This document shows, in pieces, positions 1-64,000 of a DNA stretch of 64,000 nt. The position numbers and the translations under genes were made by a program. Below the pieces are notes generated by a model, which saw only the letters and a list, made by a program, of their open reading frames with translations, was not told where the DNA came from and did no database searches. The stretch comes from a virus (taxonomy: Duplodnaviria > Caudoviricetes), in IMG/VR virus record IMGVR_UViG_3300044708_000078, positions 7,950-71,949 of that record, one strand, 5' to 3'. The number at the start of each line of letters is the position of its first letter. The first letter of the stretch is position 1.

Positions 1-1
1 C

Positions 2-673
2 GCTGACGGGTACCTAATCACCGTGCAGGGCGGACGGGCGCAGCGGGTGATGGACGAGGCCGGAAAGCCCGTTCAGGTGCGTGGTGGTAAAGATGGGGAG
101 GAATACGTGGAGGTGGAAGTCAACGGACGCAAACTTCGTGTCACTCCCGGCCAGGCGCTTTCCTACTACGGGCAATTGGGCCAGCGGGAAGAAGCCGCGA
201 CTGGCGATGCAGCCAAACGTCAGGCACACATCGACGCGTCCTCGTCTCTCTATAAGAAAGCCGACGCCAACGACGCCAACGCCACCGCGCTCGACGAGCA
301 TATCAAGAAACTCGAAGCAGGCATGGCGACGATGCCTGAAGGGTCGATCAGCGCGGTGGAGAAGGACGCGTCGGGCAACTCCGTCACGCGTACCTATCCC
401 AGCGCCCGCGCGCCGTTCGAGAAACAGATCAACGAACTCAAGGAGCAACAGCGCAAACTCCGTGAGCAGGCAGCAACATGGCGGGCGGAGGGTGACAAAG
501 AACGCGCGGCGGGAGAGGCGATTCCGGTGCGCGCGGCGGCTCAACCGACTCAACAACCCTACGCAGGCCGCACGATGACGCGGGCGAATCTTGAACGATA
601 CGCGAAGGACAAGGGGCTGACGGTGGAGCAGGCACAGAAGCAGGTTGAAAGTCAAGGGGTGCGGATTCAGTAA
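2..673 (+). CDS. Putative internal virion/ejection protein, 5'-truncated
   Basis: The frame is open from position 2 (ADGYLITVQGG...) to TAA 671-673. Ala/Gln/Lys-rich helical composition, lying just upstream of the large ejection-type gene. Confidence 0.5.
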   Translation, partial: ADGYLITVQGGRAQRVMDEAGKPVQVRGGKDGEEYVEVEVNGRKLRVTPGQALSYYGQLGQREEAATGDAAKRQAHIDASSSLYKKADANDANATALDEHIKKLEAGMATMPEGSISAVEKDASGNSVTRTYPSARAPFEKQINELKEQQRKLREQAATWRAEGDKERAAGEAIPVRAAAQPTQQPYAGRTMTRANLERYAKDKGLTVEQAQKQVESQGVRIQ

Positions 674-864
674 TGGCGCTTCCGTTCAAGGTGTTCGATT
701 ACGGGCGTTACGACGGTAAGTGGGCGTACTGTCTACGTTGTCAAGCGTGGGTTCCAATTGTTGGCCGGTCTGGCGGTGTATTAGACCCGCACATTGAAGA
801 TCATATAATTGCGTGGATGGAGATGAAACGGGTTGAGGCGCAGGGGGCGAGGGTTCAGTGGTAG
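673..864 (+). CDS. Small hypothetical protein (63 aa, one CxxC)
   Basis: TAATG overlap with the upstream stop; YCLRCQ motif; codons visibly T-richer than the neighbours. Confidence 0.6.
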   Translation: MALPFKVFDYGRYDGKWAYCLRCQAWVPIVGRSGGVLDPHIEDHIIAWMEMKRVEAQGARVQW

Positions 865-1070
865 AGTATGGTGTTTGTTCCCATTGCCTTGAAGTTAAAG
901 CGTGCCATGGTTGGCGACGGCCAAAACCTATCAAGCTATCGTTATTTGCTACGTTTGATCCTGACGTGCTGCCGGAAACAGTGGAGACTCTTATTTGTTC
1001 TGAGTGTCTTAGCCGAGGTTCGGTTTTGGAAATCCCAGATGTACTTGACGCCGAGTTTATAGATGCCTGA
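858..1070 (+). CDS. Small Zn-finger-like protein (70 aa)
   Basis: CSHC...CSEC pair; GGAG upstream; overlaps both flanking genes. Confidence 0.6.
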   Translation: MVEYGVCSHCLEVKACHGWRRPKPIKLSLFATFDPDVLPETVETLICSECLSRGSVLEIPDVLDAEFIDA

Positions 1071-4000
1071 TGATCTTGACGCCTATCTCAACCCCGCCCC
1101 CCGCAGGCCCAAACAGCCGCTCGATTTAATTGCGCAATACGAGAGCGGTAATCGCAACATTCATCAAAATGTTGTGCCTCCGGGTGGTGGCTACAATCCA
1201 TCTGTCGGACGTGTGACTGGCCCATCGTCCGCACAAGGGCCGTGGCAAATCACCAACGCAACTTGGCGACGTTACGCACCTCGTGCTAACGCGGGGCAGT
1301 ACAGAAGCGCGATGGAAGCGCCTGTCGAGGTCCAGCGTCAGGTTGCTCAGACTATCTTTGACAATGAAGGCTATGCGCCGTGGGCACTGTATAATGCCCG
1401 ACTACGTGCCGTCCTGCGTCGTGGTGAGGGCGACCAGTATCAGCACGCCCAGCAACCAACTTCCGACCTCGACCGTTACCTCGAACCTCCGGGACAGACC
1501 CCGCCAGCTCAACGCCAGAATGAACGACCATCCCCCGTTAATCCGCCAGCGTCCCCTGTGGAATCCCGTGAGCCGTCTGTCCCGAATGCTACAGCGATAC
1601 TTGACAATCTGAACCGCGAGTTTCGACGTGGCGTGCGGCAGGTCAAACGCCAAGCGGCACAACAGCAGCCAGCGGTCACTGGCAGCAGCAGTATCGGAGA
1701 ACTCCGTCGGATGGATGAACCGGAAGCTGCACGCATTCAACGCCTGCAAGCTGAAGAAGCCCAACGTGCAGGTCAACTTGCCCCGACCGCCGATTACATG
1801 GGCACGTTGAACCAACGTCAGCGCAATACCCGTGCGGCGCAGATCGCGGCCCGTCGCGCCTCCGAAGAACGCGCTGATGAACTTCGTCGTCAACAGGAAC
1901 AACCGGAACTTGATCGACTAACTCAGCAATACCGTCAGGAGATTCGCGAAGCAGCCCGGATAACCCCGAACTATGGCCCAACGCAATGGTTTCAAGAAGC
2001 GCTACACAAGGGTGAGGCCGGATTGTTGGAACTTGGCGCGGCGGCAGCACGGCCGTTTTCAACGGACAAAGCGAACACGATTCGTCTACATGCCGAAGCA
2101 ATGCAACGAGCAGCGGTTGAGGAAGGTGCGGATCGAAATGTCGTCAGTAGGGCATTACAAGATGCGACGGCGGGGCTGATCTCGACTGCGCCTGAACTTG
2201 CCGCAATGTCCCTCGGCGCACCGCCCATCGGCGTCTTTGCGGCTGGCGGCGGTGCACGTACGTACGGTCGTGGTGGTAATGCGAAGCAAGTGTTAGGTGA
2301 AGCGGCGAAGGGCGCGACCATTGGAGCGGCGTTTGAGTTACCCGTACCGTCACGTATCACAAGTGTGCCGTTACGTGCGGCGACAAAAGGCGCGACAGTT
2401 GGCGGAGCGACAGGAGCAATTGAACTAGCGTCGGGCGCTTCGCCGAAGGATGCAGCGAGCGCGGCAATTACCAATGCGCTGTTCGGCGCTTATGGCGAAC
2501 TCAAGCATGGCATTACTCCGCAGCGAGTTGAAGAAGTTGTAGCGCAAGTGCCAGAGTCGATGCGCAACAATCCGCAAGTGAGAGAGTTGATTGACAAGGC
2601 ACGTCAGGATGTTAGACAAGCAATCGAAGAAAAGAGGCGTGGTAGAGAAATAAAAACTGATAGTCTCCCACCCTCCCGTGATCTTCGTGGACAGCAGATG
2701 TTTGAGATGGTTCCCGAAGGCGAGGTCGTACTGCCGCGAGGAGGAGTGGAAAACTACCGCCCCAGCGGACTACAAGGAGAACAACGTGGCACACAAACCG
2801 AAGTTCAGCCGGGTGTGGCGCAGGAACGCGCGGCGGTTGAGCCAGCCGCACCCACCACCGAAACAGTATCCGCTCGCTCCGCAGTGGATCGAGGAAATGT
2901 TGAGACCGAATCCGTTCGTGGAAGTGAGCAGGAAGCTACTGCTCAACGGTTCTTTCACAGAGACTTTGGAGAGGTTGTAGAAAGCTTGAATCAGCGTCGT
3001 GTTGGTAAAGGACGTGTCCGCGTTGTCGCTGAAGACGGCAGTGAGCATGTGATCAAACGCAGCGCAATGACAGGTGCGGGTAATCAACGTGCGGTGCCGA
3101 TCCGCCCTGAGCCAATCGGCGAATCTACTTCCGAGCAACCATCGTCTCTCTTAAGCACGCTGAAGAAAACCTATGACTTCACGCCCGCGAGCACGGGACG
3201 GCTTGTTGTCTACGAAGGGGAACATCAGGGAGAGAAACTTAGAGTCCGCCTGCGCTTCAGCCGTGACGGGAAAGAGGTCACGGTCAATCTTGGGGAGCCG
3301 TCGTCTCCCGGCCCGGATGCTCTTGATTTCAGTCGGCGGCGTTCCTTTGGAATGTCCACCATGCTCGGCCTGAAGCGGTTTTTAGGAGAGCGGTACCCGG
3401 CGGTTGAGAGGCTTCATTTTCAGCGCGAGGGGTCAACCGGAGGCGAAGTCGGGAGACAGCGCCAGTTAGCGCTACGGCCTACTAAACCTGAGGCTTCCGA
3501 TCTTAACCAGTATCTTGAACCCGCCGAATCCCCCGCCATGGCTTCATCCCCTAAATCCCCGCCAGTTACCGCTACGGAGTCTCAGTTACCCCAGCCAAAG
3601 GAGGTCACGACACGTGCAACTACTGAATCGTTAGAGCCTGCGGTGCCACAAACTACAGTCAAAGCAGCGGAGAGGGCCGGTGCGGGGTCTTCTCCATCTA
3701 GTACCGCTGTCAGGAATGAGGCAATGGCCGAGGATCGTGCCGCTCGTGACCTGCCGGAATTGGTTGCCGCTGAGCCACGCCGGGCCACTGAAGTCCACCA
3801 GCGGGCACTGGAGGCCAACCGTGCCGATCCGCGCAGCGTGGAACGTCTCGTTACTCAGGCACTGGAGACTGATAAGAACCTGACTGACGTGGAAACCGCG
3901 CAACTGCGCCTCCGCGCGCAGGAGATTAAGAACCGTGAAGGCGGGTTGCTAAAGGAGATTAATTCAGCCACTGACCCACAGACAATCGGTGAGAAGCGCG

Positions 4001-6117
4001 CGGAACTCGACGCTCTGACCAACGAATTCGACCGTCTTAGTCAGGCGACGAGGAAATCCGGCACCGAGTGGGGCCGAGCTGGCATGGCGCGTCAACAGGC
4101 AATAGATCAGGACTTCAGTCTTGTGGCGATGAAAGCGCGATTGAAAGCGGCAAAGGGTGACATACTCAGCGAGCAGGAGAATGCGAAGGTTGAAGAACTA
4201 CACGCGCGACTGGCGAAAGCCGAAGCTGACCTGGCGGACGCAAATGACAGGCTGGCCCAGCGCGATCTTCAGAAGCAGATCGACCGCGTGACTCGCCGTC
4301 GCCAGCGATCGGAGACAAAGGAGTCACTGGACGCGGAGTTTGCCAGATTGATCACCGAGTTCAGTAAGGCGCGGAAAGAGATTAAGAATGTACAGGCGTC
4401 AGGACTGGCCGGACTCGATCCCGAAGGTAAGCTCACTAAGCTCGTTGCGCAGATGGCCCGTAATCGTATCAAGGCGGGAATTAACTCTACCGAAGCGCTG
4501 GTACGTGAACTCTACGAAACTGTCAAGGAGCATGGCTGGTCGCGGGAAGATGTCGTCAGCGTCATTCGTCAGACGGTTCGTGAATCCGACGACGTGCTCA
4601 GCCGCTGGGACAAGACACGACAGGCACAGCTGTTGAAACGCGAAGCTGAATTACAACGCCGTCTTACCGAGAAGGACTACAGCAAGCTTCCACCCCGCGA
4701 GCGCCCGATCTACAATCGTGAAACTCGACGACTGGGGGAACAGGTTCAACACCTCAAGAACCGTTTCGACCTGGAAATGGAACGCGCCAAGCCCGGCCAT
4801 CTCTGGCGTCAGCTCAGCGGTATCCGTAAGTCATGGATGCTCTCCGGTATCTCCACGCAGGCGAAGAACATTGGCGGGACGGCGGGGTATCAGGTATTCG
4901 ATGAACTTGCCCGGTTCCCGGCGGTGATTGCCGATGCGGCAGTTGCTCCATTCACCGGACGCCGTTCGATTACCCAGTCACCCACCGCAATGCTCGACTC
5001 AGTGTTACATGCCGTCCGTACCGGAGGCCGTGAAGCTGGGGAAATCATGCGAGTCGGCGCGACGAAGGAGCAGTTGGAACGTCACCAGTTCAGTGAGATT
5101 GACACTGGTGTTAAGTTGATCGACTACACTTCAAACCTCGTCTTCCGCTTCATGTCCGCCTCGGATCGCGTCTTCTACAACTACGCGCTCAAACGCAACT
5201 TCCTCGATCGTGCATTGGCGCAGGCGAAAACTGAAGGGGCAGCGAATCCGCAACAGCGGGCGAAGGAATTGGCTGAACACCCGACAGAAGAACTCGACGC
5301 TGCCGCCAAGCACGATGCGCTTGTAGCGACGTTCAACAACAGCAACCAGCTCAGCGAGGCAATCAAACGTGCTCGCAGTAACTTCGGCTCTAAAGCCAAC
5401 TTCGCCATCGATCTCGTCATGCCCTTCGACCGCACCCCTACCAACGTCATCGCGCGAATCATCGAAGCGTCTCCAGCGGGCGCAGGTAAGGCGGCGTATC
5501 AACTGGCAAAAGCGGCGATCAACAGGTCAATGACTGTCGAGGAGCAGCGCCAGTTCAGCCAGACCGTCGGTCGTGCGACTGTCGGAACCGCTATCATGGC
5601 GCTGGGCTGGAGTCTCGCCGACAAACTCCTCGACGTGGAAGACTATCGTGTGTTGCTGAACATCGGCGGCTATCGCCTCGATCTGACCACCATCTCCCCG
5701 GTCGGCAACCTCATCGCCCTCGGCGCGCGGATGCGCAAGGCGTATGAGAAAGGAAGTTTCGCCGACGCCGCCAAAGCCGGGTTGCGGGTGCCGTTAGACC
5801 AGCCACTGCTGCGTGCAGGTAGTGAAGTAACTGAGGTAGTGCGCGACCCGGCCCGCAGCACCGCACGTTCAGGTGGACGGCTGGCGTCCAGTTTCATTCC
5901 CTTCGGTGGACTGGTGCGTGACATTGGTAAGGCCATCGACCCTGAGGAACGCAAAGCCAAGACCTTTAAGCAGCAGGTACAGCAAAACATCCCTGTCTGG
6001 CGTCAGCGACTTCCTGTGCGTCCGGTGAGACAGAAGCAGTTAACAACGGGCACGGGCCGTCCGAACGCGACTCGTCTAACCGCCGCCAGTCGTCCTACCA
6101 GTGGTCAGCGTCCATGA
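1063..6117 (+). CDS. Large internal virion/ejection protein with N-terminal Rpf/SceD-like lytic transglycosylase domain
   Basis: 1684 aa. IAQYESG (catalytic Glu), GPWQITNATW and AMEAPVEVQRQVAQTIFDNEGYAPW match the Rpf-type lysozyme-fold pattern. The C-terminal helical region has PFDRTPTNVI, as seen in podovirus ejection/polyvalent proteins. Confidence 0.75.
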   Translation: MPDDLDAYLNPAPRRPKQPLDLIAQYESGNRNIHQNVVPPGGGYNPSVGRVTGPSSAQGPWQITNATWRRYAPRANAGQYRSAMEAPVEVQRQVAQTIFDNEGYAPWALYNARLRAVLRRGEGDQYQHAQQPTSDLDRYLEPPGQTPPAQRQNERPSPVNPPASPVESREPSVPNATAILDNLNREFRRGVRQVKRQAAQQQPAVTGSSSIGELRRMDEPEAARIQRLQAEEAQRAGQLAPTADYMGTLNQRQRNTRAAQIAARRASEERADELRRQQEQPELDRLTQQYRQEIREAARITPNYGPTQWFQEALHKGEAGLLELGAAAARPFSTDKANTIRLHAEAMQRAAVEEGADRNVVSRALQDATAGLISTAPELAAMSLGAPPIGVFAAGGGARTYGRGGNAKQVLGEAAKGATIGAAFELPVPSRITSVPLRAATKGATVGGATGAIELASGASPKDAASAAITNALFGAYGELKHGITPQRVEEVVAQVPESMRNNPQVRELIDKARQDVRQAIEEKRRGREIKTDSLPPSRDLRGQQMFEMVPEGEVVLPRGGVENYRPSGLQGEQRGTQTEVQPGVAQERAAVEPAAPTTETVSARSAVDRGNVETESVRGSEQEATAQRFFHRDFGEVVESLNQRRVGKGRVRVVAEDGSEHVIKRSAMTGAGNQRAVPIRPEPIGESTSEQPSSLLSTLKKTYDFTPASTGRLVVYEGEHQGEKLRVRLRFSRDGKEVTVNLGEPSSPGPDALDFSRRRSFGMSTMLGLKRFLGERYPAVERLHFQREGSTGGEVGRQRQLALRPTKPEASDLNQYLEPAESPAMASSPKSPPVTATESQLPQPKEVTTRATTESLEPAVPQTTVKAAERAGAGSSPSSTAVRNEAMAEDRAARDLPELVAAEPRRATEVHQRALEANRADPRSVERLVTQALETDKNLTDVETAQLRLRAQEIKNREGGLLKEINSATDPQTIGEKRAELDALTNEFDRLSQATRKSGTEWGRAGMARQQAIDQDFSLVAMKARLKAAKGDILSEQENAKVEELHARLAKAEADLADANDRLAQRDLQKQIDRVTRRRQRSETKESLDAEFARLITEFSKARKEIKNVQASGLAGLDPEGKLTKLVAQMARNRIKAGINSTEALVRELYETVKEHGWSREDVVSVIRQTVRESDDVLSRWDKTRQAQLLKREAELQRRLTEKDYSKLPPRERPIYNRETRRLGEQVQHLKNRFDLEMERAKPGHLWRQLSGIRKSWMLSGISTQAKNIGGTAGYQVFDELARFPAVIADAAVAPFTGRRSITQSPTAMLDSVLHAVRTGGREAGEIMRVGATKEQLERHQFSEIDTGVKLIDYTSNLVFRFMSASDRVFYNYALKRNFLDRALAQAKTEGAANPQQRAKELAEHPTEELDAAAKHDALVATFNNSNQLSEAIKRARSNFGSKANFAIDLVMPFDRTPTNVIARIIEASPAGAGKAAYQLAKAAINRSMTVEEQRQFSQTVGRATVGTAIMALGWSLADKLLDVEDYRVLLNIGGYRLDLTTISPVGNLIALGARMRKAYEKGSFADAAKAGLRVPLDQPLLRAGSEVTEVVRDPARSTARSGGRLASSFIPFGGLVRDIGKAIDPEERKAKTFKQQVQQNIPVWRQRLPVRPVRQKQLTTGTGRPNATRLTAASRPTSGQRP

Positions 6118-9100
6118 TCTCTCTCACCCCTGAACAGGAAGCCGCGCTCAACGATCCGACCCTCGGTCTGAACGGCATGACGCCGGAGTCGTTTCAAAAA
6201 CTCTGGCCCTACTTCACCCCAGCGCAGAAACGGCAGTTCAAGAAACTTGCCCCAGTGCTGGAACGGTTATTTGCTCCGACGCCGGAGCAGATTGAGGCGG
6301 AAGGTGGGCGCGCGTGGGCCAAGCGTTTCTTCCCGCAGTCCTTCTCTCGCGACTTCACCAGCTATCAATCTGATTTCTGGATCTGGGGCTGGGAGATTCA
6401 ACCGGATGTCTATTACCGGCCCCGCGTGGAATGCGAACCGCGTGGGGTAGGCAAGAGCACTACAGCGGAGACGTGGCTGACTTCGATTCTCGCTCGTAAG
6501 CGTCGTCGCACTGTAGGGTATATCTCCGGTACCGACGCTAAGGCGAACCAGCACTTCGGCGGCGTTAAACGCAAGCTGGAGAACCCGGAACTATTAAAAA
6601 CTTACCCTCACCTAAAGCCGCAGGTGCAGAAGTATCGCAACGCCTTCAACTCATGGTCGCAGGACAGGTTGGTAACAGACGGCGGGCAAACGATCATTCC
6701 TATTACCCTGCAAGGTTCGAACCGTGGGTTTAAGTCTGAGGACGACATTCGGTTCGACTTATTGATCTTCGATGACATCGACTCTCTTGGTGAATCGCCG
6801 GACGTGATCGCCAAGAACCTTGACCTGCTAAAGTCTGAAATCCTCCTTGCCGGTTACGCTAACACGCTCATTGTTGTCTTCCAGAACTTGATCCATCGTG
6901 ACTCCATTGTCACGCAGGTCATGGATCACCGGGCGGACATTCTCAGTGACCGTGACTTCCGTGGGCCATATCCGTTGATGAGATGGTACGATGCGGAGAA
7001 AGTTGATCTTCCCGACGGGGGGAAGCGTTGGGTAATTACCGCAGGCGAGCCTTATGATCCGGCGATCTCTATTGAATACTGTGAATCAATCCTCAACCAG
7101 ATTGGCAAAGACTTATTTGATAGAGAATGCCAGCAGGATGTGTGGAAGGTTGCCGAGGACAAGGACTTCCGCGAGTGGGACGAGGTCTATCACATCATCA
7201 CGCAGAGTGAAATGGAGCGTGGGTTTCGCAACGTGCAGCTTCGTGACACCAGCGGCTTCTTCGTCCCTTCCCGCTGGCACGTTGGACGTGGCTTCGACTG
7301 GGGGTGCCTGCCGCTGGATACGGAAATTCTTACGAAGGACGGATGGAAGTCTCACGATCAGTTAAAAGTTGGTGAGTCCGTTGCGGGATATGACTGGGAA
7401 AGCTCGCAATCTATTGTATGGACTCCGCTGAAGAAGATTGTTTACAAGGATAGTCAACCGCTTGTAGAAATGCGTACTAAGTCATTCCGGTTTGTCTGTA
7501 CGCCTGATCATGCGTGGATTGTGAAACGCCGTAAACGACTAAAGAGAACTCGTGATACTTACCGTCGTCAGAACCTGGACACGATTTCATTTGGTGGTGA
7601 TAGGTCTTTGATAGTCGCCGCTCGTTGCGACGAACAAGGAGAAATTGAATGTTCTTCTGCAATGGCAGCAGTGCTTGGTTGGCTCGTAACGGATGGCTGG
7701 ACATATCGTAAGAAGGGTAAGCCAGCAGGCGCGATGCTTTGTCAGAAAAATCATCCTCAAGCTGTTATTGACGCTCTGGTTTTATCGGGGTTGGAGTGGA
7801 AAGAGGTCAAGCCAATGAAGAACGGTGTCCGGCTCTTTTACTTACCAGCGTCATCGTTCCGCAGATTGCGCAAGGTTACAGGTTATACGGGGAAGCAGTC
7901 TCTTAGTCCGATTGTCACACGTCTTTTACCTGAAGCGCGAAAAGCGATGCTTAACGCAATGTTGTTAGCGGAAGGGACAAATGGAGGCGCAAAACGTAAA
8001 TCGCTTTTCTGTCAGCAGAAAGGTTACGTGAGTGATGCCTTTCAAATTCTTGCATCTTTGTCAGGAATTCGATTAGGTATTCAGCGTGAACATCAAAGTC
8101 AATGGGGAACATCGCACCGTATTCCGTTACTGAGATTTCAAGCTATTAAAGAACCAAGACTAGTTCCGATTGAAGGTCTGCATCGAACGTGGTGTCCTAG
8201 CGTGAGTGAAGGTGCGGTCATTGCTCGCCAACGCGGACAGGTGACAATTACGGGAAACTCAACCCGTCAGCATCCCTCGGCAGTCGCCTACGTCACACGG
8301 CCCGACAAGACCTGCCCGCACGACGACGCACACTTCGTCTTCGCTGAAGTCGTCGCACCCAAATTCCCTTTCGACCCGTCGCTGGCGTCTGAAGTCGTCA
8401 GTCCCGGACGCGTGGCCCACGCGATCAAGCTCACTGAACGTAACTTCCACATTCAGTCATCGCAAATTGAGCAGTCAAAGATGTCGCATGAGGCATCCGC
8501 CGCCAAGAACACCCTGATGCTCGATCTGCCTAAAGAACTCACCATCTTCTTCAACAAGTGGAAAGCGGCGAAAGGTTCCGGTGTCCCACAGATTCAGAAC
8601 ATGCTGGAGATTGATCGCACGAAGGAGCATCCGTTCCGCGTCTACCCGCAGGGTCATCCGCATGCCGGGAAGCCGCTCATGGGCCGACCGCGTATCTACT
8701 TCGTCGTTGCTGACGGGCAAGGGGAACTCTATTGCGACGGTGATGGAAAGTTACGTGTACGTGGAGCGCGAGACTCACACGGACTGGCCCGCTGCCGCTA
8801 CGAGATGCCGTTGTACTCGCACCGGAACGCCGGGAAGAAGAAGATCGACGACGACTTCGTGGATGCGCTACGCGGGCTGATGTCTACCTTTGGTGTTCAT
8901 GCTGATGCGCTGACTGAATCCGAGGAATTGATCGCCGCGACCCCTAAAAAGTATCGTGCTGAGACTGTGTTCGGCGCTGACTATACGCCAGAGAAGGAGA
9001 TGAGCTTTCACTATCAGACCGCCCTCGCCAAACAGCGCGTCCAGATTGGCCAAGCCGTCACCTTCGACGAGTTCAACCAGCCCGTCGATCAACAAAATGA

Positions 9101-9125
9101 TGAACTTGTGGAAAGTTTGTGGTAG
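6114..9125 (+). CDS. terL: Terminase large subunit containing an intein
   Basis: Walker A EPRGVGKST, Walker B LLIFDDID, nuclease RGFDWG and C-terminal KKIDDDFVDALR; ATGA overlap with the upstream gene. Confidence 0.93.
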   Translation: MISLTPEQEAALNDPTLGLNGMTPESFQKLWPYFTPAQKRQFKKLAPVLERLFAPTPEQIEAEGGRAWAKRFFPQSFSRDFTSYQSDFWIWGWEIQPDVYYRPRVECEPRGVGKSTTAETWLTSILARKRRRTVGYISGTDAKANQHFGGVKRKLENPELLKTYPHLKPQVQKYRNAFNSWSQDRLVTDGGQTIIPITLQGSNRGFKSEDDIRFDLLIFDDIDSLGESPDVIAKNLDLLKSEILLAGYANTLIVVFQNLIHRDSIVTQVMDHRADILSDRDFRGPYPLMRWYDAEKVDLPDGGKRWVITAGEPYDPAISIEYCESILNQIGKDLFDRECQQDVWKVAEDKDFREWDEVYHIITQSEMERGFRNVQLRDTSGFFVPSRWHVGRGFDWGCLPLDTEILTKDGWKSHDQLKVGESVAGYDWESSQSIVWTPLKKIVYKDSQPLVEMRTKSFRFVCTPDHAWIVKRRKRLKRTRDTYRRQNLDTISFGGDRSLIVAARCDEQGEIECSSAMAAVLGWLVTDGWTYRKKGKPAGAMLCQKNHPQAVIDALVLSGLEWKEVKPMKNGVRLFYLPASSFRRLRKVTGYTGKQSLSPIVTRLLPEARKAMLNAMLLAEGTNGGAKRKSLFCQQKGYVSDAFQILASLSGIRLGIQREHQSQWGTSHRIPLLRFQAIKEPRLVPIEGLHRTWCPSVSEGAVIARQRGQVTITGNSTRQHPSAVAYVTRPDKTCPHDDAHFVFAEVVAPKFPFDPSLASEVVSPGRVAHAIKLTERNFHIQSSQIEQSKMSHEASAAKNTLMLDLPKELTIFFNKWKAAKGSGVPQIQNMLEIDRTKEHPFRVYPQGHPHAGKPLMGRPRIYFVVADGQGELYCDGDGKLRVRGARDSHGLARCRYEMPLYSHRNAGKKKIDDDFVDALRGLMSTFGVHADALTESEELIAATPKKYRAETVFGADYTPEKEMSFHYQTALAKQRVQIGQAVTFDEFNQPVDQQNDELVESLW
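7305..8258 (+). mobile_element. Intein (318 aa) with LAGLIDADG-type homing endonuclease
   Basis: Begins CLPLDTEILTKDGWK, ends VTITGN|S(+1). Endonuclease motifs VLGWLVTDG and MLNAMLLAEG. AT-richer than the exteins; inserted right after GFDWG. Confidence 0.92.
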
Positions 9126-9134
9126 CATCCGCGC

Positions 9135-9410
9135 GTGGCTGTACAGTTTCGCAACATCGCTGATATGAAACGACAGCCTCTCGGCGGTCTACCACAACCG
9201 ATGCGAAAACAGATGGAGGTTGGGCCAGTGCCTCTGACGGAAAAAGGTTCCAAGATCATGAGCGCCATGAAAAAGGAATACGGCGCGAAGAAGGGCGAGC
9301 AGGTGTTTTACGCCAGCCGCAACGCGGGGAAGATCAAAGGCGTCGATCCTGAGAGCCGCCCACGTCGTCGGATGAAAGTAAAGTATCCGAGTCCGTCTCG
9401 GCCTAAATAA
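9135..9410 (+). CDS. Small basic hypothetical protein
   Basis: GTG start; the protein-like segment IMSAMKKEYGAKKGEQVFYASRNAGKIKGV fills the gap after terL. Confidence 0.65.
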   Translation: MAVQFRNIADMKRQPLGGLPQPMRKQMEVGPVPLTEKGSKIMSAMKKEYGAKKGEQVFYASRNAGKIKGVDPESRPRRRMKVKYPSPSRPK

Positions 9411-9480
9411 AGTTGGGCGACTAGATGTAATCGCACCTGCCGCCCTGATCACCGTAGAAATCCGTCAAAGGAGAAGCACG

Positions 9481-10035
9481 ATGACCGCGATGGTTCTACT
9501 CTCGGAGTGGATGAAAAGTCAAGTTGAATTCTGGATGCCCGTACAAGAGTACGAAGGTTATTACGACGTTTCAAGTCAGGGTAGAGTTAGGAGTTGGCGG
9601 CATCCATGTCGTCGAGGTCATGTATGGAGACGCGATATTCCTCCGCGGGTTCTCAAGGAAAGCTTGAACAATAGAGGCTATCGCTGGGTAATCTTGGAAA
9701 ATGGGAACGGCAGCCGAAAAACATTGTTCGTGCATCAACTGGTCGCTAAGGCGTTTATTTTTAACCCAGAAGGGCGAACACGGATAAATCATCTTACAGG
9801 ACTTAAAAAGGATTGTCGCGTTGATGGGTTGGAATGGACTACCCCAGCCGAAAATAGCCGTCATGCTGTGCGGCATGGGTTATCGGCTGTTAAGTCAGAG
9901 AAACAGGTAAAAGAGATTCGCCGTACGGCTAAAAGTGGAATACCGCAAGCGGTAATAGCGCGGCAATTTGACTTAAGCTCTGGGGGTGTATGCTTGATTA
10001 TCCAGCGTAAGCGGTATGCTTACATAGACGATTAA
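9481..10035 (+). CDS. NUMOD4-HNH homing endonuclease
   Basis: NUMOD4 motif WMPVQEYEGYYDVSSQGRVRS; HNH motif VHQLVAKAF...INHLTGLKKDCRVDGLEWTTPAEN; C-terminal HTH; AAGGAG RBS. Confidence 0.88.
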   Translation: MTAMVLLSEWMKSQVEFWMPVQEYEGYYDVSSQGRVRSWRHPCRRGHVWRRDIPPRVLKESLNNRGYRWVILENGNGSRKTLFVHQLVAKAFIFNPEGRTRINHLTGLKKDCRVDGLEWTTPAENSRHAVRHGLSAVKSEKQVKEIRRTAKSGIPQAVIARQFDLSSGGVCLIIQRKRYAYIDD

Positions 10036-10050
10036 CTGAGGAGGCTGATT

Positions 10051-10407
10051 ATGGCTGTACTTGCGGGACTCCATGCGGATCAGATTGCCTTGTCTCGGCA
10101 GATCATTGGAGGTGTATGCAAAGGCTCGCTGGCTGCTTACGCTACACCGCCGTTCCTAACGAACACGACAATCGCTGCTGCTGACACGAACCTCGGCCTA
10201 CGCACGGCAGTCACTACTGCGGCGGCGGCTCGCCACGCCGACGAGCGCCCGATGGCTCCACGGATCAATCTCGGTATCGTGCTGGGACTGTACAGCGGAG
10301 AGTTAAGCGATGCGCGAGTGCTGGGGTTGACGACTGGCGCGGGTTTGGTTGGTCTTACTTATGCCGACCCGAACGTGGTAACGGGGGCGAATTACCCTCC
10401 GGAGTAA
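10051..10407 (+). CDS. Hypothetical (possibly structural) protein
   Basis: GAGGAGG RBS; 118 aa, Ala/Thr/Gly-rich. Confidence 0.65.
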   Translation: MAVLAGLHADQIALSRQIIGGVCKGSLAAYATPPFLTNTTIAAADTNLGLRTAVTTAAAARHADERPMAPRINLGIVLGLYSGELSDARVLGLTTGAGLVGLTYADPNVVTGANYPPE

Positions 10408-10409
10408 GG

Positions 10410-10566
10410 ATTCAAGGCTACGCGACGAAGGTGGGTCAGGGATTGTCCAGCAGACACCTCCCCTGACCGTCCTACTGTTAGCTCGGTGAAACAAAATCAA
10501 AGTGGTGGAGGAAATCGACAAAACCACTCCGAGCGTCCACGGCCTGACCGGCCCGTAGCTTGATTC
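10410..10566 (+). ncRNA. Candidate multi-stem structured RNA/leader
   Basis: Pairings: TCAAG(G)CTACG 10412-10422 with CGTAGCTTGA 10554-10563; GGTCAGGG 10434-10441 with CCCTGACC 10461-10468; GCTCGG 10481-10486 with CCGAGC 10529-10534; AGTGGT 10501-10506 with ACCACT 10523-10528. Confidence 0.35.
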
Positions 10567-10578
10567 GTTCTATCTATT

Positions 10579-10950
10579 ATGTGGATTAGCCGAAGTGAGT
10601 TACGACGCCTGCTCCAGCAGGTGGCTGTCGCTGAGAAACGCGCCGCCGACGCCGAAGATCGTCTTGCCGCTGAGCGGGCGTCGAAAGACTGGCTGACAGT
10701 CCAACTGGCCTCGCGTGTGGTGACGAAGGGTGGTCAGTACGGGTTGGACCATGAGTCGCCTGCGTCATCTGCACCGTCTCCGCGTACTTACCCTCGCCAG
10801 TTAACTGAGGAAGACATCGCCAAGCGCGACTACTACGTCAGGTGCTATCGCGAAGCGGGGAGGTCGGAGGAAGACGCCGTGGCGCTGTTCGAGGCGGAGA
10901 TGAGGGGGGAGCGGGTGGTGTATCCGTATGAAAGCGAGGCTGAACAGTAA
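10579..10950 (+). CDS. Hypothetical coiled-coil protein
   Basis: 123 aa; its stop abuts the next ATG; no clear SD sequence. Confidence 0.7.
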   Translation: MWISRSELRRLLQQVAVAEKRAADAEDRLAAERASKDWLTVQLASRVVTKGGQYGLDHESPASSAPSPRTYPRQLTEEDIAKRDYYVRCYREAGRSEEDAVALFEAEMRGERVVYPYESEAEQ

Positions 10951-11247
10951 ATGGATCGTCGTGGATTTCTTTCACTATTAGGTCAGGCTGCTGTCGGTGC
11001 GACAGTGGTCTACAGCTTTCCCTCTATCGTCGTTCCGAAAAACATTCAGCCATATGGCTTGGCTCACTTCATCAATGAGGGACACACGTTTCGCGGACTT
11101 ACCACGTCAACATTTCCCGTTCTGAATGCGCCATCGCTTGATTTGGGTGGTGCGGTGCTAAGTCCTGAAATGTTTGAATACGCTAAGCGCAATCTTCAGG
11201 CAATGGTGCGGCAGACGAGTAAAAATCCAATGTTAATGTTCCTCTGA
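10951..11247 (+). CDS. Twin-arginine-signal protein carrying a major-capsid-homologous segment
   Basis: MDRRGFLSLL plus a hydrophobic stretch; GLTTSTFPVLNAPSLDLGGAVLSPEMFEYAKRNLQ aligns without gaps to the MCP segment GLDTSVYPDLNVPTVDLAGALLTPAAIENGKALLQ. Confidence 0.75.
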   Translation: MDRRGFLSLLGQAAVGATVVYSFPSIVVPKNIQPYGLAHFINEGHTFRGLTTSTFPVLNAPSLDLGGAVLSPEMFEYAKRNLQAMVRQTSKNPMLMFL

Positions 11248-11252
11248 TGTAA

Positions 11253-13886
11253 ATGGCCGCTGAACTTGCCAGATCCCCCGCGCAGCAACCTCCGGCGACG
11301 AATTTTGCGCCGCTAAAACCATTACTGAGTCTCAAGCATGGTGGCAAGAAACCTGCATCCTATATCGCCAAAGCAATCAAGGAACGTTTCGACCACTTTC
11401 ACCGCAAGGATAAAGATGTTTTCAGGGAGATCGTCAATGTTGGCTGGTATGTTAACCTGTTCGCTAACGGCCAGCAGTTCCCCGTTCGCAATCCCGTCAC
11501 AGGCTCATGGGGCGCACTTCCGCTCTCCGGCAACTACAACTCAGACCGCCGCGCACTCAACATCCTGCGCAACGTCGTAACCAATCTCCTCGGCAAGTGG
11601 GAAAATTCCTCGCCCGACATCATTATCCGTCCGGGTCGTAATCTCGACACTTGCGTCTCCGCCGCCAAAGCCGCCGACACCATCAACAACTACTACGAGC
11701 GCCAGTTCTACAACCACTGGTTCACGCAGCAGGAAGGTTTGATGGGGATGACTTTCGGCACCTATATCGACCGCTATCGCTACGACGAGTCCAAAGTGTC
11801 GATGAGCGTGATTCAGGACATCTTCGAGACGAAGGATGCGCAGTTTGGTTCCGGGCTGGGGTATTGCGCCGACTGCGATCACTTTGGCAACGACAGTGAG
11901 TTCAAACCGCAGCTTGGCGGTGATGGGCCGATGTCTCGTGCGCTGTGTCCGCAGTGTCGCTCAACTGCTGTCGAAGTTCTCGACGCCCCCATCGGTCAAC
12001 TCAGCAGCGTGACGAATCAGGTGAAGCGGCAGGTAGGGGATCTGGTTTGCGAGCTTCTCCCGATGCCTGCCTGCAGGTGGGACTTGACGCGACGGCCTGA
12101 GGACTCAAGCTGGTTCATCTATCGCCAGAACATTCCACGAGGTGCGGTGACGCGAGTGCTGGGGAATGTCCTGTTGCCGGAAGGAAAAGATGAGACTGAC
12201 TACGGACTGGAGACGCTGCGGGCGCTGGGAAAGCAGGGACAGGCGCTGGGAGGGTTCTCCGGGTTCGGCAACACAGGACGCTCTGACGATGCCGCACGTA
12301 CTGACGAATATACCTTTGACGAAATGTGGCTCTCACCCGATGACTACGCCGACATTAACCTCATCGGCGACGAAGAAACAGTCGATGGCCCACCACTGCC
12401 CAAGGGTAAACTCACCGATGTGTTCCCCGATGGACTCTGCGCAGTCGGGCTGAACAGCATGACCACGGTGCTCGCACTGTACTCGGAACAGCATCGCAAA
12501 CATATCGTTTCCGGCACGTGGTTCATGCAGACGGCGACGGGTGCGGGTCGAGGGCTGGCCGACTCTGTGGAAGTCCAGAAGCAATTCAACACCGGCAACA
12601 ATCAGGCTGCGTCGTATATGACCGCCACTTACTCCCCGGCCATCGGCTACGACAACCAGCTTATCTCCGGCAATAAGATGAAGTACATCGGCACGCCGCG
12701 CACGAACATCCCGTTCGACCTCACCAAGCTGCCGGAAGGCCGCTCGATGAAGGATGCGATCTTCCAGTTCGCCCCGACGGCCATGCCCAACCAGTTCTTT
12801 AACTACTTTCAGGACTTCCTCGGCTTCCTGATGAAGAAGACGAGCGGCGCAAGTGATTACGATCAGGGCGATCCCGGTATCACGGCAAATAACACCACCG
12901 CCACCGCAGCGGAGATTGATCAGGGAAACGCTGACTCGTTTAATGAACCTATCTTTCTTATCAAAGGCGACTGTCGCAAACGCGGCGCAGAGCTGACCAT
13001 CAACCTGTTCTGCCAGCACTTTCCGATGAAGCGGTACTTCGACCTCGGTGGGAAGTACGGCGAGCAGCAGGGCATCGAACTCAGCAGTGCGGACGTGAAA
13101 GCCGACCTGTCGTTTGAACTAGATAAAGGTAGCGTGATGCCGAAAGGGCCGTACACACGGCGTAAGAACCTGATGTCGTTCTACGGCGTGCTCGGCGGCG
13201 CAGAAGGCGTGGCGACGATGGAACAGACCAACCCGCGTCTGCTGAACAACACCGCACAGGAGTTTGATGTCGATCTGGAGATCAACGACTATGACGCAGT
13301 TGCTGAGTTGTGCCGACGACGACTGGAGCAGATGAAACAGGCCCTGAAGATTGGCGTCACCGACCCACAGTTGCTTGTTAGTGAAGCCATTCGACCGCCA
13401 ATCAGCAGCAAGGAACTCGACCTTGCGCAGAAAGGCAAGTGGTTTGCTTCATGGCTTTCAACTGACGAGGGACTGAACTCACCGATGCCGCTCCGCGCTG
13501 CGGCAGAACTACTGGTTGATGGACAGATTGCTGGCGCAACTCAGCAGGATGCGGAAGCCGCGCTGCAACAGGGTACAATCGCCGCTGCCGCTCAGGCACC
13601 AATGGCCCTCGGTGGCGCAGCGCTCCAGCAGCAGACCGAGCAGCCGGAGTCGCAGGAACCAGACCCCAGCGCTCAACTCCAATTTGCACAGGAGCAATCG
13701 ACGCAGCAGCATGAGGCGGAACAGAACGCGCTTGACCGCGAACATGAATCGTCGATGATGGACAAGGAACTGGCGAAGGACAAAGAGACGGCAAAGGTAG
13801 AAGCGGATCATAAAATTCGTATTGAGAAGTCCAAGCCAAAGAAGCCTGTGGTGAGACCTGTGAGTAAAGGAGCGGCCAAGAAATGA
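11253..13886 (+). CDS. Portal protein (P22-like size, with Zn-ribbon insertion)
   Basis: 877 aa between terL and scaffold/MCP; GRGLADSVEVQKQFN and GASDYDQG...TTATAAEI segments; acidic/Gln-rich C-terminal tail; YCADC...LCPQC insertion. Confidence 0.8.
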   Translation: MAAELARSPAQQPPATNFAPLKPLLSLKHGGKKPASYIAKAIKERFDHFHRKDKDVFREIVNVGWYVNLFANGQQFPVRNPVTGSWGALPLSGNYNSDRRALNILRNVVTNLLGKWENSSPDIIIRPGRNLDTCVSAAKAADTINNYYERQFYNHWFTQQEGLMGMTFGTYIDRYRYDESKVSMSVIQDIFETKDAQFGSGLGYCADCDHFGNDSEFKPQLGGDGPMSRALCPQCRSTAVEVLDAPIGQLSSVTNQVKRQVGDLVCELLPMPACRWDLTRRPEDSSWFIYRQNIPRGAVTRVLGNVLLPEGKDETDYGLETLRALGKQGQALGGFSGFGNTGRSDDAARTDEYTFDEMWLSPDDYADINLIGDEETVDGPPLPKGKLTDVFPDGLCAVGLNSMTTVLALYSEQHRKHIVSGTWFMQTATGAGRGLADSVEVQKQFNTGNNQAASYMTATYSPAIGYDNQLISGNKMKYIGTPRTNIPFDLTKLPEGRSMKDAIFQFAPTAMPNQFFNYFQDFLGFLMKKTSGASDYDQGDPGITANNTTATAAEIDQGNADSFNEPIFLIKGDCRKRGAELTINLFCQHFPMKRYFDLGGKYGEQQGIELSSADVKADLSFELDKGSVMPKGPYTRRKNLMSFYGVLGGAEGVATMEQTNPRLLNNTAQEFDVDLEINDYDAVAELCRRRLEQMKQALKIGVTDPQLLVSEAIRPPISSKELDLAQKGKWFASWLSTDEGLNSPMPLRAAAELLVDGQIAGATQQDAEAALQQGTIAAAAQAPMALGGAALQQQTEQPESQEPDPSAQLQFAQEQSTQQHEAEQNALDREHESSMMDKELAKDKETAKVEADHKIRIEKSKPKKPVVRPVSKGAAKK

Positions 13887-14089
13887 GCACCCCCATTGTC
13901 GGTTGTGATCTAGCACGATTGACCACACAGCAGATAAAAGTTGTCAAACCACCACAGCAATCTGCTATCATTCCCAGCCGACGCGCAATGTTGCTCAAAC
14001 GTATCGGCGACATGGAGAACGAACTTGGGCGAATGACGAAGCTGCTTGCAGAAGTGAGAGCAGACGTACTGCATCTGACAACTGAATGA
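13883..14089 (+). CDS. Small hypothetical protein
   Basis: ATGA overlap with the portal stop; AAGGAG RBS; short coiled coil. Confidence 0.55.
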   Translation: MSTPIVGCDLARLTTQQIKVVKPPQQSAIIPSRRAMLLKRIGDMENELGRMTKLLAEVRADVLHLTTE

Positions 14090-14109
14090 CAGCCTGCCAT
14101 TGTAAAACA

Positions 14110-14266
14110 TGGTGCGCTCCGCTCTATTGAGCACTTGCGCTGGCGGAGACAGAAACTCTGCAGGCTGCACCAAAATTGAATAGGCGACCGACGCGTATCC
14201 CGCGTACTTGCCATTGATTGAGTTTGTACCGACCCCTGACGGGTACTATGAACTGAGTCAATGGCA
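14110..14266 (+). promoter_or_regulatory. Hairpin-rich intergenic leader upstream of scaffold/capsid genes
   Basis: TGGTGC 14110-14115 pairs with GCACCA 14167-14172, enclosing CTCCGC/GCGGAG and CAGA/TCTG stems; ACGCG/CGCGT hairpin 14191-14205; long hairpin TGCCATTGA 14209-14217 with TCAATGGCA 14258-14266. Confidence 0.4.
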
Positions 14267-14295
14267 TTTCCACTTTAGGCCACTGACGACCACTT

Positions 14296-15747
14296 ATGGA
14301 AACCGAACTCCAAGACGTAGCTTCTACTCCTGAAGCAGCCTCAACTGAGGTAGTGGATTCGTCTACCACTGTGACGGAGCCATCTGGTGAATCGCAAGGC
14401 AGCGTAACAGCCACAGATGCAACGCAACAGAGCACGCCAACGACGGAAGCCGACCCTTTGGAAGGTGTCCCGTCGGTCGATGAACTAAGTAAACTCGTCG
14501 AGCAGAAGGTTCCTTACTCCGAAGCGCTGGCGCGATTGCGTCCAGCCTACGAAGGGCTGAAGACGAAGCTCGCTGAGTATGAGCCGCTGGAATCGTGGAA
14601 GCCGATAGCTGAAACTATCGCCGACCCCGCGCTTGCTCAGTCGGCTTACGAACTCGTCAACGCGCTCTACACGCCGTCAACGGACAACCCTTCGGGGTTT
14701 GATCCACGACCGTTTCTGGAAAAGGTGGAGACGGACAGTCCGGGAACTATCGACCAACTGTTCTCGACCATCTGCTCATTCCCAATTCAGATCGACGGCC
14801 AGCAGACGACGGTGGTGCGGGAGTTATACAAGGCCCACGGCCTCAATCCCGACCGTATCGACGACTATCGCAACATCGACAACTTGCGTGTTTCGGGGAT
14901 CGTGACTGATGCCGATCTCGCCAAAATCCCTGAGAAGTACCACGAGGCGTTCAAGGCCCTGCCGGAAGATGCCCGCACGGACATTCTCGCCCTGAAGGAG
15001 TCCAACCCGGCCCTTGCTGATCAATACTTGCGTAATGCTGCCAGTTCACTTGCCGCTGAGAGATTTGAGACCCAGCAGCGTGAACGCGAACAGCAGGCGC
15101 AACAACAGCAGGAGCAGGAGTTAGCTCGGCAAGTCGAGACCGCCGTCACTCAGGGAGTTCACAGCAAGATCGAAACATGGTCAGGTTCCATTCACCAGAG
15201 TCTTTCGTCGCAGTGGAAGCCCTCCACGGACGAAGCAACCAACGATCTGGAATACGCAAAGGTCATGGGAACGTTAGCGGCGCTGCAAAGCCCCGCTCCG
15301 GCTTACCGGGCCATTGCGGAGAAAGCGCTGACCAAAGCAGGCGCGTCTCTCGACGGCTTTGACGATCTCGTTAACCAGTGGCAGGCGTCGTATTCAGCAG
15401 CAGTAACCTACGAGCAGCTTGGACAAAAGGATTCCATCCCCGCCAAGCGCGCAGCGGCTCAGGCGACCCAAGCCGAGCAGCGGTTACTAATCAAGCTGAA
15501 CGACTACGCTCTGAAACTGGCCCAGCCGACTTCTTCCAGAATTGCGGACGCTTCCGTCCAACGGGCCAACCAACTGGCGGCGGCAGCGGGGCGGTTTGTG
15601 CCGAATGGGAACGGGGCAGCTCAACAGGGATTTCAAAATCCTTACGAGCAGAACCCGCATCCGGTCGGCTCACAGGAATACTACGCCTTCAATCGCAAGA
15701 TTGACCGCGAGTACCAACTGACCAACGCCTCGGTGTATGACGGTTAA
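14296..15747 (+). CDS. Capsid scaffolding protein (putative)
   Basis: Acidic, disordered Thr/Ser/Glu-rich N-terminus with helical Gln-rich segments; directly upstream of the MCP. Confidence 0.7.
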   Translation: METELQDVASTPEAASTEVVDSSTTVTEPSGESQGSVTATDATQQSTPTTEADPLEGVPSVDELSKLVEQKVPYSEALARLRPAYEGLKTKLAEYEPLESWKPIAETIADPALAQSAYELVNALYTPSTDNPSGFDPRPFLEKVETDSPGTIDQLFSTICSFPIQIDGQQTTVVRELYKAHGLNPDRIDDYRNIDNLRVSGIVTDADLAKIPEKYHEAFKALPEDARTDILALKESNPALADQYLRNAASSLAAERFETQQREREQQAQQQQEQELARQVETAVTQGVHSKIETWSGSIHQSLSSQWKPSTDEATNDLEYAKVMGTLAALQSPAPAYRAIAEKALTKAGASLDGFDDLVNQWQASYSAAVTYEQLGQKDSIPAKRAAAQATQAEQRLLIKLNDYALKLAQPTSSRIADASVQRANQLAAAAGRFVPNGNGAAQQGFQNPYEQNPHPVGSQEYYAFNRKIDREYQLTNASVYDG

Positions 15748-15756
15748 GGAGACAAA

Positions 15757-17034
15757 ATGCCAGCCGTACAATTCAGCCAAATCACCGACCTGAAGCGTCA
15801 GGCGGTGGAAAAGGACGTGCGCCAGTTCTATGAGAACAACGACCCCGGAATGCGCGCGTTCGGTAAGGCGGTAGACAAACCCAAGCTCACGGAGAAAGGT
15901 TATCGCCTGCCTGATTACGCCCGTCGGCCCACCGGCATGACGTGGTTCACTCCTGACAATTCCGACTTTAACCAGGCCAACGGCCCGCAGACGGTCTCGA
16001 TGTGGGTCTATCCGACCATGAGCGCGTGGCCGATGATCTGGGCCGGTTCCACCATCGAGTCGATGGAGAACGACACCGAGGACAACGTGCAGTCCTACGA
16101 TCAGGTGATGGTTCAGTACACTGATGTATTTCGCAAGCGTATGAACCAGTACTTCTATGGTACTGGCAATGGCGCGGTGGCTTACTCGGCGTCAACCATC
16201 ACCACCCTTGGCACGCAAACACTCTCCGGTACCACCACCGCCGCTACCACTCCCGGTCAGACAAAGGGGACGATGTGGCTGTGGGAGGCGGAGACTTATC
16301 AGGCAATCAACGCCTCCACCGGCGCGGTACGGGGCACGTTCACCGTCACTACCGCCGGTACGTCGTCCTGTACGATCAACCTGCTGAGCGGGACGATCTC
16401 CAGCGGCGATCCAATCGTCATTCAAGGTAGCTACCAACTCGCCATGCGCGGTCTCTACTGGCTCGTCAGCGACCAGAATCGCGTGTTGCAGGGATTGGAC
16501 ACCAGCGTCTACCCCGACCTGAACGTCCCCACCGTCGATCTCGCCGGTGCGCTGCTGACTCCAGCGGCCATCGAGAATGGCAAGGCGCTGCTCCAGACCC
16601 GCAACAATCAGGTCGAAGCCAAAAACAACCTGACGGCGTTCATCACCCCCGGCCAGTACTCCACGATTCGTAAGCAGGGTTACAACCTCGGCTACTACCT
16701 TCGTGAAGACGCTGGCTCGGATACGATGAAAGGCGTGCAGGGTGACTACACCGACGGCGATACTCGTTTTATTCTCGACGCCGACAACGACGAGGATCGG
16801 GTGCCGCTGACGAAGACCAGTGACTACAAAATCTACGAGATGAAACCGTTTGGCCCCTACAAGCGGGATGGGCTTGAAATGAGAATGTTGCTGGGTGCGA
16901 ATCAAACTGGCTCAGATAACTGGAGCCGAGCTGTTGGCTGGAAAGGGAACGTTGCTACTTTATCGGGGCGTGGAAGTGCTCTGATAAAACGTGCCCAACT
17001 GGCTTACGCAACTCAGATCGTGGCGGGTCTTTAA
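15757..17034 (+). CDS. Major capsid protein (HK97 fold inferred, with Thr-rich insertion domain)
   Basis: AAGGAG RBS; 425 aa; strongly C/G-ending codons; position after the scaffold; FYGTGNG followed by a beta-rich insertion then RGLYWLV. Confidence 0.85.
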   Translation: MPAVQFSQITDLKRQAVEKDVRQFYENNDPGMRAFGKAVDKPKLTEKGYRLPDYARRPTGMTWFTPDNSDFNQANGPQTVSMWVYPTMSAWPMIWAGSTIESMENDTEDNVQSYDQVMVQYTDVFRKRMNQYFYGTGNGAVAYSASTITTLGTQTLSGTTTAATTPGQTKGTMWLWEAETYQAINASTGAVRGTFTVTTAGTSSCTINLLSGTISSGDPIVIQGSYQLAMRGLYWLVSDQNRVLQGLDTSVYPDLNVPTVDLAGALLTPAAIENGKALLQTRNNQVEAKNNLTAFITPGQYSTIRKQGYNLGYYLREDAGSDTMKGVQGDYTDGDTRFILDADNDEDRVPLTKTSDYKIYEMKPFGPYKRDGLEMRMLLGANQTGSDNWSRAVGWKGNVATLSGRGSALIKRAQLAYATQIVAGL

Positions 17035-17043
17035 TTTAATCCG

Positions 17044-17865
17044 TCAGGCAGATTTTTTATTCCACGGAACCTGCTTAGGCCGTTCTTTGAAACCAAAAGT
17101 TTCTTCTGGTGTCCATCCAAGCTTGGACAGACGGATACGAGCGCGAGCGGAATTTATTCCAGCGCGATTACTCCAGTCGGTTAGGCATAATGTCTCACCG
17201 TTGATAGTAATCCAATGATTCGTTCGCTTGTTTCTGTTCTGTTCAGTTTGGGTGCGCCACTGGCAATTAAGGGTGTGATGATTAGCTAAGCATTCTTCGC
17301 ACTGACCGCACCAATAACCTTTGTTGTTGTCGGTTCGGTCAATAGTATGTTTCTCGGTCGTGGGTTCACCCATAACCGCAAGAAAGTGGGGAAAGCTTAG
17401 AAATCCAGCGCAGATTGTGATGCCCCTGCCGCCGTAGTCGCTAAACTGCGGATTCTTTGGGTTAGATGTTCGATCCTTTACACCGACCCAAATTTCGTAA
17501 ACGCGGCTCTTTCGCTTGCCGCCATTGCGCATCACCGAAGTATGGCCGTGGATGTAGTTCTTCTTACGGGTTACTTCACGAAGCAGGCAGCCGCAGGATT
17601 GGACGTTCATACGAAGAAGATGTCGCTGATCCACGGCTTTGACCGCACCACAGTTGCACAGGCACAACCAGACGTACTCGATTTTGCGCTGACCGAGATA
17701 GCCGAGCACGAACAGTCGTCCAAAACGTTGCTCGATTAAAGAAGCTTTAGGTTTACGGGTCCGATTGTATTTGAAAACTGAATCAGGTGGGTTAGAATCC
17801 GAACCAAACATTGGCAACTTCTCCTTTAACCAAGTGGATTGCTGATGCGGGACGTTCGGGTTCAT
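17044..17865 (-). CDS. HNH homing endonuclease inserted antisense after the MCP
   Basis: RFGRLFVL...WLCLCNCG; YEIWVGVKDR...SDYGGRGITIC; TIDRTDNNKGY...NCQWRTQTEQNRNKR; AT-rich. Confidence 0.88.
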   Translation of the reverse strand: MNPNVPHQQSTWLKEKLPMFGSDSNPPDSVFKYNRTRKPKASLIEQRFGRLFVLGYLGQRKIEYVWLCLCNCGAVKAVDQRHLLRMNVQSCGCLLREVTRKKNYIHGHTSVMRNGGKRKSRVYEIWVGVKDRTSNPKNPQFSDYGGRGITICAGFLSFPHFLAVMGEPTTEKHTIDRTDNNKGYWCGQCEECLANHHTLNCQWRTQTEQNRNKRTNHWITINGETLCLTDWSNRAGINSARARIRLSKLGWTPEETFGFKERPKQVPWNKKSA

Positions 17866-17897
17866 GGCCTGAGCGTCCCTTTTCTTTTGAGGTGGTC

Positions 17898-17906
17898 ATT
17901 GTACCA
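17898..17906 (-). promoter_or_regulatory. Extended -10 promoter (TGgTACAAT) for the antisense HNH gene
   Basis: The reverse complement of ATTGTACCA lies ~32 nt upstream of the HNH ATG and its AAGGGA RBS. Confidence 0.4.
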
Positions 17907-17977
17907 CGGAACACACTTTTCACTCACCGGATGTAAGCTGGTTTTTAGTGGGGCTATTCGGTGGGAAGGAGACAACA

Positions 17978-18313
17978 GTGGCAAACAACATTACCAGTCC
18001 ATTTATCGTAAGCGACGGCATCGGCTCGGTGGGGTGCGTGGTGAAGAACCCCAGCACGAGCTACACGGTGCTGCCTGAAGATAACGTGGTCATCTGCGGG
18101 GCCAACTCGCTGGCAATCACATTGATTGCAACCAGCAACTCTCCGGTGTATATCACCTCAGTCGATGGAACCACTCAACGCACGGGCTGCACCGTTGTCG
18201 TCGGTTCGCAGGACTGGGTGATCGCGGATTCAGGAGCGAGTGCCTACTGCATTCGCTACGGCCCGGCATCGCAGAACCTCTGGGCCATCACTGGGGCCAA
18301 GACCGCGAGCTGA
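17978..18313 (+). CDS. Small beta-rich structural/decoration protein
   Basis: GTG at 17978 follows AAGGAG (a better start than the track's 17948); product MANNITSPFIVSDG... Confidence 0.6.
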   Translation: MANNITSPFIVSDGIGSVGCVVKNPSTSYTVLPEDNVVICGANSLAITLIATSNSPVYITSVDGTTQRTGCTVVVGSQDWVIADSGASAYCIRYGPASQNLWAITGAKTAS

Positions 18314-19251
18314 TGAACCACGAGATATACAACACGCCCTCGCGCTGGGCTGATGCTGGCATCTTCAAGGCTCCGCTGTTTGATGCTTCTTCTTTCCAGC
18401 GGAAGATCGACAGGATTGTCGGCCTCAGTCCATCAGGTCATTCCATTGTCCGGCTTATCTGGGCATGGGACGCTCGCAAGTGGGAGAATGTCGGATGGAA
18501 TCAATGGGGCAATGCAACCGCAGGCGAGTGGCGACAGAAGTATCGAGCGTTGACTATTCCTATCGGTAGCGACGACTACGTTGACATCTCGCCGCCGAGG
18601 TGGCTGCTGGAGGAGCGCTACGAACCGCAGGCCGTGGCGGAGTCATGGGAATTGACACGCTATCGAATGAAGATAGTTGAGCCAGTCCCGGTGATGTGCC
18701 GTTACTGCAAGAGTCCGGGGCGGTGGTTCAGTGTAGCGGAGTTAATTTCAATCTTCGCCCGCTGGGATGCCGGCCAAGTCCATGACGGCAAGGTGTTCGT
18801 CCACTGGGTCGATACGGATCGTTCCGAGGGCCATGTCCTTGTCTGTCGCTTCTGCAACATGGACACTGAGCTTCGCACCGTGCGCGAGGATGTCTGGGGC
18901 GACGTGCCGCGTGACGGGTGGTACAACCTGCTGCCGCACATCGGCATCATCGCCGACCATGCCAACGGGTGTTGTAAGCGCGCAGCGGAGGAACTTGGCG
19001 AGATTTGCTACGGCACCTACAAAGAACCTGATGGACGCGAGTTGAAGCGGCTGAAGAAGGCCATCGCCCGGCGTAACAGGGAGACGGAAACCAACCCGCA
19101 CGTTCGTCCTGAACTGGACGTGGCCGCACTGGAACAGGCGAAGCGCTGGGGCTTGCAGATGATGGCTGATCGTGAAGTCAAACGTCGCGGCGAACTGGTA
19201 GAGATCCGTCGAGCGCACAGGTTTAATAACAACATAGTCTATTCGATTTAA
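18313..19251 (+). CDS. Hypothetical Trp/Cys-rich protein
   Basis: TGATG coupling; 312 aa; CRYC and CRFC motifs. Confidence 0.7.
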   Translation: MNHEIYNTPSRWADAGIFKAPLFDASSFQRKIDRIVGLSPSGHSIVRLIWAWDARKWENVGWNQWGNATAGEWRQKYRALTIPIGSDDYVDISPPRWLLEERYEPQAVAESWELTRYRMKIVEPVPVMCRYCKSPGRWFSVAELISIFARWDAGQVHDGKVFVHWVDTDRSEGHVLVCRFCNMDTELRTVREDVWGDVPRDGWYNLLPHIGIIADHANGCCKRAAEELGEICYGTYKEPDGRELKRLKKAIARRNRETETNPHVRPELDVAALEQAKRWGLQMMADREVKRRGELVEIRRAHRFNNNIVYSI

Positions 19252-19259
19252 GGAGCTAC

Positions 19260-20351
19260 ATGTCAGCAGTTCTCGAACAACCCAAACCGGAAATCTTTGA
19301 AGCGGTTAACTACTTCGACAAACGAGTAGTCGGGTCGAACGTCAAACGCTGGGTCTGGTTTCCCGGCGATCTAATTATCCCTGAACGAAAAGCTGAGATT
19401 AGCTGGCTGGCCGTCGGCGGTGAGGAAACGACCTCTCCCTGCCTGCAACGCTACGGGCGTGGGTTTGTGCCGCGTGGGCGAGCGGCGCTGCTGGAACTTG
19501 GCGGCGAGCCGATCCCGATGCGCCATTTGGGCGATCTGCAAGCCGTCGCATGGCAGGGCATCCCGCTGAACGAAAACGCAGTGAAGAACAACTTCGGCTT
19601 CGTGCCAGTCTATCCCGGCGACGGACTCCGAGTACTACGCCGCTACTCGATGAATGATGGCGGCGTGCGCAAAGGATTGGATGAAGATACCGCGTTGCTG
19701 GGTAAGGAGTGGGAGGAGTGTCACGACGACGCTGGCGACGGCATTCTCGACGTGATCGAAGGCGTGATGTTCGCTGACGGGATGGAGCCGACGTTGAAAG
19801 GACTGGAAGACCAGATTCGTTACGTGAATGTCGCCGACTCTCGCATCGACCTCGGTAAGCTGAAATCCGACCGTCTGCGTATGTGCGAGGAGTTCCGTAA
19901 TTGGGCTACGCGCAAAGTAACCTACGAACACGGACTGCTCAAGTCCGGCACCATAGCCATTGCTACTGACGCCGTTGGCTCAGTCGGCGGCTGGTCTTAC
20001 TCTTACTCCCCTATCACTGAAATGCTGCTCCAGCAACTTGGCATCCCCCGTCAGGATCAACCACTTCAGGAGATGGCTCGGATGGTGGCGCAGGTGAGTA
20101 ACCAGCCCACAACCGTCAGCGCCATCGACATGGAAATCTTCGAGCGTAAGATGGATGAGCGGCTGGCGCGGGCGCGTGAAGCTGACGCACAACGAATCGC
20201 AGAACTGGAAGCGCGGCTTGCAGGCAAGTCCGACGACGCACCTAAGACCTACGTCTGCGAGCACTGTAACGAGGAAGTAAAGCTCGCAGGCAAGGGGATT
20301 CATATCGGGGTACATTGTCCATCCCTGCATCCGAAGACGACCGACGAGTGA
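19260..20351 (+). CDS. Hypothetical protein with C-terminal C2H2-type Zn finger
   Basis: AAGGAG RBS; coiled coil followed by YVCEHC...HIGVHC. Confidence 0.75.
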   Translation: MSAVLEQPKPEIFEAVNYFDKRVVGSNVKRWVWFPGDLIIPERKAEISWLAVGGEETTSPCLQRYGRGFVPRGRAALLELGGEPIPMRHLGDLQAVAWQGIPLNENAVKNNFGFVPVYPGDGLRVLRRYSMNDGGVRKGLDEDTALLGKEWEECHDDAGDGILDVIEGVMFADGMEPTLKGLEDQIRYVNVADSRIDLGKLKSDRLRMCEEFRNWATRKVTYEHGLLKSGTIAIATDAVGSVGGWSYSYSPITEMLLQQLGIPRQDQPLQEMARMVAQVSNQPTTVSAIDMEIFERKMDERLARAREADAQRIAELEARLAGKSDDAPKTYVCEHCNEEVKLAGKGIHIGVHCPSLHPKTTDE

Positions 20352-20359
20352 GGTGATGA

Positions 20360-21124
20360 TTGCCGTCGATCCAGCAAATCTGCTCAGACGTTCGGCTCCT
20401 AGCTGACGAGCCGTTGCCGCAGAAGCCCAGCATGCGTCGCATTCTGCTGGCGGTGGTACAAGCAACTCAGTCACTCTACAATCGACTCGCTAATACTGGC
20501 GCAGCGTGGTCTATCAAACCTGACTACACGCTGGCTGTCAGCGGCCAGACATCTGACTATCTGCTGGCAATTGACGACTCCTATGGCAAGCCGATTCAGG
20601 TGCTGACGAGTTATTTCAATAACCCCAGCTTCGTTCAACGTTACGTCGATTTCGTCGAACTGCAAGATTTAAACTTCAACTGGCCCTATCCGGTCAATGT
20701 CAGCAGTTGGATGTACACCGACGGCTCCAACTGCACGGCGATGAGGATGGCGTTTTACTATCGTGACGACGGGACGAGGTGGGTGCGGGTGTTGCCGCAG
20801 CCGTCTTTACCGGCAAGCTACCTCATCACCTTCGCCAGTAGCGACTGGATCAGCGGCGCGTCGCTGGAAACGTCGCCCGTGCTAAGTCAGTTCCACTCAC
20901 TGGTGGAGTTCTGGGCCACAGAGTCAATCCTGCCGTCATGCCAGTGGTCTGCCGATCAGCGTTACAACATGGATCACCGAAAGGAGTTGGCACTGGCATT
21001 AAAGAACGACGAGGGGAGGATTACCGATGAGTTCGAACGCTACGTACGCAACTTAGTCGATGATCACATGAGCATTCGCGCCAGCGCGATGGATGAGGCT
21101 GAATTGCAGGGAGGGCGGTGGTAA
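20360..21124 (+). CDS. Head-tail adaptor-like protein 1
   Basis: GAGGTG RBS with TTG start; helical N- and C-termini around a beta core; position after the head genes. Confidence 0.55.
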   Translation: MPSIQQICSDVRLLADEPLPQKPSMRRILLAVVQATQSLYNRLANTGAAWSIKPDYTLAVSGQTSDYLLAIDDSYGKPIQVLTSYFNNPSFVQRYVDFVELQDLNFNWPYPVNVSSWMYTDGSNCTAMRMAFYYRDDGTRWVRVLPQPSLPASYLITFASSDWISGASLETSPVLSQFHSLVEFWATESILPSCQWSADQRYNMDHRKELALALKNDEGRITDEFERYVRNLVDDHMSIRASAMDEAELQGGRW

Positions 21125-21871
21125 GTGGCGTTAACGTACAACACGCTGTTGCGACAACTTGCGCTCACGACCAATTCTCTCGGCGGTGCAACTACACCTG
21201 CAATGCTGAATTCAACTTACGATACCGTACCGTTGACCGAGATGAATTTCAGTGTTGCCACAGGATCGTCGATCTTCTCGTTTGGGTTCCTTAAGGACAA
21301 GCTGCTCAACTCGCAGGAAGGGCTGTTTCTCGCGCTCGCTTCAACTTCGACTAACCCTCTGCGTCGAGTCGTTGAGTCGCAAACTGATTCACTTGCTTAT
21401 GCTGCGCAAATCACCACGAATGCCGCTGGTCTACCCGTCGTCGGCGCATATGGAACAGTCTACGACGCAGAATCAAACGAACCTTGTACGCTGAATGAAT
21501 TAGAAGACATCCGCAGTCGTCACCTCAACCCGAACTCGATGTTCATCCTGCCCGTGTACGAGTACGCCTTCCTCGGTGATCGTGTTTACCACACGCGGGA
21601 GGAAGTGATCATCGACGTGTGCGGGTACGAACGCCCGGACGCTGACGCACTGGATCTAGAGTCAACCATCATCCTTCCCGACATCCTCGGCCCAGCGATG
21701 GTTCAGGGAGCGATTGCCGAGTGTTATCGCGATGACGAATATCTGCCACAGGCTGCGCGCGCAGGGGAATTCTATCAGGCGTGGATCAAAGCATTGCAGT
21801 CCGGCATGGCGCGAATCGAACCGCAGTCTAACCCGACGCCGGACGCGCAGAAGGAGTACGCGGCAGCATAG
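21125..21871 (+). CDS. Head-tail adaptor-like protein 2
   Basis: Abuts the upstream stop; N-terminus MALTYNTLLRQL; C-terminal LPDILGPAMVQGAIAECY. Confidence 0.55.
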   Translation: MALTYNTLLRQLALTTNSLGGATTPAMLNSTYDTVPLTEMNFSVATGSSIFSFGFLKDKLLNSQEGLFLALASTSTNPLRRVVESQTDSLAYAAQITTNAAGLPVVGAYGTVYDAESNEPCTLNELEDIRSRHLNPNSMFILPVYEYAFLGDRVYHTREEVIIDVCGYERPDADALDLESTIILPDILGPAMVQGAIAECYRDDEYLPQAARAGEFYQAWIKALQSGMARIEPQSNPTPDAQKEYAAA

Positions 21872-21880
21872 GAGGGCGAG

Positions 21881-22456
21881 ATCACCTACGACGAACTCTG
21901 CACCAGAATCTTGTTTGAGTCCCAACGTGGCGGTGAGTCTGCCGAGCAGGCAAACCTCAACACGCGTTCGGTGATCGAGTCGATCATGCCGTCGGTATTG
22001 CAGGACGTGGCGCTGCGACTGGCCCGTACTGAAGAGGGTCGCTCGCTGTTGCGTGTCACGCATACGATTACACTAACCAGCGGTGTTGGCATCGTCCCTG
22101 CCGTTGCGCTCACTCAGTGCAAGTGGGGTGCGTCAATCTCCGATCCGCTCGATACCACCGTTGCTCAACTCCAGTCTCTCGTTCCTTACTGGCAGGACTT
22201 CGTACAACCACGTGACGGACTCGCGGCAGACCTTCCGTGGTGGACGATTCGCGGTGACAGCGACTTTCACTACCTCGAAGCAGGGGAGGACTACGATCCG
22301 TCTGACGGGTATGACGGTGACATTGAACTAACTATTGCCACTGTACCCGCGATGCCAACCGTGGCAGGCGATCCGCTCGGATGGCCCGTGGAAGTTGAAA
22401 CCGACGTGATCGACTGCGCTGCTGAAATGCTACGAGGGATGAAGATCGCAGTCTAA
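21881..22456 (+). CDS. Adaptor-like protein 3 with probable non-canonical ATC start
   Basis: GGAGG at 21871-21875 precedes ATC ACC TAC GAC GAA CTC (xTYDELCTRILFES), in frame with the track's TTG at 21911. Confidence 0.55.
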   Translation: MTYDELCTRILFESQRGGESAEQANLNTRSVIESIMPSVLQDVALRLARTEEGRSLLRVTHTITLTSGVGIVPAVALTQCKWGASISDPLDTTVAQLQSLVPYWQDFVQPRDGLAADLPWWTIRGDSDFHYLEAGEDYDPSDGYDGDIELTIATVPAMPTVAGDPLGWPVEVETDVIDCAAEMLRGMKIAV

Positions 22457-24174
22457 TGGGCCAGTCACTTTCCCCACGCGTATTCAGAGGCGAGGCGTTC
22501 CGGCCAACAATTCCACGTACGGGGAACGAGGGTGAAGGGGTCTGGCGGCTGGAGAACCTCATCCGTCGCGGTAAGGACTCGCATCACTACTACGAAGTCC
22601 TCGGTGGGGAGCGCAATCTCGGCGAAGATGTCGAGATGGTGGCGTTGACTGGGACTGTAGCGGTCACCGAAGACTCGGATGTCGTCATCGGCACTGGCAC
22701 GTTGTTCCTCACCGAATGCTCTATCGGCCAGCGGATTATCATCATTAACGATGACGATGGACTCACTGTCCCGATCTTCGTCAAACAGGTAATCTCCGAC
22801 ACTCAATACATCGCATGGCGTGAATCTACCGTCACGCTCAGCGGCCAAACCGGCTGGCGAATGCCGCGATTGTTTGCGATGGATCAGGATCGGGCGACGA
22901 TGCTGTGGGGCAATGCGCTGAGACTGGACAAAGGGTCGATTCTTGCAGTTGGAGATGGAGTGCTGCGGATCAATGGTTCAACGTTAGCAGGAAGCTCGCT
23001 GACCGCCACTCGCGAACCGCAGATCGCCCTCTACGCCCCTGACGCCACCTACACCGTCTTCACTCTCGGCATGGACGAACCGCCTGCGCCGTCACTAGCC
23101 GCTGTAGCAGGTGGAACGAAAGGCATGCAGGGTGGCAACTATTCGCTCGTGATCACCCCTGCGCGTGAACAGACAGTGGGGTTCAATAATCCTTCGCAAC
23201 GCGCCGACGTGACGATTGCCACTAACGATCTTATTCGCATCACCTTCCCGGCAATGGATACAGCCAACGGCCAGAACGCGTGGCTTGTCTGGGGCACGAC
23301 TTTCGCTGAGTCTCTCGGCGCAGACCTCAACTATCTCAACGGCCCGTGGTTTTTTGTGCGCATGGTGACGACGGCGGATGTCTCCTCGGCGGGCGGGACG
23401 TATGATATTGAATGGCTGGACGCGGAGATTGAGACGAACGAGATTGTAAGTTTCGATAATGACCCGCCGCCGCAGGCATTGTTCGTCGAGCTGCTTAACT
23501 ACACCCCGACGTGGCTAAGTTGCCGTGGGCCGTCGTTCCAACGTGGCGCGGTGGACTTCCTCGATCCCAGCCCCGGCCCGTTCATTGCTCCGGCTAAGCC
23601 GACCAATATCGAAGCGGCCCCAGCAGGGATACAGTTCTCCTCGTCGCCGCCGGAGACGATCATCGGTGCGGTGTCGGCCAACGGGCGTATCTACCTCCTC
23701 ACGCCGAACACGCTACAAATTGCTCAGTCCACCCCTGACCAGAACGTCCCTATCCTCATCCGACCTTTCTGGAAAGATGGATTCGCCAACCCTGAACAGG
23801 TGGTCTTCGTAAACGGCAACCTTTACGGCTATACCGTCAGTGGGCCGGCGCGTTCAGTGGGTGAAGGTGATGAGATTGAAGCGGAGAAGGAATGGGCAGC
23901 GTATGTTACTGAATTCACCGACCACTGGACAGCGGGCCACGTGTTGACCTGCTACTTTCCCAACAAGGACTGTATCTGCTTCTTTCACGTCTGCGATTCA
24001 CTCAACGCGAGCGGCTTCTGGACAAGCTTCGCGCTGCTCTACTCACTGGGTCAGAACGACTGGGTAGGAGCGCGTAGGTTCACTAACGACACTTCAGATT
24101 CGATCATCTGTGGCGTAGCAACAGTCGGCGAGGAAATGCACCTGCTAATTGGCGGAAGGGGTCAGCCACTGTAA
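22456..24174 (+). CDS. Tail nozzle/stabilisation-like protein (N-terminal part)
   Basis: 572 aa, beta-rich; TAATG coupling; follows the adaptors as in P22 gp10/T7 gp12 gene order. Confidence 0.55.
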   Translation: MGQSLSPRVFRGEAFRPTIPRTGNEGEGVWRLENLIRRGKDSHHYYEVLGGERNLGEDVEMVALTGTVAVTEDSDVVIGTGTLFLTECSIGQRIIIINDDDGLTVPIFVKQVISDTQYIAWRESTVTLSGQTGWRMPRLFAMDQDRATMLWGNALRLDKGSILAVGDGVLRINGSTLAGSSLTATREPQIALYAPDATYTVFTLGMDEPPAPSLAAVAGGTKGMQGGNYSLVITPAREQTVGFNNPSQRADVTIATNDLIRITFPAMDTANGQNAWLVWGTTFAESLGADLNYLNGPWFFVRMVTTADVSSAGGTYDIEWLDAEIETNEIVSFDNDPPPQALFVELLNYTPTWLSCRGPSFQRGAVDFLDPSPGPFIAPAKPTNIEAAPAGIQFSSSPPETIIGAVSANGRIYLLTPNTLQIAQSTPDQNVPILIRPFWKDGFANPEQVVFVNGNLYGYTVSGPARSVGEGDEIEAEKEWAAYVTEFTDHWTAGHVLTCYFPNKDCICFFHVCDSLNASGFWTSFALLYSLGQNDWVGARRFTNDTSDSIICGVATVGEEMHLLIGGRGQPL

Positions 24175-25595
24175 TGTCCTACGACGCAGAAGTCTTGGCA
24201 GACTCCCCTGTTGCTTACTGGAAGTTGCAGGAGTTAGTCGCACCACCGCCGCCGCCTAACACTGCCCTGACCGACTCTTCCGGCAACGGCTGGAACGGCG
24301 CACTCTCACCATCTGCCGTGCTGGGTATCGCTGGCCCGATCCTGACCGACGGAACTACCTACGGCATGTCTGGCCCGGTCGGCCGGATTCCCAACACGGG
24401 TAACGCACTTCCCGGTTTGACGCCTTCAGGTGACTTCACGTGGGAATGCTGGTCGAAGAAATCCGACAGCGGCATTCACCTGATGATGAACCGGGGCCGC
24501 GACCCTGAACCTAACTCAGTCCTCTCGTGGAACGAACCTAACACGGGTGTCTGGGGCGATCAGGTGCTGTTCACACTTCAGTGGGGCACCGGTACTGATC
24601 CAGTGTTCGGGTTGAACTCGTGCCGACTGGCAGACGACACGTGGTACCACGTAGCGGGCGTGCGACAGGCGAACGTCATGCGGTTGTACATCGATGGCTG
24701 GCTGGTTGCTGATCGTGATGATTGCCCAGCCGATCCCTTTATACCTGAAGCATCCCCGTGGCGGCTGGGCTACGTGGCCGCTTTCTTCGGGGCGATCTGG
24801 GAATCGCAGGCGTTGTCCCATGTCGCGATCTACAGCAGCGCGTTGAGTGTCACTCGGTTACGTGCGCATGTTGTCGCTGCGCTTGGCTCACTTCCGGCTA
24901 ATCCCTGCGGTGTGACGCCGACGATTACTGTGGGTTGTCCGAATGCTGAAGGGATTGTGGGTGAACCTTACTCGTCGGAGATTATCGTTGTTGGAGGCAC
25001 GCCGCCTTACACGTTCTCGATCGTTAGCGGGGCGCTTCCCACTGGATTGTCGCTTAATCCCTCGACGGGGATAGTCAGCGGCACGCCAACAGTTGGCGGT
25101 ACGTTTAACTTCACTGTTCAGGTCATCGACGCCGACGCAAACATCGGCACCTCACCCGGCTGTCAGGTGGTCATCACCGCTGCGCCTCCCCCGCCACCGC
25201 CCAGCCCAACCCGAACAGTGACATTCGATTCATCGGGTTTGGGAAACACGTGGTATCTGGCGTTGTTGCCGTCAGATAGTGGCGATGAGTTGCGGAGTAA
25301 GGTACTTAAGCCGATGCGCATAACAGGGAAGGTGTCAAACTGTACGGCGAAGGTCTATTCCTATTCTCCAACGGATGAAATCGACGTTGGTAAAGTAGAA
25401 GACGGGACAGGGTTTACAGCGGAAATCAGTTTTCCTACTACGACGCAGGTTCAACAATCTGCCCTGCACTCGATAAATGTTCCCAACGCATGTACGCACC
25501 TTGTCAGGGTAGAGGGAACATGGGACGGAAACGGTTTACGGGATCGGATCGACGAAATTATGTATCAACAGGGGGAGCAGGGAGTAAGGCGCTAG
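24174..25595 (+). CDS. LamG/ConA-like + Ig-like structural protein
   Basis: YDAEVLADSPVAYWKL; DFTWECW; TWYHVAGVR...MRLYIDG; SHVAIYSSALS; Ig-like GGTPPYTFSIVSGALPTGLSLNPSTGIVSGTPT. Confidence 0.75.
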   Translation: MSYDAEVLADSPVAYWKLQELVAPPPPPNTALTDSSGNGWNGALSPSAVLGIAGPILTDGTTYGMSGPVGRIPNTGNALPGLTPSGDFTWECWSKKSDSGIHLMMNRGRDPEPNSVLSWNEPNTGVWGDQVLFTLQWGTGTDPVFGLNSCRLADDTWYHVAGVRQANVMRLYIDGWLVADRDDCPADPFIPEASPWRLGYVAAFFGAIWESQALSHVAIYSSALSVTRLRAHVVAALGSLPANPCGVTPTITVGCPNAEGIVGEPYSSEIIVVGGTPPYTFSIVSGALPTGLSLNPSTGIVSGTPTVGGTFNFTVQVIDADANIGTSPGCQVVITAAPPPPPPSPTRTVTFDSSGLGNTWYLALLPSDSGDELRSKVLKPMRITGKVSNCTAKVYSYSPTDEIDVGKVEDGTGFTAEISFPTTTQVQQSALHSINVPNACTHLVRVEGTWDGNGLRDRIDEIMYQQGEQGVRR

Positions 25596-26071
25596 GTTTT
25601 TTGGCGTCAATCTTGACGCTTTTATTGCGATTGCGCGCTCGATAGTTCGCTGATTCTGCTTTGCTGCATATTTTACATCGGCGCTTATGCTTGAGTCGTT
25701 TTGTCTTGATTAAGTTTTCAGGGGCTAGCACGTGGCCCCGAATGCAATGGGTCTTACGTGCATTTTTAGCAGACGGACTTTCACCTCGAAGGACATTGAC
25801 TTTGTTGGTGGTAAATTCAAGATGAATTGGATTACAACAGGACGTGTTACGACAGAGATGGTCGATCTCGCCATGCGAACGTTAGCCGGTGGATTGTAAT
25901 CACGGCTTCTTTAATCGAGCTGATACCGTAGCCGCGAGGGCCGCGAGCTGCAGTCCAGACCCAGCACGGCGTTCCGTTCCATGAAACATTTGGACTGATA
26001 GAAACTTTAGAAAAAATGCGAATTAAATCTTTAGTGGAAAGGTGTTCTACGGTAAGATACTCAGTAGCCAC
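25558..26071 (-). pseudogene. Frameshifted HNH endonuclease gene
   Basis: 5' frame: ...CWVWTAARGPRGYG...IHRLTFAW, stopping at 25847. An alternative frame from ~25869 reads EIDHLCRNTSCCNPIHLEFTTNKVNVLRG...KTHCIRGH...RRCKIC, with a stop at 25558. Confidence 0.8.
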
Positions 26072-26149
26072 GGCGAAGCTCTATTTCGCTAAGGTTACGA
26101 GCCGTCTGGGATGTCAGTTCCGACGGCTCAACTTTCTAAGGATTATAGC

Positions 26150-26458
26150 ATGGACTTACCACAGAAAATACAACTCATCATCGACGTGGCGAATGGTAAA
26201 CAACCGATGGCAGCGCTGAAAGACCATCTTGACTCTCCGGTAAACTTCATCAAACTTGCCATCGACCACTGCGTACAGCGCGAGCTGGCGAAGGCGGCGG
26301 TGAGCAGGGCGCAGTTCAGGTTCAGGCTCAAGGAACATGGAACCGAAACCTTCACCGACTGGCAACCGGAGACTTCACAGTTCGCCGCATCAATGGCGAT
26401 GGGTCAGGTGAGACGCGAGCATCCAACGGCGGAAGTGGCGATTGAGAGGCAGTACTGA
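26150..26458 (+). CDS. Hypothetical protein
   Basis: ATG at 26150 follows AAGGA (in frame with the track's 26111). Confidence 0.6.
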   Translation: MDLPQKIQLIIDVANGKQPMAALKDHLDSPVNFIKLAIDHCVQRELAKAAVSRAQFRFRLKEHGTETFTDWQPETSQFAASMAMGQVRREHPTAEVAIERQY

Positions 26459-26544
26459 TGGGCTGGATATATATAAACATAACAACGGCGAACGGGGTCG
26501 CTAAGGTCTACGTCAATGGTGTCCTTGTCTGGAGTTCAAACTGA
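26458..26544 (+). CDS. 28-aa microprotein MGWIYINITTANGVAKVYVNGVLVWSSN
   Basis: TGATG overlaps at both ends; not in the ORF track. Confidence 0.55.
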   Translation: MGWIYINITTANGVAKVYVNGVLVWSSN

Positions 26545-27035
26545 TGGCAGCGATGTACGACGACTATCTTGGACTGGACTCAGACTACACGTACTCGATC
26601 TATCAGCCGTTTATTGCACCGACGTTCAGCACCACCGTCGTCACGGGTGACGTTGCTCCGGTGACGGTCATCAACGGTGGCGGGGGTGGTCAGGCCACGG
26701 GGCCGAATGTGACTTTTTCCGGCGGGGCCACTGGACTGCAATTCACCGCCGCAGGCAACACGATCTCGCTTGACGGCACGTTGAATGTCGCGTCAGGCGG
26801 GACTGGGGCATCAACTGCCGCAGCCGCACGTACTAACCTTGGTGCGGCAGAGTCAGGCAATAACAACGACATCACCATGCTGTTGGCGTTGGCTGGTTCC
26901 GCAGGTTGGACGTTGCCGACTGGGACGGGTTCAAAGGTCGGATTCGACACGGCCACGGTCACGCTGACGCAACTTGCTGAAGCAGTCAAAGCACTGTTAG
27001 ACACACTCGCAGGACAGGGGATCGTACAAACCTGA
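26544..27035 (+). CDS. Fibre-like structural protein
   Basis: GTLNVASGGTGASTAAAARTNLG fibre motif. Confidence 0.65.
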   Translation: MAAMYDDYLGLDSDYTYSIYQPFIAPTFSTTVVTGDVAPVTVINGGGGGQATGPNVTFSGGATGLQFTAAGNTISLDGTLNVASGGTGASTAAAARTNLGAAESGNNNDITMLLALAGSAGWTLPTGTGSKVGFDTATVTLTQLAEAVKALLDTLAGQGIVQT

Positions 27036-27661
27036 TGCCGCGTAAGATTGGAGACATCCCCGCAAATCAATTTGTCACCGTTGGTGACGATCTTGCACCG
27101 TGCGCGTTCTCCGGCAGTTACACTGATCTGACGAACAAGCCGTCGATTCCCGCCGCGCAGGTAAACACCGACTGGAACGCGTTATCCGGCGTGGCCCAAG
27201 TCCTCAACAAGCCGACGCTGGGAACTGCCGCTGCACAGAACGTCTCAGCATTCGCAACTGCCGCACAGGGGACGAAAGCTGATTCGGCCTTGCAAAATGC
27301 CGCTCTGTTCTCTCCGGCGATTGCCTACTATAACGCCGCTGGGCTTATCTCGGCAGTCGTCAAGAAGTGGGTGGGGATAGTTTCACCGAATACCGCCAAT
27401 GGATATTCAATCGACATCTCCAGCGCAGGGTTTACCACGATTCTCAACGTGCAGATCATCTGCATTCGTAATACGTCAGCCGCTACGTCGTCGCCCAACG
27501 TCAGCATTAAGTCGATTTCCACTACAGCGATTGTCTGCAACATCGTCGAAGCTTCAACCGCACAGGTGACAATCCTCGGCTCCAGCGTGGTTGCAGGTCT
27601 GCCGATTGTCTTTGCCAGCACCGCTGGCCTGCAACTGCAAGTGATGGTGGAAGGAACATGA
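27035..27661 (+). CDS. Tail-fibre-like protein
   Basis: SGSYTDLTNKPSIP, VLNKPTLGTAAAQN and FATAAQGTKADSA fibre repeats followed by a beta-rich C-terminal domain. Confidence 0.7.
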   Translation: MPRKIGDIPANQFVTVGDDLAPCAFSGSYTDLTNKPSIPAAQVNTDWNALSGVAQVLNKPTLGTAAAQNVSAFATAAQGTKADSALQNAALFSPAIAYYNAAGLISAVVKKWVGIVSPNTANGYSIDISSAGFTTILNVQIICIRNTSAATSSPNVSIKSISTTAIVCNIVEASTAQVTILGSSVVAGLPIVFASTAGLQLQVMVEGT

Positions 27662-27662
27662 A

Positions 27663-28130
27663 ATGCCGCGCACGGGTCATTCACTCAGACGAACATCGGG
27701 CGGCCGTAAAGTTGGCGTTCGTTCGACTGCTACGACAGGAAACTTAGGCGTGGGCTACTTTGCTGCCGAGAACAAAGACATCGTGACCATCAAACGTGGT
27801 CAATGGGTGGCGATTCACGAATCCGGCTCAGGGGTGGTGCTGGCGAACGCGGATGACAACACTCACAACGCCATCGGAATGATGAGCGCAGACACGTCAG
27901 TCGGAGCAACGCAGAACGTGGTGACCGATGAAGTGTTTACGATGGCCGACTGGGGTGAGGTGACAGGGGCGACGACGTTGCATGGTGGCGCGAATTATTT
28001 CCTCGACACACGCAGCGGACGAATGACGACTGAAGCGCCTGAGGTCACAGGTCAGGTGGCCCAGTATCTCGGACGTGCTATCTCCACCATCGCGTTCGAC
28101 ATTGAAACAGGAGGGGCGATACTGCTGTGA
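27663..28130 (+). CDS. Small structural (cement/decoration-like) protein
   Basis: Gly-rich beta pattern IKRGQWVAI...VVLANAD...AIGM...LGRAIS. Confidence 0.55.
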   Translation: MPRTGHSLRRTSGGRKVGVRSTATTGNLGVGYFAAENKDIVTIKRGQWVAIHESGSGVVLANADDNTHNAIGMMSADTSVGATQNVVTDEVFTMADWGEVTGATTLHGGANYFLDTRSGRMTTEAPEVTGQVAQYLGRAISTIAFDIETGGAILL

Positions 28131-28348
28131 ACAACGACGACTTTCACTACAGGTTTGAGACGGACAAAGGTTTTATGGAGTGGCTGACGATATACAATCC
28201 TCTGTGGGACTGTCAATACAGCGGCAACTTGGAGGCGCTTTACGAGGCTTATCTTGCTGGAGCTAAGACAGCCAGACTCGTAGCAGGCGGTCGATATGAG
28301 AATGCTGTTCGGGAACTGCGTCCTCTGGTTTATTTTCGATGTGAGTAG
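28127..28348 (+). CDS. AT-rich inserted hypothetical protein
   Basis: GTGA overlap; codon usage differs from its neighbours. Confidence 0.5.
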   Translation: MNNDDFHYRFETDKGFMEWLTIYNPLWDCQYSGNLEALYEAYLAGAKTARLVAGGRYENAVRELRPLVYFRCE

Positions 28349-28552
28349 ATGATTAAGAAGCCATTAGTACTAACCGACGGTCTTGTCCAGCAACTCCAGC
28401 CGCAGGACACGCTTCAGGCGCAGGTAGACATCGACGTGCTCTATCGAGTGTTTCAGCAACTGTTGATTAGCTGCGCGCTGCAAGGTATCGAGCCGATGTT
28501 CGACGAATTACAGACTGAACTGGCAATTGCCATGAAGGAGAATGAACGATGA
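28349..28552 (+). CDS. Small hypothetical/structural protein
   Basis: Abuts the upstream stop; MIKKPLVLTDGLVQQLQPQDTL. Confidence 0.55.
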   Translation: MIKKPLVLTDGLVQQLQPQDTLQAQVDIDVLYRVFQQLLISCALQGIEPMFDELQTELAIAMKENER

Positions 28553-29169
28553 TCAACCTAACAGGCCAAGTCGGCCTTGCATCAACTAACGCAGGCGATG
28601 GTAGCCAGCTTCCGTTTCGGCAGGGGAAGACCGGGGAGATCGTCGTCCAGAACCTCCACGGTCGCTACTACGAGCAGGTCGTCCGAGGGAATGTCTACGG
28701 AGCGTCGAATCAAGCCGCGCAGGCGGTGAGCGTGGCGCTGGCGACGACTTACACCGGGCTGTGTTTGAGCAACCCGCTGGGGAACAACAGGAACCTCGTG
28801 CTGCTCAGCGTCGGGTACGCGCTGTCCGTCGCCCCTGCGGCAATCGCCTCGCTCCACCTGATTGGTTCATCGTCACCATCGACGGACGTTTCCCACACCG
28901 CTGCCGTTACTCCGAGAAATATGCTGATCGGTAACGGGGCAACGGCTTCGGCAAAGGTGGACTCATCGGCGACGATCCCTACTCCAGTCTACTTGATGTC
29001 GCTGATGGGTGGATTTACCGCTGGGGCGCTGCCGTCGTCGCCGAATGCGTTGTTCGACATTGCTGGACAGATCGTCATCGCGCCCGGTGGGTTCGTTGCC
29101 CTCGGCGCACTGACAGCGGTGACAGGGTTCGCGTCGATGGTTTGGGAAGAGGTGCCGATCCCATCGTGA
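28549..29169 (+). CDS. Structural beta-sandwich protein (putative)
   Basis: AAGGAG RBS; ATGA overlap; NLHGRYYEQVVRGNVY. Confidence 0.6.
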   Translation: MINLTGQVGLASTNAGDGSQLPFRQGKTGEIVVQNLHGRYYEQVVRGNVYGASNQAAQAVSVALATTYTGLCLSNPLGNNRNLVLLSVGYALSVAPAAIASLHLIGSSSPSTDVSHTAAVTPRNMLIGNGATASAKVDSSATIPTPVYLMSLMGGFTAGALPSSPNALFDIAGQIVIAPGGFVALGALTAVTGFASMVWEEVPIPS

Positions 29170-29660
29170 TGCGGCGGCTGGTGACTGACGATGAGGACGT
29201 GCTACGAGAGGCGTGGGCGTGGGACGCTGACCGTCCGATATGGTATCGACAGGCTGATGGGGTGTTTAATTGCGGGGGTGTTGACGATCTGGTAAGCCAG
29301 CTTGCCGATTCATCCCGCGTCTTTATCGGTGTCTGGAGCGACGTGCTCGAAGGAGTTGTTATCGCCGAGTGGAAAGGTGGAGGTTATGTCGAAGGCCATC
29401 TACTCGCTCGACCCCGCGCCGACACAGAACTACTCGGTGTGGCAATTCAACGCGTCCTGCTTGACCTGACCAACTACGGATTGACCCATGCCTTTGCTTG
29501 GGTGGCAGAAAGAAACATCGGCATCCGCCGACTCTGTGCTAATATCGCACTCCAGCCGGACGGCGTGGTAATGTGGCGCGGTTCGTATCATGGCAAGCCA
29601 ATCAAGTGGCTACGTCATTCAGTCCAGCGTGAACAGTTGTTGATGCAGCAAGTGGCTTGA
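29169..29660 (+). CDS. GNAT-fold-like protein (position of podovirus internal virion protein A)
   Basis: TGATG coupling; VEGHL...FAWVAERNIGIRRLCANIALQPDG resembles GNAT motif B; lies immediately before the small ejection protein. Confidence 0.5.
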   Translation: MRRLVTDDEDVLREAWAWDADRPIWYRQADGVFNCGGVDDLVSQLADSSRVFIGVWSDVLEGVVIAEWKGGGYVEGHLLARPRADTELLGVAIQRVLLDLTNYGLTHAFAWVAERNIGIRRLCANIALQPDGVVMWRGSYHGKPIKWLRHSVQREQLLMQQVA

Positions 29661-29670
29661 GACTTCCCTG

Positions 29671-30117
29671 ATGCCAAAGAACACCAGCAACACCAAGACC
29701 TCTACCACCGCGACTTACGGGCAAATTCAACCTGAGTCGAACAAGTACATCGATGCCTTTGCTAATTACCAGCCACGGGTAGATCCGACAATTGGGTTTC
29801 GTGCCGGAGAAGCGAAGCGGCGGTTGTCGAACTCGTTTATTAATCCGCTAGGCGGCTACTCCACACCTCAACGTGATGAAGCGATCCGACGGGCAGGAGA
29901 AAGAAGCATTGATGAACAGACAGGAATGCAGACCCGCGCAGGGATGTACGATGTCAATCAGAGCAAGATGGGTCAACTGGGTTCACTGGCAGCGCTGATG
30001 GCTCCGCGACTCGTACAGACGGGAAGTAGCGGCACGTCGAATACCTCGCAGGGACAGAACCTGTTTGGAAATCTTCTCGATGTCGGCCTTGGCGCAGCAA
30101 ACATGGCGATGACCTAA
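29671..30117 (+). CDS. Small ejection (DNA pilot)-like protein
   Basis: Ser/Thr/Gln-rich, ending in the amphipathic LFGNLLDVGLGAANMAMT. Confidence 0.55.
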   Translation: MPKNTSNTKTSTTATYGQIQPESNKYIDAFANYQPRVDPTIGFRAGEAKRRLSNSFINPLGGYSTPQRDEAIRRAGERSIDEQTGMQTRAGMYDVNQSKMGQLGSLAALMAPRLVQTGSSGTSNTSQGQNLFGNLLDVGLGAANMAMT

Positions 30118-30776
30118 TGCTCAACTTGCCCCAAACTATCAGCAGTATTCTCTCCACGGCACAACACCCCGCGCTGCTTTGCTCGTTTGGTTCAGACTCT
30201 ACACTACTACTTCACTTTGCCCGTCAGGTGAGACGTAACATTCCTGTCTACTTCTTTGGCGACGAACTTCCTAAACTCGCGCGACAGATGGTCATTCACG
30301 ACGACCTCACCGTGTTGAGCTACGCGCCTGCTGATCGCTATCTTATGCCGCACGGTGAAGGGACAGCACTCATCGAGGAGTACGACTTCAACGGCCAGCG
30401 GGTGCCGATGGTCTCGCCGGTCGTCAGCGGGCCACGTGGAACGTGTACAGTTGAGAGTAAGCGACCGCCTACGTCATCGTTCTACTTTCCGCATGATGTT
30501 GTACTCTGGGGCTATCGCGCTACCGACCACCACGACCTTCTCGGCAACGTGACGTTTGAGCGGGAGATTCAACTGGGCCATACGAGGTTCATTGCACCGC
30601 TGTACGATCTAACCACTGATCAAGTGTTTAACATGCTCGACGTGTTGGAACTGGATTACGTCAGCGATGATGCAGCGGAGTTCTGCGACGAGTGTTTGAA
30701 CGCGGTGATTTCCAGCGACTGGGACAGAAACGCGGCGTTGGCGGGCTTCCGCGCACGCTTCAACTTGAATAACTAA
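30117..30776 (+). CDS. PP-loop / PAPS-reductase-like protein
   Basis: ALLCSFGSDSTLLLHFA (variant of S-x-G-K-D-S); VVLWGYRATD; C-terminal CDEC. Confidence 0.55.
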   Translation: MLNLPQTISSILSTAQHPALLCSFGSDSTLLLHFARQVRRNIPVYFFGDELPKLARQMVIHDDLTVLSYAPADRYLMPHGEGTALIEEYDFNGQRVPMVSPVVSGPRGTCTVESKRPPTSSFYFPHDVVLWGYRATDHHDLLGNVTFEREIQLGHTRFIAPLYDLTTDQVFNMLDVLELDYVSDDAAEFCDECLNAVISSDWDRNAALAGFRARFNLNN

Positions 30777-30787
30777 GGAGACCTTCA

Positions 30788-31411
30788 ATGCCTATTCAGG
30801 ACATCAGCAGGACGGCGATAACCCTACCTGCCAGCGCAGCCGTTACGCTTACGCCGGACATCGCCATTGTTGAATGCGATACAACTTCAGCGGGGTTCAC
30901 CGTAACACTCTACCAGGTCGATGACGGTGCTTACCATCAGGTCATCGTGCGTATCGTTGACGCCGACGTGTCCGGCAACACGGTGACGATTACAGACGGC
31001 ACGTTCTCGACCACGTTGAGTGCGGCAGGCGCAGCCGTGACGGTGGTGACAAACTACGCGGGTGACTGGGTGATTGCCGGACAGTACCCAGTGACGAGTT
31101 CGGCGACTGCGACATCCAGCGCGACCTCGGCGGGTCTGGCAGCGTCGGCAGCCCAGTCGGCAGGCGTCTCGGCAGCGGCAGGCGGCACGGGAGCGTCCAC
31201 CGCACAGTCCGTGGCAGTATCCGGCACTTCGTCTGCAACCTCTGTGGCGACATCCCAGAACACCACACAAAGCACGACCATTTCGCAGAATTTGTCTACG
31301 ACCAGTAGCGCAGTCCTGAGCGGCGTGTCGGCAACCGCATCGGTAGCAACTTCTCAGAACCTGTCACAAAGCGCGAACGTCAGTTCGGCAATGAGTTTGG
31401 CTTCCAGTTAA
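30788..31411 (+). CDS. Small beta domain plus ~105-aa Ser/Thr/Ala-rich (mucin-like) tail
   Basis: AAGGAG RBS; the C-terminal half is almost only S/T/A/G/Q/V/N, with a repeated SVATSQN. Confidence 0.7.
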   Translation: MPIQDISRTAITLPASAAVTLTPDIAIVECDTTSAGFTVTLYQVDDGAYHQVIVRIVDADVSGNTVTITDGTFSTTLSAAGAAVTVVTNYAGDWVIAGQYPVTSSATATSSATSAGLAASAAQSAGVSAAAGGTGASTAQSVAVSGTSSATSVATSQNTTQSTTISQNLSTTSSAVLSGVSATASVATSQNLSQSANVSSAMSLASS

Positions 31412-31413
31412 CC

Positions 31414-32523
31414 ATGCGAGTGGGCCACATCAGTATGTTCAACAGCAGCGGTATGCATCGCGTGGCGGAGTCTATGGTTAAGATCGAACGCGAACTCGGC
31501 CTTGATTCAATGCTTGTCAACATGCACGCGACGAACGCAGCGGAGCTGGACGAGGTTGCCAAGTGTGACATCTTCGTGCCGCATACCCACTTTCCAAACG
31601 AGGTAAAGAAGCGCCTTACCAAACCGTTGAAGATGGTGTTCCTCTCACACGGTACGCCGGAGTACATCGTAAATTCAGCTTTCGCGGACGGCAAGCAGGG
31701 CTACGGACATGGCGACGGCCTGATGCTCTGGATGCACTGGATGAAGACGGCGGACGCGGTTTGCACCTTCTGGCCCAGACATCAGGCGATTATGCAGTCG
31801 ATGTGTGACAAAGCGACGAAGGTGCACTTGGTGCCGCTTGGGTTAGACCATGCGTTCTGGAAGGCCGCGCCGAGTAAGGGAAAGTTCTCCGGCAACCCTT
31901 CAGTGATGACCAGTGAAAATTCACATTCGATCAAATGGGCCTACGACCTGTTCATCTGCTGGTCGTGGATTTACGACAAGATTCCCGATGCTTGCCTCCA
32001 CGCGACCTACGTGCCGACTGACCAGCATCGCTACTGGTTTCCCTTGATCAACCGAAACGGCACCAGCTACGGAGCGCACGTGTCGCCTTTGATATGGCAG
32101 CATGACGAACTGCGCAGCATCCTGAAGTCGGTAGACTACTACTGTAACCTTGTGCGCTATGGCGATTTCAATCACATGGGTCTGCAAGCGGCGCTATGCG
32201 GCACGAAGGTAATCAGTTATCGCGGCAATCCCTTCTCGGACTTCTGGATTACCGAAGGCGATCAGCGTGGGATGGCCGATGAATTACTGGCTATCTTTCG
32301 CGGTGAGGTCAAGCCGCGCGTAAAGGACGTGATTCCGGCACTGGAAGAAACTGGACTGGCGATGAAAGCGATCTATGAAACTGTTCTAGCTGGCCAAGTT
32401 TATACGACAGGAGTAAAGAGTGATACATCCAAAATCAGAAATTCATCCAACGGCCATGCTGGGCCGAAACGTAACGGTGTGGCAGTTCGCGTCGGTGCTG
32501 GCCGGAGTGGTATTAGGCGATAA
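31414..32523 (+). CDS. GT-B (GT4-like) glycosyltransferase
   Basis: N-terminal MRVGHISMFNSSGMHRVAESM; ADAVCTF...KVHLVPLGLD; ELRSILKSVDYY...GDFNHMGLQAALCGTKVISY. Confidence 0.7.
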   Translation: MRVGHISMFNSSGMHRVAESMVKIERELGLDSMLVNMHATNAAELDEVAKCDIFVPHTHFPNEVKKRLTKPLKMVFLSHGTPEYIVNSAFADGKQGYGHGDGLMLWMHWMKTADAVCTFWPRHQAIMQSMCDKATKVHLVPLGLDHAFWKAAPSKGKFSGNPSVMTSENSHSIKWAYDLFICWSWIYDKIPDACLHATYVPTDQHRYWFPLINRNGTSYGAHVSPLIWQHDELRSILKSVDYYCNLVRYGDFNHMGLQAALCGTKVISYRGNPFSDFWITEGDQRGMADELLAIFRGEVKPRVKDVIPALEETGLAMKAIYETVLAGQVYTTGVKSDTSKIRNSSNGHAGPKRNGVAVRVGAGRSGIRR

Positions 32524-32917
32524 CGTTAGCGTGGGAGCCTGCGCCGAGATTGGACAGGGAACGCGGATTGGTGAGAACTCGCGTATCGGCAGCGGAGTGT
32601 TCATTCCTTCAAACGCAATTATTGGCAAGTGCGTCTTCGTTGGGCCGGGCACAGTGATGACTGACGATCGTGATCCACGAGTCAACAACCCTGACTACCT
32701 TGCTGAACCACCAGTTATTTGCGATCACGCACGCATCGGCGCTGGGTGTGTCATCCTTCCCGGTGTGCGGATTGGAGTAAACGCATTGATAGGCGCAGGC
32801 TCGGTTGTCACGCGTGACGTACCTGACGGCGGCAAGGTTTATGGCGAGAAAGCAAAACTGCGCGAGGTGGAGTTTGAACATCTCTCACGTGAGTACGGTT
32901 GGATGGGAGGCGCGTAA
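32420..32917 (+). CDS. Hexapeptide-repeat (left-handed beta-helix) sugar N-acetyltransferase, WbpD/WxcM-like
   Basis: Hexapeptide repeats; VFVGPGTVMTDDRDP and RIGAGCVILPGVRIGVNALIGAGSVVTRDVP; AGGAG RBS. Confidence 0.88.
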   Translation: MIHPKSEIHPTAMLGRNVTVWQFASVLAGVVLGDNVSVGACAEIGQGTRIGENSRIGSGVFIPSNAIIGKCVFVGPGTVMTDDRDPRVNNPDYLAEPPVICDHARIGAGCVILPGVRIGVNALIGAGSVVTRDVPDGGKVYGEKAKLREVEFEHLSREYGWMGGA

Positions 32918-33268
32918 ATGTCGATTGCAATGGCAGGTGGAACCTGCTTCTTTGACGACTCGGTGGTCGAGACGGCGCAGACGGTGGTTGCTGGGCCGGT
33001 GATGCTGTTCAACCTGCTTGGTTACAACAGCGGCGGAGCGGTGAGTTATCTCCAGTTCTTTGACGCGTTGCTGGTTGACGTTATCGTTGGTACAACCGCG
33101 CCGAAGTTCTCCATTCCGCTACCCGCCACTGGGGGCTACAGCGACACTTATCAACTGCCGGAAGGATTTCGTACTGGGATTGTGATCGCCTGCACCGCAG
33201 GGCCGTTAAACAACACTGCGCCGGGAGCGGGGGCGCTGGTGAAACTGACTTACGCAGGAGGTTCATAA
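32918..33268 (+). CDS. Small structural beta protein
   Basis: Abuts the upstream stop; beta-strand pattern. Confidence 0.6.
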   Translation: MSIAMAGGTCFFDDSVVETAQTVVAGPVMLFNLLGYNSGGAVSYLQFFDALLVDVIVGTTAPKFSIPLPATGGYSDTYQLPEGFRTGIVIACTAGPLNNTAPGAGALVKLTYAGGS

Positions 33269-34011
33269 TGGGGTTCTTTGGCGGGGGAGGAGCAGGCGGC
33301 GGAGTTACCAACGATGCGCCAGTGAACGCTATTCCGGTGACGGCGGATGGGGATGGAAATCTAGGCGATAGCAAGATCGCGTCTGATGGTGGTTCTAATC
33401 CGGTAATAGGACTACAAACGGGAGAAGATGGCAACGTACAAGTCCATGTAGTTGGTGTCGGTGGGCAACTTTTGATTGAAGCCGCCAGTGGCGACGCTAC
33501 GCACGTTGGCGGTGAGTTAGCCTTGCAGTCCGGCGCTTCAGCAGGACAAAACGGCGGTGACATTCAAATCACTGCTGGCTCTGATTCGGGCGAAGGTGAT
33601 GGTGGTAACATCTCCATCAATAGTGGCGGTGCATCAGATGGGGCCGACAACGGCGGAAACAGCGGGGAGATTGCGATCCGTGCGGGTGGTACAGGTACGG
33701 CCGACTCACATGGAGGGCAAATTATAATTCGAGGCGGGTTTGGGCGAACCGGAGGTGGATCTATACAAATTCAGGGAGGCGCTCGCACTGTCTCTGGCTC
33801 TCACGGCACCGTCCAAGTCTACAGCGCGGATTCCAGTCAGGGTTTTGAAGTCAACAATACCGCTGTAAATATTAACGACAAACTAGCAGTCGCTGGCAAC
33901 GTCGGTTTCTACGGTACCTCTCCAGTAGCTCGTCCCAACATTGATATGACCCCTACGGCACAGGAGATCGTTGATGCTTTAGTTTTACTTGGACTGGTAA
34001 CGCAGTCGTAA
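33268..34011 (+). CDS. Gly-rich fibre-like protein
   Basis: Repeated GGxIxIxxG units. Confidence 0.65.
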
Positions 34012-35315
34012 TGAGTGAACTGACAATCACCGCAGCAGGGTTCGTCGTCCAGCCTCTCCTCGATGTTCGAGATGGGCCAGCGGTGCTGCGCTGGGCGTAC
34101 TCGCGCTCGTTTCTCACCAACGACAATGTACAGGTGCAATGGGGCACGGTTAGTTCCGGCTTTGGAATTGAGACACCCTGCTCGATTGCGTCAGGGCTGG
34201 TGACGGTTGATCAGGACACAGTGCTGTGGACGACGGACGACGCACAGGACATAAGCCCGCTTTCGATCTTTATTTCAGCGTGGCTTTTGACCCCACGTGG
34301 CAAGCTCATCCAGCAACTTCAGATCGCCAACAAGTCGCAGTGGGTCGTCCCTTCATCGCTTGCGCCAACGACTACATGGGCTGACTTTAGTATCTACAAT
34401 CAGGCGACGGCGCTCTATTATTACAACCCCAACTACCTCAACGCTCCGCAAACTGTCGTGCTGATCGACAACTCGTTTGACCAGCACCCGGCATCCGACA
34501 CCGACCTCGGCACAGTACTATTGACAGTCCCTGCCGACACTCCCGCGCAACCTATCGTCTGGGGCGCGAACGACCCGTTGGTCAGGGACGCGGTGAAGAT
34601 TCAAGGGGTGGACGTTGAGGACGCTGCGCCGCTGGACTCACAGGCGCTGGTCTACAATCAGGCCAATAACCAGTATGAGCCGACGACACTCGGCTTTGGC
34701 ACAGGCAACGTCATCAGCAATGAAGTGTTGTCGGTTGACGATGAACTCACCCTGTTTAGTGGAACCGGCGGGAAAACGATCAAGCGTGGCAGTCAGACGG
34801 GGCTGTTGAAGGCCGCGACAGGAGTGGTGAGCGCAGCGGTTGCCGGAACCGATTACGTTGCTCCCGGCGGCGCGCTCGGCACACCATCATCCGGCGTGCT
34901 GACGAACTGTACGGGGCTGCCGCTAACCACCGGCGTCACCGGAGACCTACCACTCAGTAACCTTGCTCAGTTTAGCGCAAACACTGTCGCTACAAACCCA
35001 ACCAGCGGGACAGCGGACTTAGCCAGCACCGCACTGGCAGCGTCACAGCTTCTTGGACGTGGAGATTCAGGGAATATTGCTCCGATTGTACTTGGCGCGA
35101 ACCTGACGATGACCGGGACGACGCTGAGCGCAGCGGGAGCGTCCGGCTACACGACGGTACAGGATGAAGGCGTGCCACTTACCCAGCGCACCACGGTCAA
35201 CTTTGTCGGCGCAGGGGTGACGGCAGCGGATTCAGGTGGAGTGACGACGGTGACGATTCCGGGAACCAGCAGCAGCACGTCGTTCGCAGGCGTAGACAAG
35301 TTCAACTACAACTGA
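34011..35315 (+). CDS. Tail fibre-like protein
   Basis: [48 protein letters not shown] and [14 protein letters not shown] fibre motifs. Confidence 0.7.
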
Positions 35316-35324
35316 GGTGAGTGG

Positions 35325-35645
35325 ATGGCCGATACCTTAAAACGACTGGTTGGCCCAAAACAACTGGCGAACTCCGCGACGACTGAGTACACCGTGCCGA
35401 GTGCAACAACTACGGTCATTCGCATGATTCACCTGTCAAATCCAACCGCTGCTGACAAGACAGTGACGATCAGCATCGGCGCAGACGCGGCAGGCACACG
35501 CATCCTTGATGCTTACACGGTTCCGGCTGGCACAGTCTTCGGCTACCCCTGCAACTTCACGATGGCGACAACTGAGATTCTCCAAATGTCAGCCTCAGCG
35601 GCGACTTCCGTGGTGGCGGTGGTGAATGGAATCGAGGTGACTTAA
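35325..35645 (+). CDS. Small structural beta-sandwich protein
   Basis: GAGGTG RBS; EYTVPSATTTVIRMIHLSN. Confidence 0.6.
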   Translation: MADTLKRLVGPKQLANSATTEYTVPSATTTVIRMIHLSNPTAADKTVTISIGADAAGTRILDAYTVPAGTVFGYPCNFTMATTEILQMSASAATSVVAVVNGIEVT

Positions 35646-36205
35646 TGGCCGGGAACCTCATTGAGCATGTCACGCCGCCTGTTACAAGGTTCGTTGACGC
35701 GGCGGTTGTCAATGTCTTCTCGCCTGAATGTCTCGGTATGGACTACCTCGTCACGGACAATGGAATTCCCTCGACCGCGTGGACTGCGAACCTGTTGGTC
35801 TACGTACCGCTGATCACCGCCAACGCGCTCATCGTCAGCCAGTTCTTCTGGTACAACGGGACAGCGGTCAGCGGCAACAGCGATGCTGGGATCTACACTG
35901 AAGACGGAATGACAAAGTTGGTGAGTACCGGATCGACGGCGAACGCGGGTACGTCACAGTTTCAGGCAACGAACATCACAGACGTAACGCTTCCGGCCAA
36001 TCGACGCTTGTGGCTAGCTCTCGGTTGCGACAACGGCACCCAAACCTATCGCTGCACCGATCTGATCGTCTCCGGGCTGGAGTTCATCGGCGTGAAACAG
36101 CAAGCGTCCGGCTGGTCGTCAGGTCTGCCAACGTCGGCGACGTTCGCTGCACCATCTATTGCCAAAATGCCAATCTTCGGGTTCACCGGAAAGGCGGTGT
36201 TCTAG
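35645..36205 (+). CDS. Beta-sandwich protein, paralog A
   Basis: Aligns with the next gene (AWTANLLVYVP...GNSDAGIY...LVSTGSTANAGT...LWLAL). Confidence 0.7.
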   Translation: MAGNLIEHVTPPVTRFVDAAVVNVFSPECLGMDYLVTDNGIPSTAWTANLLVYVPLITANALIVSQFFWYNGTAVSGNSDAGIYTEDGMTKLVSTGSTANAGTSQFQATNITDVTLPANRRLWLALGCDNGTQTYRCTDLIVSGLEFIGVKQQASGWSSGLPTSATFAAPSIAKMPIFGFTGKAVF

Positions 36206-36206
36206 G

Positions 36207-36758
36207 GTGATAGGCCAGTACCTGCAACAAACACGATTGCTGAGACCGACGCCGATTCGCATCAGTTCGCTGGGACGGTTCAATAGCGTGTGCGAGTCGC
36301 TGTTAGCTGGTGCTGCGGTGCCTACCTTCACGTCGCAAGCGTGGCCTGCGAACAATCAGGCGGTGTACGCGCCGATTCGCGTGCCGGGACGGTTTACAGT
36401 GGCGAGGTTCGTGATTGCCAACGGATCGAACGCAACTGGCAACGTGGACATCGGCCTGTACGACGACAACGGCAATCGACTGTTGAGCACAGGATCGACG
36501 GCTCGTGCTGGTACTACCGCGCTCCAGTATATCGGCGTGACTGATCAATCCTTTCCACCGGGGCGCTACTATCTTGCGCTGGTTGCAAGTTCAACCACCG
36601 GGAGTTTTATGCGTACGGCGACATCAGACCAGTCTCCATCAGCGGGATTCTTGCAAGAAGCGCTGGGAGCAACGACATTGCCAGTTACGATGACGCCAGC
36701 GAATTACACATCAACATCGCTGTTCTTCTACGGCTTCAGCCAGTCAGACACATTATGA
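36207..36758 (+). CDS. Beta-sandwich protein, paralog B
   Basis: GTG at 36207; AWPANNQAVYAP...GNVDIGLY...LLSTGSTARAGT...YYLAL. Confidence 0.7.
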   Translation: MIGQYLQQTRLLRPTPIRISSLGRFNSVCESLLAGAAVPTFTSQAWPANNQAVYAPIRVPGRFTVARFVIANGSNATGNVDIGLYDDNGNRLLSTGSTARAGTTALQYIGVTDQSFPPGRYYLALVASSTTGSFMRTATSDQSPSAGFLQEALGATTLPVTMTPANYTSTSLFFYGFSQSDTL

Positions 36759-38272
36759 AATCGTTACTAATCACCCTTGTAATACCTATCGTCGTCATGG
36801 CCCAAGCGGCGAACCAGTTTCGACAGGTCACGTTCGCTAATCTGGGTGTTCCTGCCGACAATCAGGTCAGGTACGTCGTGGACGGTGGTGTCGATCCGGT
36901 TACAGGCGTATGTGTTGGTGGATCGTCAGGTGCCTACGCCTTCCGTGTCGGCAGTTTGTGGAAGTGTTCGATCTTTGCGCCGAGTGGCACCAGCGGTGGA
37001 GATGTGACTTCGAACACGGCAACGGCATCTATCGGCCAAGCGGCGATCTTCTCCAACACCACTGGTAAACAGATTGGACGGTTCACGTCGTCGGGCTGGG
37101 TGCGTGCAACTGGTGGGGTACTCAATACGCAGGCATCGATTAACGCGGCGACGGACATCAGTGGCAACTTACCTGTGGCTAACCTCAACAGCGGGTCGAA
37201 TGCGTCAGCGTCAACCTTCTGGCGCGGCGACGGCGTATGGGCCACCCCGGCAGGTGGCGGCACTGTAACCAGCGTCTCAGCCACCAGTAACGTCAGCGGG
37301 TTAAGCTTCGTCGTCAACACCGCGACATCTACCCCGGCCATCATCCTCAACGGCACGCCGAACATTGCCGGGACAAATGTAACAAGTGGGGTGGTGCCGG
37401 TTGCACGACTAGGCACGGGGACGCCGACGATCTCCACCTTCCTGCGCGGCGATGGATCGTGGGCGGCAACAGGCGCAGGGATTGGCTCGGTTACGTCAGT
37501 CGCGCTCAGTTTACCGAACATCTTCAGTGTCAGCGGTTCGCCAGTGACGACGACAGGGACGCTGACAGGAACACTTGCCACACAGACTGCAAACACCGTG
37601 TTTGGCGGGCCGACGACAGGGAGCGCAGCGGCACCGTCGTTTCGCGCGTTGGTAGCAGCAGATATTCCATCGCTCGACGCGGCGAAGATTGCGACAGGGA
37701 CGATAGCCACCGCCCGGCTGGGGTCAGGCTCAGCTATTTCATCCACCTGCCTGCTTGGCAACAGCACGTGGGGAGCATGTGGCGCAGGGAGCGGGCCAGC
37801 GGGGTCGGTGGGACAGTTCCAGTTCAATAACTCCAGCGCGTTTGGCGGCGCATCTAACTTCCTATTCAACTCCACCACAGGCCAAGTAACGCTGAATCAG
37901 GGTGGTAACGGCAACGTGGCCCTCTACGGCAAACGCATCACCGACACTTCTCCCACCGGCAACTTCATCCAGTTTCAGAATCAGGCAGGCAGCACCGACC
38001 TGTTCAAAGTCGATGTCAACGGCAACACGACGCTTGGCGGCACGCTGGCATTGGATAGCGCCGGGGCCAGTGACGGGATTCTGGTGGTGAGTTCGGCGGC
38101 AAGTGGCGGCGGGGTGCAGTTAACGTCAGGGACGAAGCCGACGTGCAACGCTGCCAACCGTGGTCTTATCTGGTATACCGCTGGTGGTGTCGGCGTGGCT
38201 GATACAGCGGAAATTTGCGCAAAGTCAAGTGGCGATGTTTACGCATACCGAAGCATTGCCGTCATCCCATGA
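36755..38272 (+). CDS. Signal-peptide-bearing protein with tail-fibre-type repeats
   Basis: MKSLLITLVIPIVVMAQA|; three repeats of G-x-[LVI]-x-x-A-x-L-x-[ST]G...[ST]-x-[FL]-x-GD/N-x-x-W. Confidence 0.7.
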   Translation: MKSLLITLVIPIVVMAQAANQFRQVTFANLGVPADNQVRYVVDGGVDPVTGVCVGGSSGAYAFRVGSLWKCSIFAPSGTSGGDVTSNTATASIGQAAIFSNTTGKQIGRFTSSGWVRATGGVLNTQASINAATDISGNLPVANLNSGSNASASTFWRGDGVWATPAGGGTVTSVSATSNVSGLSFVVNTATSTPAIILNGTPNIAGTNVTSGVVPVARLGTGTPTISTFLRGDGSWAATGAGIGSVTSVALSLPNIFSVSGSPVTTTGTLTGTLATQTANTVFGGPTTGSAAAPSFRALVAADIPSLDAAKIATGTIATARLGSGSAISSTCLLGNSTWGACGAGSGPAGSVGQFQFNNSSAFGGASNFLFNSTTGQVTLNQGGNGNVALYGKRITDTSPTGNFIQFQNQAGSTDLFKVDVNGNTTLGGTLALDSAGASDGILVVSSAASGGGVQLTSGTKPTCNAANRGLIWYTAGGVGVADTAEICAKSSGDVYAYRSIAVIP

Positions 38273-40569
38273 GACTTCGATTTCTACTCAGCCTGACGCT
38301 GACGACACTGCTTGTCGTCTCCGCACTTCCCCTTCAACCCGTCAGCGCCGCGCCAACCATCTTCAACATTAACCGCGTTGTCACCTGCGACACGTCAGCT
38401 CTGATCAACTTCAACACATCTGTTCCAACACACGCGTATATCGAGTACGGACTGACGGCTGGTTACGGCTCGTCCACCATCGACGACCCCGCCCGCTACT
38501 ACAAAGAGCAGGCGATTCCGATCACCGGGCTGACTGCCAGCACCACCTACCACTACAGGATCGTCGCGATTGACGGTACCAGCCAGACGGTGAGTGGAGA
38601 CGCGACCTTCACCACCGCAGCAAACGGTGACGACTGCCCTGCGCAGCCCACGCTGGTTGACACGCGCATGCCGGACATGGCCGGGGCGGTGGAGATCGTT
38701 GTCAGTTCATCGTCGCAGTTTCAATCGGCGTTGAACGTCTCCTGCGCCGCAACAGGTAAACGTATCGTCACCGTCACCGCCGGACTGACCATCACCGGGC
38801 CATCCATCTTCTGCAACAAGGTTGATAGTAACTGGATCATCGTGCGCTCGTCGGCCTACGCCAGCTTGATAGAAGGCCAGCGCGTCACACCGTCGCAAAC
38901 ATCCAGCATGTTCACCCTGACAACCGACAGCGTTGGTTCTGATCAGGCTCCCGTGCAGACGGCCACCTCAGCCCACCACTGGCGCATCATCGGCGCTGAG
39001 ATCACGATCAACGCCTCGGCAATGGCCGATGCTCCAGCAGGGAATTCGCAGTCGGGGTTGGTGCGACTGGGCACGGGAAGTGAGACAAACGAGTCCCAGT
39101 GGCCGCATCACATCGTTATCGACCGCTCCTACATCCACGGGTTGCCGCTGAAGAATACGACACGAGGGGTGTACGGCAACGGCACCGACTGGGCGGTGAT
39201 TGACTCTTACCTTGACGAGTTCCACAACACCGGGTCAGACGCGCAGGCAATCCTCAGCGGTCAGGGACGGCGGGTTAAAATCGTCAACAACACGCTGATC
39301 AGCGCCGGTGAGAACTTCATGACAGGCGGGGTAGATCACACAGTCTCCCCGGTGACGACGCCCACCGACTTTGAATTCACCCGCAACTACGTATCGTGGA
39401 AACAGTCGTGGAAGTCGAACGATCCCGGTTGGGACGGCAAGGACTGGATAACCAAGAACCACTGGGAGACGAAGACCGGGGCACGATTCTTAGTCTATGG
39501 CAACGTGTTTGACAAGTGGTGGTCGTCGGAGCAGACAGGCGGGTCGATTGCCATCAAGTCGTCCGACAATGACAAAGACCCCACTGTCGTTTCGAAGGAC
39601 ATCACGTGGTATCGCAACTGGCACCGGAACCTCGGCACAGGGTTCAGTATCAACGGATCCAACTGGCCGGACGAGGAGTCGCTTGACTGGACGCGTAACG
39701 TCTGGATCATCCAGAACCTGTTGGAGATCAACGGCGATGTCTGGGACAACGAGGACTCAGGGGATTCGAGTGAGGCTAACGTGGTGCGCATCGGCGTGTC
39801 AGTGGTCAACGTGCGTAACCTGACTGATGTTTCCACGTCCAGTGGGTCAGCCGTGATAACGTCGCCTACAGCCTCATTTACCTCGGCGGACGTAGGATTC
39901 AACGCAAAGATTGTACAAACCAGTCCGGGGTCGGGATTAATCCAAACCACAGTTCTAAGCGTTCAGAGTTCTACTCAAGCAACCTTAGCGACTAATGTTA
40001 CATGGTCGTCGTCTGGAACTTCCTCTTTAGGTCTGTTCCGCCTCCAGTACCCCGACGGCTTCCGACTGATTCACAACACCTTCACCAATGCCAACGCAGC
40101 ACAGTCCAATCGCCAGATACATGCGTTTGCTGAAGTGCCAACCAGCGACGGGAAATCAGAAAACTTCGTCATACAGGACAACATCTTCGGCTATGGACAG
40201 TTCGGCATCAAGTGTGACGGCACAGCGGAAGGGAACGCCAGTCTGAATGCAATCACCAACTCCGCCACTCGCACATGGACATTCAACCTGATTCCCGGCG
40301 TCTCCACCAACTACCCGACTAGCAACACCTACGTCGCCAATTTCGCCGCCGTCCAATTCGTCAATTTCAGCAGCGGCATCGGCGGTAACTATCGCCTGCT
40401 TGCCACCAGTCCCGGCTGGCACGCGGCGTCTGACGGCATAGACGTTGGTGTGGATATGGATGCGTTGGAACGAGCAACGCAGTATGCAACGACGGGGAAC
40501 TGGTTGCGGGCAGCGGTAAGGGCTACACTAGGCGGCAAAGTGACACTCAGCGGTAAGGTAGGGCCGTGA
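38269..40569 (+). CDS. Signal peptide + FN3-like domain + parallel beta-helix (pectate-lyase-like) protein
   Basis: MRLRFLLSLTLTTLLVVSALPLQPVSA|; YIEYGLTAGYG...ITGLTASTTYHYRI (FN3); HHIVIDRSYIHG, AVIDSYL, KIVNNTL, FEFTRNY and FVIQDNIF beta-helix rungs. Confidence 0.8.
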   Translation: MRLRFLLSLTLTTLLVVSALPLQPVSAAPTIFNINRVVTCDTSALINFNTSVPTHAYIEYGLTAGYGSSTIDDPARYYKEQAIPITGLTASTTYHYRIVAIDGTSQTVSGDATFTTAANGDDCPAQPTLVDTRMPDMAGAVEIVVSSSSQFQSALNVSCAATGKRIVTVTAGLTITGPSIFCNKVDSNWIIVRSSAYASLIEGQRVTPSQTSSMFTLTTDSVGSDQAPVQTATSAHHWRIIGAEITINASAMADAPAGNSQSGLVRLGTGSETNESQWPHHIVIDRSYIHGLPLKNTTRGVYGNGTDWAVIDSYLDEFHNTGSDAQAILSGQGRRVKIVNNTLISAGENFMTGGVDHTVSPVTTPTDFEFTRNYVSWKQSWKSNDPGWDGKDWITKNHWETKTGARFLVYGNVFDKWWSSEQTGGSIAIKSSDNDKDPTVVSKDITWYRNWHRNLGTGFSINGSNWPDEESLDWTRNVWIIQNLLEINGDVWDNEDSGDSSEANVVRIGVSVVNVRNLTDVSTSSGSAVITSPTASFTSADVGFNAKIVQTSPGSGLIQTTVLSVQSSTQATLATNVTWSSSGTSSLGLFRLQYPDGFRLIHNTFTNANAAQSNRQIHAFAEVPTSDGKSENFVIQDNIFGYGQFGIKCDGTAEGNASLNAITNSATRTWTFNLIPGVSTNYPTSNTYVANFAAVQFVNFSSGIGGNYRLLATSPGWHAASDGIDVGVDMDALERATQYATTGNWLRAAVRATLGGKVTLSGKVGP

Positions 40570-40630
40570 AGGTGGATTTTGAGAGACTTTTAGCAGTGAA
40601 TCTTGTAGACTGCGCGACGGGAGACAGTGG

Positions 40631-40912
40631 ATGTTCAATCGCGAACCTGCAATAGTGTTCAACTCGCTTGGTGAAATCGCCAAAGCTGTCATTCCGGTGC
40701 TGATCCTCGGTGAATTCGTCCACTGGAGCGACAAGATGACGGCAGCGGTGATGTTTCTTGTCAGCGTGTCGGTCGCGTCGCTAGCGTCCATCTTCACCCG
40801 GCAGTCGTCGGTGTCGAAAGTTGTGGCGGACAGGCAGATTGAGATTGCTAAAGCGGCGGACGTGACCACGCCGACCGATCAAATCATCCAGCAAGCAAAG
40901 GAGAGTATATGA
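40631..40912 (+). CDS. Holin-like membrane protein
   Basis: Two hydrophobic segments in 93 aa, starting MFNREPA. Confidence 0.55.
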   Translation: MFNREPAIVFNSLGEIAKAVIPVLILGEFVHWSDKMTAAVMFLVSVSVASLASIFTRQSSVSKVVADRQIEIAKAADVTTPTDQIIQQAKESI

Positions 40913-41040
40913 AGGAACCGGACTACGACGAACAGCAATGTCACTACTGCCAACAGTGGTTTCCTGCCCCGGTAAATCTCCATCATGCAGAAGATGAATG
41001 TCTGGCAAATCAGACAACGGCAAAGGAGAGCGTTAAATGA
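40909..41040 (+). CDS. 43-aa Cys/His microprotein
   Basis: ATGA overlaps at both ends; MKEPDYDEQQCHYCQQWFPAPVNLHHAEDEC...; not in the track. Confidence 0.5.
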   Translation: MKEPDYDEQQCHYCQQWFPAPVNLHHAEDECLANQTTAKESVK

Positions 41041-41480
41041 CACTCGCCCGACGACAACTGGCGACACTGCTGATAGTGGCGATAGTCGCCTACTCCGGCT
41101 ATGGCTTTGCATGTTCTGTGAAACAGCAGCCAAAGACCGTGGCAGACATTCTCATCACCGTAGGTAACGTCAAGCGTGACCTGCGAGCACGGAATGAAAT
41201 CACTCCGCAACAAGATTACGACATCAGTGCAAAGCTACTTGAGGCCAATATTGCCTACAAAAAGTTTATCACTGACGAGGTAGCACGACTGGACGCCGGT
41301 GCTCCCGATCCGTCCGCACGTCAAGCGGCCATTCGCGCACTCATAACCAGCCTGCGCGGTATTCAAGATCCGTCACTACTGGGCATCAAGAGCGCCAACG
41401 CGCAGAGGCTGTGGCGCGAGGGAGTCAGTGGATTGAACACAGTACTTGCGGGACTGGAAGTCCTTCAGGGAGGTAAGTAA
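41037..41480 (+). CDS. Putative lipoprotein (spanin-like or exclusion)
   Basis: Basic N-region, hydrophobic core and GFA|C lipobox-like site. Confidence 0.55.
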   Translation: MTLARRQLATLLIVAIVAYSGYGFACSVKQQPKTVADILITVGNVKRDLRARNEITPQQDYDISAKLLEANIAYKKFITDEVARLDAGAPDPSARQAAIRALITSLRGIQDPSLLGIKSANAQRLWREGVSGLNTVLAGLEVLQGGK

Positions 41481-41680
41481 TGGCAGCAACTTTTATCACG
41501 CTTTTTAACATTATCGCCCCACAGGTGTTTGGCGCTATCGCTGCGGCCCGTCGTAGCAATCCTGAGCAGTCGTACCGTGAGGTATTAGTCGCACAGGGGA
41601 TTAGACTGGACGCTGAGCAAATGCGACTCATGGAAGAGATGGAGCAGGCGATACGAGACGGCGCAGTTCCGCATTCCTGA
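41480..41680 (+). CDS. Small amphipathic protein
   Basis: GGAGG RBS; TAATG coupling. Confidence 0.6.
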   Translation: MAATFITLFNIIAPQVFGAIAAARRSNPEQSYREVLVAQGIRLDAEQMRLMEEMEQAIRDGAVPHS

Positions 41681-41807
41681 GAGCGGGCCGTAACAAGTTC
41701 GCAGCCTCTCAGATGACCAGTCTACACTGGGTCTTAACCGTGAATAGCGAGGTACTATTTAAGGTGCTGAGGGGCTGCGTTGATTTCAGTCTTTGACGGT
41801 GGGCCAT

Positions 41808-41835
41808 TTGACAAGTGAAGGAAAGCAGCTAAGAC
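41808..41835 (+). promoter_or_regulatory. Possible sigma70 promoter
   Basis: TTGACA 41808-41813, 16 nt spacer, weak -10 TAAGAC, in a ~170-nt intergenic gap. Confidence 0.3.
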
Positions 41836-41922
41836 CAAAGAGGAGTGGTTATGGCAACTAAAAAAGGCAGACAGCAAGCAAGATCGGTACATTGAAGGCT
41901 GAAACTATCACCGAGAGTCACG

Positions 41923-42177
41923 ATGTTCATCCGGCAAACCAACCATGAAGTAGCGCGGGGTAGTAACCTAGACCTGATCCTGCGTGGCTTCAACGGTGCG
42001 TTCAACAGGTTTACTGACGTGGTAGGCGCGGGGTTGCAGGCCATCGCGCTTGCGCTCTCCACGCCACAGGACAACTCGGCAGAGGTACAGAAGCAGATCG
42101 ATCAGGTGCAAGAAAAACTCAAGCAGGCCACAGATAGCTTGCAATCGGCAATCAACACTCAACAAAAGGAGCGATAG
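41923..42177 (+). CDS. Small coiled-coil protein
   Basis: 84 aa; the start position is uncertain. Confidence 0.5.
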   Translation: MFIRQTNHEVARGSNLDLILRGFNGAFNRFTDVVGAGLQAIALALSTPQDNSAEVQKQIDQVQEKLKQATDSLQSAINTQQKER

Positions 42178-42182
42178 TAATC

Positions 42183-42404
42183 ATGGCTGATTTTTCAGGC
42201 GTTAACTCAGAAGTGGCACGACTGACCGACGTAGTAGGGTCGGCGGTAGCGTTGATCAATGGAATCGCAGGACAAATCGATGCGGCAGTAGCGGCCAATG
42301 ACGCCGGTGACAATACTGCGCTGACAGGGCTGGCAGACTCGCTGCGAGCGCAGTCGGATTCACTGGCAGCGGCAGTCGCAGCCAACACTCCGGCAGCACC
42401 GTAG
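42183..42404 (+). CDS. Ala-rich small helical protein
   Basis: AAGGAG RBS; biased codon usage. Confidence 0.7.
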   Translation: MADFSGVNSEVARLTDVVGSAVALINGIAGQIDAAVAANDAGDNTALTGLADSLRAQSDSLAAAVAANTPAAP

Positions 42405-42435
42405 GGCTAACGACAGGCTGATTGCGTTCTGCTCC

Positions 42436-42597
42436 ATGACTGAAGCCATCGTCATTGTTCTGATCACCAACATCACTACTATCGTCATCGTAGTGTTTTG
42501 CCGCCCGTGGAGTAATAAGGAACACAGGGAAGGGCAAGCAATCGCGAACAGAGTTGAGGACAAGGTAGACGTGCTGGTCAATGGCAAGATTCCGTAG
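42436..42597 (+). CDS. 53-aa single-TM holin-like protein
   Basis: MTEAIVIVLITNITTIVIVVFC...KVDVLVNG; not in the track. Confidence 0.55.
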   Translation: MTEAIVIVLITNITTIVIVVFCRPWSNKEHREGQAIANRVEDKVDVLVNGKIP

Positions 42598-42606
42598 AGG
42601 GAGAGA

Positions 42607-43044
42607 TTGTGCTTGGCTGTAGAGATGCAGAACTACGACTGGACGAGATGGGTGCTTGGGATCATCGCCGCATTGGTTATCGCGGCGGTAATCGCAGTCT
42701 GGAAGCTGGTAGCCGGAAAGGTTGATAAGCCGGATCTTGCTACAGCACTGGAAGGTCTCGACAGGGAGATTAAGAACTGCAACCTGCGCATCGATCAGTC
42801 ACTGGCGCAAATCGCCCAGTCGGTTTCAAAGACTGACCTGATGGATAAGATGACCGGCGCTTCCACTCGCGCTGACGACAAAGACTTGCGAGTTCAGCGG
42901 GACATTGCAGAGCTAAAAACCGACGCCAAAGCACTAACCGAGAAGCTGACCGCTGTTGATAAGAAGCTGGATGAGATACCTGCAAGAGTCGCCAGTCTGG
43001 AATTAACACGCAACCAGCAGGGTGGAAGACCACAGGGAACCTAA
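42607..43044 (+). CDS. TM-anchored coiled-coil protein (i-spanin-like topology)
   Basis: WVLGIIAALVIAAVIAVW followed by heptad repeats; alternative ATG at 42625. Confidence 0.6.
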   Translation: MCLAVEMQNYDWTRWVLGIIAALVIAAVIAVWKLVAGKVDKPDLATALEGLDREIKNCNLRIDQSLAQIAQSVSKTDLMDKMTGASTRADDKDLRVQRDIAELKTDAKALTEKLTAVDKKLDEIPARVASLELTRNQQGGRPQGT

Positions 43045-43076
43045 ACCCGGCTACGAACAAAGGAGCAATCGCCCAG

Positions 43077-43235
43077 ATGAACGCAGATGATAAGGATCGA
43101 CTGGAGCAGCCAACCAAGCCTGAAGCTCCACCGCCCTCAACCCCACCACCGGGGACGCCGCCAACGCAGCCGCAACCCGCTGACGATAACGATCCCGGAA
43201 CGCCGGTTGGGCCGGGTAAGGGTGGAGGTGGCTAA
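43077..43235 (+). CDS. 52-aa Pro-rich peptide
   Basis: AAGGAG upstream; TAATG coupling to the next gene; PEAPPPSTPPPGTPPTQPQP. Confidence 0.45.
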   Translation: MNADDKDRLEQPTKPEAPPPSTPPPGTPPTQPQPADDNDPGTPVGPGKGGGG

Positions 43236-43744
43236 TGGGTGCGGTTGCAGCCGCAGTACATGAAGGCCGCAGCACGCTTCGGGCGGTTAGCGAAGCCGAG
43301 CTACTTCGTGAGGTATTAATACGCGAAGTGCGCGCACTTGGAACGATGTACGCTGTGGGAAAACGTCGTCCAATTACCGACTTACCACCTGAGAAACAAC
43401 AGCAAATCAGGGACGCCTACGCGGATACTTTATGGGCATCAGACTACTGCGTCGAGATGATGGGTATTTGTACCTCACGAGCGCTGGCTGAACAGACAGT
43501 GAGAGAACGCGGTGGTAACTGGTTCTGCGTAAAGTTACCGATTGACTCAGTACTGACCGAGGACACAGTACAAGGCGAGTGGGCAGTCAGGTTTCCTGAA
43601 AGCGACGCTGCTGTTATGTATGAGAACCTGAGCGCGTCTACTATCGCCATGTCAACTACGCAGTTGCGAATGCTGGAAGAAGAAGCTGAGCGACTGCTGA
43701 CAATTATTAAGAGCGCACGGGAGACAACGCTGAAATCTCCATGA
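43235..43744 (+). CDS. Hypothetical protein
   Basis: 169 aa; coupled start. Confidence 0.6.
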   Translation: MGAVAAAVHEGRSTLRAVSEAELLREVLIREVRALGTMYAVGKRRPITDLPPEKQQQIRDAYADTLWASDYCVEMMGICTSRALAEQTVRERGGNWFCVKLPIDSVLTEDTVQGEWAVRFPESDAAVMYENLSASTIAMSTTQLRMLEEEAERLLTIIKSARETTLKSP

Positions 43745-43754
43745 CGCCAATGAA

Positions 43755-44210
43755 ATGCAATCATCCTCTTTCTTTCTCACGTGGACCGACCTGCTTAAAA
43801 CTCTCGCGGGCACCCTCATCGGATTAATTCCCTACGCTGTAACGACTTATCGCAATAGAAAGAAATCAGCCATCGAAGATGCCGAGGCGCTGGCTCGTAC
43901 CGACCTCACGCGGGTTAACGTTCGCAGTACCGAATTGCGTGATCTTGTTGCGGTCAGCGATGGTGCAGCGAAGTTACTAGCTGCGCTGATCAACAGCGGC
44001 GATGTGATTCACGACCTACAAAAGCGAATCTTTGAACTAGAGCAGGAGAAGTTGGGTGACGACATGATGCGGCTGGATCTGAAGAAAGCAACGGCATTGC
44101 TGGCCTATAACAATGTCCGGTTCGCCAACGCGGAACATGCTGAGGTAAAGCGGATGATTGAGATGTTTGATGAGATTGTAAATGGACCAAGGAGTCCACG
44201 AAACCGTTAA
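43755..44210 (+). CDS. TM + coiled-coil protein
   Basis: Hydrophobic N-terminus LAGTLIGLIPYAV followed by a basic RNRKK. Confidence 0.6.
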   Translation: MQSSSFFLTWTDLLKTLAGTLIGLIPYAVTTYRNRKKSAIEDAEALARTDLTRVNVRSTELRDLVAVSDGAAKLLAALINSGDVIHDLQKRIFELEQEKLGDDMMRLDLKKATALLAYNNVRFANAEHAEVKRMIEMFDEIVNGPRSPRNR

Positions 44211-44373
44211 CCCCAAACACACCAACGACGAGTTGGGGAACCGGGCCATTATGGCTCCCTCAACCCGCCGTCAGTGTTCTTCATAACAAATCAACTTGCT
44301 ATTCCCTTAGCATGCCTCCTTTCAATGATTGGGATGATAAAGCCGGATGATTACTGTCGTATAAAAGTATCAC

Positions 44374-47300
44374 TCACGTTGCCCACCACACCCTCTCACG
44401 CTCTTGCTTAACCCCGTGGATCGCCCAGCTTGCCACCGTTGCCATCGTCACTGCGTCGTTGCGCGTCTCTCGCAGGCGCTCCAGCAGCTCCTCATGGGCC
44501 AACTGGCAGTAGGCACACGGCTGGTAGTCAGGAGGGCGGGGGTGGGAGCAGTCGGTGATCATTGTGCGTATTCTTTCAATGAGCAGCACGGCCCCGGCTC
44601 ACTATCGGGATCGCCGTCCCAGCAAAGCCAACAACGACGTGGGTCGTGGTCATCTGTCTTCCTTGCGTTGCAGTGAACGCAGGTAGTAGGTTCACATTGA
44701 TACGGATGCATGTCTTCGCTGGTACAAGCAAAAATCATTGCGATCCTCCGCACACGTGACACTCAATCGCCCCGCCGTCGATCAATAGCAACCAGCCATC
44801 CTCGCACACGCACACTGGCCCACCGTCCTCTTCGATCCAGTGTTCTGGATACTCACAGGACCAGTCGCCGGGGAAGTCGGTCATCATTGGATAGGGGTCA
44901 ACTAATGTCGTTGGTTCCATCGTCATATTTCCTTTTCTGGCCGGACTGTATTCTGTTTACCTTCCAGTGAGCGTGCCAACCTAACCGAAAAGCAAGGTCA
45001 AAGCTTGCTCGGTCTAGACCCTTCTCAGTACCTCCACAAGTTTTCCAGTCATCGTCAATTAGACTCTTTAGCGGATCTTCTCGGATTGAGGTCATCGTCG
45101 TCCTCCTAGCTCTTTTCTACGATGAAATCCTGGCATTCCCAGTGCTGCCAGCTTCCACTTCAACCACCGCATCATTCGCTGCTTACGCTGCGTGGGCGTC
45201 AAGTGCGGCATTGAATCGTTAACCGCCGCTACTTCATCGATCAAGCTATCGGTCAGTGCCGTTTGCCCATTGTCGTGAAAGTAACTACCAATGGCGCAAT
45301 ACTCACCTTTGGGAGTTTCAAGCTGACCATGAACAAGCTGACCATGAATCAGTCCCGGTTGCTGTTCAACGGCGTTGAGAATCATTAGATACGCCGTGCC
45401 GTTACGCATACAAGGCGTTCCCGGTTGTGCGTCTTTCAGCGTTGGGCGCAACTTGCTCATTCTTAACCTCCCATCGCCGCCACCCGCACCGGTTGAAACT
45501 CGTGATAGCCAGCATAACCAGCATCCTTGTCGTGGATTGAATCACTCTCAGGAGCGCCACAGGGCATTAGACCACCGTTATCGTCAATCTCATAGACACA
45601 ACGAGCTGGCTTACCTGTCCCGCCAATCGCCGACGCCAGTGATGCCGCCCGTGGTGACTTACTAACCCCACGCGTCCGTTTCTTCACCGGTTTCTGCGGT
45701 TGTAACGTCCCAACCAGCAGCTCTCGCTCAGTCGGCGTCAGGGCGCGAAGTACGTTGACCATCATCGCCTCGTCTTCGGTCAATGATTCCTGTAATCGTA
45801 GCGCTTGGGTTACTCGTTTGATGTTCATTTGTCGTCTCCTGTTGGTGTTGCAGCCATTATAAGAACTGGCTCAGGGTTAACCGTAGCAACAGATCGCGGT
45901 GGATCAGATCGCCATCCTGCTCGTTGCAAAATTTATGTACTAACCGACGTAGCTGCTCCAAGTCGATCACGATGGCGCGTTTAGTGGCGGGGGTCACTTC
46001 TTCCTCGTTGAGTGTATCCGTCTGTCACTGACCGCAAATTCAGGATTCACCCTACCTTGGTATAACCTGTGCCCGCAGGTTCCGTACACACACAGCCCAA
46101 CTTGTCGTTGTTGAACTTTCTGTTTGCATACTGGACAGATGCCCTCGGATAACTCCTTCAAGAACTGCTTAATATGACGGTTGTGTTCTTCCTCGGTCGC
46201 AACAGCCTCTTCCCTTGTTGGTAGTTGCCGTCTCTCACAGACTATCGCACTGCCATCATCAGCTAGGCACGGCATGTGCGCGGCCCAACCGACGCCGTCA
46301 CCGAGCAAGTCTTTATAATTCACGCCAGCGGCACAAGTTTCGTTCACGATGCCGTTGAAGTGAATACACCGATTCATTGTGCCGGTAATACGGCGGTTGA
46401 ACTCTCGCTGCTCCCGATCGTTGCGTTGCTCCTGATTCACCCCATCCTCCGCTCCGTTAAAATTGGACCCATCCCGCACTGGCAGCGCCCACTCCCGTCC
46501 ACGTACACATGGCACGGCTTCAACCCCTCACCTCTATCGACACACTCCTTCACGCTTTCAATCACCGCGTTGGCTTGTTCAGCTACGTCGTCATTCTCAT
46601 CATCTCCGGTGATGGTGCTCATAGAATTAGTTCTCCCGTGCTCTGCAGTCCCTTAGCGTTGGGCTGTGTCCAAATCCTCTCCGCGATGCGATAGCCCTCC
46701 AGCGTCTTTACTTCCAGCACCTGTCCCTCCCACCGCGCCTCAGCTACCGCCACTGGATACGGGAACCCTTCAATCTCCGCAACCACCACCAGCCCAGCCT
46801 TCCACGCCTTCCTGATCGTCGATGGGCCAAACTTCTCCGGCCACGAGGACTTCGCGCTGGGAGTAGTGTTACGCCGGTGATCGAAATCGAAGGTCGGCGT
46901 CGTCGGGGCCGAGTTATCAAACTCATCAGGGCCGTGGCGCGAGTTGGACCAGTTCAAGCGTGCCACTTAGTCCTCGCCTCCGGCTTCCCACTCGGCGCGT
47001 TTCATAACCTCGTCGCGTCGCTGTTTCTCGATATACTCTATTGCCGCGTCCCAGCCATCGGTGAACGCCTGTAATCCGTAGTTACGATAACCATGCTGGT
47101 CTACTGCCACCTCTCGCGCCAGTAGGGCGCGGTCGTTGTCACTGAGTTCAGTGGTCATGGCGTTGGCTTCGCTCCCTTGCAATGGTCGATGCGCACGTAC
47201 TCAACATCGGTGTCGAAGATTTGCTCCGCACACCAAGACGCTTCACGAAAGTCAACCTCGGCCATGTCGCTCGCTGTCGTTACGTCGTCACCCACCTGTA

Positions 47301-47849
47301 GCCAGATTCGCTCCGGTGCGCCGCTGATTCGTTGTGCTTCGGCTTTCTTCACCACGCGCCTCCTTCTCCCTCCTCACACACTCCCGGCACTCACCGTCAG
47401 GACTGATCCACTCCACGCGCACCCATCGCTCCGTCGTAATCACCCCCTTGATCGGCTGCTGGCAAGTGACGCAGAGGAGGAGGACGGGGGTGATATACAG
47501 GTCAGCAGGGACAGTGAAATCCGTACCACTCGGCTCGGTCGCCTTGCTAAGCACATTAGGCAGTCCCATCGTGCTTCTCCTTTGCCAGTTGGGCCATCGT
47601 GTGTCGATAGGTATCTACGGCTTCCCTCAGCCCGATTCGTGTAAATCCCTTCTCGTTATCACGCCAAAGTTCAGCCATCTTAATAACCAGCCTGTCTCTG
47701 TCCACCTGCGCGGCCAACGTCGCACACTGCCTCTCCAGTGCCTCAATCCGCCTGTCACGCTCAGCAACTTCCTTGAAGTCCGATGGTTGCAGTGGTCTAA
47801 CCCGCCCGTCCTCAGTCATTACGATTATCATACAGGATTGCCTCCGCAC
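44374..47849 (-). other. Cluster of ~13 small overlapping early ORFs (44374-44589, 44559-44762, 44735-44926, 44898-45095, 45092-45460, 45463-45828, 45857-45997, 45994-~46377, 46437-46622, 46619-46966, 46967-47182, 47155-47355, 47288-47569, 47556-47849)
   Basis: Head-to-tail tiling on the - strand with overlapping start/stop codons and GGAG RBSs; many CxxC motifs; no recognisable families. Confidence 0.6.
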
Positions 47850-48285
47850 GCTCCAGCGTTACCCTGATCTGTTCTCTCTCACCCCACGCCTTCTCGCTCA
47901 CAATGCGAACCAGCCGTGAGTCATCAGTGCCCCACTTGGCAAACATTGTATCGATCACCAACTTCTCCAGATTTTGTACATCAACCCGCCTCAGCTTCCC
48001 TTTCTTTGTAAGCCATGAGGGAGACTCGTAGGTCAGGGTCAGTGCCAGTAACCACTCTTGCGGCCACCTGCACGGCTTAACAAAAGGGATAGTGCGAGTT
48101 TTCCAAAGAGCAGCTTGATCAGTCAGGCGAACTGAACGCGACAGGTGATTGATGTCGTAGAGCTTATTAAACGAGATAGGAAATGAAGGGAGGACAAAGG
48201 ACAGGGTCTCTGGTTGCCCCCGGTCCTCCCCTTGCTCAACACCGCCCCCCGGTATTGAGTTGCCGCGATACTGGCAATCACTCAT
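47812..48285 (-). CDS. rusA: RusA-like Holliday junction resolvase
   Basis: PISFNKLY...DVQNLEKLVIDTMF...DDSRLVRIVSEK matches the RusA pattern. Confidence 0.7.
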   Translation of the reverse strand: MSDCQYRGNSIPGGGVEQGEDRGQPETLSFVLPSFPISFNKLYDINHLSRSVRLTDQAALWKTRTIPFVKPCRWPQEWLLALTLTYESPSWLTKKGKLRRVDVQNLEKLVIDTMFAKWGTDDSRLVRIVSEKAWGEREQIRVTLERAEAILYDNRND

Positions 48286-48287
48286 TT

Positions 48288-48944
48288 CTATGCCTGTGCA
48301 GCCTCGGCAACGTCAGTCTTCGGTGCCGCCTTCGGCTGTCCCTTATAGAGCAATTTATTCTCGTACTCGTCAATGTAGGCATATTTCCCGGTCTTCTCGT
48401 CCTTCGCACGACGGCGATCCTTGGTGATGTCTACCAATAGTTTTCGCCCGATCAACGATTGCCGGAACGCAGCATCATTGCGCGGTGCGGGGTTGGTTGG
48501 GAAGCCGAGCGCGGTCAGGAACGCGTTGTAGTCACCGAATGCGCCACCAGAAGGATCGTAGTAATTGGTTGGTTTACCCGCTGCATTTTGCGAGAAGTCA
48601 TACGCCTTCCGATTCACCCCAACCAGGACACGAGGAAAGAAGTGCTTGTTCTTGTACTTGCCCTTGCCATCAACCCCCTTCTCCCCGACCACCAGCATCG
48701 GCTCGATGTTGATCAGTTTCCACTCGCTCTGTCCCTCTGGCATGTACTTGTCGATCTTAATCGACTTAATAAACACCTCCACACCTTTTGCCGGTTCAAT
48801 CACGTCGCTGCGTTCCATTTGCTCAGCAGCGTGAATATCCTCTCCTTCGATCACCGTGTCGTCCTCAGCGGTTCCCTCCTTAACCCAGCCCGGTGCGTCA
48901 TCAACTTCCTCAGCCACTTCGTCGTTATCGTTTTCGTAGTTCAT
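48288..48944 (-). CDS. Single-stranded DNA-binding-like protein
   Basis: Acidic N-terminus and OB-like beta pattern (FLTALG...LIGRKLLVDI...YENKL); directly downstream of the AAA ATPase. Confidence 0.5.
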   Translation of the reverse strand: MNYENDNDEVAEEVDDAPGWVKEGTAEDDTVIEGEDIHAAEQMERSDVIEPAKGVEVFIKSIKIDKYMPEGQSEWKLINIEPMLVVGEKGVDGKGKYKNKHFFPRVLVGVNRKAYDFSQNAAGKPTNYYDPSGGAFGDYNAFLTALGFPTNPAPRNDAAFRQSLIGRKLLVDITKDRRRAKDEKTGKYAYIDEYENKLLYKGQPKAAPKTDVAEAAQA

Positions 48945-48949
48945 GGGTA

Positions 48950-49918
48950 CTATGCTCCTTTGGTGTTAGCTTTAGTTTCAGCGTTGTTAGTGGTCTTGCT
49001 CTCAGATTGCGACTGAGCAGCGTTTCGAGAATCTTCAATCTTCTTTAATAGCGTTTTGTAGAATGATCCACCTGTCAGGTTCAGTGTCCCTAGCCCGTAG
49101 CGATTTTTGGCTTTCACGACAGTGTCGAGAGACTGTGAGCGTGTCATACGACAGTAGGCGTAATACTGCAAGACCTCCTTACCGTCTCTCTCTGCGAGCT
49201 TGTGTTCCAAGTAGATCGTCGCGCTTGGTAGGCCATCGATTCGCTGCCTGAACCCACCAACTACTTGTGCACTCAGGTCGCTATCCAAGTTGACCAGTCT
49301 CTTGCTCTGTGCCGCCAGCTCAGCGTTCCTGTTCTGCTGCATACCCTTGATCGTGTTATCCGATTCGCGCTGAACATGACACGTAATCACGACATTCAGA
49401 TCGTGCCTCGTTGCGAGCGGGAGTAGGTTTTGTAGGACAAGATGATCCAGGTAACTACCCAGTGCATCGTACCACGCACGCTGATCCGACTCCTTTCGAT
49501 TCATCTCCTCCTTCATAGTCGGGTCCACACCCTTGGCCTCACATATCTGTGTCCACTTAAGCTGGGCGAGATATGTAAAACCATCAATCACCACCGTCTT
49601 GATCTTTTTCTCGCCGCGTGGTCCAAGTTTCTTAGCAAGTGCAATGGCCGAGTAGATCCCTTCCTCGCTCGCCTCCTCTGAATACTGGAACACTTTCTGG
49701 AGAGGGATACCATTCAAGGGGACGTGCCACCTGAGATTATCGAGCAGTTTGACATTCTCCGGCTCCTTCAGTACATCGAGGCCGGTTGGGTCAAAGGTCA
49801 CTGCCAGTACGTCAGGAAAGCCAAGAGCAAGGCGCGTCTTACCACTGCCTGCGGGGCCGTTAATCCAGGCGGTGATTCCTGTGGGTGATAGAAACTGTTC
49901 ACGGTTGATTTCAGGCAC
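48950..49918 (-). CDS. AAA_24/Sak4-like P-loop ATPase (recombination)
   Basis: INGPAGSGKTRLAL; TVVIDGFT; NVVITCHVQ. Confidence 0.8.
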   Translation of the reverse strand: MPEINREQFLSPTGITAWINGPAGSGKTRLALGFPDVLAVTFDPTGLDVLKEPENVKLLDNLRWHVPLNGIPLQKVFQYSEEASEEGIYSAIALAKKLGPRGEKKIKTVVIDGFTYLAQLKWTQICEAKGVDPTMKEEMNRKESDQRAWYDALGSYLDHLVLQNLLPLATRHDLNVVITCHVQRESDNTIKGMQQNRNAELAAQSKRLVNLDSDLSAQVVGGFRQRIDGLPSATIYLEHKLAERDGKEVLQYYAYCRMTRSQSLDTVVKAKNRYGLGTLNLTGGSFYKTLLKKIEDSRNAAQSQSESKTTNNAETKANTKGA

Positions 49919-50213
49919 TCTTGTTCTCCTTCAGGTGACTATCAGACTCGGCTCCAACCTTACGCTCGATCCACATAGATAACTTCGCACCACTGAGACT
50001 GCCAGATACCGTTCCCAGTGTGTAGGGTACAAAGAGGGTAAAGCTCATCTCTGCGAGTAGTAGCTGTCGAAACGTCAAGAACCAAACGCCATTGCTGAAC
50101 ACCGAGGCAATCATGTGATAGGTAAAACTGCTGCGGTTACGAGAACGCGAGACGATAGTGAATGACACGTTCTGAGCAAATGCGAGTAATAAGATGACGA
50201 GCACGGCCCTCAT
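49911..50213 (-). CDS. Small multi-pass membrane protein
   Basis: Three hydrophobic segments; AQNVSFTIVSRSRN. Confidence 0.65.
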   Translation of the reverse strand: MRAVLVILLLAFAQNVSFTIVSRSRNRSSFTYHMIASVFSNGVWFLTFRQLLLAEMSFTLFVPYTLGTVSGSLSGAKLSMWIERKVGAESDSHLKENKSA

Positions 50214-51232
50214 GCCTCAGCCTCCTCAATCTCCTCACTCATGTCAATCTCAAAGTCCTCGCGCACTGGACGTGTCGGATCGTGCTCGCCCTCGTGTCCC
50301 GGCTTCAGCCAGCAGCGTTCCCCATTACTCGCAATCCTCGTACACCGTTGCTGGTAGTGGGCCTCGATCAGTTGCGCATCCCTCGGCCACTGATAGCCGC
50401 TGGAACAGATTTGATGATAGGGACAGATGATTGGGCCACGCTTGCAATACTGAGTGTTATAGGCCCAATGACCACTTGCCCGGTCCTGCTCGATCTTGCG
50501 TACCCAGGAGGAGAAATTATCGCGCTCCATCTGGATCGCATCAGCATTAGGGTTAAAGCACATGCGCTTAAACTCACGCCAGTCACCGGCGGGGAGCTGA
50601 ACACCTTTGTCCGGTCCCTTGCGCGGGGTATACGCCTTAGTGCGATGCCTGAAACTCGCGGCATTCACGTAGAACCCACCGCACTCCCCGTACTTTTGTT
50701 GCAAGTGATCCACGTACTGGCGAATCTGGGAATGCGGGTCAAACTGTAGCCAAAAGTCAGAGTCCAAATATTTGCCACTGGTTTTGTTATCGACTCCGTA
50801 TATCATCCCGTCCCTTGTATCTCGCACCACAAGATCCAGTACTACCGTGCGCGAGTCTCCGTCATCTGTTTCATGATTATCACGCGACTGAATGCTGACT
50901 ACGCGCCAGTACTCGTCCTCTACCCGCCAGTGCTCAGCATACTGTTCAATACCGTCTATGCCGCTCTGAAATGATTTCCCTTGTGACCACGAAGGCAATA
51001 TGGCTGGGTAGTCACCTTCAGGGTAAACGGCAGCAAAAGCGTCTTGTACCTTACCGATATCATACCCCTCGCCGTAGTACGTGTTCATGGCAGCGTCCCA
51101 CGCCTTACCAAAACGCAGGTCGTGCTCGCTTTCGTGAAACTGGACCAGCGCGTCCTCGTAGCGAAACTTGAATAGCGTGGGACAGGATGCGTAGGTGCTA
51201 ATTTGAGAGTATGAATAGCGATGATCTGACAT
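50210..51232 (-). CDS. PD-(D/E)XK (Cas4-like) exonuclease
   Basis: YSYSQISTYASCP; VLDLV...VDNKTS; QIRQY; CKRGPIICPYHQIC. Confidence 0.8.
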   Translation of the reverse strand: MSDHRYSYSQISTYASCPTLFKFRYEDALVQFHESEHDLRFGKAWDAAMNTYYGEGYDIGKVQDAFAAVYPEGDYPAILPSWSQGKSFQSGIDGIEQYAEHWRVEDEYWRVVSIQSRDNHETDDGDSRTVVLDLVVRDTRDGMIYGVDNKTSGKYLDSDFWLQFDPHSQIRQYVDHLQQKYGECGGFYVNAASFRHRTKAYTPRKGPDKGVQLPAGDWREFKRMCFNPNADAIQMERDNFSSWVRKIEQDRASGHWAYNTQYCKRGPIICPYHQICSSGYQWPRDAQLIEAHYQQRCTRIASNGERCWLKPGHEGEHDPTRPVREDFEIDMSEEIEEAEA

Positions 51233-51294
51233 TGGTTCGGGTTCTCTCTCTCAGGCGGCAACGTGCGGCCTGTGTTCTACTACCCTGATTGATC

Positions 51295-51402
51295 CTACTT
51301 GCGATCCCAAGAACGGGACCAGCAGGCCGGACATTTAGCTGGCTTCTCCGGTTGTCGCGGCCACCATGAATGCTTACATTTCTTACAGGTCAATTTCTTC
51401 AT
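51295..51402 (-). CDS. 35-aa Zn-ribbon microprotein MKKLTCKKCKHSWWPRQPEKPAKCPACWSRSWDRK
   Basis: CxxC-x14-CxxC; starts 8 nt after a strong -10 box; not in the track. Confidence 0.75.
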   Translation of the reverse strand: MKKLTCKKCKHSWWPRQPEKPAKCPACWSRSWDRK

Positions 51403-51410
51403 GGGCCAGC

Positions 51411-51439
51411 AAGATAACATGGCTCCATGATGGTGTCAA
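51411..51439 (-). promoter_or_regulatory. Strong sigma70 promoter
   Basis: TTGACA (51439-51434), 17 nt spacer, TG-t-TATCTT (51416-51411). Confidence 0.8.
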
Positions 51440-51747
51440 CGGTTATCTTCACAACTGCCAAACTCAGCCGCGATGATGGCGATCAGCGCCTGTCGATTGA
51501 AGTCCATAGCAATCTCGGTCGGCAAACGGTTGATAATCCTGTCCGCTGCTCGTTGGGCTTTCTCTGTAATAGATGAAGGAGGATCGACGCGGGCGTATTC
51601 GACACGGGTTCCGATCCATTCGCAGCCGCAGTAGGGACATGCATTCAGCCCTGCGACCATCGCGCCGCACTGACCACATGGGCCAGCAGTGATTCTCTCC
51701 GGTGCTTCCACTACAGATGGTTGAGATACAGGGGCGTTAGTGGTCAT
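51436..51747 (-). CDS. Zn-ribbon-containing hypothetical protein
   Basis: CGQC...CPYC. Confidence 0.55.
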   Translation of the reverse strand: MTTNAPVSQPSVVEAPERITAGPCGQCGAMVAGLNACPYCGCEWIGTRVEYARVDPPSSITEKAQRAADRIINRLPTEIAMDFNRQALIAIIAAEFGSCEDNR

Positions 51748-51750
51748 AGC

Positions 51751-51918
51751 TCAAGCCTCCACGAACTTTCTCACCATCGCTTCTACATGGTGGTCGTTCT
51801 TCTTATCCTCCGCGTACTGCCGCGCTGCCGTCTCGCTCTTGAACACGACTTCCTTCCACGGGTCTAGCGAGTAGCGTCTATAAGTTACGATCCAGCGTTC
51901 ACTCTTTTGCTCGTTCAT
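51751..51918 (-). CDS. 55-aa hypothetical protein
   Basis: GGAG RBS; MNEQKSERWIVTYRRY...; not in the track. Confidence 0.55.
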   Translation of the reverse strand: MNEQKSERWIVTYRRYSLDPWKEVVFKSETAARQYAEDKKNDHHVEAMVRKFVEA

Positions 51919-51933
51919 TTGTGTCTCCGTCGT

Positions 51934-52431
51934 TCAGCGTTCGCCCTTTAGTAATCGTTCAAATGCTTCTACGTTTCCCATTGCATCATTCACTGGATTG
52001 TGATCGTGCGGCGTTTCACGAAACCGTTTCCATTGCTGCGTCTTGTAAAAGTCGCCGCAGAGACCGGCGTAGAAGTCTGAGATTCGCCGTCCGCTGTACC
52101 CGAACGGATTCCGACCTATCGCCATCCAAAAGCCGTGATTGATCCACTGAAAATCGTACGCCAGATTGTCGCTAACGAGGATTGCGCGGTCACCAAACTG
52201 TTGGAGCCACACTTCAAACGCAAGCCATACTTCGCGCCGCTCGTGGTCATCCTTTTGGATCGCGTTCGGATCGCGTCGGCTTATTGCTGGATTCTCAGCG
52301 TCAGGGCGCGAGTACCAAAGTACACCATGAAAAGTTTTGCGACTCTTGTACTCAACCGCTCCGAACTCGGTGAGAACGCCCATCTCAGGACATGGCCCAT
52401 CGGCCTCACAGTCAACGAATATCAACGCCAT
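51934..52431 (-). CDS. DEDDh 3'-5' exo(ribo)nuclease
   Basis: IFVDCEADG; LAYDFQWI; PHDHNPVNDAMGN. Confidence 0.8.
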   Translation of the reverse strand: MALIFVDCEADGPCPEMGVLTEFGAVEYKSRKTFHGVLWYSRPDAENPAISRRDPNAIQKDDHERREVWLAFEVWLQQFGDRAILVSDNLAYDFQWINHGFWMAIGRNPFGYSGRRISDFYAGLCGDFYKTQQWKRFRETPHDHNPVNDAMGNVEAFERLLKGER

Positions 52432-52770
52432 TACTTCACCTTATTCCCTTTCTGCGTGGAGGTCAGATCAACGCCCGATTCGGTAAGAGTACGCTCGACA
52501 GCCTCACGCGCCCACGTCTTCATTAGTGATGCGCTGCCACGGGCCAGTGTTGGATTAAGGTTGTCGATTGCGTCTAGTATCTTCTCAGCCAGCTCGCGTC
52601 TCGCGGCGGCGACTTGTTGCTTAACCGTTTCGGTCGTGATCATCAAGAACCCGTTGACCTTACTTTTCGGATCGCAGATTGCCATCTTTCTCCCTCTTTC
52701 TTATCAAGCAGTGATTGCAACTCCTCAATCACCCTACTTCGCTAGCCGCCATCGCGGCTCGCCCTCTCCT

Positions 52771-54485
52771 GCGCCACTGGCCGCGAGTTCTCGAAAGATT
52801 TCATCAACGCTGTCCATGTAGACCGCGTAAAGATTGATACCCTGCTTCTTGTCGTAGGCAATCAGGCGCGCCCGTGAAGCGAACTCGTTGTAGAGCTTCG
52901 TGAGATCGCGCGCTGGTGCGCCAGTGGCCGCAAACTCAACGCCTGCTTGAAACGCTCGTCGCAACTGTTGAGGGTTGCCATAGTCTTCTCGATTAAGCCA
53001 GTCTTTGAATCGACCCTCTGCGTCGGTAAACCTATGTGCGCCAGTGGCCGCAAAGACGCACTTGCAGCCACAGTAGATTGGCATCGGCTCAGACCAAACT
53101 TGCTCCTCGGTTTCGCGACACGTATCGACAACCTCTTTGCATAGCCCGTCGCCGCCCGGAGTTTTGTGCCCGCAAGCAACACAACTCGCACGGGCGTTGC
53201 CCAGAGCCTGCGCGATGGCTTGCTGAAGCGCTCTGTCTATCCGGTCAGTGATCGCTTCATCCGACACCGGCGCATGCTTGGAGTCGGACTTAATCTTCGC
53301 GACTATCTGCTCCGCTATTTCCCTGGTACTCATTTCTCCTGCTCCTGTCGTAGATGTGGGTCTATTAACGTGGCATCAAGTTGGGCCACAAGCGCTTGGT
53401 TTTCCGTCGGCGTACCTTTTTTGAGATAGTCACGTGCCGCTCGCGCCGCCAAGTAAAGAGGTTTGTAGTTAGCTAAGCGGGCAGCATCAAGCCTACGCTG
53501 CGCTCTACGCTCCCTCAGTCGTCGTTGTTGCTTATCGCCGTAACAACACATCAGCCCTGCTCCTGTTCAGATGTTGGTTGTAGTGCGGCGCGAACGACCG
53601 TTAACGCTTCGGACTCAACCACGCGTCCAGTTCCGCGACTTGCAGGTAAAGCCATGCCGAGAACTTATTTCGCGGTCGCCAATGTTTCACTATCCACCAA
53701 AGCATTGTCAGCCTCCTTGTATAACGCTTTGCGGATTCGAAAGGCGTCTTGGTCGTGGAGTCCGCTATGGAAATCCCCCGCGATCTGTGCGGCCTCGTTG
53801 AATGTGTCATGGCGAGCAGTCTTAAGTTCGTTTTGCAACCGCTCAATCTCGGCTCTTAGTCGTTGTTCAGTATCAGAAGGAGCGCGGGCAAGCCGCAGTT
53901 CGTGTTCGACTACCTGGAAGATTTTTAGCAGTGCGGCGTCTTCAACTTCACCGTCAGGCAGCAACAGGGAAATGTGATATTGCCAATCAGGTTGCGCTCC
54001 GGCGGGGCGTACCGAGTTGATTACCGCCGCTCGTGCGATTACCACGGACAGGTGATCGCAAGCATCCTCGTAGCCACTCACGTACACGCAATCGTGGCCT
54101 TTTGCAGCCTCTGGCGCTTGCTTGAACTCGTTACGGGCCATCTCAGCCGCGCGTAGCATTCCGCCTCTGAAACCGTCGTAATCTCTAGTCATTGAATTGA
54201 CCTCCTGACTGCTTAATCGCTCGCGCATCGCGGAACCGGAAAACGGTTTCAGTTCCCGCGTCTCCTGAGTAGTAGTAGATGGTTCAGTCATGATCGTTTC
54301 CTTATGTCTAACCCGCCACTATCAACATGCTCTTTCATTGCGGGCGGAAGTTTGTCGTAATCCGCTCCGGTCGGTTTGTACCACTCCCATGCGGGCGGTG
54401 GGATATGCGGCGGGCGCGGGCCTTTGGGATACATCGCAGACGTGGCCCAACCATCGCAATCGCCTTCGCGCGCGCCAGTGGCCGC
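52771..54485. repeat. Dispersed GCGCCAGTGGCCGC repeat (4 copies; encodes AA[TS]GA on the - strand)
   Basis: 52771-52784 (1 mismatch), 52918-52931, 53038-53051 and 54472-54485; the middle two share 19 identical bp. Confidence 0.85.
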
Positions 54486-55483
54486 GACAGGGCGACTTAC
54501 GGTTCCGCACCTCCAACATTTAAGGGATGGTTCGTCTGCGCCGCAAGATGGGCAGAGCCATGGCTCTCCGCACCGCTCGCTGGTAGTGGGTTGCTGGAGT
54601 AGGGAGAGTAAATAACGTACGTCCTCAGATATTTCATGTGCGTAACTGTGCTTGGCCCATTCTGTGTCTAGTCGCGCCGTGATCTCAGCTAGCCGCTTGT
54701 CCGGTACTTGTGGTTGCTGGAGTAGATCGGCGCGGACGTATTCAACACCTCGAGCCGAAGGCTTTTCCACGAACAGAGTGGCATCGTAATCGGCTCGTGC
54801 AGAGTGTTCCAAGATCCAAATCCGCTCCGGTGCTAGCCGTTTCTTATCAGGTAGTTGAGATTGATTCTCAATGGTCACGATAGCTACTCCTTTAACTTCT
54901 TATCGTAGTCAGGCATTATTGCCCGTCGCCGTCTCAAGACTTCTTGGCGTCCACTTTCGATCTGCCCTTGACAACCATGCAACCAACCTCTCCGTAACAG
55001 GCGCATGGCCGGATTCCTGCTCCTGTTCAGCCTCAGCCTATGCGGCGGCCTGCCTCAGTCGCTGCCCATTTCTGCTCAAAAGAAACGTCAGCGATTCGTG
55101 GTATTTCTCGGCAAAGAACACCGGCCCAAGAAGCGGGAAGCCCTTCTCCGCTAATAGATTTTGACAAGTACGACAGAACGGTGCGCCGCGCTGTTTTAGC
55201 CCATCGCATCCAGCACACACGATTGATGTCAGCTCACGCTCTGCGTTTCTTCGCTGTCGTTCGTTAATCGTTGTCTTCATTGTTCATCTTCTCCTGTTCA
55301 GCCTTTGGTTGTAGAGCGGCGCGAGTCTTCATTGATGCGGACAATGATTTATGCAGCGCCCGCAGATGCGACACGGATCGTCAATCTGGGTTTTTGTCTC
55401 ATCTGTGTACGGCCCGCACTCCGCGCAATTCAGCGCTCCGCAACAGCGGCACGGTTTTAGTTCCCGCGTCTCCTGAGTAGTAG
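54243..55483. repeat. 33-bp direct repeat at the 5' ends of two genes
   Basis: ACGGTTTYAGTTCCCGCGTCTCCTGAGTAGTAG at 54243-54275 and 55451-55483 (1 mismatch); encodes TTQETRELKP. Confidence 0.9.
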
Positions 55484-55850
55484 ATTCGTTTTGTTGAGTC
55501 ATTGGGGTTGATCCTTCAAATGATCGTAACAATAGCGATCCGATGTGTGGTGACACGAATACAAACACCCACTCACCGCGCATAGTCTATACGGCCCACA
55601 ATCGCAGCGATCAGTGACATTTATTTCCCTTCTCCAGTAGAAATACCCTCCCGCCACTTCTTTACTTGGGCCAAACAGTCGCTTAGTGCTGGGCCATGTG
55701 CTCGAAAATCCAGATGTTGAATCCCCACTTCATAACGATAGGCGACGCACCCCGGCGCAACGCAGGCAATCACCTTAATTTCTACGTGTCGCTGAAATAG
55801 CTCCCGCAGTTCAGCAAGCGCCGATTCAACTGTGTATTCGTCAGCCATAG

Positions 55851-56057
55851 TTACCGCCTCCCTTTAATCCTGTCAGCCCGCTCCAGACAAAGCGCGACGG
55901 AACGCGGCGATTTGTAGCCTAAGAACTTCATGATCTCTCGAATCGAATAGCCCGCGTCCCGCAAGAGGCCCGACATGATCGCGTTGTCAATAGCTTTGGG
56001 GACGCGCTTACGCGAATCAGGAATCTCGCCGCTTCCTTTACATATTGGGCACTTCAT
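55851..56057 (-). CDS. Zn-motif + HTH regulator-like protein
   Basis: MKCPICKGSG followed by GYSIREIMKFLGYKSPRSV (HTH-like). Confidence 0.6.
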   Translation of the reverse strand: MKCPICKGSGEIPDSRKRVPKAIDNAIMSGLLRDAGYSIREIMKFLGYKSPRSVALCLERADRIKGRR

Positions 56058-57115
56058 TCTTCCGTCGCCTCAAACGTTCCTCGGCAGTTTAGAGAACTAA
56101 TGCAGTTAGGCCGCCAAGTATGACGATACCGATCACAATAGTGAGAAGGTTAGTTTTCATAGCTCACCACCACAACGAGCACAGAGTGCTGATATTGAAT
56201 GGTTGCAGACGTAACAGTTAGACATTACGGCTTCCCTTCTTTACTCATCACTCAAGGATCAGATCAATTATTTGTGGCCGTAGCGCCTCAATATCGCCAG
56301 CAACCTGCGTACATTCGCGCTCCTCTGGCTTTGGGCCGAGGCGAATTACCACCTTGTTAATGAGGTCGATTACTTGCTGGGCCAACTCTTCGGCGGCCTC
56401 TTGCGCTTCACGTTCGCGTGCTAATCGCTGAGATCGCCGTTGCTCTACTTCGTAAGGCGTGTTACCCATCATTATTTCTCCCGAGTAGCTAGAGCAGTGT
56501 CGATCGCGTCCATCAATTCGGGCGGTTGATAGCCCGCGCTGATGTACATCCTTGCGGACTTCAACGCTTCAACTAACTTTGGCACTGAAGCAGCAAGAGT
56601 GTGATCAGAAACGATCCGAGCAGCCTTTCGCTGTCGCTCTGCGCGCGTGTCACCTGTGACCGTCGCGATTGTGTCGTTCTCCGCTTCTACAATTCTAATC
56701 ACCGCACCGTCGCGGTTAACCACGCGCCACTCTCCCTCAGCGCCCGGCGCGGGTTGCGGGGACAGTGCTCGTTGCGTGGTATTCGTCTCTAGTGCCTCAA
56801 ATTGTTTCTGGCTTTGTTCATCTGTGCGAATCGGCTTGTAGTCGCGTCGGTCTGGAATATAAGTCATCGTTAAAACTCCTTCACTTGGTTATTACCAGTG
56901 ATGGACTGTGACTCGCAGTAGTCAACTCTCCCGCTTATTACGTCTCCGGTAAACCCACTGGTTGCTACTGGTCCACAACCGGGTTTTGGTCTAAATCCCT
57001 CTGCTTGTTCAGCGTCTATAAACTTGTCCTGCGTTACTTCCCGCCATTCGGTCTGGTGATCTGCTTTCAAGTAGTAACGCTCTCTTGTCATGCTCATCTT
57101 CTTCTCCTTCACCAG

Positions 57116-57409
57116 CTACTGAACCCTCGCGTAACGCGGCGTAAAACAGTGCTCAAGTTGGCCCGTCTCGCGATTCAGGTGTCGCCGAATACCAAACACG
57201 TCATGCGCAAAGTCGAACGGCTCAGCCGCGAGCAACGCATCTAGCCGTAGCGGGCAACCGTTCGCATGAACCGCGATAATATCCATTGCCGCATCCGTTC
57301 GCGGATACTCGATCTGCGGCTTCACTGATAGGCCCATCGCGGATGCGCGATCAGCGATCTGTGTTATAAGTCGATGTTCATCTTTAGTGGTCGTGAAACT
57401 AATCATCAT
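57116..57409 (-). CDS. Conserved phage hypothetical protein
   Basis: MDIIAVHANGCPLRLDALLAAEPFDFAHDVFGIRRHLNRETGQLEHCFTPRY; recognised as a recurrent phage family from memory only. Confidence 0.7.
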   Translation of the reverse strand: MMISFTTTKDEHRLITQIADRASAMGLSVKPQIEYPRTDAAMDIIAVHANGCPLRLDALLAAEPFDFAHDVFGIRRHLNRETGQLEHCFTPRYARVQ

Positions 57410-60400
57410 CGTTGCTCCTTCACCATCTGAATACTCCGCTCCCTTTCAACCATCGTCGAGTAGCCCGTTCGCGTTATACCAGTCGTAGTCATCAACTAGA
57501 TTTTCATCGTCAATCTCCAGCGACGAGTGACACTGGCTGCATTCACCAAGCTCGACATCTGCCTTAGTCAACTGCGCGTTGCAATTAAGGCAGTGGCCTG
57601 CGTGGTACTCGTCGTCAGGTTCCAGTATGCGTTCTCGTAGCCGTTCGCGGAGTCGGTCGGTGTTGACCATCGTTGCTTACCCTTTTTGCCCGCAGTTGTC
57701 AGCGCACGGGCTAAGTCCACATTCAAAGCAGACGCTTGGCGAAGGACTGAATTTCTTCAATCCCGCATCCATCCCATGCGGCGGTGACTGGAGTTGTGTG
57801 ATAGCAGCTAGAACGGCACACCTGAACGCATAGCGATGTTCGGTCTGCGCCTCTGACTCGTCATCGGGATCGAAGTGCCACGGACGGCCGTTCCAGCCTG
57901 CATCTATTACGTCGTCAATCGCGTAGCCAATAACGGTAAACGATGCGTATCGTCCATCTTCGGCAATCGCCGTCAGGATGCGCCGAGCTATAGATGAGTC
58001 AAGCCTAGTCACCTGACGTTCCCGCTCGTTGATGTTCCGGCACCAGTCGCACGGACCACCGTCAGAACCGAGGGCACACGTGGTAGAGTCGTGGATACCG
58101 GACATCGTGGCGGCATGCTGCTGGTTGTTTGTCATTTCGTCTCCTGTTCCCTTTCCGCAGACTTCCCGCAAAATGGACAGAAGTTGACGACTAAAGTGAT
58201 TGGTTTCTGTCCGCGCGGTTTCTTTGCCGGGTCTTTCCAGTGAGTCGAGATCGATAGCGTGACGCCGCCGGGATTACTGAGAATCAGCATCGTATCGAGC
58301 GCCATGTTTCGCTCAGCCAGATTCTCGTTGACGTTCGTAATGCAGTCGCAGTTCATTTACTTCGTCTCCTGTGGGCCATCAACTAGAGCAAGAGCAGCGT
58401 CGATAGCCGCGATGGCGTCAGGTGCTTTTGCGCCGGGTATCCACGGATGCGCTTCGTTATCAAGCGGTATTAACTTGCCCTTATGGGTGTACGCACCGGC
58501 CTGTGCGTCTTCAAAGAACCGCGCTCGCAGTTCTTTCAATGCTTCGTAGAGCGCGGGCGCAGCGGCAATCAACCGTGCGTCAGCCCATGCCCTTGCCTCA
58601 ATAGTCAGACGCTCCGAGCCGTGAATAGACGGTCGCAGTGATACCTCACAGACATGTCCATCCTGCGGACCAATGTGAAGAACCGTGCGGGCCTTTTTAA
58701 TCTGCCATTTTCCCGGGGTGAACTTCGCCTGCTCGCCAGAAGGTATTACTTCTTCCTGTTTAGTTTCGCTGTTGCGCGTAGTCATTGGTTTGTACCCCTG
58801 ATAGCCGATGCGATTATTCGTAGATGTCTCGGTTTCTATCTTCTAAGACGGCCCTGCATTCCGCTTTGAGATCAAATAGTTCACGGTCAGCGGGCATTTT
58901 CGCTTGACGTAACGCCGCGAAGACGCAAACCGGACAGTCATCTGCTTGCTTGCGCAGCACTGGCATTGCTTCCGTGAGCGCCGCGTAAAACGGCGACGGC
59001 TTACCGTGCCGCATCTCATCATTCGTGCGCGTGTCTGGCATGTTCGGATCGGGCAATAACGCTATCAACTGCTCAAGTGGCGTGTGGCGCGTTTCTAAGA
59101 CCTCACACATGCGACAGACGCGTCCGGGGTTATTCGTGCAGTGCTCCTCATGCTCCCTCATTGCCGCAGCGTGACAATTTGCCTTCTTGCAGAAATCGCA
59201 GTAATAGCGCCAGACTCTCTTCTTTCTCATTTCTTTTCCGCTTTTCGATTCCGCCGGATCTGCTGCTTGCACGTGTGCGGCTTGTCGCGCTCGATCCACG
59301 CCCAACAATCGGCGCATTGCACTTTATCGCCAGTCTTCGTTGCCATAATTGAACCTCTCTCAATTTCAGCGAATAGCTCGCGCCTTGTACCTCCTAAGAC
59401 TCGTTAGGTTCGTGGCACCACGCTATCTCCGTTGGCCCTCCATCCGAAGGGTGACTATTTAACTCTGTCTGCATTTCTGGAAGCGGCTCTGTATGGCATT
59501 GTTCGTGCTCACGACAATCCGTCAGATTCTCAAAAGTCATCCCACACCATCGACATGGTATTTTTTCCCAATTCATCGCCGCCTCCCTATCCAGTTTCAG
59601 CGAATAGCTTGGTTTCCGAAATCGCCGATCTCTCAATTCAAAACAAGCGGAGCGTTTAAAGTGACCGATTCCTAACGCTGGAATTTCTTGTCCCAGCGCC
59701 AACGTAATTCAGGCAATATTTGTCCTGCCGTACCCTGGCGCGTCCACGTATTACACGGCGGGCCATCGCGTCGCTCGATGCGGCTCACAAGCACCTGCGT
59801 TGTAACGCGGGCCGTTGATCCGTTGCGTGAGTCGAATTCTTGCCACGCCGCCTCTTTAGCCTCGCTAAGTGTTCTCTTCTGAAATACAGCAACGCGCCGC
59901 TTGGGTCCGAAAACCTCAACGAGATAATCGCCGTCATTGAGCCAGTCCCGTCGCGAATCGTCATGCGCGTGCATATTTGCTCTCCCTCTACCTTTCTGAA
60001 TCTTCTGCTGCCTTAACTAACCCGACACTTGTCGCATAGGATCGTTTTGTGGACCATGCTCTGCCTTTGCGTAACAGCCAACCCCTGATCGCCGCATTCA
60101 ACGCAACTGGTGGGCACAAGCCAGAACTTGCCCTTGTCGTAAAGTCGCGGAGGGTTAGGCGGGCCCGGGACGGGCTTTCGGCAGTTTAGATGGGTCGCGC
60201 TGCGAATAGAGCCATCGTTATACAGCATCGTGTCGTATTCGCCTCCGCATCTGTCGCAGTTCAGTTCGGGTAATCTTACGAGTGCCATTAGTTCCCCTTC
60301 ACGAAGATTTCAACAACGCGGTCATAGCAGTTCATGCCGCGCACGATGTAACCGCGACCGTGCGTCCAGAACGTCACTAGCCCGTAGTCCATGTGGTACT

Positions 60401-60889
60401 TGTTGGCAATGTCGGAGATGGCCGCATGTAGATCGTCGCGGTGGCGGGCGGTGATGGCGTCAACCTCGTGATCGTACTTGTTCATGGTTATCTCCTTTTC
60501 GAAGCCTCTGCGCTCTTTGCCAGCTTCGCAATTGCTATCTCGCTGTAACGTCTCTTCCGTGCATTCGAGATCAACTTGTGGTGCTTCAAAACTAACTTGA
60601 GTGTCGGCACGTCAATAGTTTTCATTTTCTTTCTCCGTGGGAATTGAAGTAGCTCTGCCATTCGGTGTTACCTCTGAACTCTTAGCTGCGTCGTATACCG
60701 CCGCTGAGAGGTTCCCTAACAGCAGCCGTGTAGAAACGCACAGCCCATCCGCCGCCTTTTCCCAATCCTTCGCGCGCGGCCTCTGCATGCAGCTAGCCCA
60801 CTGCCTGAGAAGCGTTCGCATGTCATCGTTGACGGGTGCCAGCAGGCGGTCCACTTCGGCAATGTAACGCTCGTGTGTTTCTGTCTTGG

Positions 60890-61093
60890 TCATTAGCGTG
60901 TCTCCTTCACCGTCTCAACGCTGACTACTTGCCCCGAGTACCGTCCGACTTTTCGGCCCCTGCTAACGGCAGCGCGGGCATGTCTCTCTGACCGAGCCGT
61001 GATAGTCACCGTCGAACCATCCTTGAACGCAACTTTGAATTCCTGGCTCTGCTTGCTTTCGGTTTGTCGCGTCTGCGTCATTAGCGTGTCTCC
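60890..61093. repeat. Duplicated RBS+start element (- strand GGAGACACGCTAATGA)
   Basis: TCATTAGCGTGTCTCC at 60890-60905 and 61078-61093. Confidence 0.85.
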
Positions 61094-61108
61094 CTGTCAG
61101 CGAACCGC

Positions 61109-61136
61109 AGTATACACCCTGTCTACGGAATTGCAA
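61109..61136 (-). promoter_or_regulatory. Leftward early sigma70 promoter
   Basis: TTGCAA, 16 nt spacer, TATACT; AT-rich upstream; first gene has a GGAGA RBS. Confidence 0.7.
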
Positions 61137-61188
61137 GGATTATTTTCAACTCGTATTCTGTCAATTTGACCGTATACACGACGTAGAC
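61110..61188. promoter_or_regulatory. Two 17-bp pseudo-palindromic operators
   Basis: GTATAC-ACCCT-GTCTAC 61110-61126 and GTATAC-ACGAC-GTAGAC 61172-61188. Confidence 0.65.
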
Positions 61189-61194
61189 GAATAT
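61166..61194 (+). promoter_or_regulatory. Rightward promoter (putative)
   Basis: TTGACC, 17 nt spacer (= operator 2), weak -10 GAATAT. Confidence 0.4.
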
Positions 61195-61210
61195 GGTAAC
61201 CTGCGCGTCG

Positions 61211-61414
61211 ATGTTCTTTAGCCTGACAGAATCCGCCAACCGCATCGGCATCAGCAGAGCGTGGCTATACCGCAAGTACCTTCCGCGCTACAGGCCGATA
61301 GTGATCGCCGACCATCCCATGCTATCAAGGGAGCAAATCGCACAGATTAAGGCGGAAATCAAGGCTGACGAGCGTCAAAAGCAGTCCAACGGCAACGGTC
61401 ACAATCGCAAGTAA
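61211..61414 (+). CDS. Small HTH (Cro/Xis-like) DNA-binding protein
   Basis: SLTESANRIGISRAWLYRKY; alternative ATG at 61193. Confidence 0.7.
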   Translation: MFFSLTESANRIGISRAWLYRKYLPRYRPIVIADHPMLSREQIAQIKAEIKADERQKQSNGNGHNRK

Positions 61415-61423
61415 CCACAATCA

Positions 61424-62683
61424 ATGTCATCCCCACATCTGGAAGCACGTAACCGCTTTCTTGCCAAGTGTGACAAGTCCCTGTGCTATGGGTTGGGCGA
61501 ATGGCGCAGATACAATGGCGGCGCGTGGGTCGCTGTATCGGAATTGGAGGTAAGGAAACAGGTACAATTCGTTGCCGCGAAGACTCCAAAGGTAACGGTG
61601 ACCAACAGCGTTGTTTCATCCGTCACCGAGTTGGTACGGCAATGTGTGGCTGTGTCCGACCTCCTATTTGACGCAAACCCGAACATCATCGTCTTTCGCG
61701 ACTGTGTACTTGACCTCCAGACATGGACGACGGTGCCGCACTCTCGCGAGCACTACGCCACAAGTAAACTGCCATTCAACTACGACCCTGACGCTCGACT
61801 TGATGAGTGGGAGCGGTTCCTGCTCCACTTGCCCTATCCCGACTTTATGCGGCGCTTCGCTGGGCTGTGCATGACGCCGGAGACGAAGTACGAGACGGCG
61901 TTATGGCTCTGGGGGCCGCCCGGCGGCGGTAAGTCAACCTACATCGAGGCGTTGTGCGCCATGCTCGGAGCGAAGGCTTGCGTGCTGGGATTAAGTGAAA
62001 TTGAGCGCTCCCAATTCGCGCTTTCACAGTTACCAGGGCGCACGCTGGCTGTCTCAACTGAATTACCCGGACGGCTCGTGCGCGCTTCGCATATCATCAA
62101 CGCCATTATCAGCGGCGAACTAATGCCGGTCGAGCGAAAGTACCATGATCCTTACACCATCCGACCACACGCAAAAATCATCTGGGGTATGAACGTGTTG
62201 CCGTCAATCGGCATGGAAGGTATCGGCATATTCCGGCGCATCTTCCCTGTCCACTTCCCCGCTGTACCGGAAGCCGAGCGCGATCCAAAACTCAAGGAAG
62301 CCATCCTTTGCTCGCCAATGGCTGTCGCAAACTGGGCGCTCGGTGGCCTTCGTCAAGTCCAGTCAGACAGCTCGCTTCACGTCCCGGCTGAACTGCTCGC
62401 TGCTCGTGACTCCTATCGTGAATCGAACGACCTGACCCTGAACTTCGTCAACGAGTGCTGTGAAAAAGACCCGGAAAAGCAGGTAAAAATGACAACTCTA
62501 TACCTAAAATTCAAGGTCTGGGCGACACGAACCGGACATCGAGCACGAACCATCCAGGAATTTAAGGCTGATCTTGATCGTCTCGGATTTACGCACATCC
62601 GACCTCATAATGTTAGCTACTGGAAGGGTTTAATGCTCGTCGATGATTCTGAACTCGACTCTGACATTGTAATTGACGACTGA
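61424..62683 (+). CDS. D5/P4-family SF3 helicase (no primase domain)
   Basis: D5_N-like NIIVFRDCVLDL...HSREHYATSKLPFNYDP; Walker A LWGPPGGGKSTY; KIIWGMNVLP; C-terminal winged helix. Confidence 0.88.
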   Translation: MSSPHLEARNRFLAKCDKSLCYGLGEWRRYNGGAWVAVSELEVRKQVQFVAAKTPKVTVTNSVVSSVTELVRQCVAVSDLLFDANPNIIVFRDCVLDLQTWTTVPHSREHYATSKLPFNYDPDARLDEWERFLLHLPYPDFMRRFAGLCMTPETKYETALWLWGPPGGGKSTYIEALCAMLGAKACVLGLSEIERSQFALSQLPGRTLAVSTELPGRLVRASHIINAIISGELMPVERKYHDPYTIRPHAKIIWGMNVLPSIGMEGIGIFRRIFPVHFPAVPEAERDPKLKEAILCSPMAVANWALGGLRQVQSDSSLHVPAELLAARDSYRESNDLTLNFVNECCEKDPEKQVKMTTLYLKFKVWATRTGHRARTIQEFKADLDRLGFTHIRPHNVSYWKGLMLVDDSELDSDIVIDD

Positions 62684-62687
62684 GACA

Positions 62688-62786
62688 GGTTAGGTGAGGT
62701 TAGGGTGCTTTTCTATTGTAGTTGTATTAGAATCAGACGCGTACAATAAGGGGTACAATAGAAATCGTGGCTAACCTACCCTAACC
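62688..62786. other. Origin-like nested inverted repeats
   Basis: GGTTAGGTGAGGTTAG 62688-62703 with CTAACCTACCCTAACC 62771-62786; TTTCTATTGTA 62710-62720 with TACAATAGAAA 62754-62764; AT-rich core. Confidence 0.55.
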
Positions 62787-62958
62787 ATAAACACCGTTTA
62801 ACCAGTCGTAGCAACCTCCTCCACCACTTCACCGGCCTCTGCTCGGCACTGATGACGCGCTTCAATCTCCTTGTCGTCTCCTCGTCCACAGGGAAGCGCA
62901 TCGAGAGCTTGCCGGGGTTGCGTCGAGTCTGGGTGATGTCGTCGGTCGTGGTGATCAT
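62776..62958 (-). CDS. Small hypothetical protein
   Basis: ATGA overlap with the MTase stop; GGAGG RBS. Confidence 0.45.
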   Translation of the reverse strand: MITTTDDITQTRRNPGKLSMRFPVDEETTRRLKRVISAEQRPVKWWRRLLRLVKRCLWLG

Positions 62959-63575
62959 CGTAGTCCTCCCCACTGTTCAGCCATTGCGTCGGCAATCCCC
63001 TGAAACGTCCGACTACGCTCCTTCCAGCGGTTCTCCGTTCTTGGCAGCCAGTGAAGACGCTGAGCGTCGGCTTTATTCTCAGGGAGCGCAACGATGTCTG
63101 TTGCCCGCAACAGCGGCAGGTTACGTAACCACAGGCAGGTTGCTTTCCTTTCAGTGTGACCGAACTGATATGGCTGAATGGTCTGTGTCGGTTCGCCCAT
63201 GATTAGCCTTGCATCTCGGTAGGGGATCGGGTTCTCACCGGCGATACGCAGAATCGGGGAGCTTAACAGACGGCGAAAACATCGCGCTGAATGTCGCATG
63301 GCTCGATAGCGCGGGTAGCCGTAGAGAATATCCGGCTTTGGTTTCTTTGGACGATTAAAGAACCAGCCTGCCTGTGCCCGCGTCAGATAAGTGCAGGGCC
63401 AGTGGAAGATTAGTAAGTCCCAGTCGCGATCCAGCACGGTGAACACATCGCATTGCAGGTGCCAGCGCGAATCGCCCTCGCTCGGCAGCAGGTCACAGCT
63501 CCAAGCGTCGTGGCTCCGTGCTCGAAAAGCGTCACGTACTACGCCGCTAAACTCGCAACCTACAAGTACCTTCAT
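62955..63575 (-). CDS. Short phage C5-cytosine DNA methyltransferase-like protein
   Basis: MKVLVGCEFSG (motif I-like), SCDL, DLLIFHWPCTYL (catalytic PC), ENPI, QPYQFGH, RSRTFQGIADAMAEQWG. Confidence 0.75.
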   Translation of the reverse strand: MKVLVGCEFSGVVRDAFRARSHDAWSCDLLPSEGDSRWHLQCDVFTVLDRDWDLLIFHWPCTYLTRAQAGWFFNRPKKPKPDILYGYPRYRAMRHSARCFRRLLSSPILRIAGENPIPYRDARLIMGEPTQTIQPYQFGHTERKATCLWLRNLPLLRATDIVALPENKADAQRLHWLPRTENRWKERSRTFQGIADAMAEQWGGLR

Positions 63576-63781
63576 GTCAGCAGCGCCTTTACCTCTGCTT
63601 TGGTCTTGCCTCTGAACCACAGGACACTTCTAAAGCATTCGTCTATTTCCGACCAGTCCCATTCGGAGAAGTCAGGACAGGCGTAGTTGTACAGGTTGTC
63701 CGCTACCCACTTGGCCTCGTCGGCTGACATTTTCAGCACTGAAGCGCAACGGTTAGCTATTTGGTTATCATTCATTGACAA
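63572..63781 (-). CDS. Small hypothetical protein
   Basis: AAGGA RBS; overlaps the MTase start. Confidence 0.6.
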   Translation of the reverse strand: MSMNDNQIANRCASVLKMSADEAKWVADNLYNYACPDFSEWDWSEIDECFRSVLWFRGKTKAEVKALLT

Positions 63782-63875
63782 TCGAAGTTTCCTTTCATCT
63801 ACCTACTGGTTGCTGTGATAGCGATTCCTAAGGCGCTAGGGCGGTCAGGAGACGTTTTTCCCGCTCGACTGGCTT

Positions 63876-63887
63876 CCCCCCCCCCCC
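63876..63887. repeat. C12 homopolymer
   Basis: 12 consecutive C in non-coding DNA. Confidence 0.9.
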
Positions 63888-64000
63888 TGCTTAACCCCCG
63901 GGAAAACACCTTATAGGTCAATTCTGTCCAAAGTTGCTGAAAACCCCAGCAAAATCGAGGTTTCTTAGGCGAGTCTTAACGTCGCTCGCCACGACGACTT

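Follow-up and report, generated by a model that had tools for sequence, protein, structure and literature searches.

Capsid assembly is a cytoplasmic process, and an export signal on a capsid-derived sequence is therefore unexpected. A short gene in a phage genome raises the question of what a protein that joins these two parts would do. The window analyzed here is a 64,000-nucleotide stretch, bases 7950-71949 of a 71,949-bp IMG/VR virus record rated complete by CheckV, and all positions are window positions unless another locus is named. The gene, ORF98, lies at 10951..11247 on the + strand (ATG at 10951, TGA at 11245-11247) and encodes 98 aa, comprising a leader and a passenger that resembles the phage's major capsid protein (MCP). 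The leader, residues 1-33 (10951..11049, +), contains the twin-arginine motif R3 R4 x F6 L7. The passenger, residues 35-98 (11053..11244, +), is a homologue of a segment assigned to the MCP A-domain, covering a loop, a helix, and the start of a strand. The reading developed below is that ORF98 may be a membrane-targeted mimic of the MCP.

The genes around ORF98 are head and packaging genes. In order on the + strand, a large terminase gene with an intein-like insertion is followed by a 91-aa ORF, a NUMOD4/HNH endonuclease gene, a 118-aa gene, a 123-aa gene, and ORF98. Downstream lie a probable portal gene (877 aa; 11253..13886, +), assigned through a weak match to phrog_156 'portal' (E 0.012), a 68-aa gene, a 483-aa gene, and the gene for the probable 425-aa MCP (15757..17034, +), which matches phrog_14242 'major head protein' (E 4.5e-5). 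The 483-aa gene precedes the MCP gene in the usual scaffold position and matches no family. The ATG of ORF98 is immediately 3' of the TAA of the 123-aa gene (10579..10950, +), and the portal gene's ATG (11253) is 5 nt past the ORF98 stop; the 123-aa and portal genes border a variable slot. An earlier note, made from the sequence alone, had described an intact frame abutting the upstream stop, and its coordinates and frame hold. A GAGG at 10936..10939 (+), 11 nt 5' of the ATG, reads as a possible Shine-Dalgarno core. Between 8900 and 11400, no promoter-like site was found on either strand and no terminator-like site on the + strand. Because of this and the close gene packing, ORF98 looks like a member of the late head operon. 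Judged by its context, it is a real accessory gene of this late head-and-packaging operon and is predicted to be translated.

Intein- and endonuclease-like sequences occur in the same region. The large terminase gene (6114-9125) encodes a 1003-aa product with an insertion of ~317 aa at about residues 399-715. The insertion is absent from the 748-aa homologue at locus L004, in which the flanking parts are contiguous. The Cys at its start and the G-N at its end, before Ser, give it the look of an intein whose core is of endonuclease size. A NUMOD4/HNH homing-endonuclease-like gene is located near the head genes (9481-10035, +), and a gene that appears HNH-like by eye lies just after the MCP gene on the opposite strand (17044-17865, -). 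At locus L001, a NUMOD4/HNH gene (722-1309) directly follows the ORF98 homologue.

The passenger's likeness to the MCP is significant by several measures. BLASTP aligns ORF98 42-98 with MCP 239-296 (22/58 identical, 38%; E 1e-10), and a profile-profile comparison pairs ORF98 35-90 with MCP 226-287 at 97.5% probability (E 6e-12). Together, these comparisons delimit MCP residues 226-296 (16432..16644, +) as the matched segment. The Smith-Waterman score of the pair is 100, compared with 29 +/- 4 for 2000 shuffles (z = 17), and none of the 2000 shuffles reached it (Gumbel P about 6e-11). A direct count confirms the 18 identities in a 35-residue core from which the earlier note had proposed the resemblance, and its call for shuffle statistics is thus answered in favor of homology. 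No significant match to ORF98 other than the MCP was found in the phage genome or in the six-frame translation of the window. Positions conserved in the family of small proteins related to ORF98 are those conserved in the MCP family. At the nucleotide level, third codon positions of ORF98 and the MCP gene are only 31% identical, and GC content differs (48% in ORF98, 57.5% in the MCP gene). These values indicate that the copy is old and that the likeness has been kept at the protein level, so the passenger is, by this comparison, an old copy of an MCP segment and not a recent duplication, as the note had held in rejecting a recent tandem copy. The near-random third positions further suggest that selection on the protein, and not gene conversion, maintains the likeness.

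Structure prediction gives a partial view of the copied segment. The AF2 model of ORF98 contains an N-terminal helix (residues 3-21) and a helix at 72-90 (pLDDT about 90), outside which confidence for the passenger is low. The MCP model is poor (pLDDT 52). In it, the copied stretch ends with a helix (269-283) and a strand (292-296) and lies beyond the long spine helix and a beta-domain insertion. From the fold, this order suggests that the stretch is the start of the HK97-fold A-domain. The complete HK97 fold, with N-arm, E-loop, P-domain/spine helix, and A-domain, is not present in ORF98, which represents MCP 226-296 only. A Foldseek search with the MCP model returned nothing at E 0.001, and its two weak top rows were phage capsids; sequence searches found no PDB relatives of the window MCP. 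Complex prediction with ORF98 30-98 and the MCP, run without controls, scored 0.00 and is neutral on binding. The best-predicted part of the MCP is a different region, residues 140-222 (16174-16422; pLDDT 82-88), an all-beta insertion after the spine helix. Its Foldseek neighbors are beta-barrel domains of ATP synthase subunits, and it is probably a surface insertion domain.

The leader displays the features of a twin-arginine translocation (Tat) signal. ORF98 begins with M-D-R-R-G-F-L-S, continues with a moderately hydrophobic stretch rich in G, A, and T, and then reads F-P-S-I-V-V-P-K-N-I. The consensus (S/T)-R-R-x-F-L-K near the N-terminus is matched by D-R-R-G-F-L-S at residues 2-8, and the tail of the leader, which contains Pro and Lys, is conserved as FPS-x-x-VPKNI. 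Among 130 family members, RR occupies positions 3-4 in 111, and RRxF is found in 124 with L, I, F, M, or V as the next residue, which is L in 107 of these. In an alignment of 43 divergent members, no column other than R, R, and F is invariant. Across the family, the 18 aa after RRxF have a mean Kyte-Doolittle hydropathy of 1.35, consist of G, A, T, and S to 46%, and contain 14% Leu. All 124 RRxF members have a Pro after the hydrophobic stretch, and 107 of the 124 have a basic residue in the next 12 aa. The h-region, helix breaker, and basic c-region of Tat signals are thus present family-wide, and we take these features to be textbook marks of such signals. Model searches gave graded results. 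Pfam models did not match ORF98 at E 0.1, and its score against TIGR01409 (TAT_signal_seq) was 13.4 bits, under the cut-off of 16.7. PF10518 matched 17 of 43 family members (E up to 1; best 7.3e-5), and the Rieske-type anchor models PF25471 TM_PetC and PF10399 weakly matched 8 and 2 of the 43. The claim of a twin-arginine-type signal in the earlier note therefore stands for the canonical motif and features, but ORF98 does not reach the TIGR01409 cut-off. From the features, we infer that the leader is a Tat-type signal whose bearer would depend on Tat.

Whether such a signal is cleaved bears on where the passenger would end up. ORF98 lacks an A-x-A signal peptidase site, and V-Y-S before F-P is a weak candidate. 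In many distant family members, Pro directly follows an A-x-A-like site. A Pro right after an A-x-A site blocks signal peptidase. Given the lack of a clear A-x-A site and the conserved Pro-rich tail, ORF98 is probably an uncleaved N-in anchor and not a protein with a cleaved signal. In Rieske PetC and the hydrogenase small subunit, Tat anchors likewise have RRxFL and a mildly hydrophobic stretch rich in G and A, and lack an evident cleavage site. However, ORF98 is viral and carries a 65-aa capsid fragment in place of a cofactor domain, and the leader of its family is conserved over its full length across unrelated phages. A feature search of a protein atlas also returned Tat-bearing hydrogenase subunits, as leads only.

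Family searches recovered at least 130 clusters at 50% identity, so the gene is not a one-off. A word-indexed search retrieved four homologues of ORF98 (99-114 aa, 54-65% identity), all of which keep both the leader and the MCP-like part; the homologue check proposed in the note thus came out in its favor. An exhaustive profile search with an E limit of 0.001 gave 140 representatives, and 130 of these are small (51-148 aa) and have the leader in common. These counts are of cluster representatives at 50% identity and not of phages. Matches of MCP size (369-438 aa) align through the passenger part of the profile only, and no long protein with the leader, that is, no fused full-length form, was found among the profile-search matches. 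ORF98 shares the features that define the family, which are an N-terminal leader, a length of ~50-150 aa, a single copy, and a place in the head/packaging region. In the window and in the loci searched from four other phages, the leader was present once per stretch, and no other leader-like sequence was found in these stretches of five phages. Two candidates for further relatives were rejected. Leader-like matches in tail-like proteins of phage G002 are of low complexity and were not confirmed by the leader model, and P0089 (2116 aa) owes its match to a beta-domain motif that occurs as a repeat.

Apart from the Tat signal models, no Pfam, PHROG, or NCBIfam family, with the libraries taken together, matched ORF98 or the 43 scanned members. 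A tblastn search of 50,697 phage records gave no match to ORF98, the window MCP, or the leader ORF of locus L018. Narrow-pattern scans of species-representative bacterial genomes also gave no match, and so provided no prophage copy and no clue to the host. Evaluated by sequence, the family is a large, undescribed one whose members resemble capsid protein and occur in soil phages that are unrelated to one another.

A second clade of ~70-kb phages, with 32-34% GC, has the leader as well (G002/L009, L018, L019, and L007). In this low-GC clade, the leader ORF lies directly upstream of the large terminase gene, and a small terminase subunit was considered for this reason. The assignment was rejected, as neither ORF98 nor the 43 members have a Pfam, PHROG, or NCBIfam terminase match; a single member has one stray weak match to a T7 large-terminase domain (E 0.1). 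The leader is conserved over all 33 residues across phages of 32-55% GC. Between the window and L018, it is 72% identical over 33 aa (E 3e-16) despite a 20-point difference in GC, whereas the terminases, portals, and MCPs of the two have no BLASTP similarity (E 0.2 or worse). The leader is the most conserved element of the family and looks mobile.

Conservation over the whole 33 residues is unusual for a mere signal peptide and raises the possibility that the leader itself is the effector. The leader would bind host Tat, and the passenger would serve as a bulky or sticky plug, perhaps via the MCP, that blocks the translocon or makes it leak and thereby alters the envelope or the timing of lysis. 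The many distant members with Pro directly after an A-x-A-like site are also in line with this idea. However, manipulation of Tat leaves the preferential MCP origin of the passengers unexplained, and no precedent for it was found; we regard it as very unlikely. That origin is part of the support for the mimic reading.

MCP origin of the passenger extends well beyond ORF98. Passengers were compared with an HMM of the window-type MCP and, for the second clade, with an HMM of the G002-clade MCP (371-372 aa), which matches phrog_9953 'major head protein' (E 1e-7). Like ORF98, 80 of the 130 family members have a passenger built from pieces of the resident MCP type: 29 match the window-type MCP only, 51 the G002-type only, and none both. 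The 29 window-type passengers always correspond to about MCP 220-290. The G002-type passengers are more varied, with 26 members matching the N-arm only (about 5-40), 11 the A-domain region (about 175-280), and six the C-terminal strand region (about 305-346). Eight carry combinations, four of which are non-collinear, with the C-terminal piece followed by the N-arm. L018 and L019 illustrate the latter arrangement, each with two separate pieces of the phage's own MCP (E 1e-7 to 2e-5). In the L018 leader ORF, residues 38-54 match own MCP 320-336 (65% identity, E 6e-6) and residues 58-87 match own MCP 7-36 (43%, E 1e-7). In that of L019, 36-56 match own MCP 317-337 and 57-81 match own MCP 13-37. 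Third codon positions of these passengers are also near random relative to the MCP. The MCP gene makes up less than 2% of such a genome, and on these counts the in-frame derivation of 80 of 130 passengers from it cannot be accidental capture.

Other MCP-like fragments were observed in the low-GC clade. In G002 (L009, 8696-8983), a leaderless 95-aa ORF matches the P0063 passenger (E 1e-14) and weakly the A-domain region of G002's own MCP (E 0.24); it is possibly an MCP-fragment gene that lacks the leader. In L019, three small ORFs situated before the leader ORF, at 4939-5286, 5893-6246, and 8594-9133, give matches of marginal significance (E 0.001-0.02) to MCP segments that are also copied in leader ORFs. 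MCP-like snippets may therefore be scattered more widely in this clade. A 345-aa protein without a leader, P0105, contains two passenger-like segments, at 60-105 (E 1.5e-12) and 134-164.

Two properties of the passengers bear on what they could act upon. First, 50 of the 130 members have no detectable MCP piece, and these include the copy of G002 itself. Second, passengers match 8-12 of the 13 MCPs of their type about equally, so that a closer likeness to the own MCP than to other same-type MCPs was not measurable. Retention of the motif that the whole MCP family conserves means that the passenger could engage related MCPs, and a weapon against co-infecting relatives is conceivable, either as a dominant-negative MCP fragment that poisons assembly or as a membrane protein that excludes superinfecting phages. 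The gene's accessory, fast-evolving, and patchily distributed nature would suit such a role. With no own-versus-other specificity seen, however, the phage's own MCP would be poisoned too, and a Tat-exported fragment would miss cytoplasmic MCP. Incoming phage capsids remain outside the cell, which also argues against such a weapon. This reading is improbable. For the mimic reading, the same two properties, the 50 members without an MCP piece and the absence of own-MCP specificity, likewise count as points against.

Selection on ORF98 was assessed with the homologue at L004 (complete phage G001). The two proteins are 55% identical, compared with 95% for the MCPs of these phages. dN/dS is about 0.15, a rough value since dS is saturated, and constraint is seen in the leader as well as in the passenger. 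Purifying selection acts on this intact gene; a ratio near 1, which the earlier note had named as a sign against its proposal, was not obtained. This bears on whether ORF98 could be the decaying remnant of an MCP duplication, functionless and with a Tat-like start that arose by chance. The passenger is indeed only a fragment, modeled with low confidence outside one helix, and the nearby homing endonuclease genes could promote ectopic repair. Decay is nevertheless at odds with the intact frame and the dN/dS value, with RRxF in 124 of 130 clusters, and with the recurrence of the same architecture in unrelated clades, and has very little probability.

Comparison of close relatives shows that the gene is dispensable. 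In six of the seven IMG/VR relatives whose MCP is 85-97% identical to that of the window, the sequence spans the slot bordered by the 123-aa and portal genes. A leader ORF is present in this slot in one of the six (G001 only). In L023, the closest relative (MCP 97%, portal 82%), and in L026, the portal gene directly follows the 123-aa gene. The remaining slots hold ORFs unrelated to ORF98, of 89 aa in L027 and 65 aa in L029, and a Cys-rich 92-aa ORF with a 107-aa ORF in L028. The junction of the 123-aa and portal genes is, on this comparison, a variable cargo slot. Because five of six relatives with nearly the same MCP have no such gene there, ORF98 is best described as accessory cargo that is not needed to build this capsid. 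In the cultured Tunturiibacter phage Tunturi_1, whose MCP is 27% identical to that of L018, the position directly upstream of the terminase gene was examined and contains no leader ORF.

These absences weigh on a morphogenetic role, in which the leader would dock at the membrane or TatBC while the passenger co-assembles with MCP, scaffold, or portal, and so nucleates or tethers procapsids or chaperones the MCP. The location of the gene speaks for a helper of this kind, as it lies in the head/packaging operon, where it is coupled tightly to the portal gene in the window and, in phages of the low-GC clade, to the gene for the large terminase. In HK97-fold capsids, the N-arm, A-domain helix, and C-terminal strand make subunit contacts, and these are the parts that passengers copy. 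A Cpn10 gene near the leader ORF in L019 could also be counted in its favor. However, the relatives with an empty or differently filled slot and the vacant position in Tunturi_1 run against the idea, and passenger content and order vary between relatives, unlike those of a precise structural part. A membrane anchor for procapsid assembly, one of the three functions suggested in the earlier note, is accordingly weakened, and we consider a morphogenetic helper rather unlikely. The other two, a capsid decoy and a competitor of related phages, may still apply. As an observation on the low-GC clade, the Cpn10 (GroES-like) gene is found at 9148-9447 in both L019 and L020, three genes upstream of the leader ORF and four upstream of the gene for the large terminase. 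It is reminiscent of T4 gp31, a protein required for the MCP to fold.

The reading of ORF98 as a Tat-targeted MCP mimic fits these data best. Dispensability, fast turnover of passengers, patchy distribution, and apparent horizontal spread form the pattern of a conflict gene and not of core assembly, and the mimic would be used in conflict with the host or with other phages. The repeated choice of MCP pieces, seen in 80 of 130 passengers and in the own-MCP pieces of L018 and L019, points to MCP mimicry as the selected property. MCP homology, the family-wide Tat features, and the purifying selection on ORF98 are likewise in agreement. Under this reading, one highly conserved leader would have spread among otherwise unrelated ~70-kb phages; in each clade it is joined to pieces of that clade's own MCP type. 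The Tat-type signal would direct ORF98 to the cytoplasmic membrane and its Tat translocase, where the protein would probably stay as an uncleaved N-in anchor, much like the signal anchor of Rieske proteins. Its passenger of ~65 residues, an ancient copy of MCP A-domain segment 226-296, would expose peptides from an MCP surface or interface, either at the membrane or in the periplasm. A factor that recognizes the MCP would then bind the mimic and not the real MCP. The target would most plausibly be a host defense sensor triggered by capsid protein, which the mimic would sequester or perhaps carry out through Tat.

With this mechanism included, the mimic reading is the leading one, held tentatively and at somewhat less than even chances. 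Several points weigh against it besides those already given. ORF98 remains under the TIGR01409 cut-off, and a Tat-exported decoy would have no known target, since the known MCP sensors are all cytoplasmic and we know of none in the periplasm. Anti-defense genes are not usually expressed late with the MCP, so late co-expression would be an unusual timing. A broader version of the reading concerns the whole family. A mobile Tat-leader cassette would spread among unrelated tailed phages and repeatedly capture and reshuffle fragments of the resident MCP, and the resulting exported or membrane-tethered capsid mimics, which would be the bacterial-virus counterpart of the hepatitis B e-antigen, would lure an MCP-recognizing host factor to the membrane or drag it from the cytoplasm via Tat as a hitchhiker. 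This version is possible but doubtful.

Known systems provide partial parallels for an MCP mimic. Among host defenses, Lit senses the Gol peptide of T4 gp23. CapRel-SJ46 senses the MCP, as summarized in PMC13728456. Both capsid-triggered defenses recognize the MCP or a short MCP peptide, the type of target that a mimic could intercept. They differ from ORF98 in that they are host systems with cytoplasmic sensors, whereas ORF98 is phage-encoded.

Among viral proteins, the hepatitis B precore/e-antigen combines a signal peptide with capsid-protein sequence; it does not assemble, is exported, and is dispensable for replication. ORF98 resembles it as a dispensable, capsid-derived look-alike with a signal. 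Unlike ORF98, the e-antigen belongs to an animal virus, uses the Sec/ER route, contains nearly the full-length core protein, and is made from the same gene through an upstream start. The ORF98 family consists of separate genes with a Tat-type signal and short, sometimes scrambled fragments. Internal proteins of T4 carry a capsid-targeting sequence of ~10 aa that is removed by the prohead protease, and their C-termini are polymorphic. The likeness lies in a short conserved N-terminal module with variable passengers and in an accessory character linked to an arms race, but the targeting sequence of the internal proteins is not Tat-like and their passengers are not capsid fragments. The T4 vertex protein gp24 is an MCP paralogue and, like ORF98, a second MCP-derived gene in the same phage. 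However, gp24 is a complete HK97-fold subunit in the shell, while ORF98 represents about 15% of the fold with an export signal.

No literature was found on phage genes that combine a Tat signal with a capsid fragment or on phage-encoded MCP decoys. Capsid-triggered defenses, but no capsid decoy, appear in a 2026 review on phage countermeasures, and the HXS paper employs a Tat signal purely as a tool (PMC13128918). The statement that no gene of this architecture had been described is therefore borne out, with no precedent found in Pfam, PHROG, or NCBIfam families, in cultured phages, or in the literature.

The finding has several implications. A whole family of this design points to selected self-mimicry, which is undescribed for phages. 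If the target is indeed a capsid-sensing defense, these proteins would form a new class of counter-defense. The copied segments would then offer a bioinformatic handle on the MCP surfaces that host immunity reads. An optimized Tat binder, if the leader is one, could be used as a tool to drive export or to block Tat. The family is also a clear example of gene birth by fragment capture.
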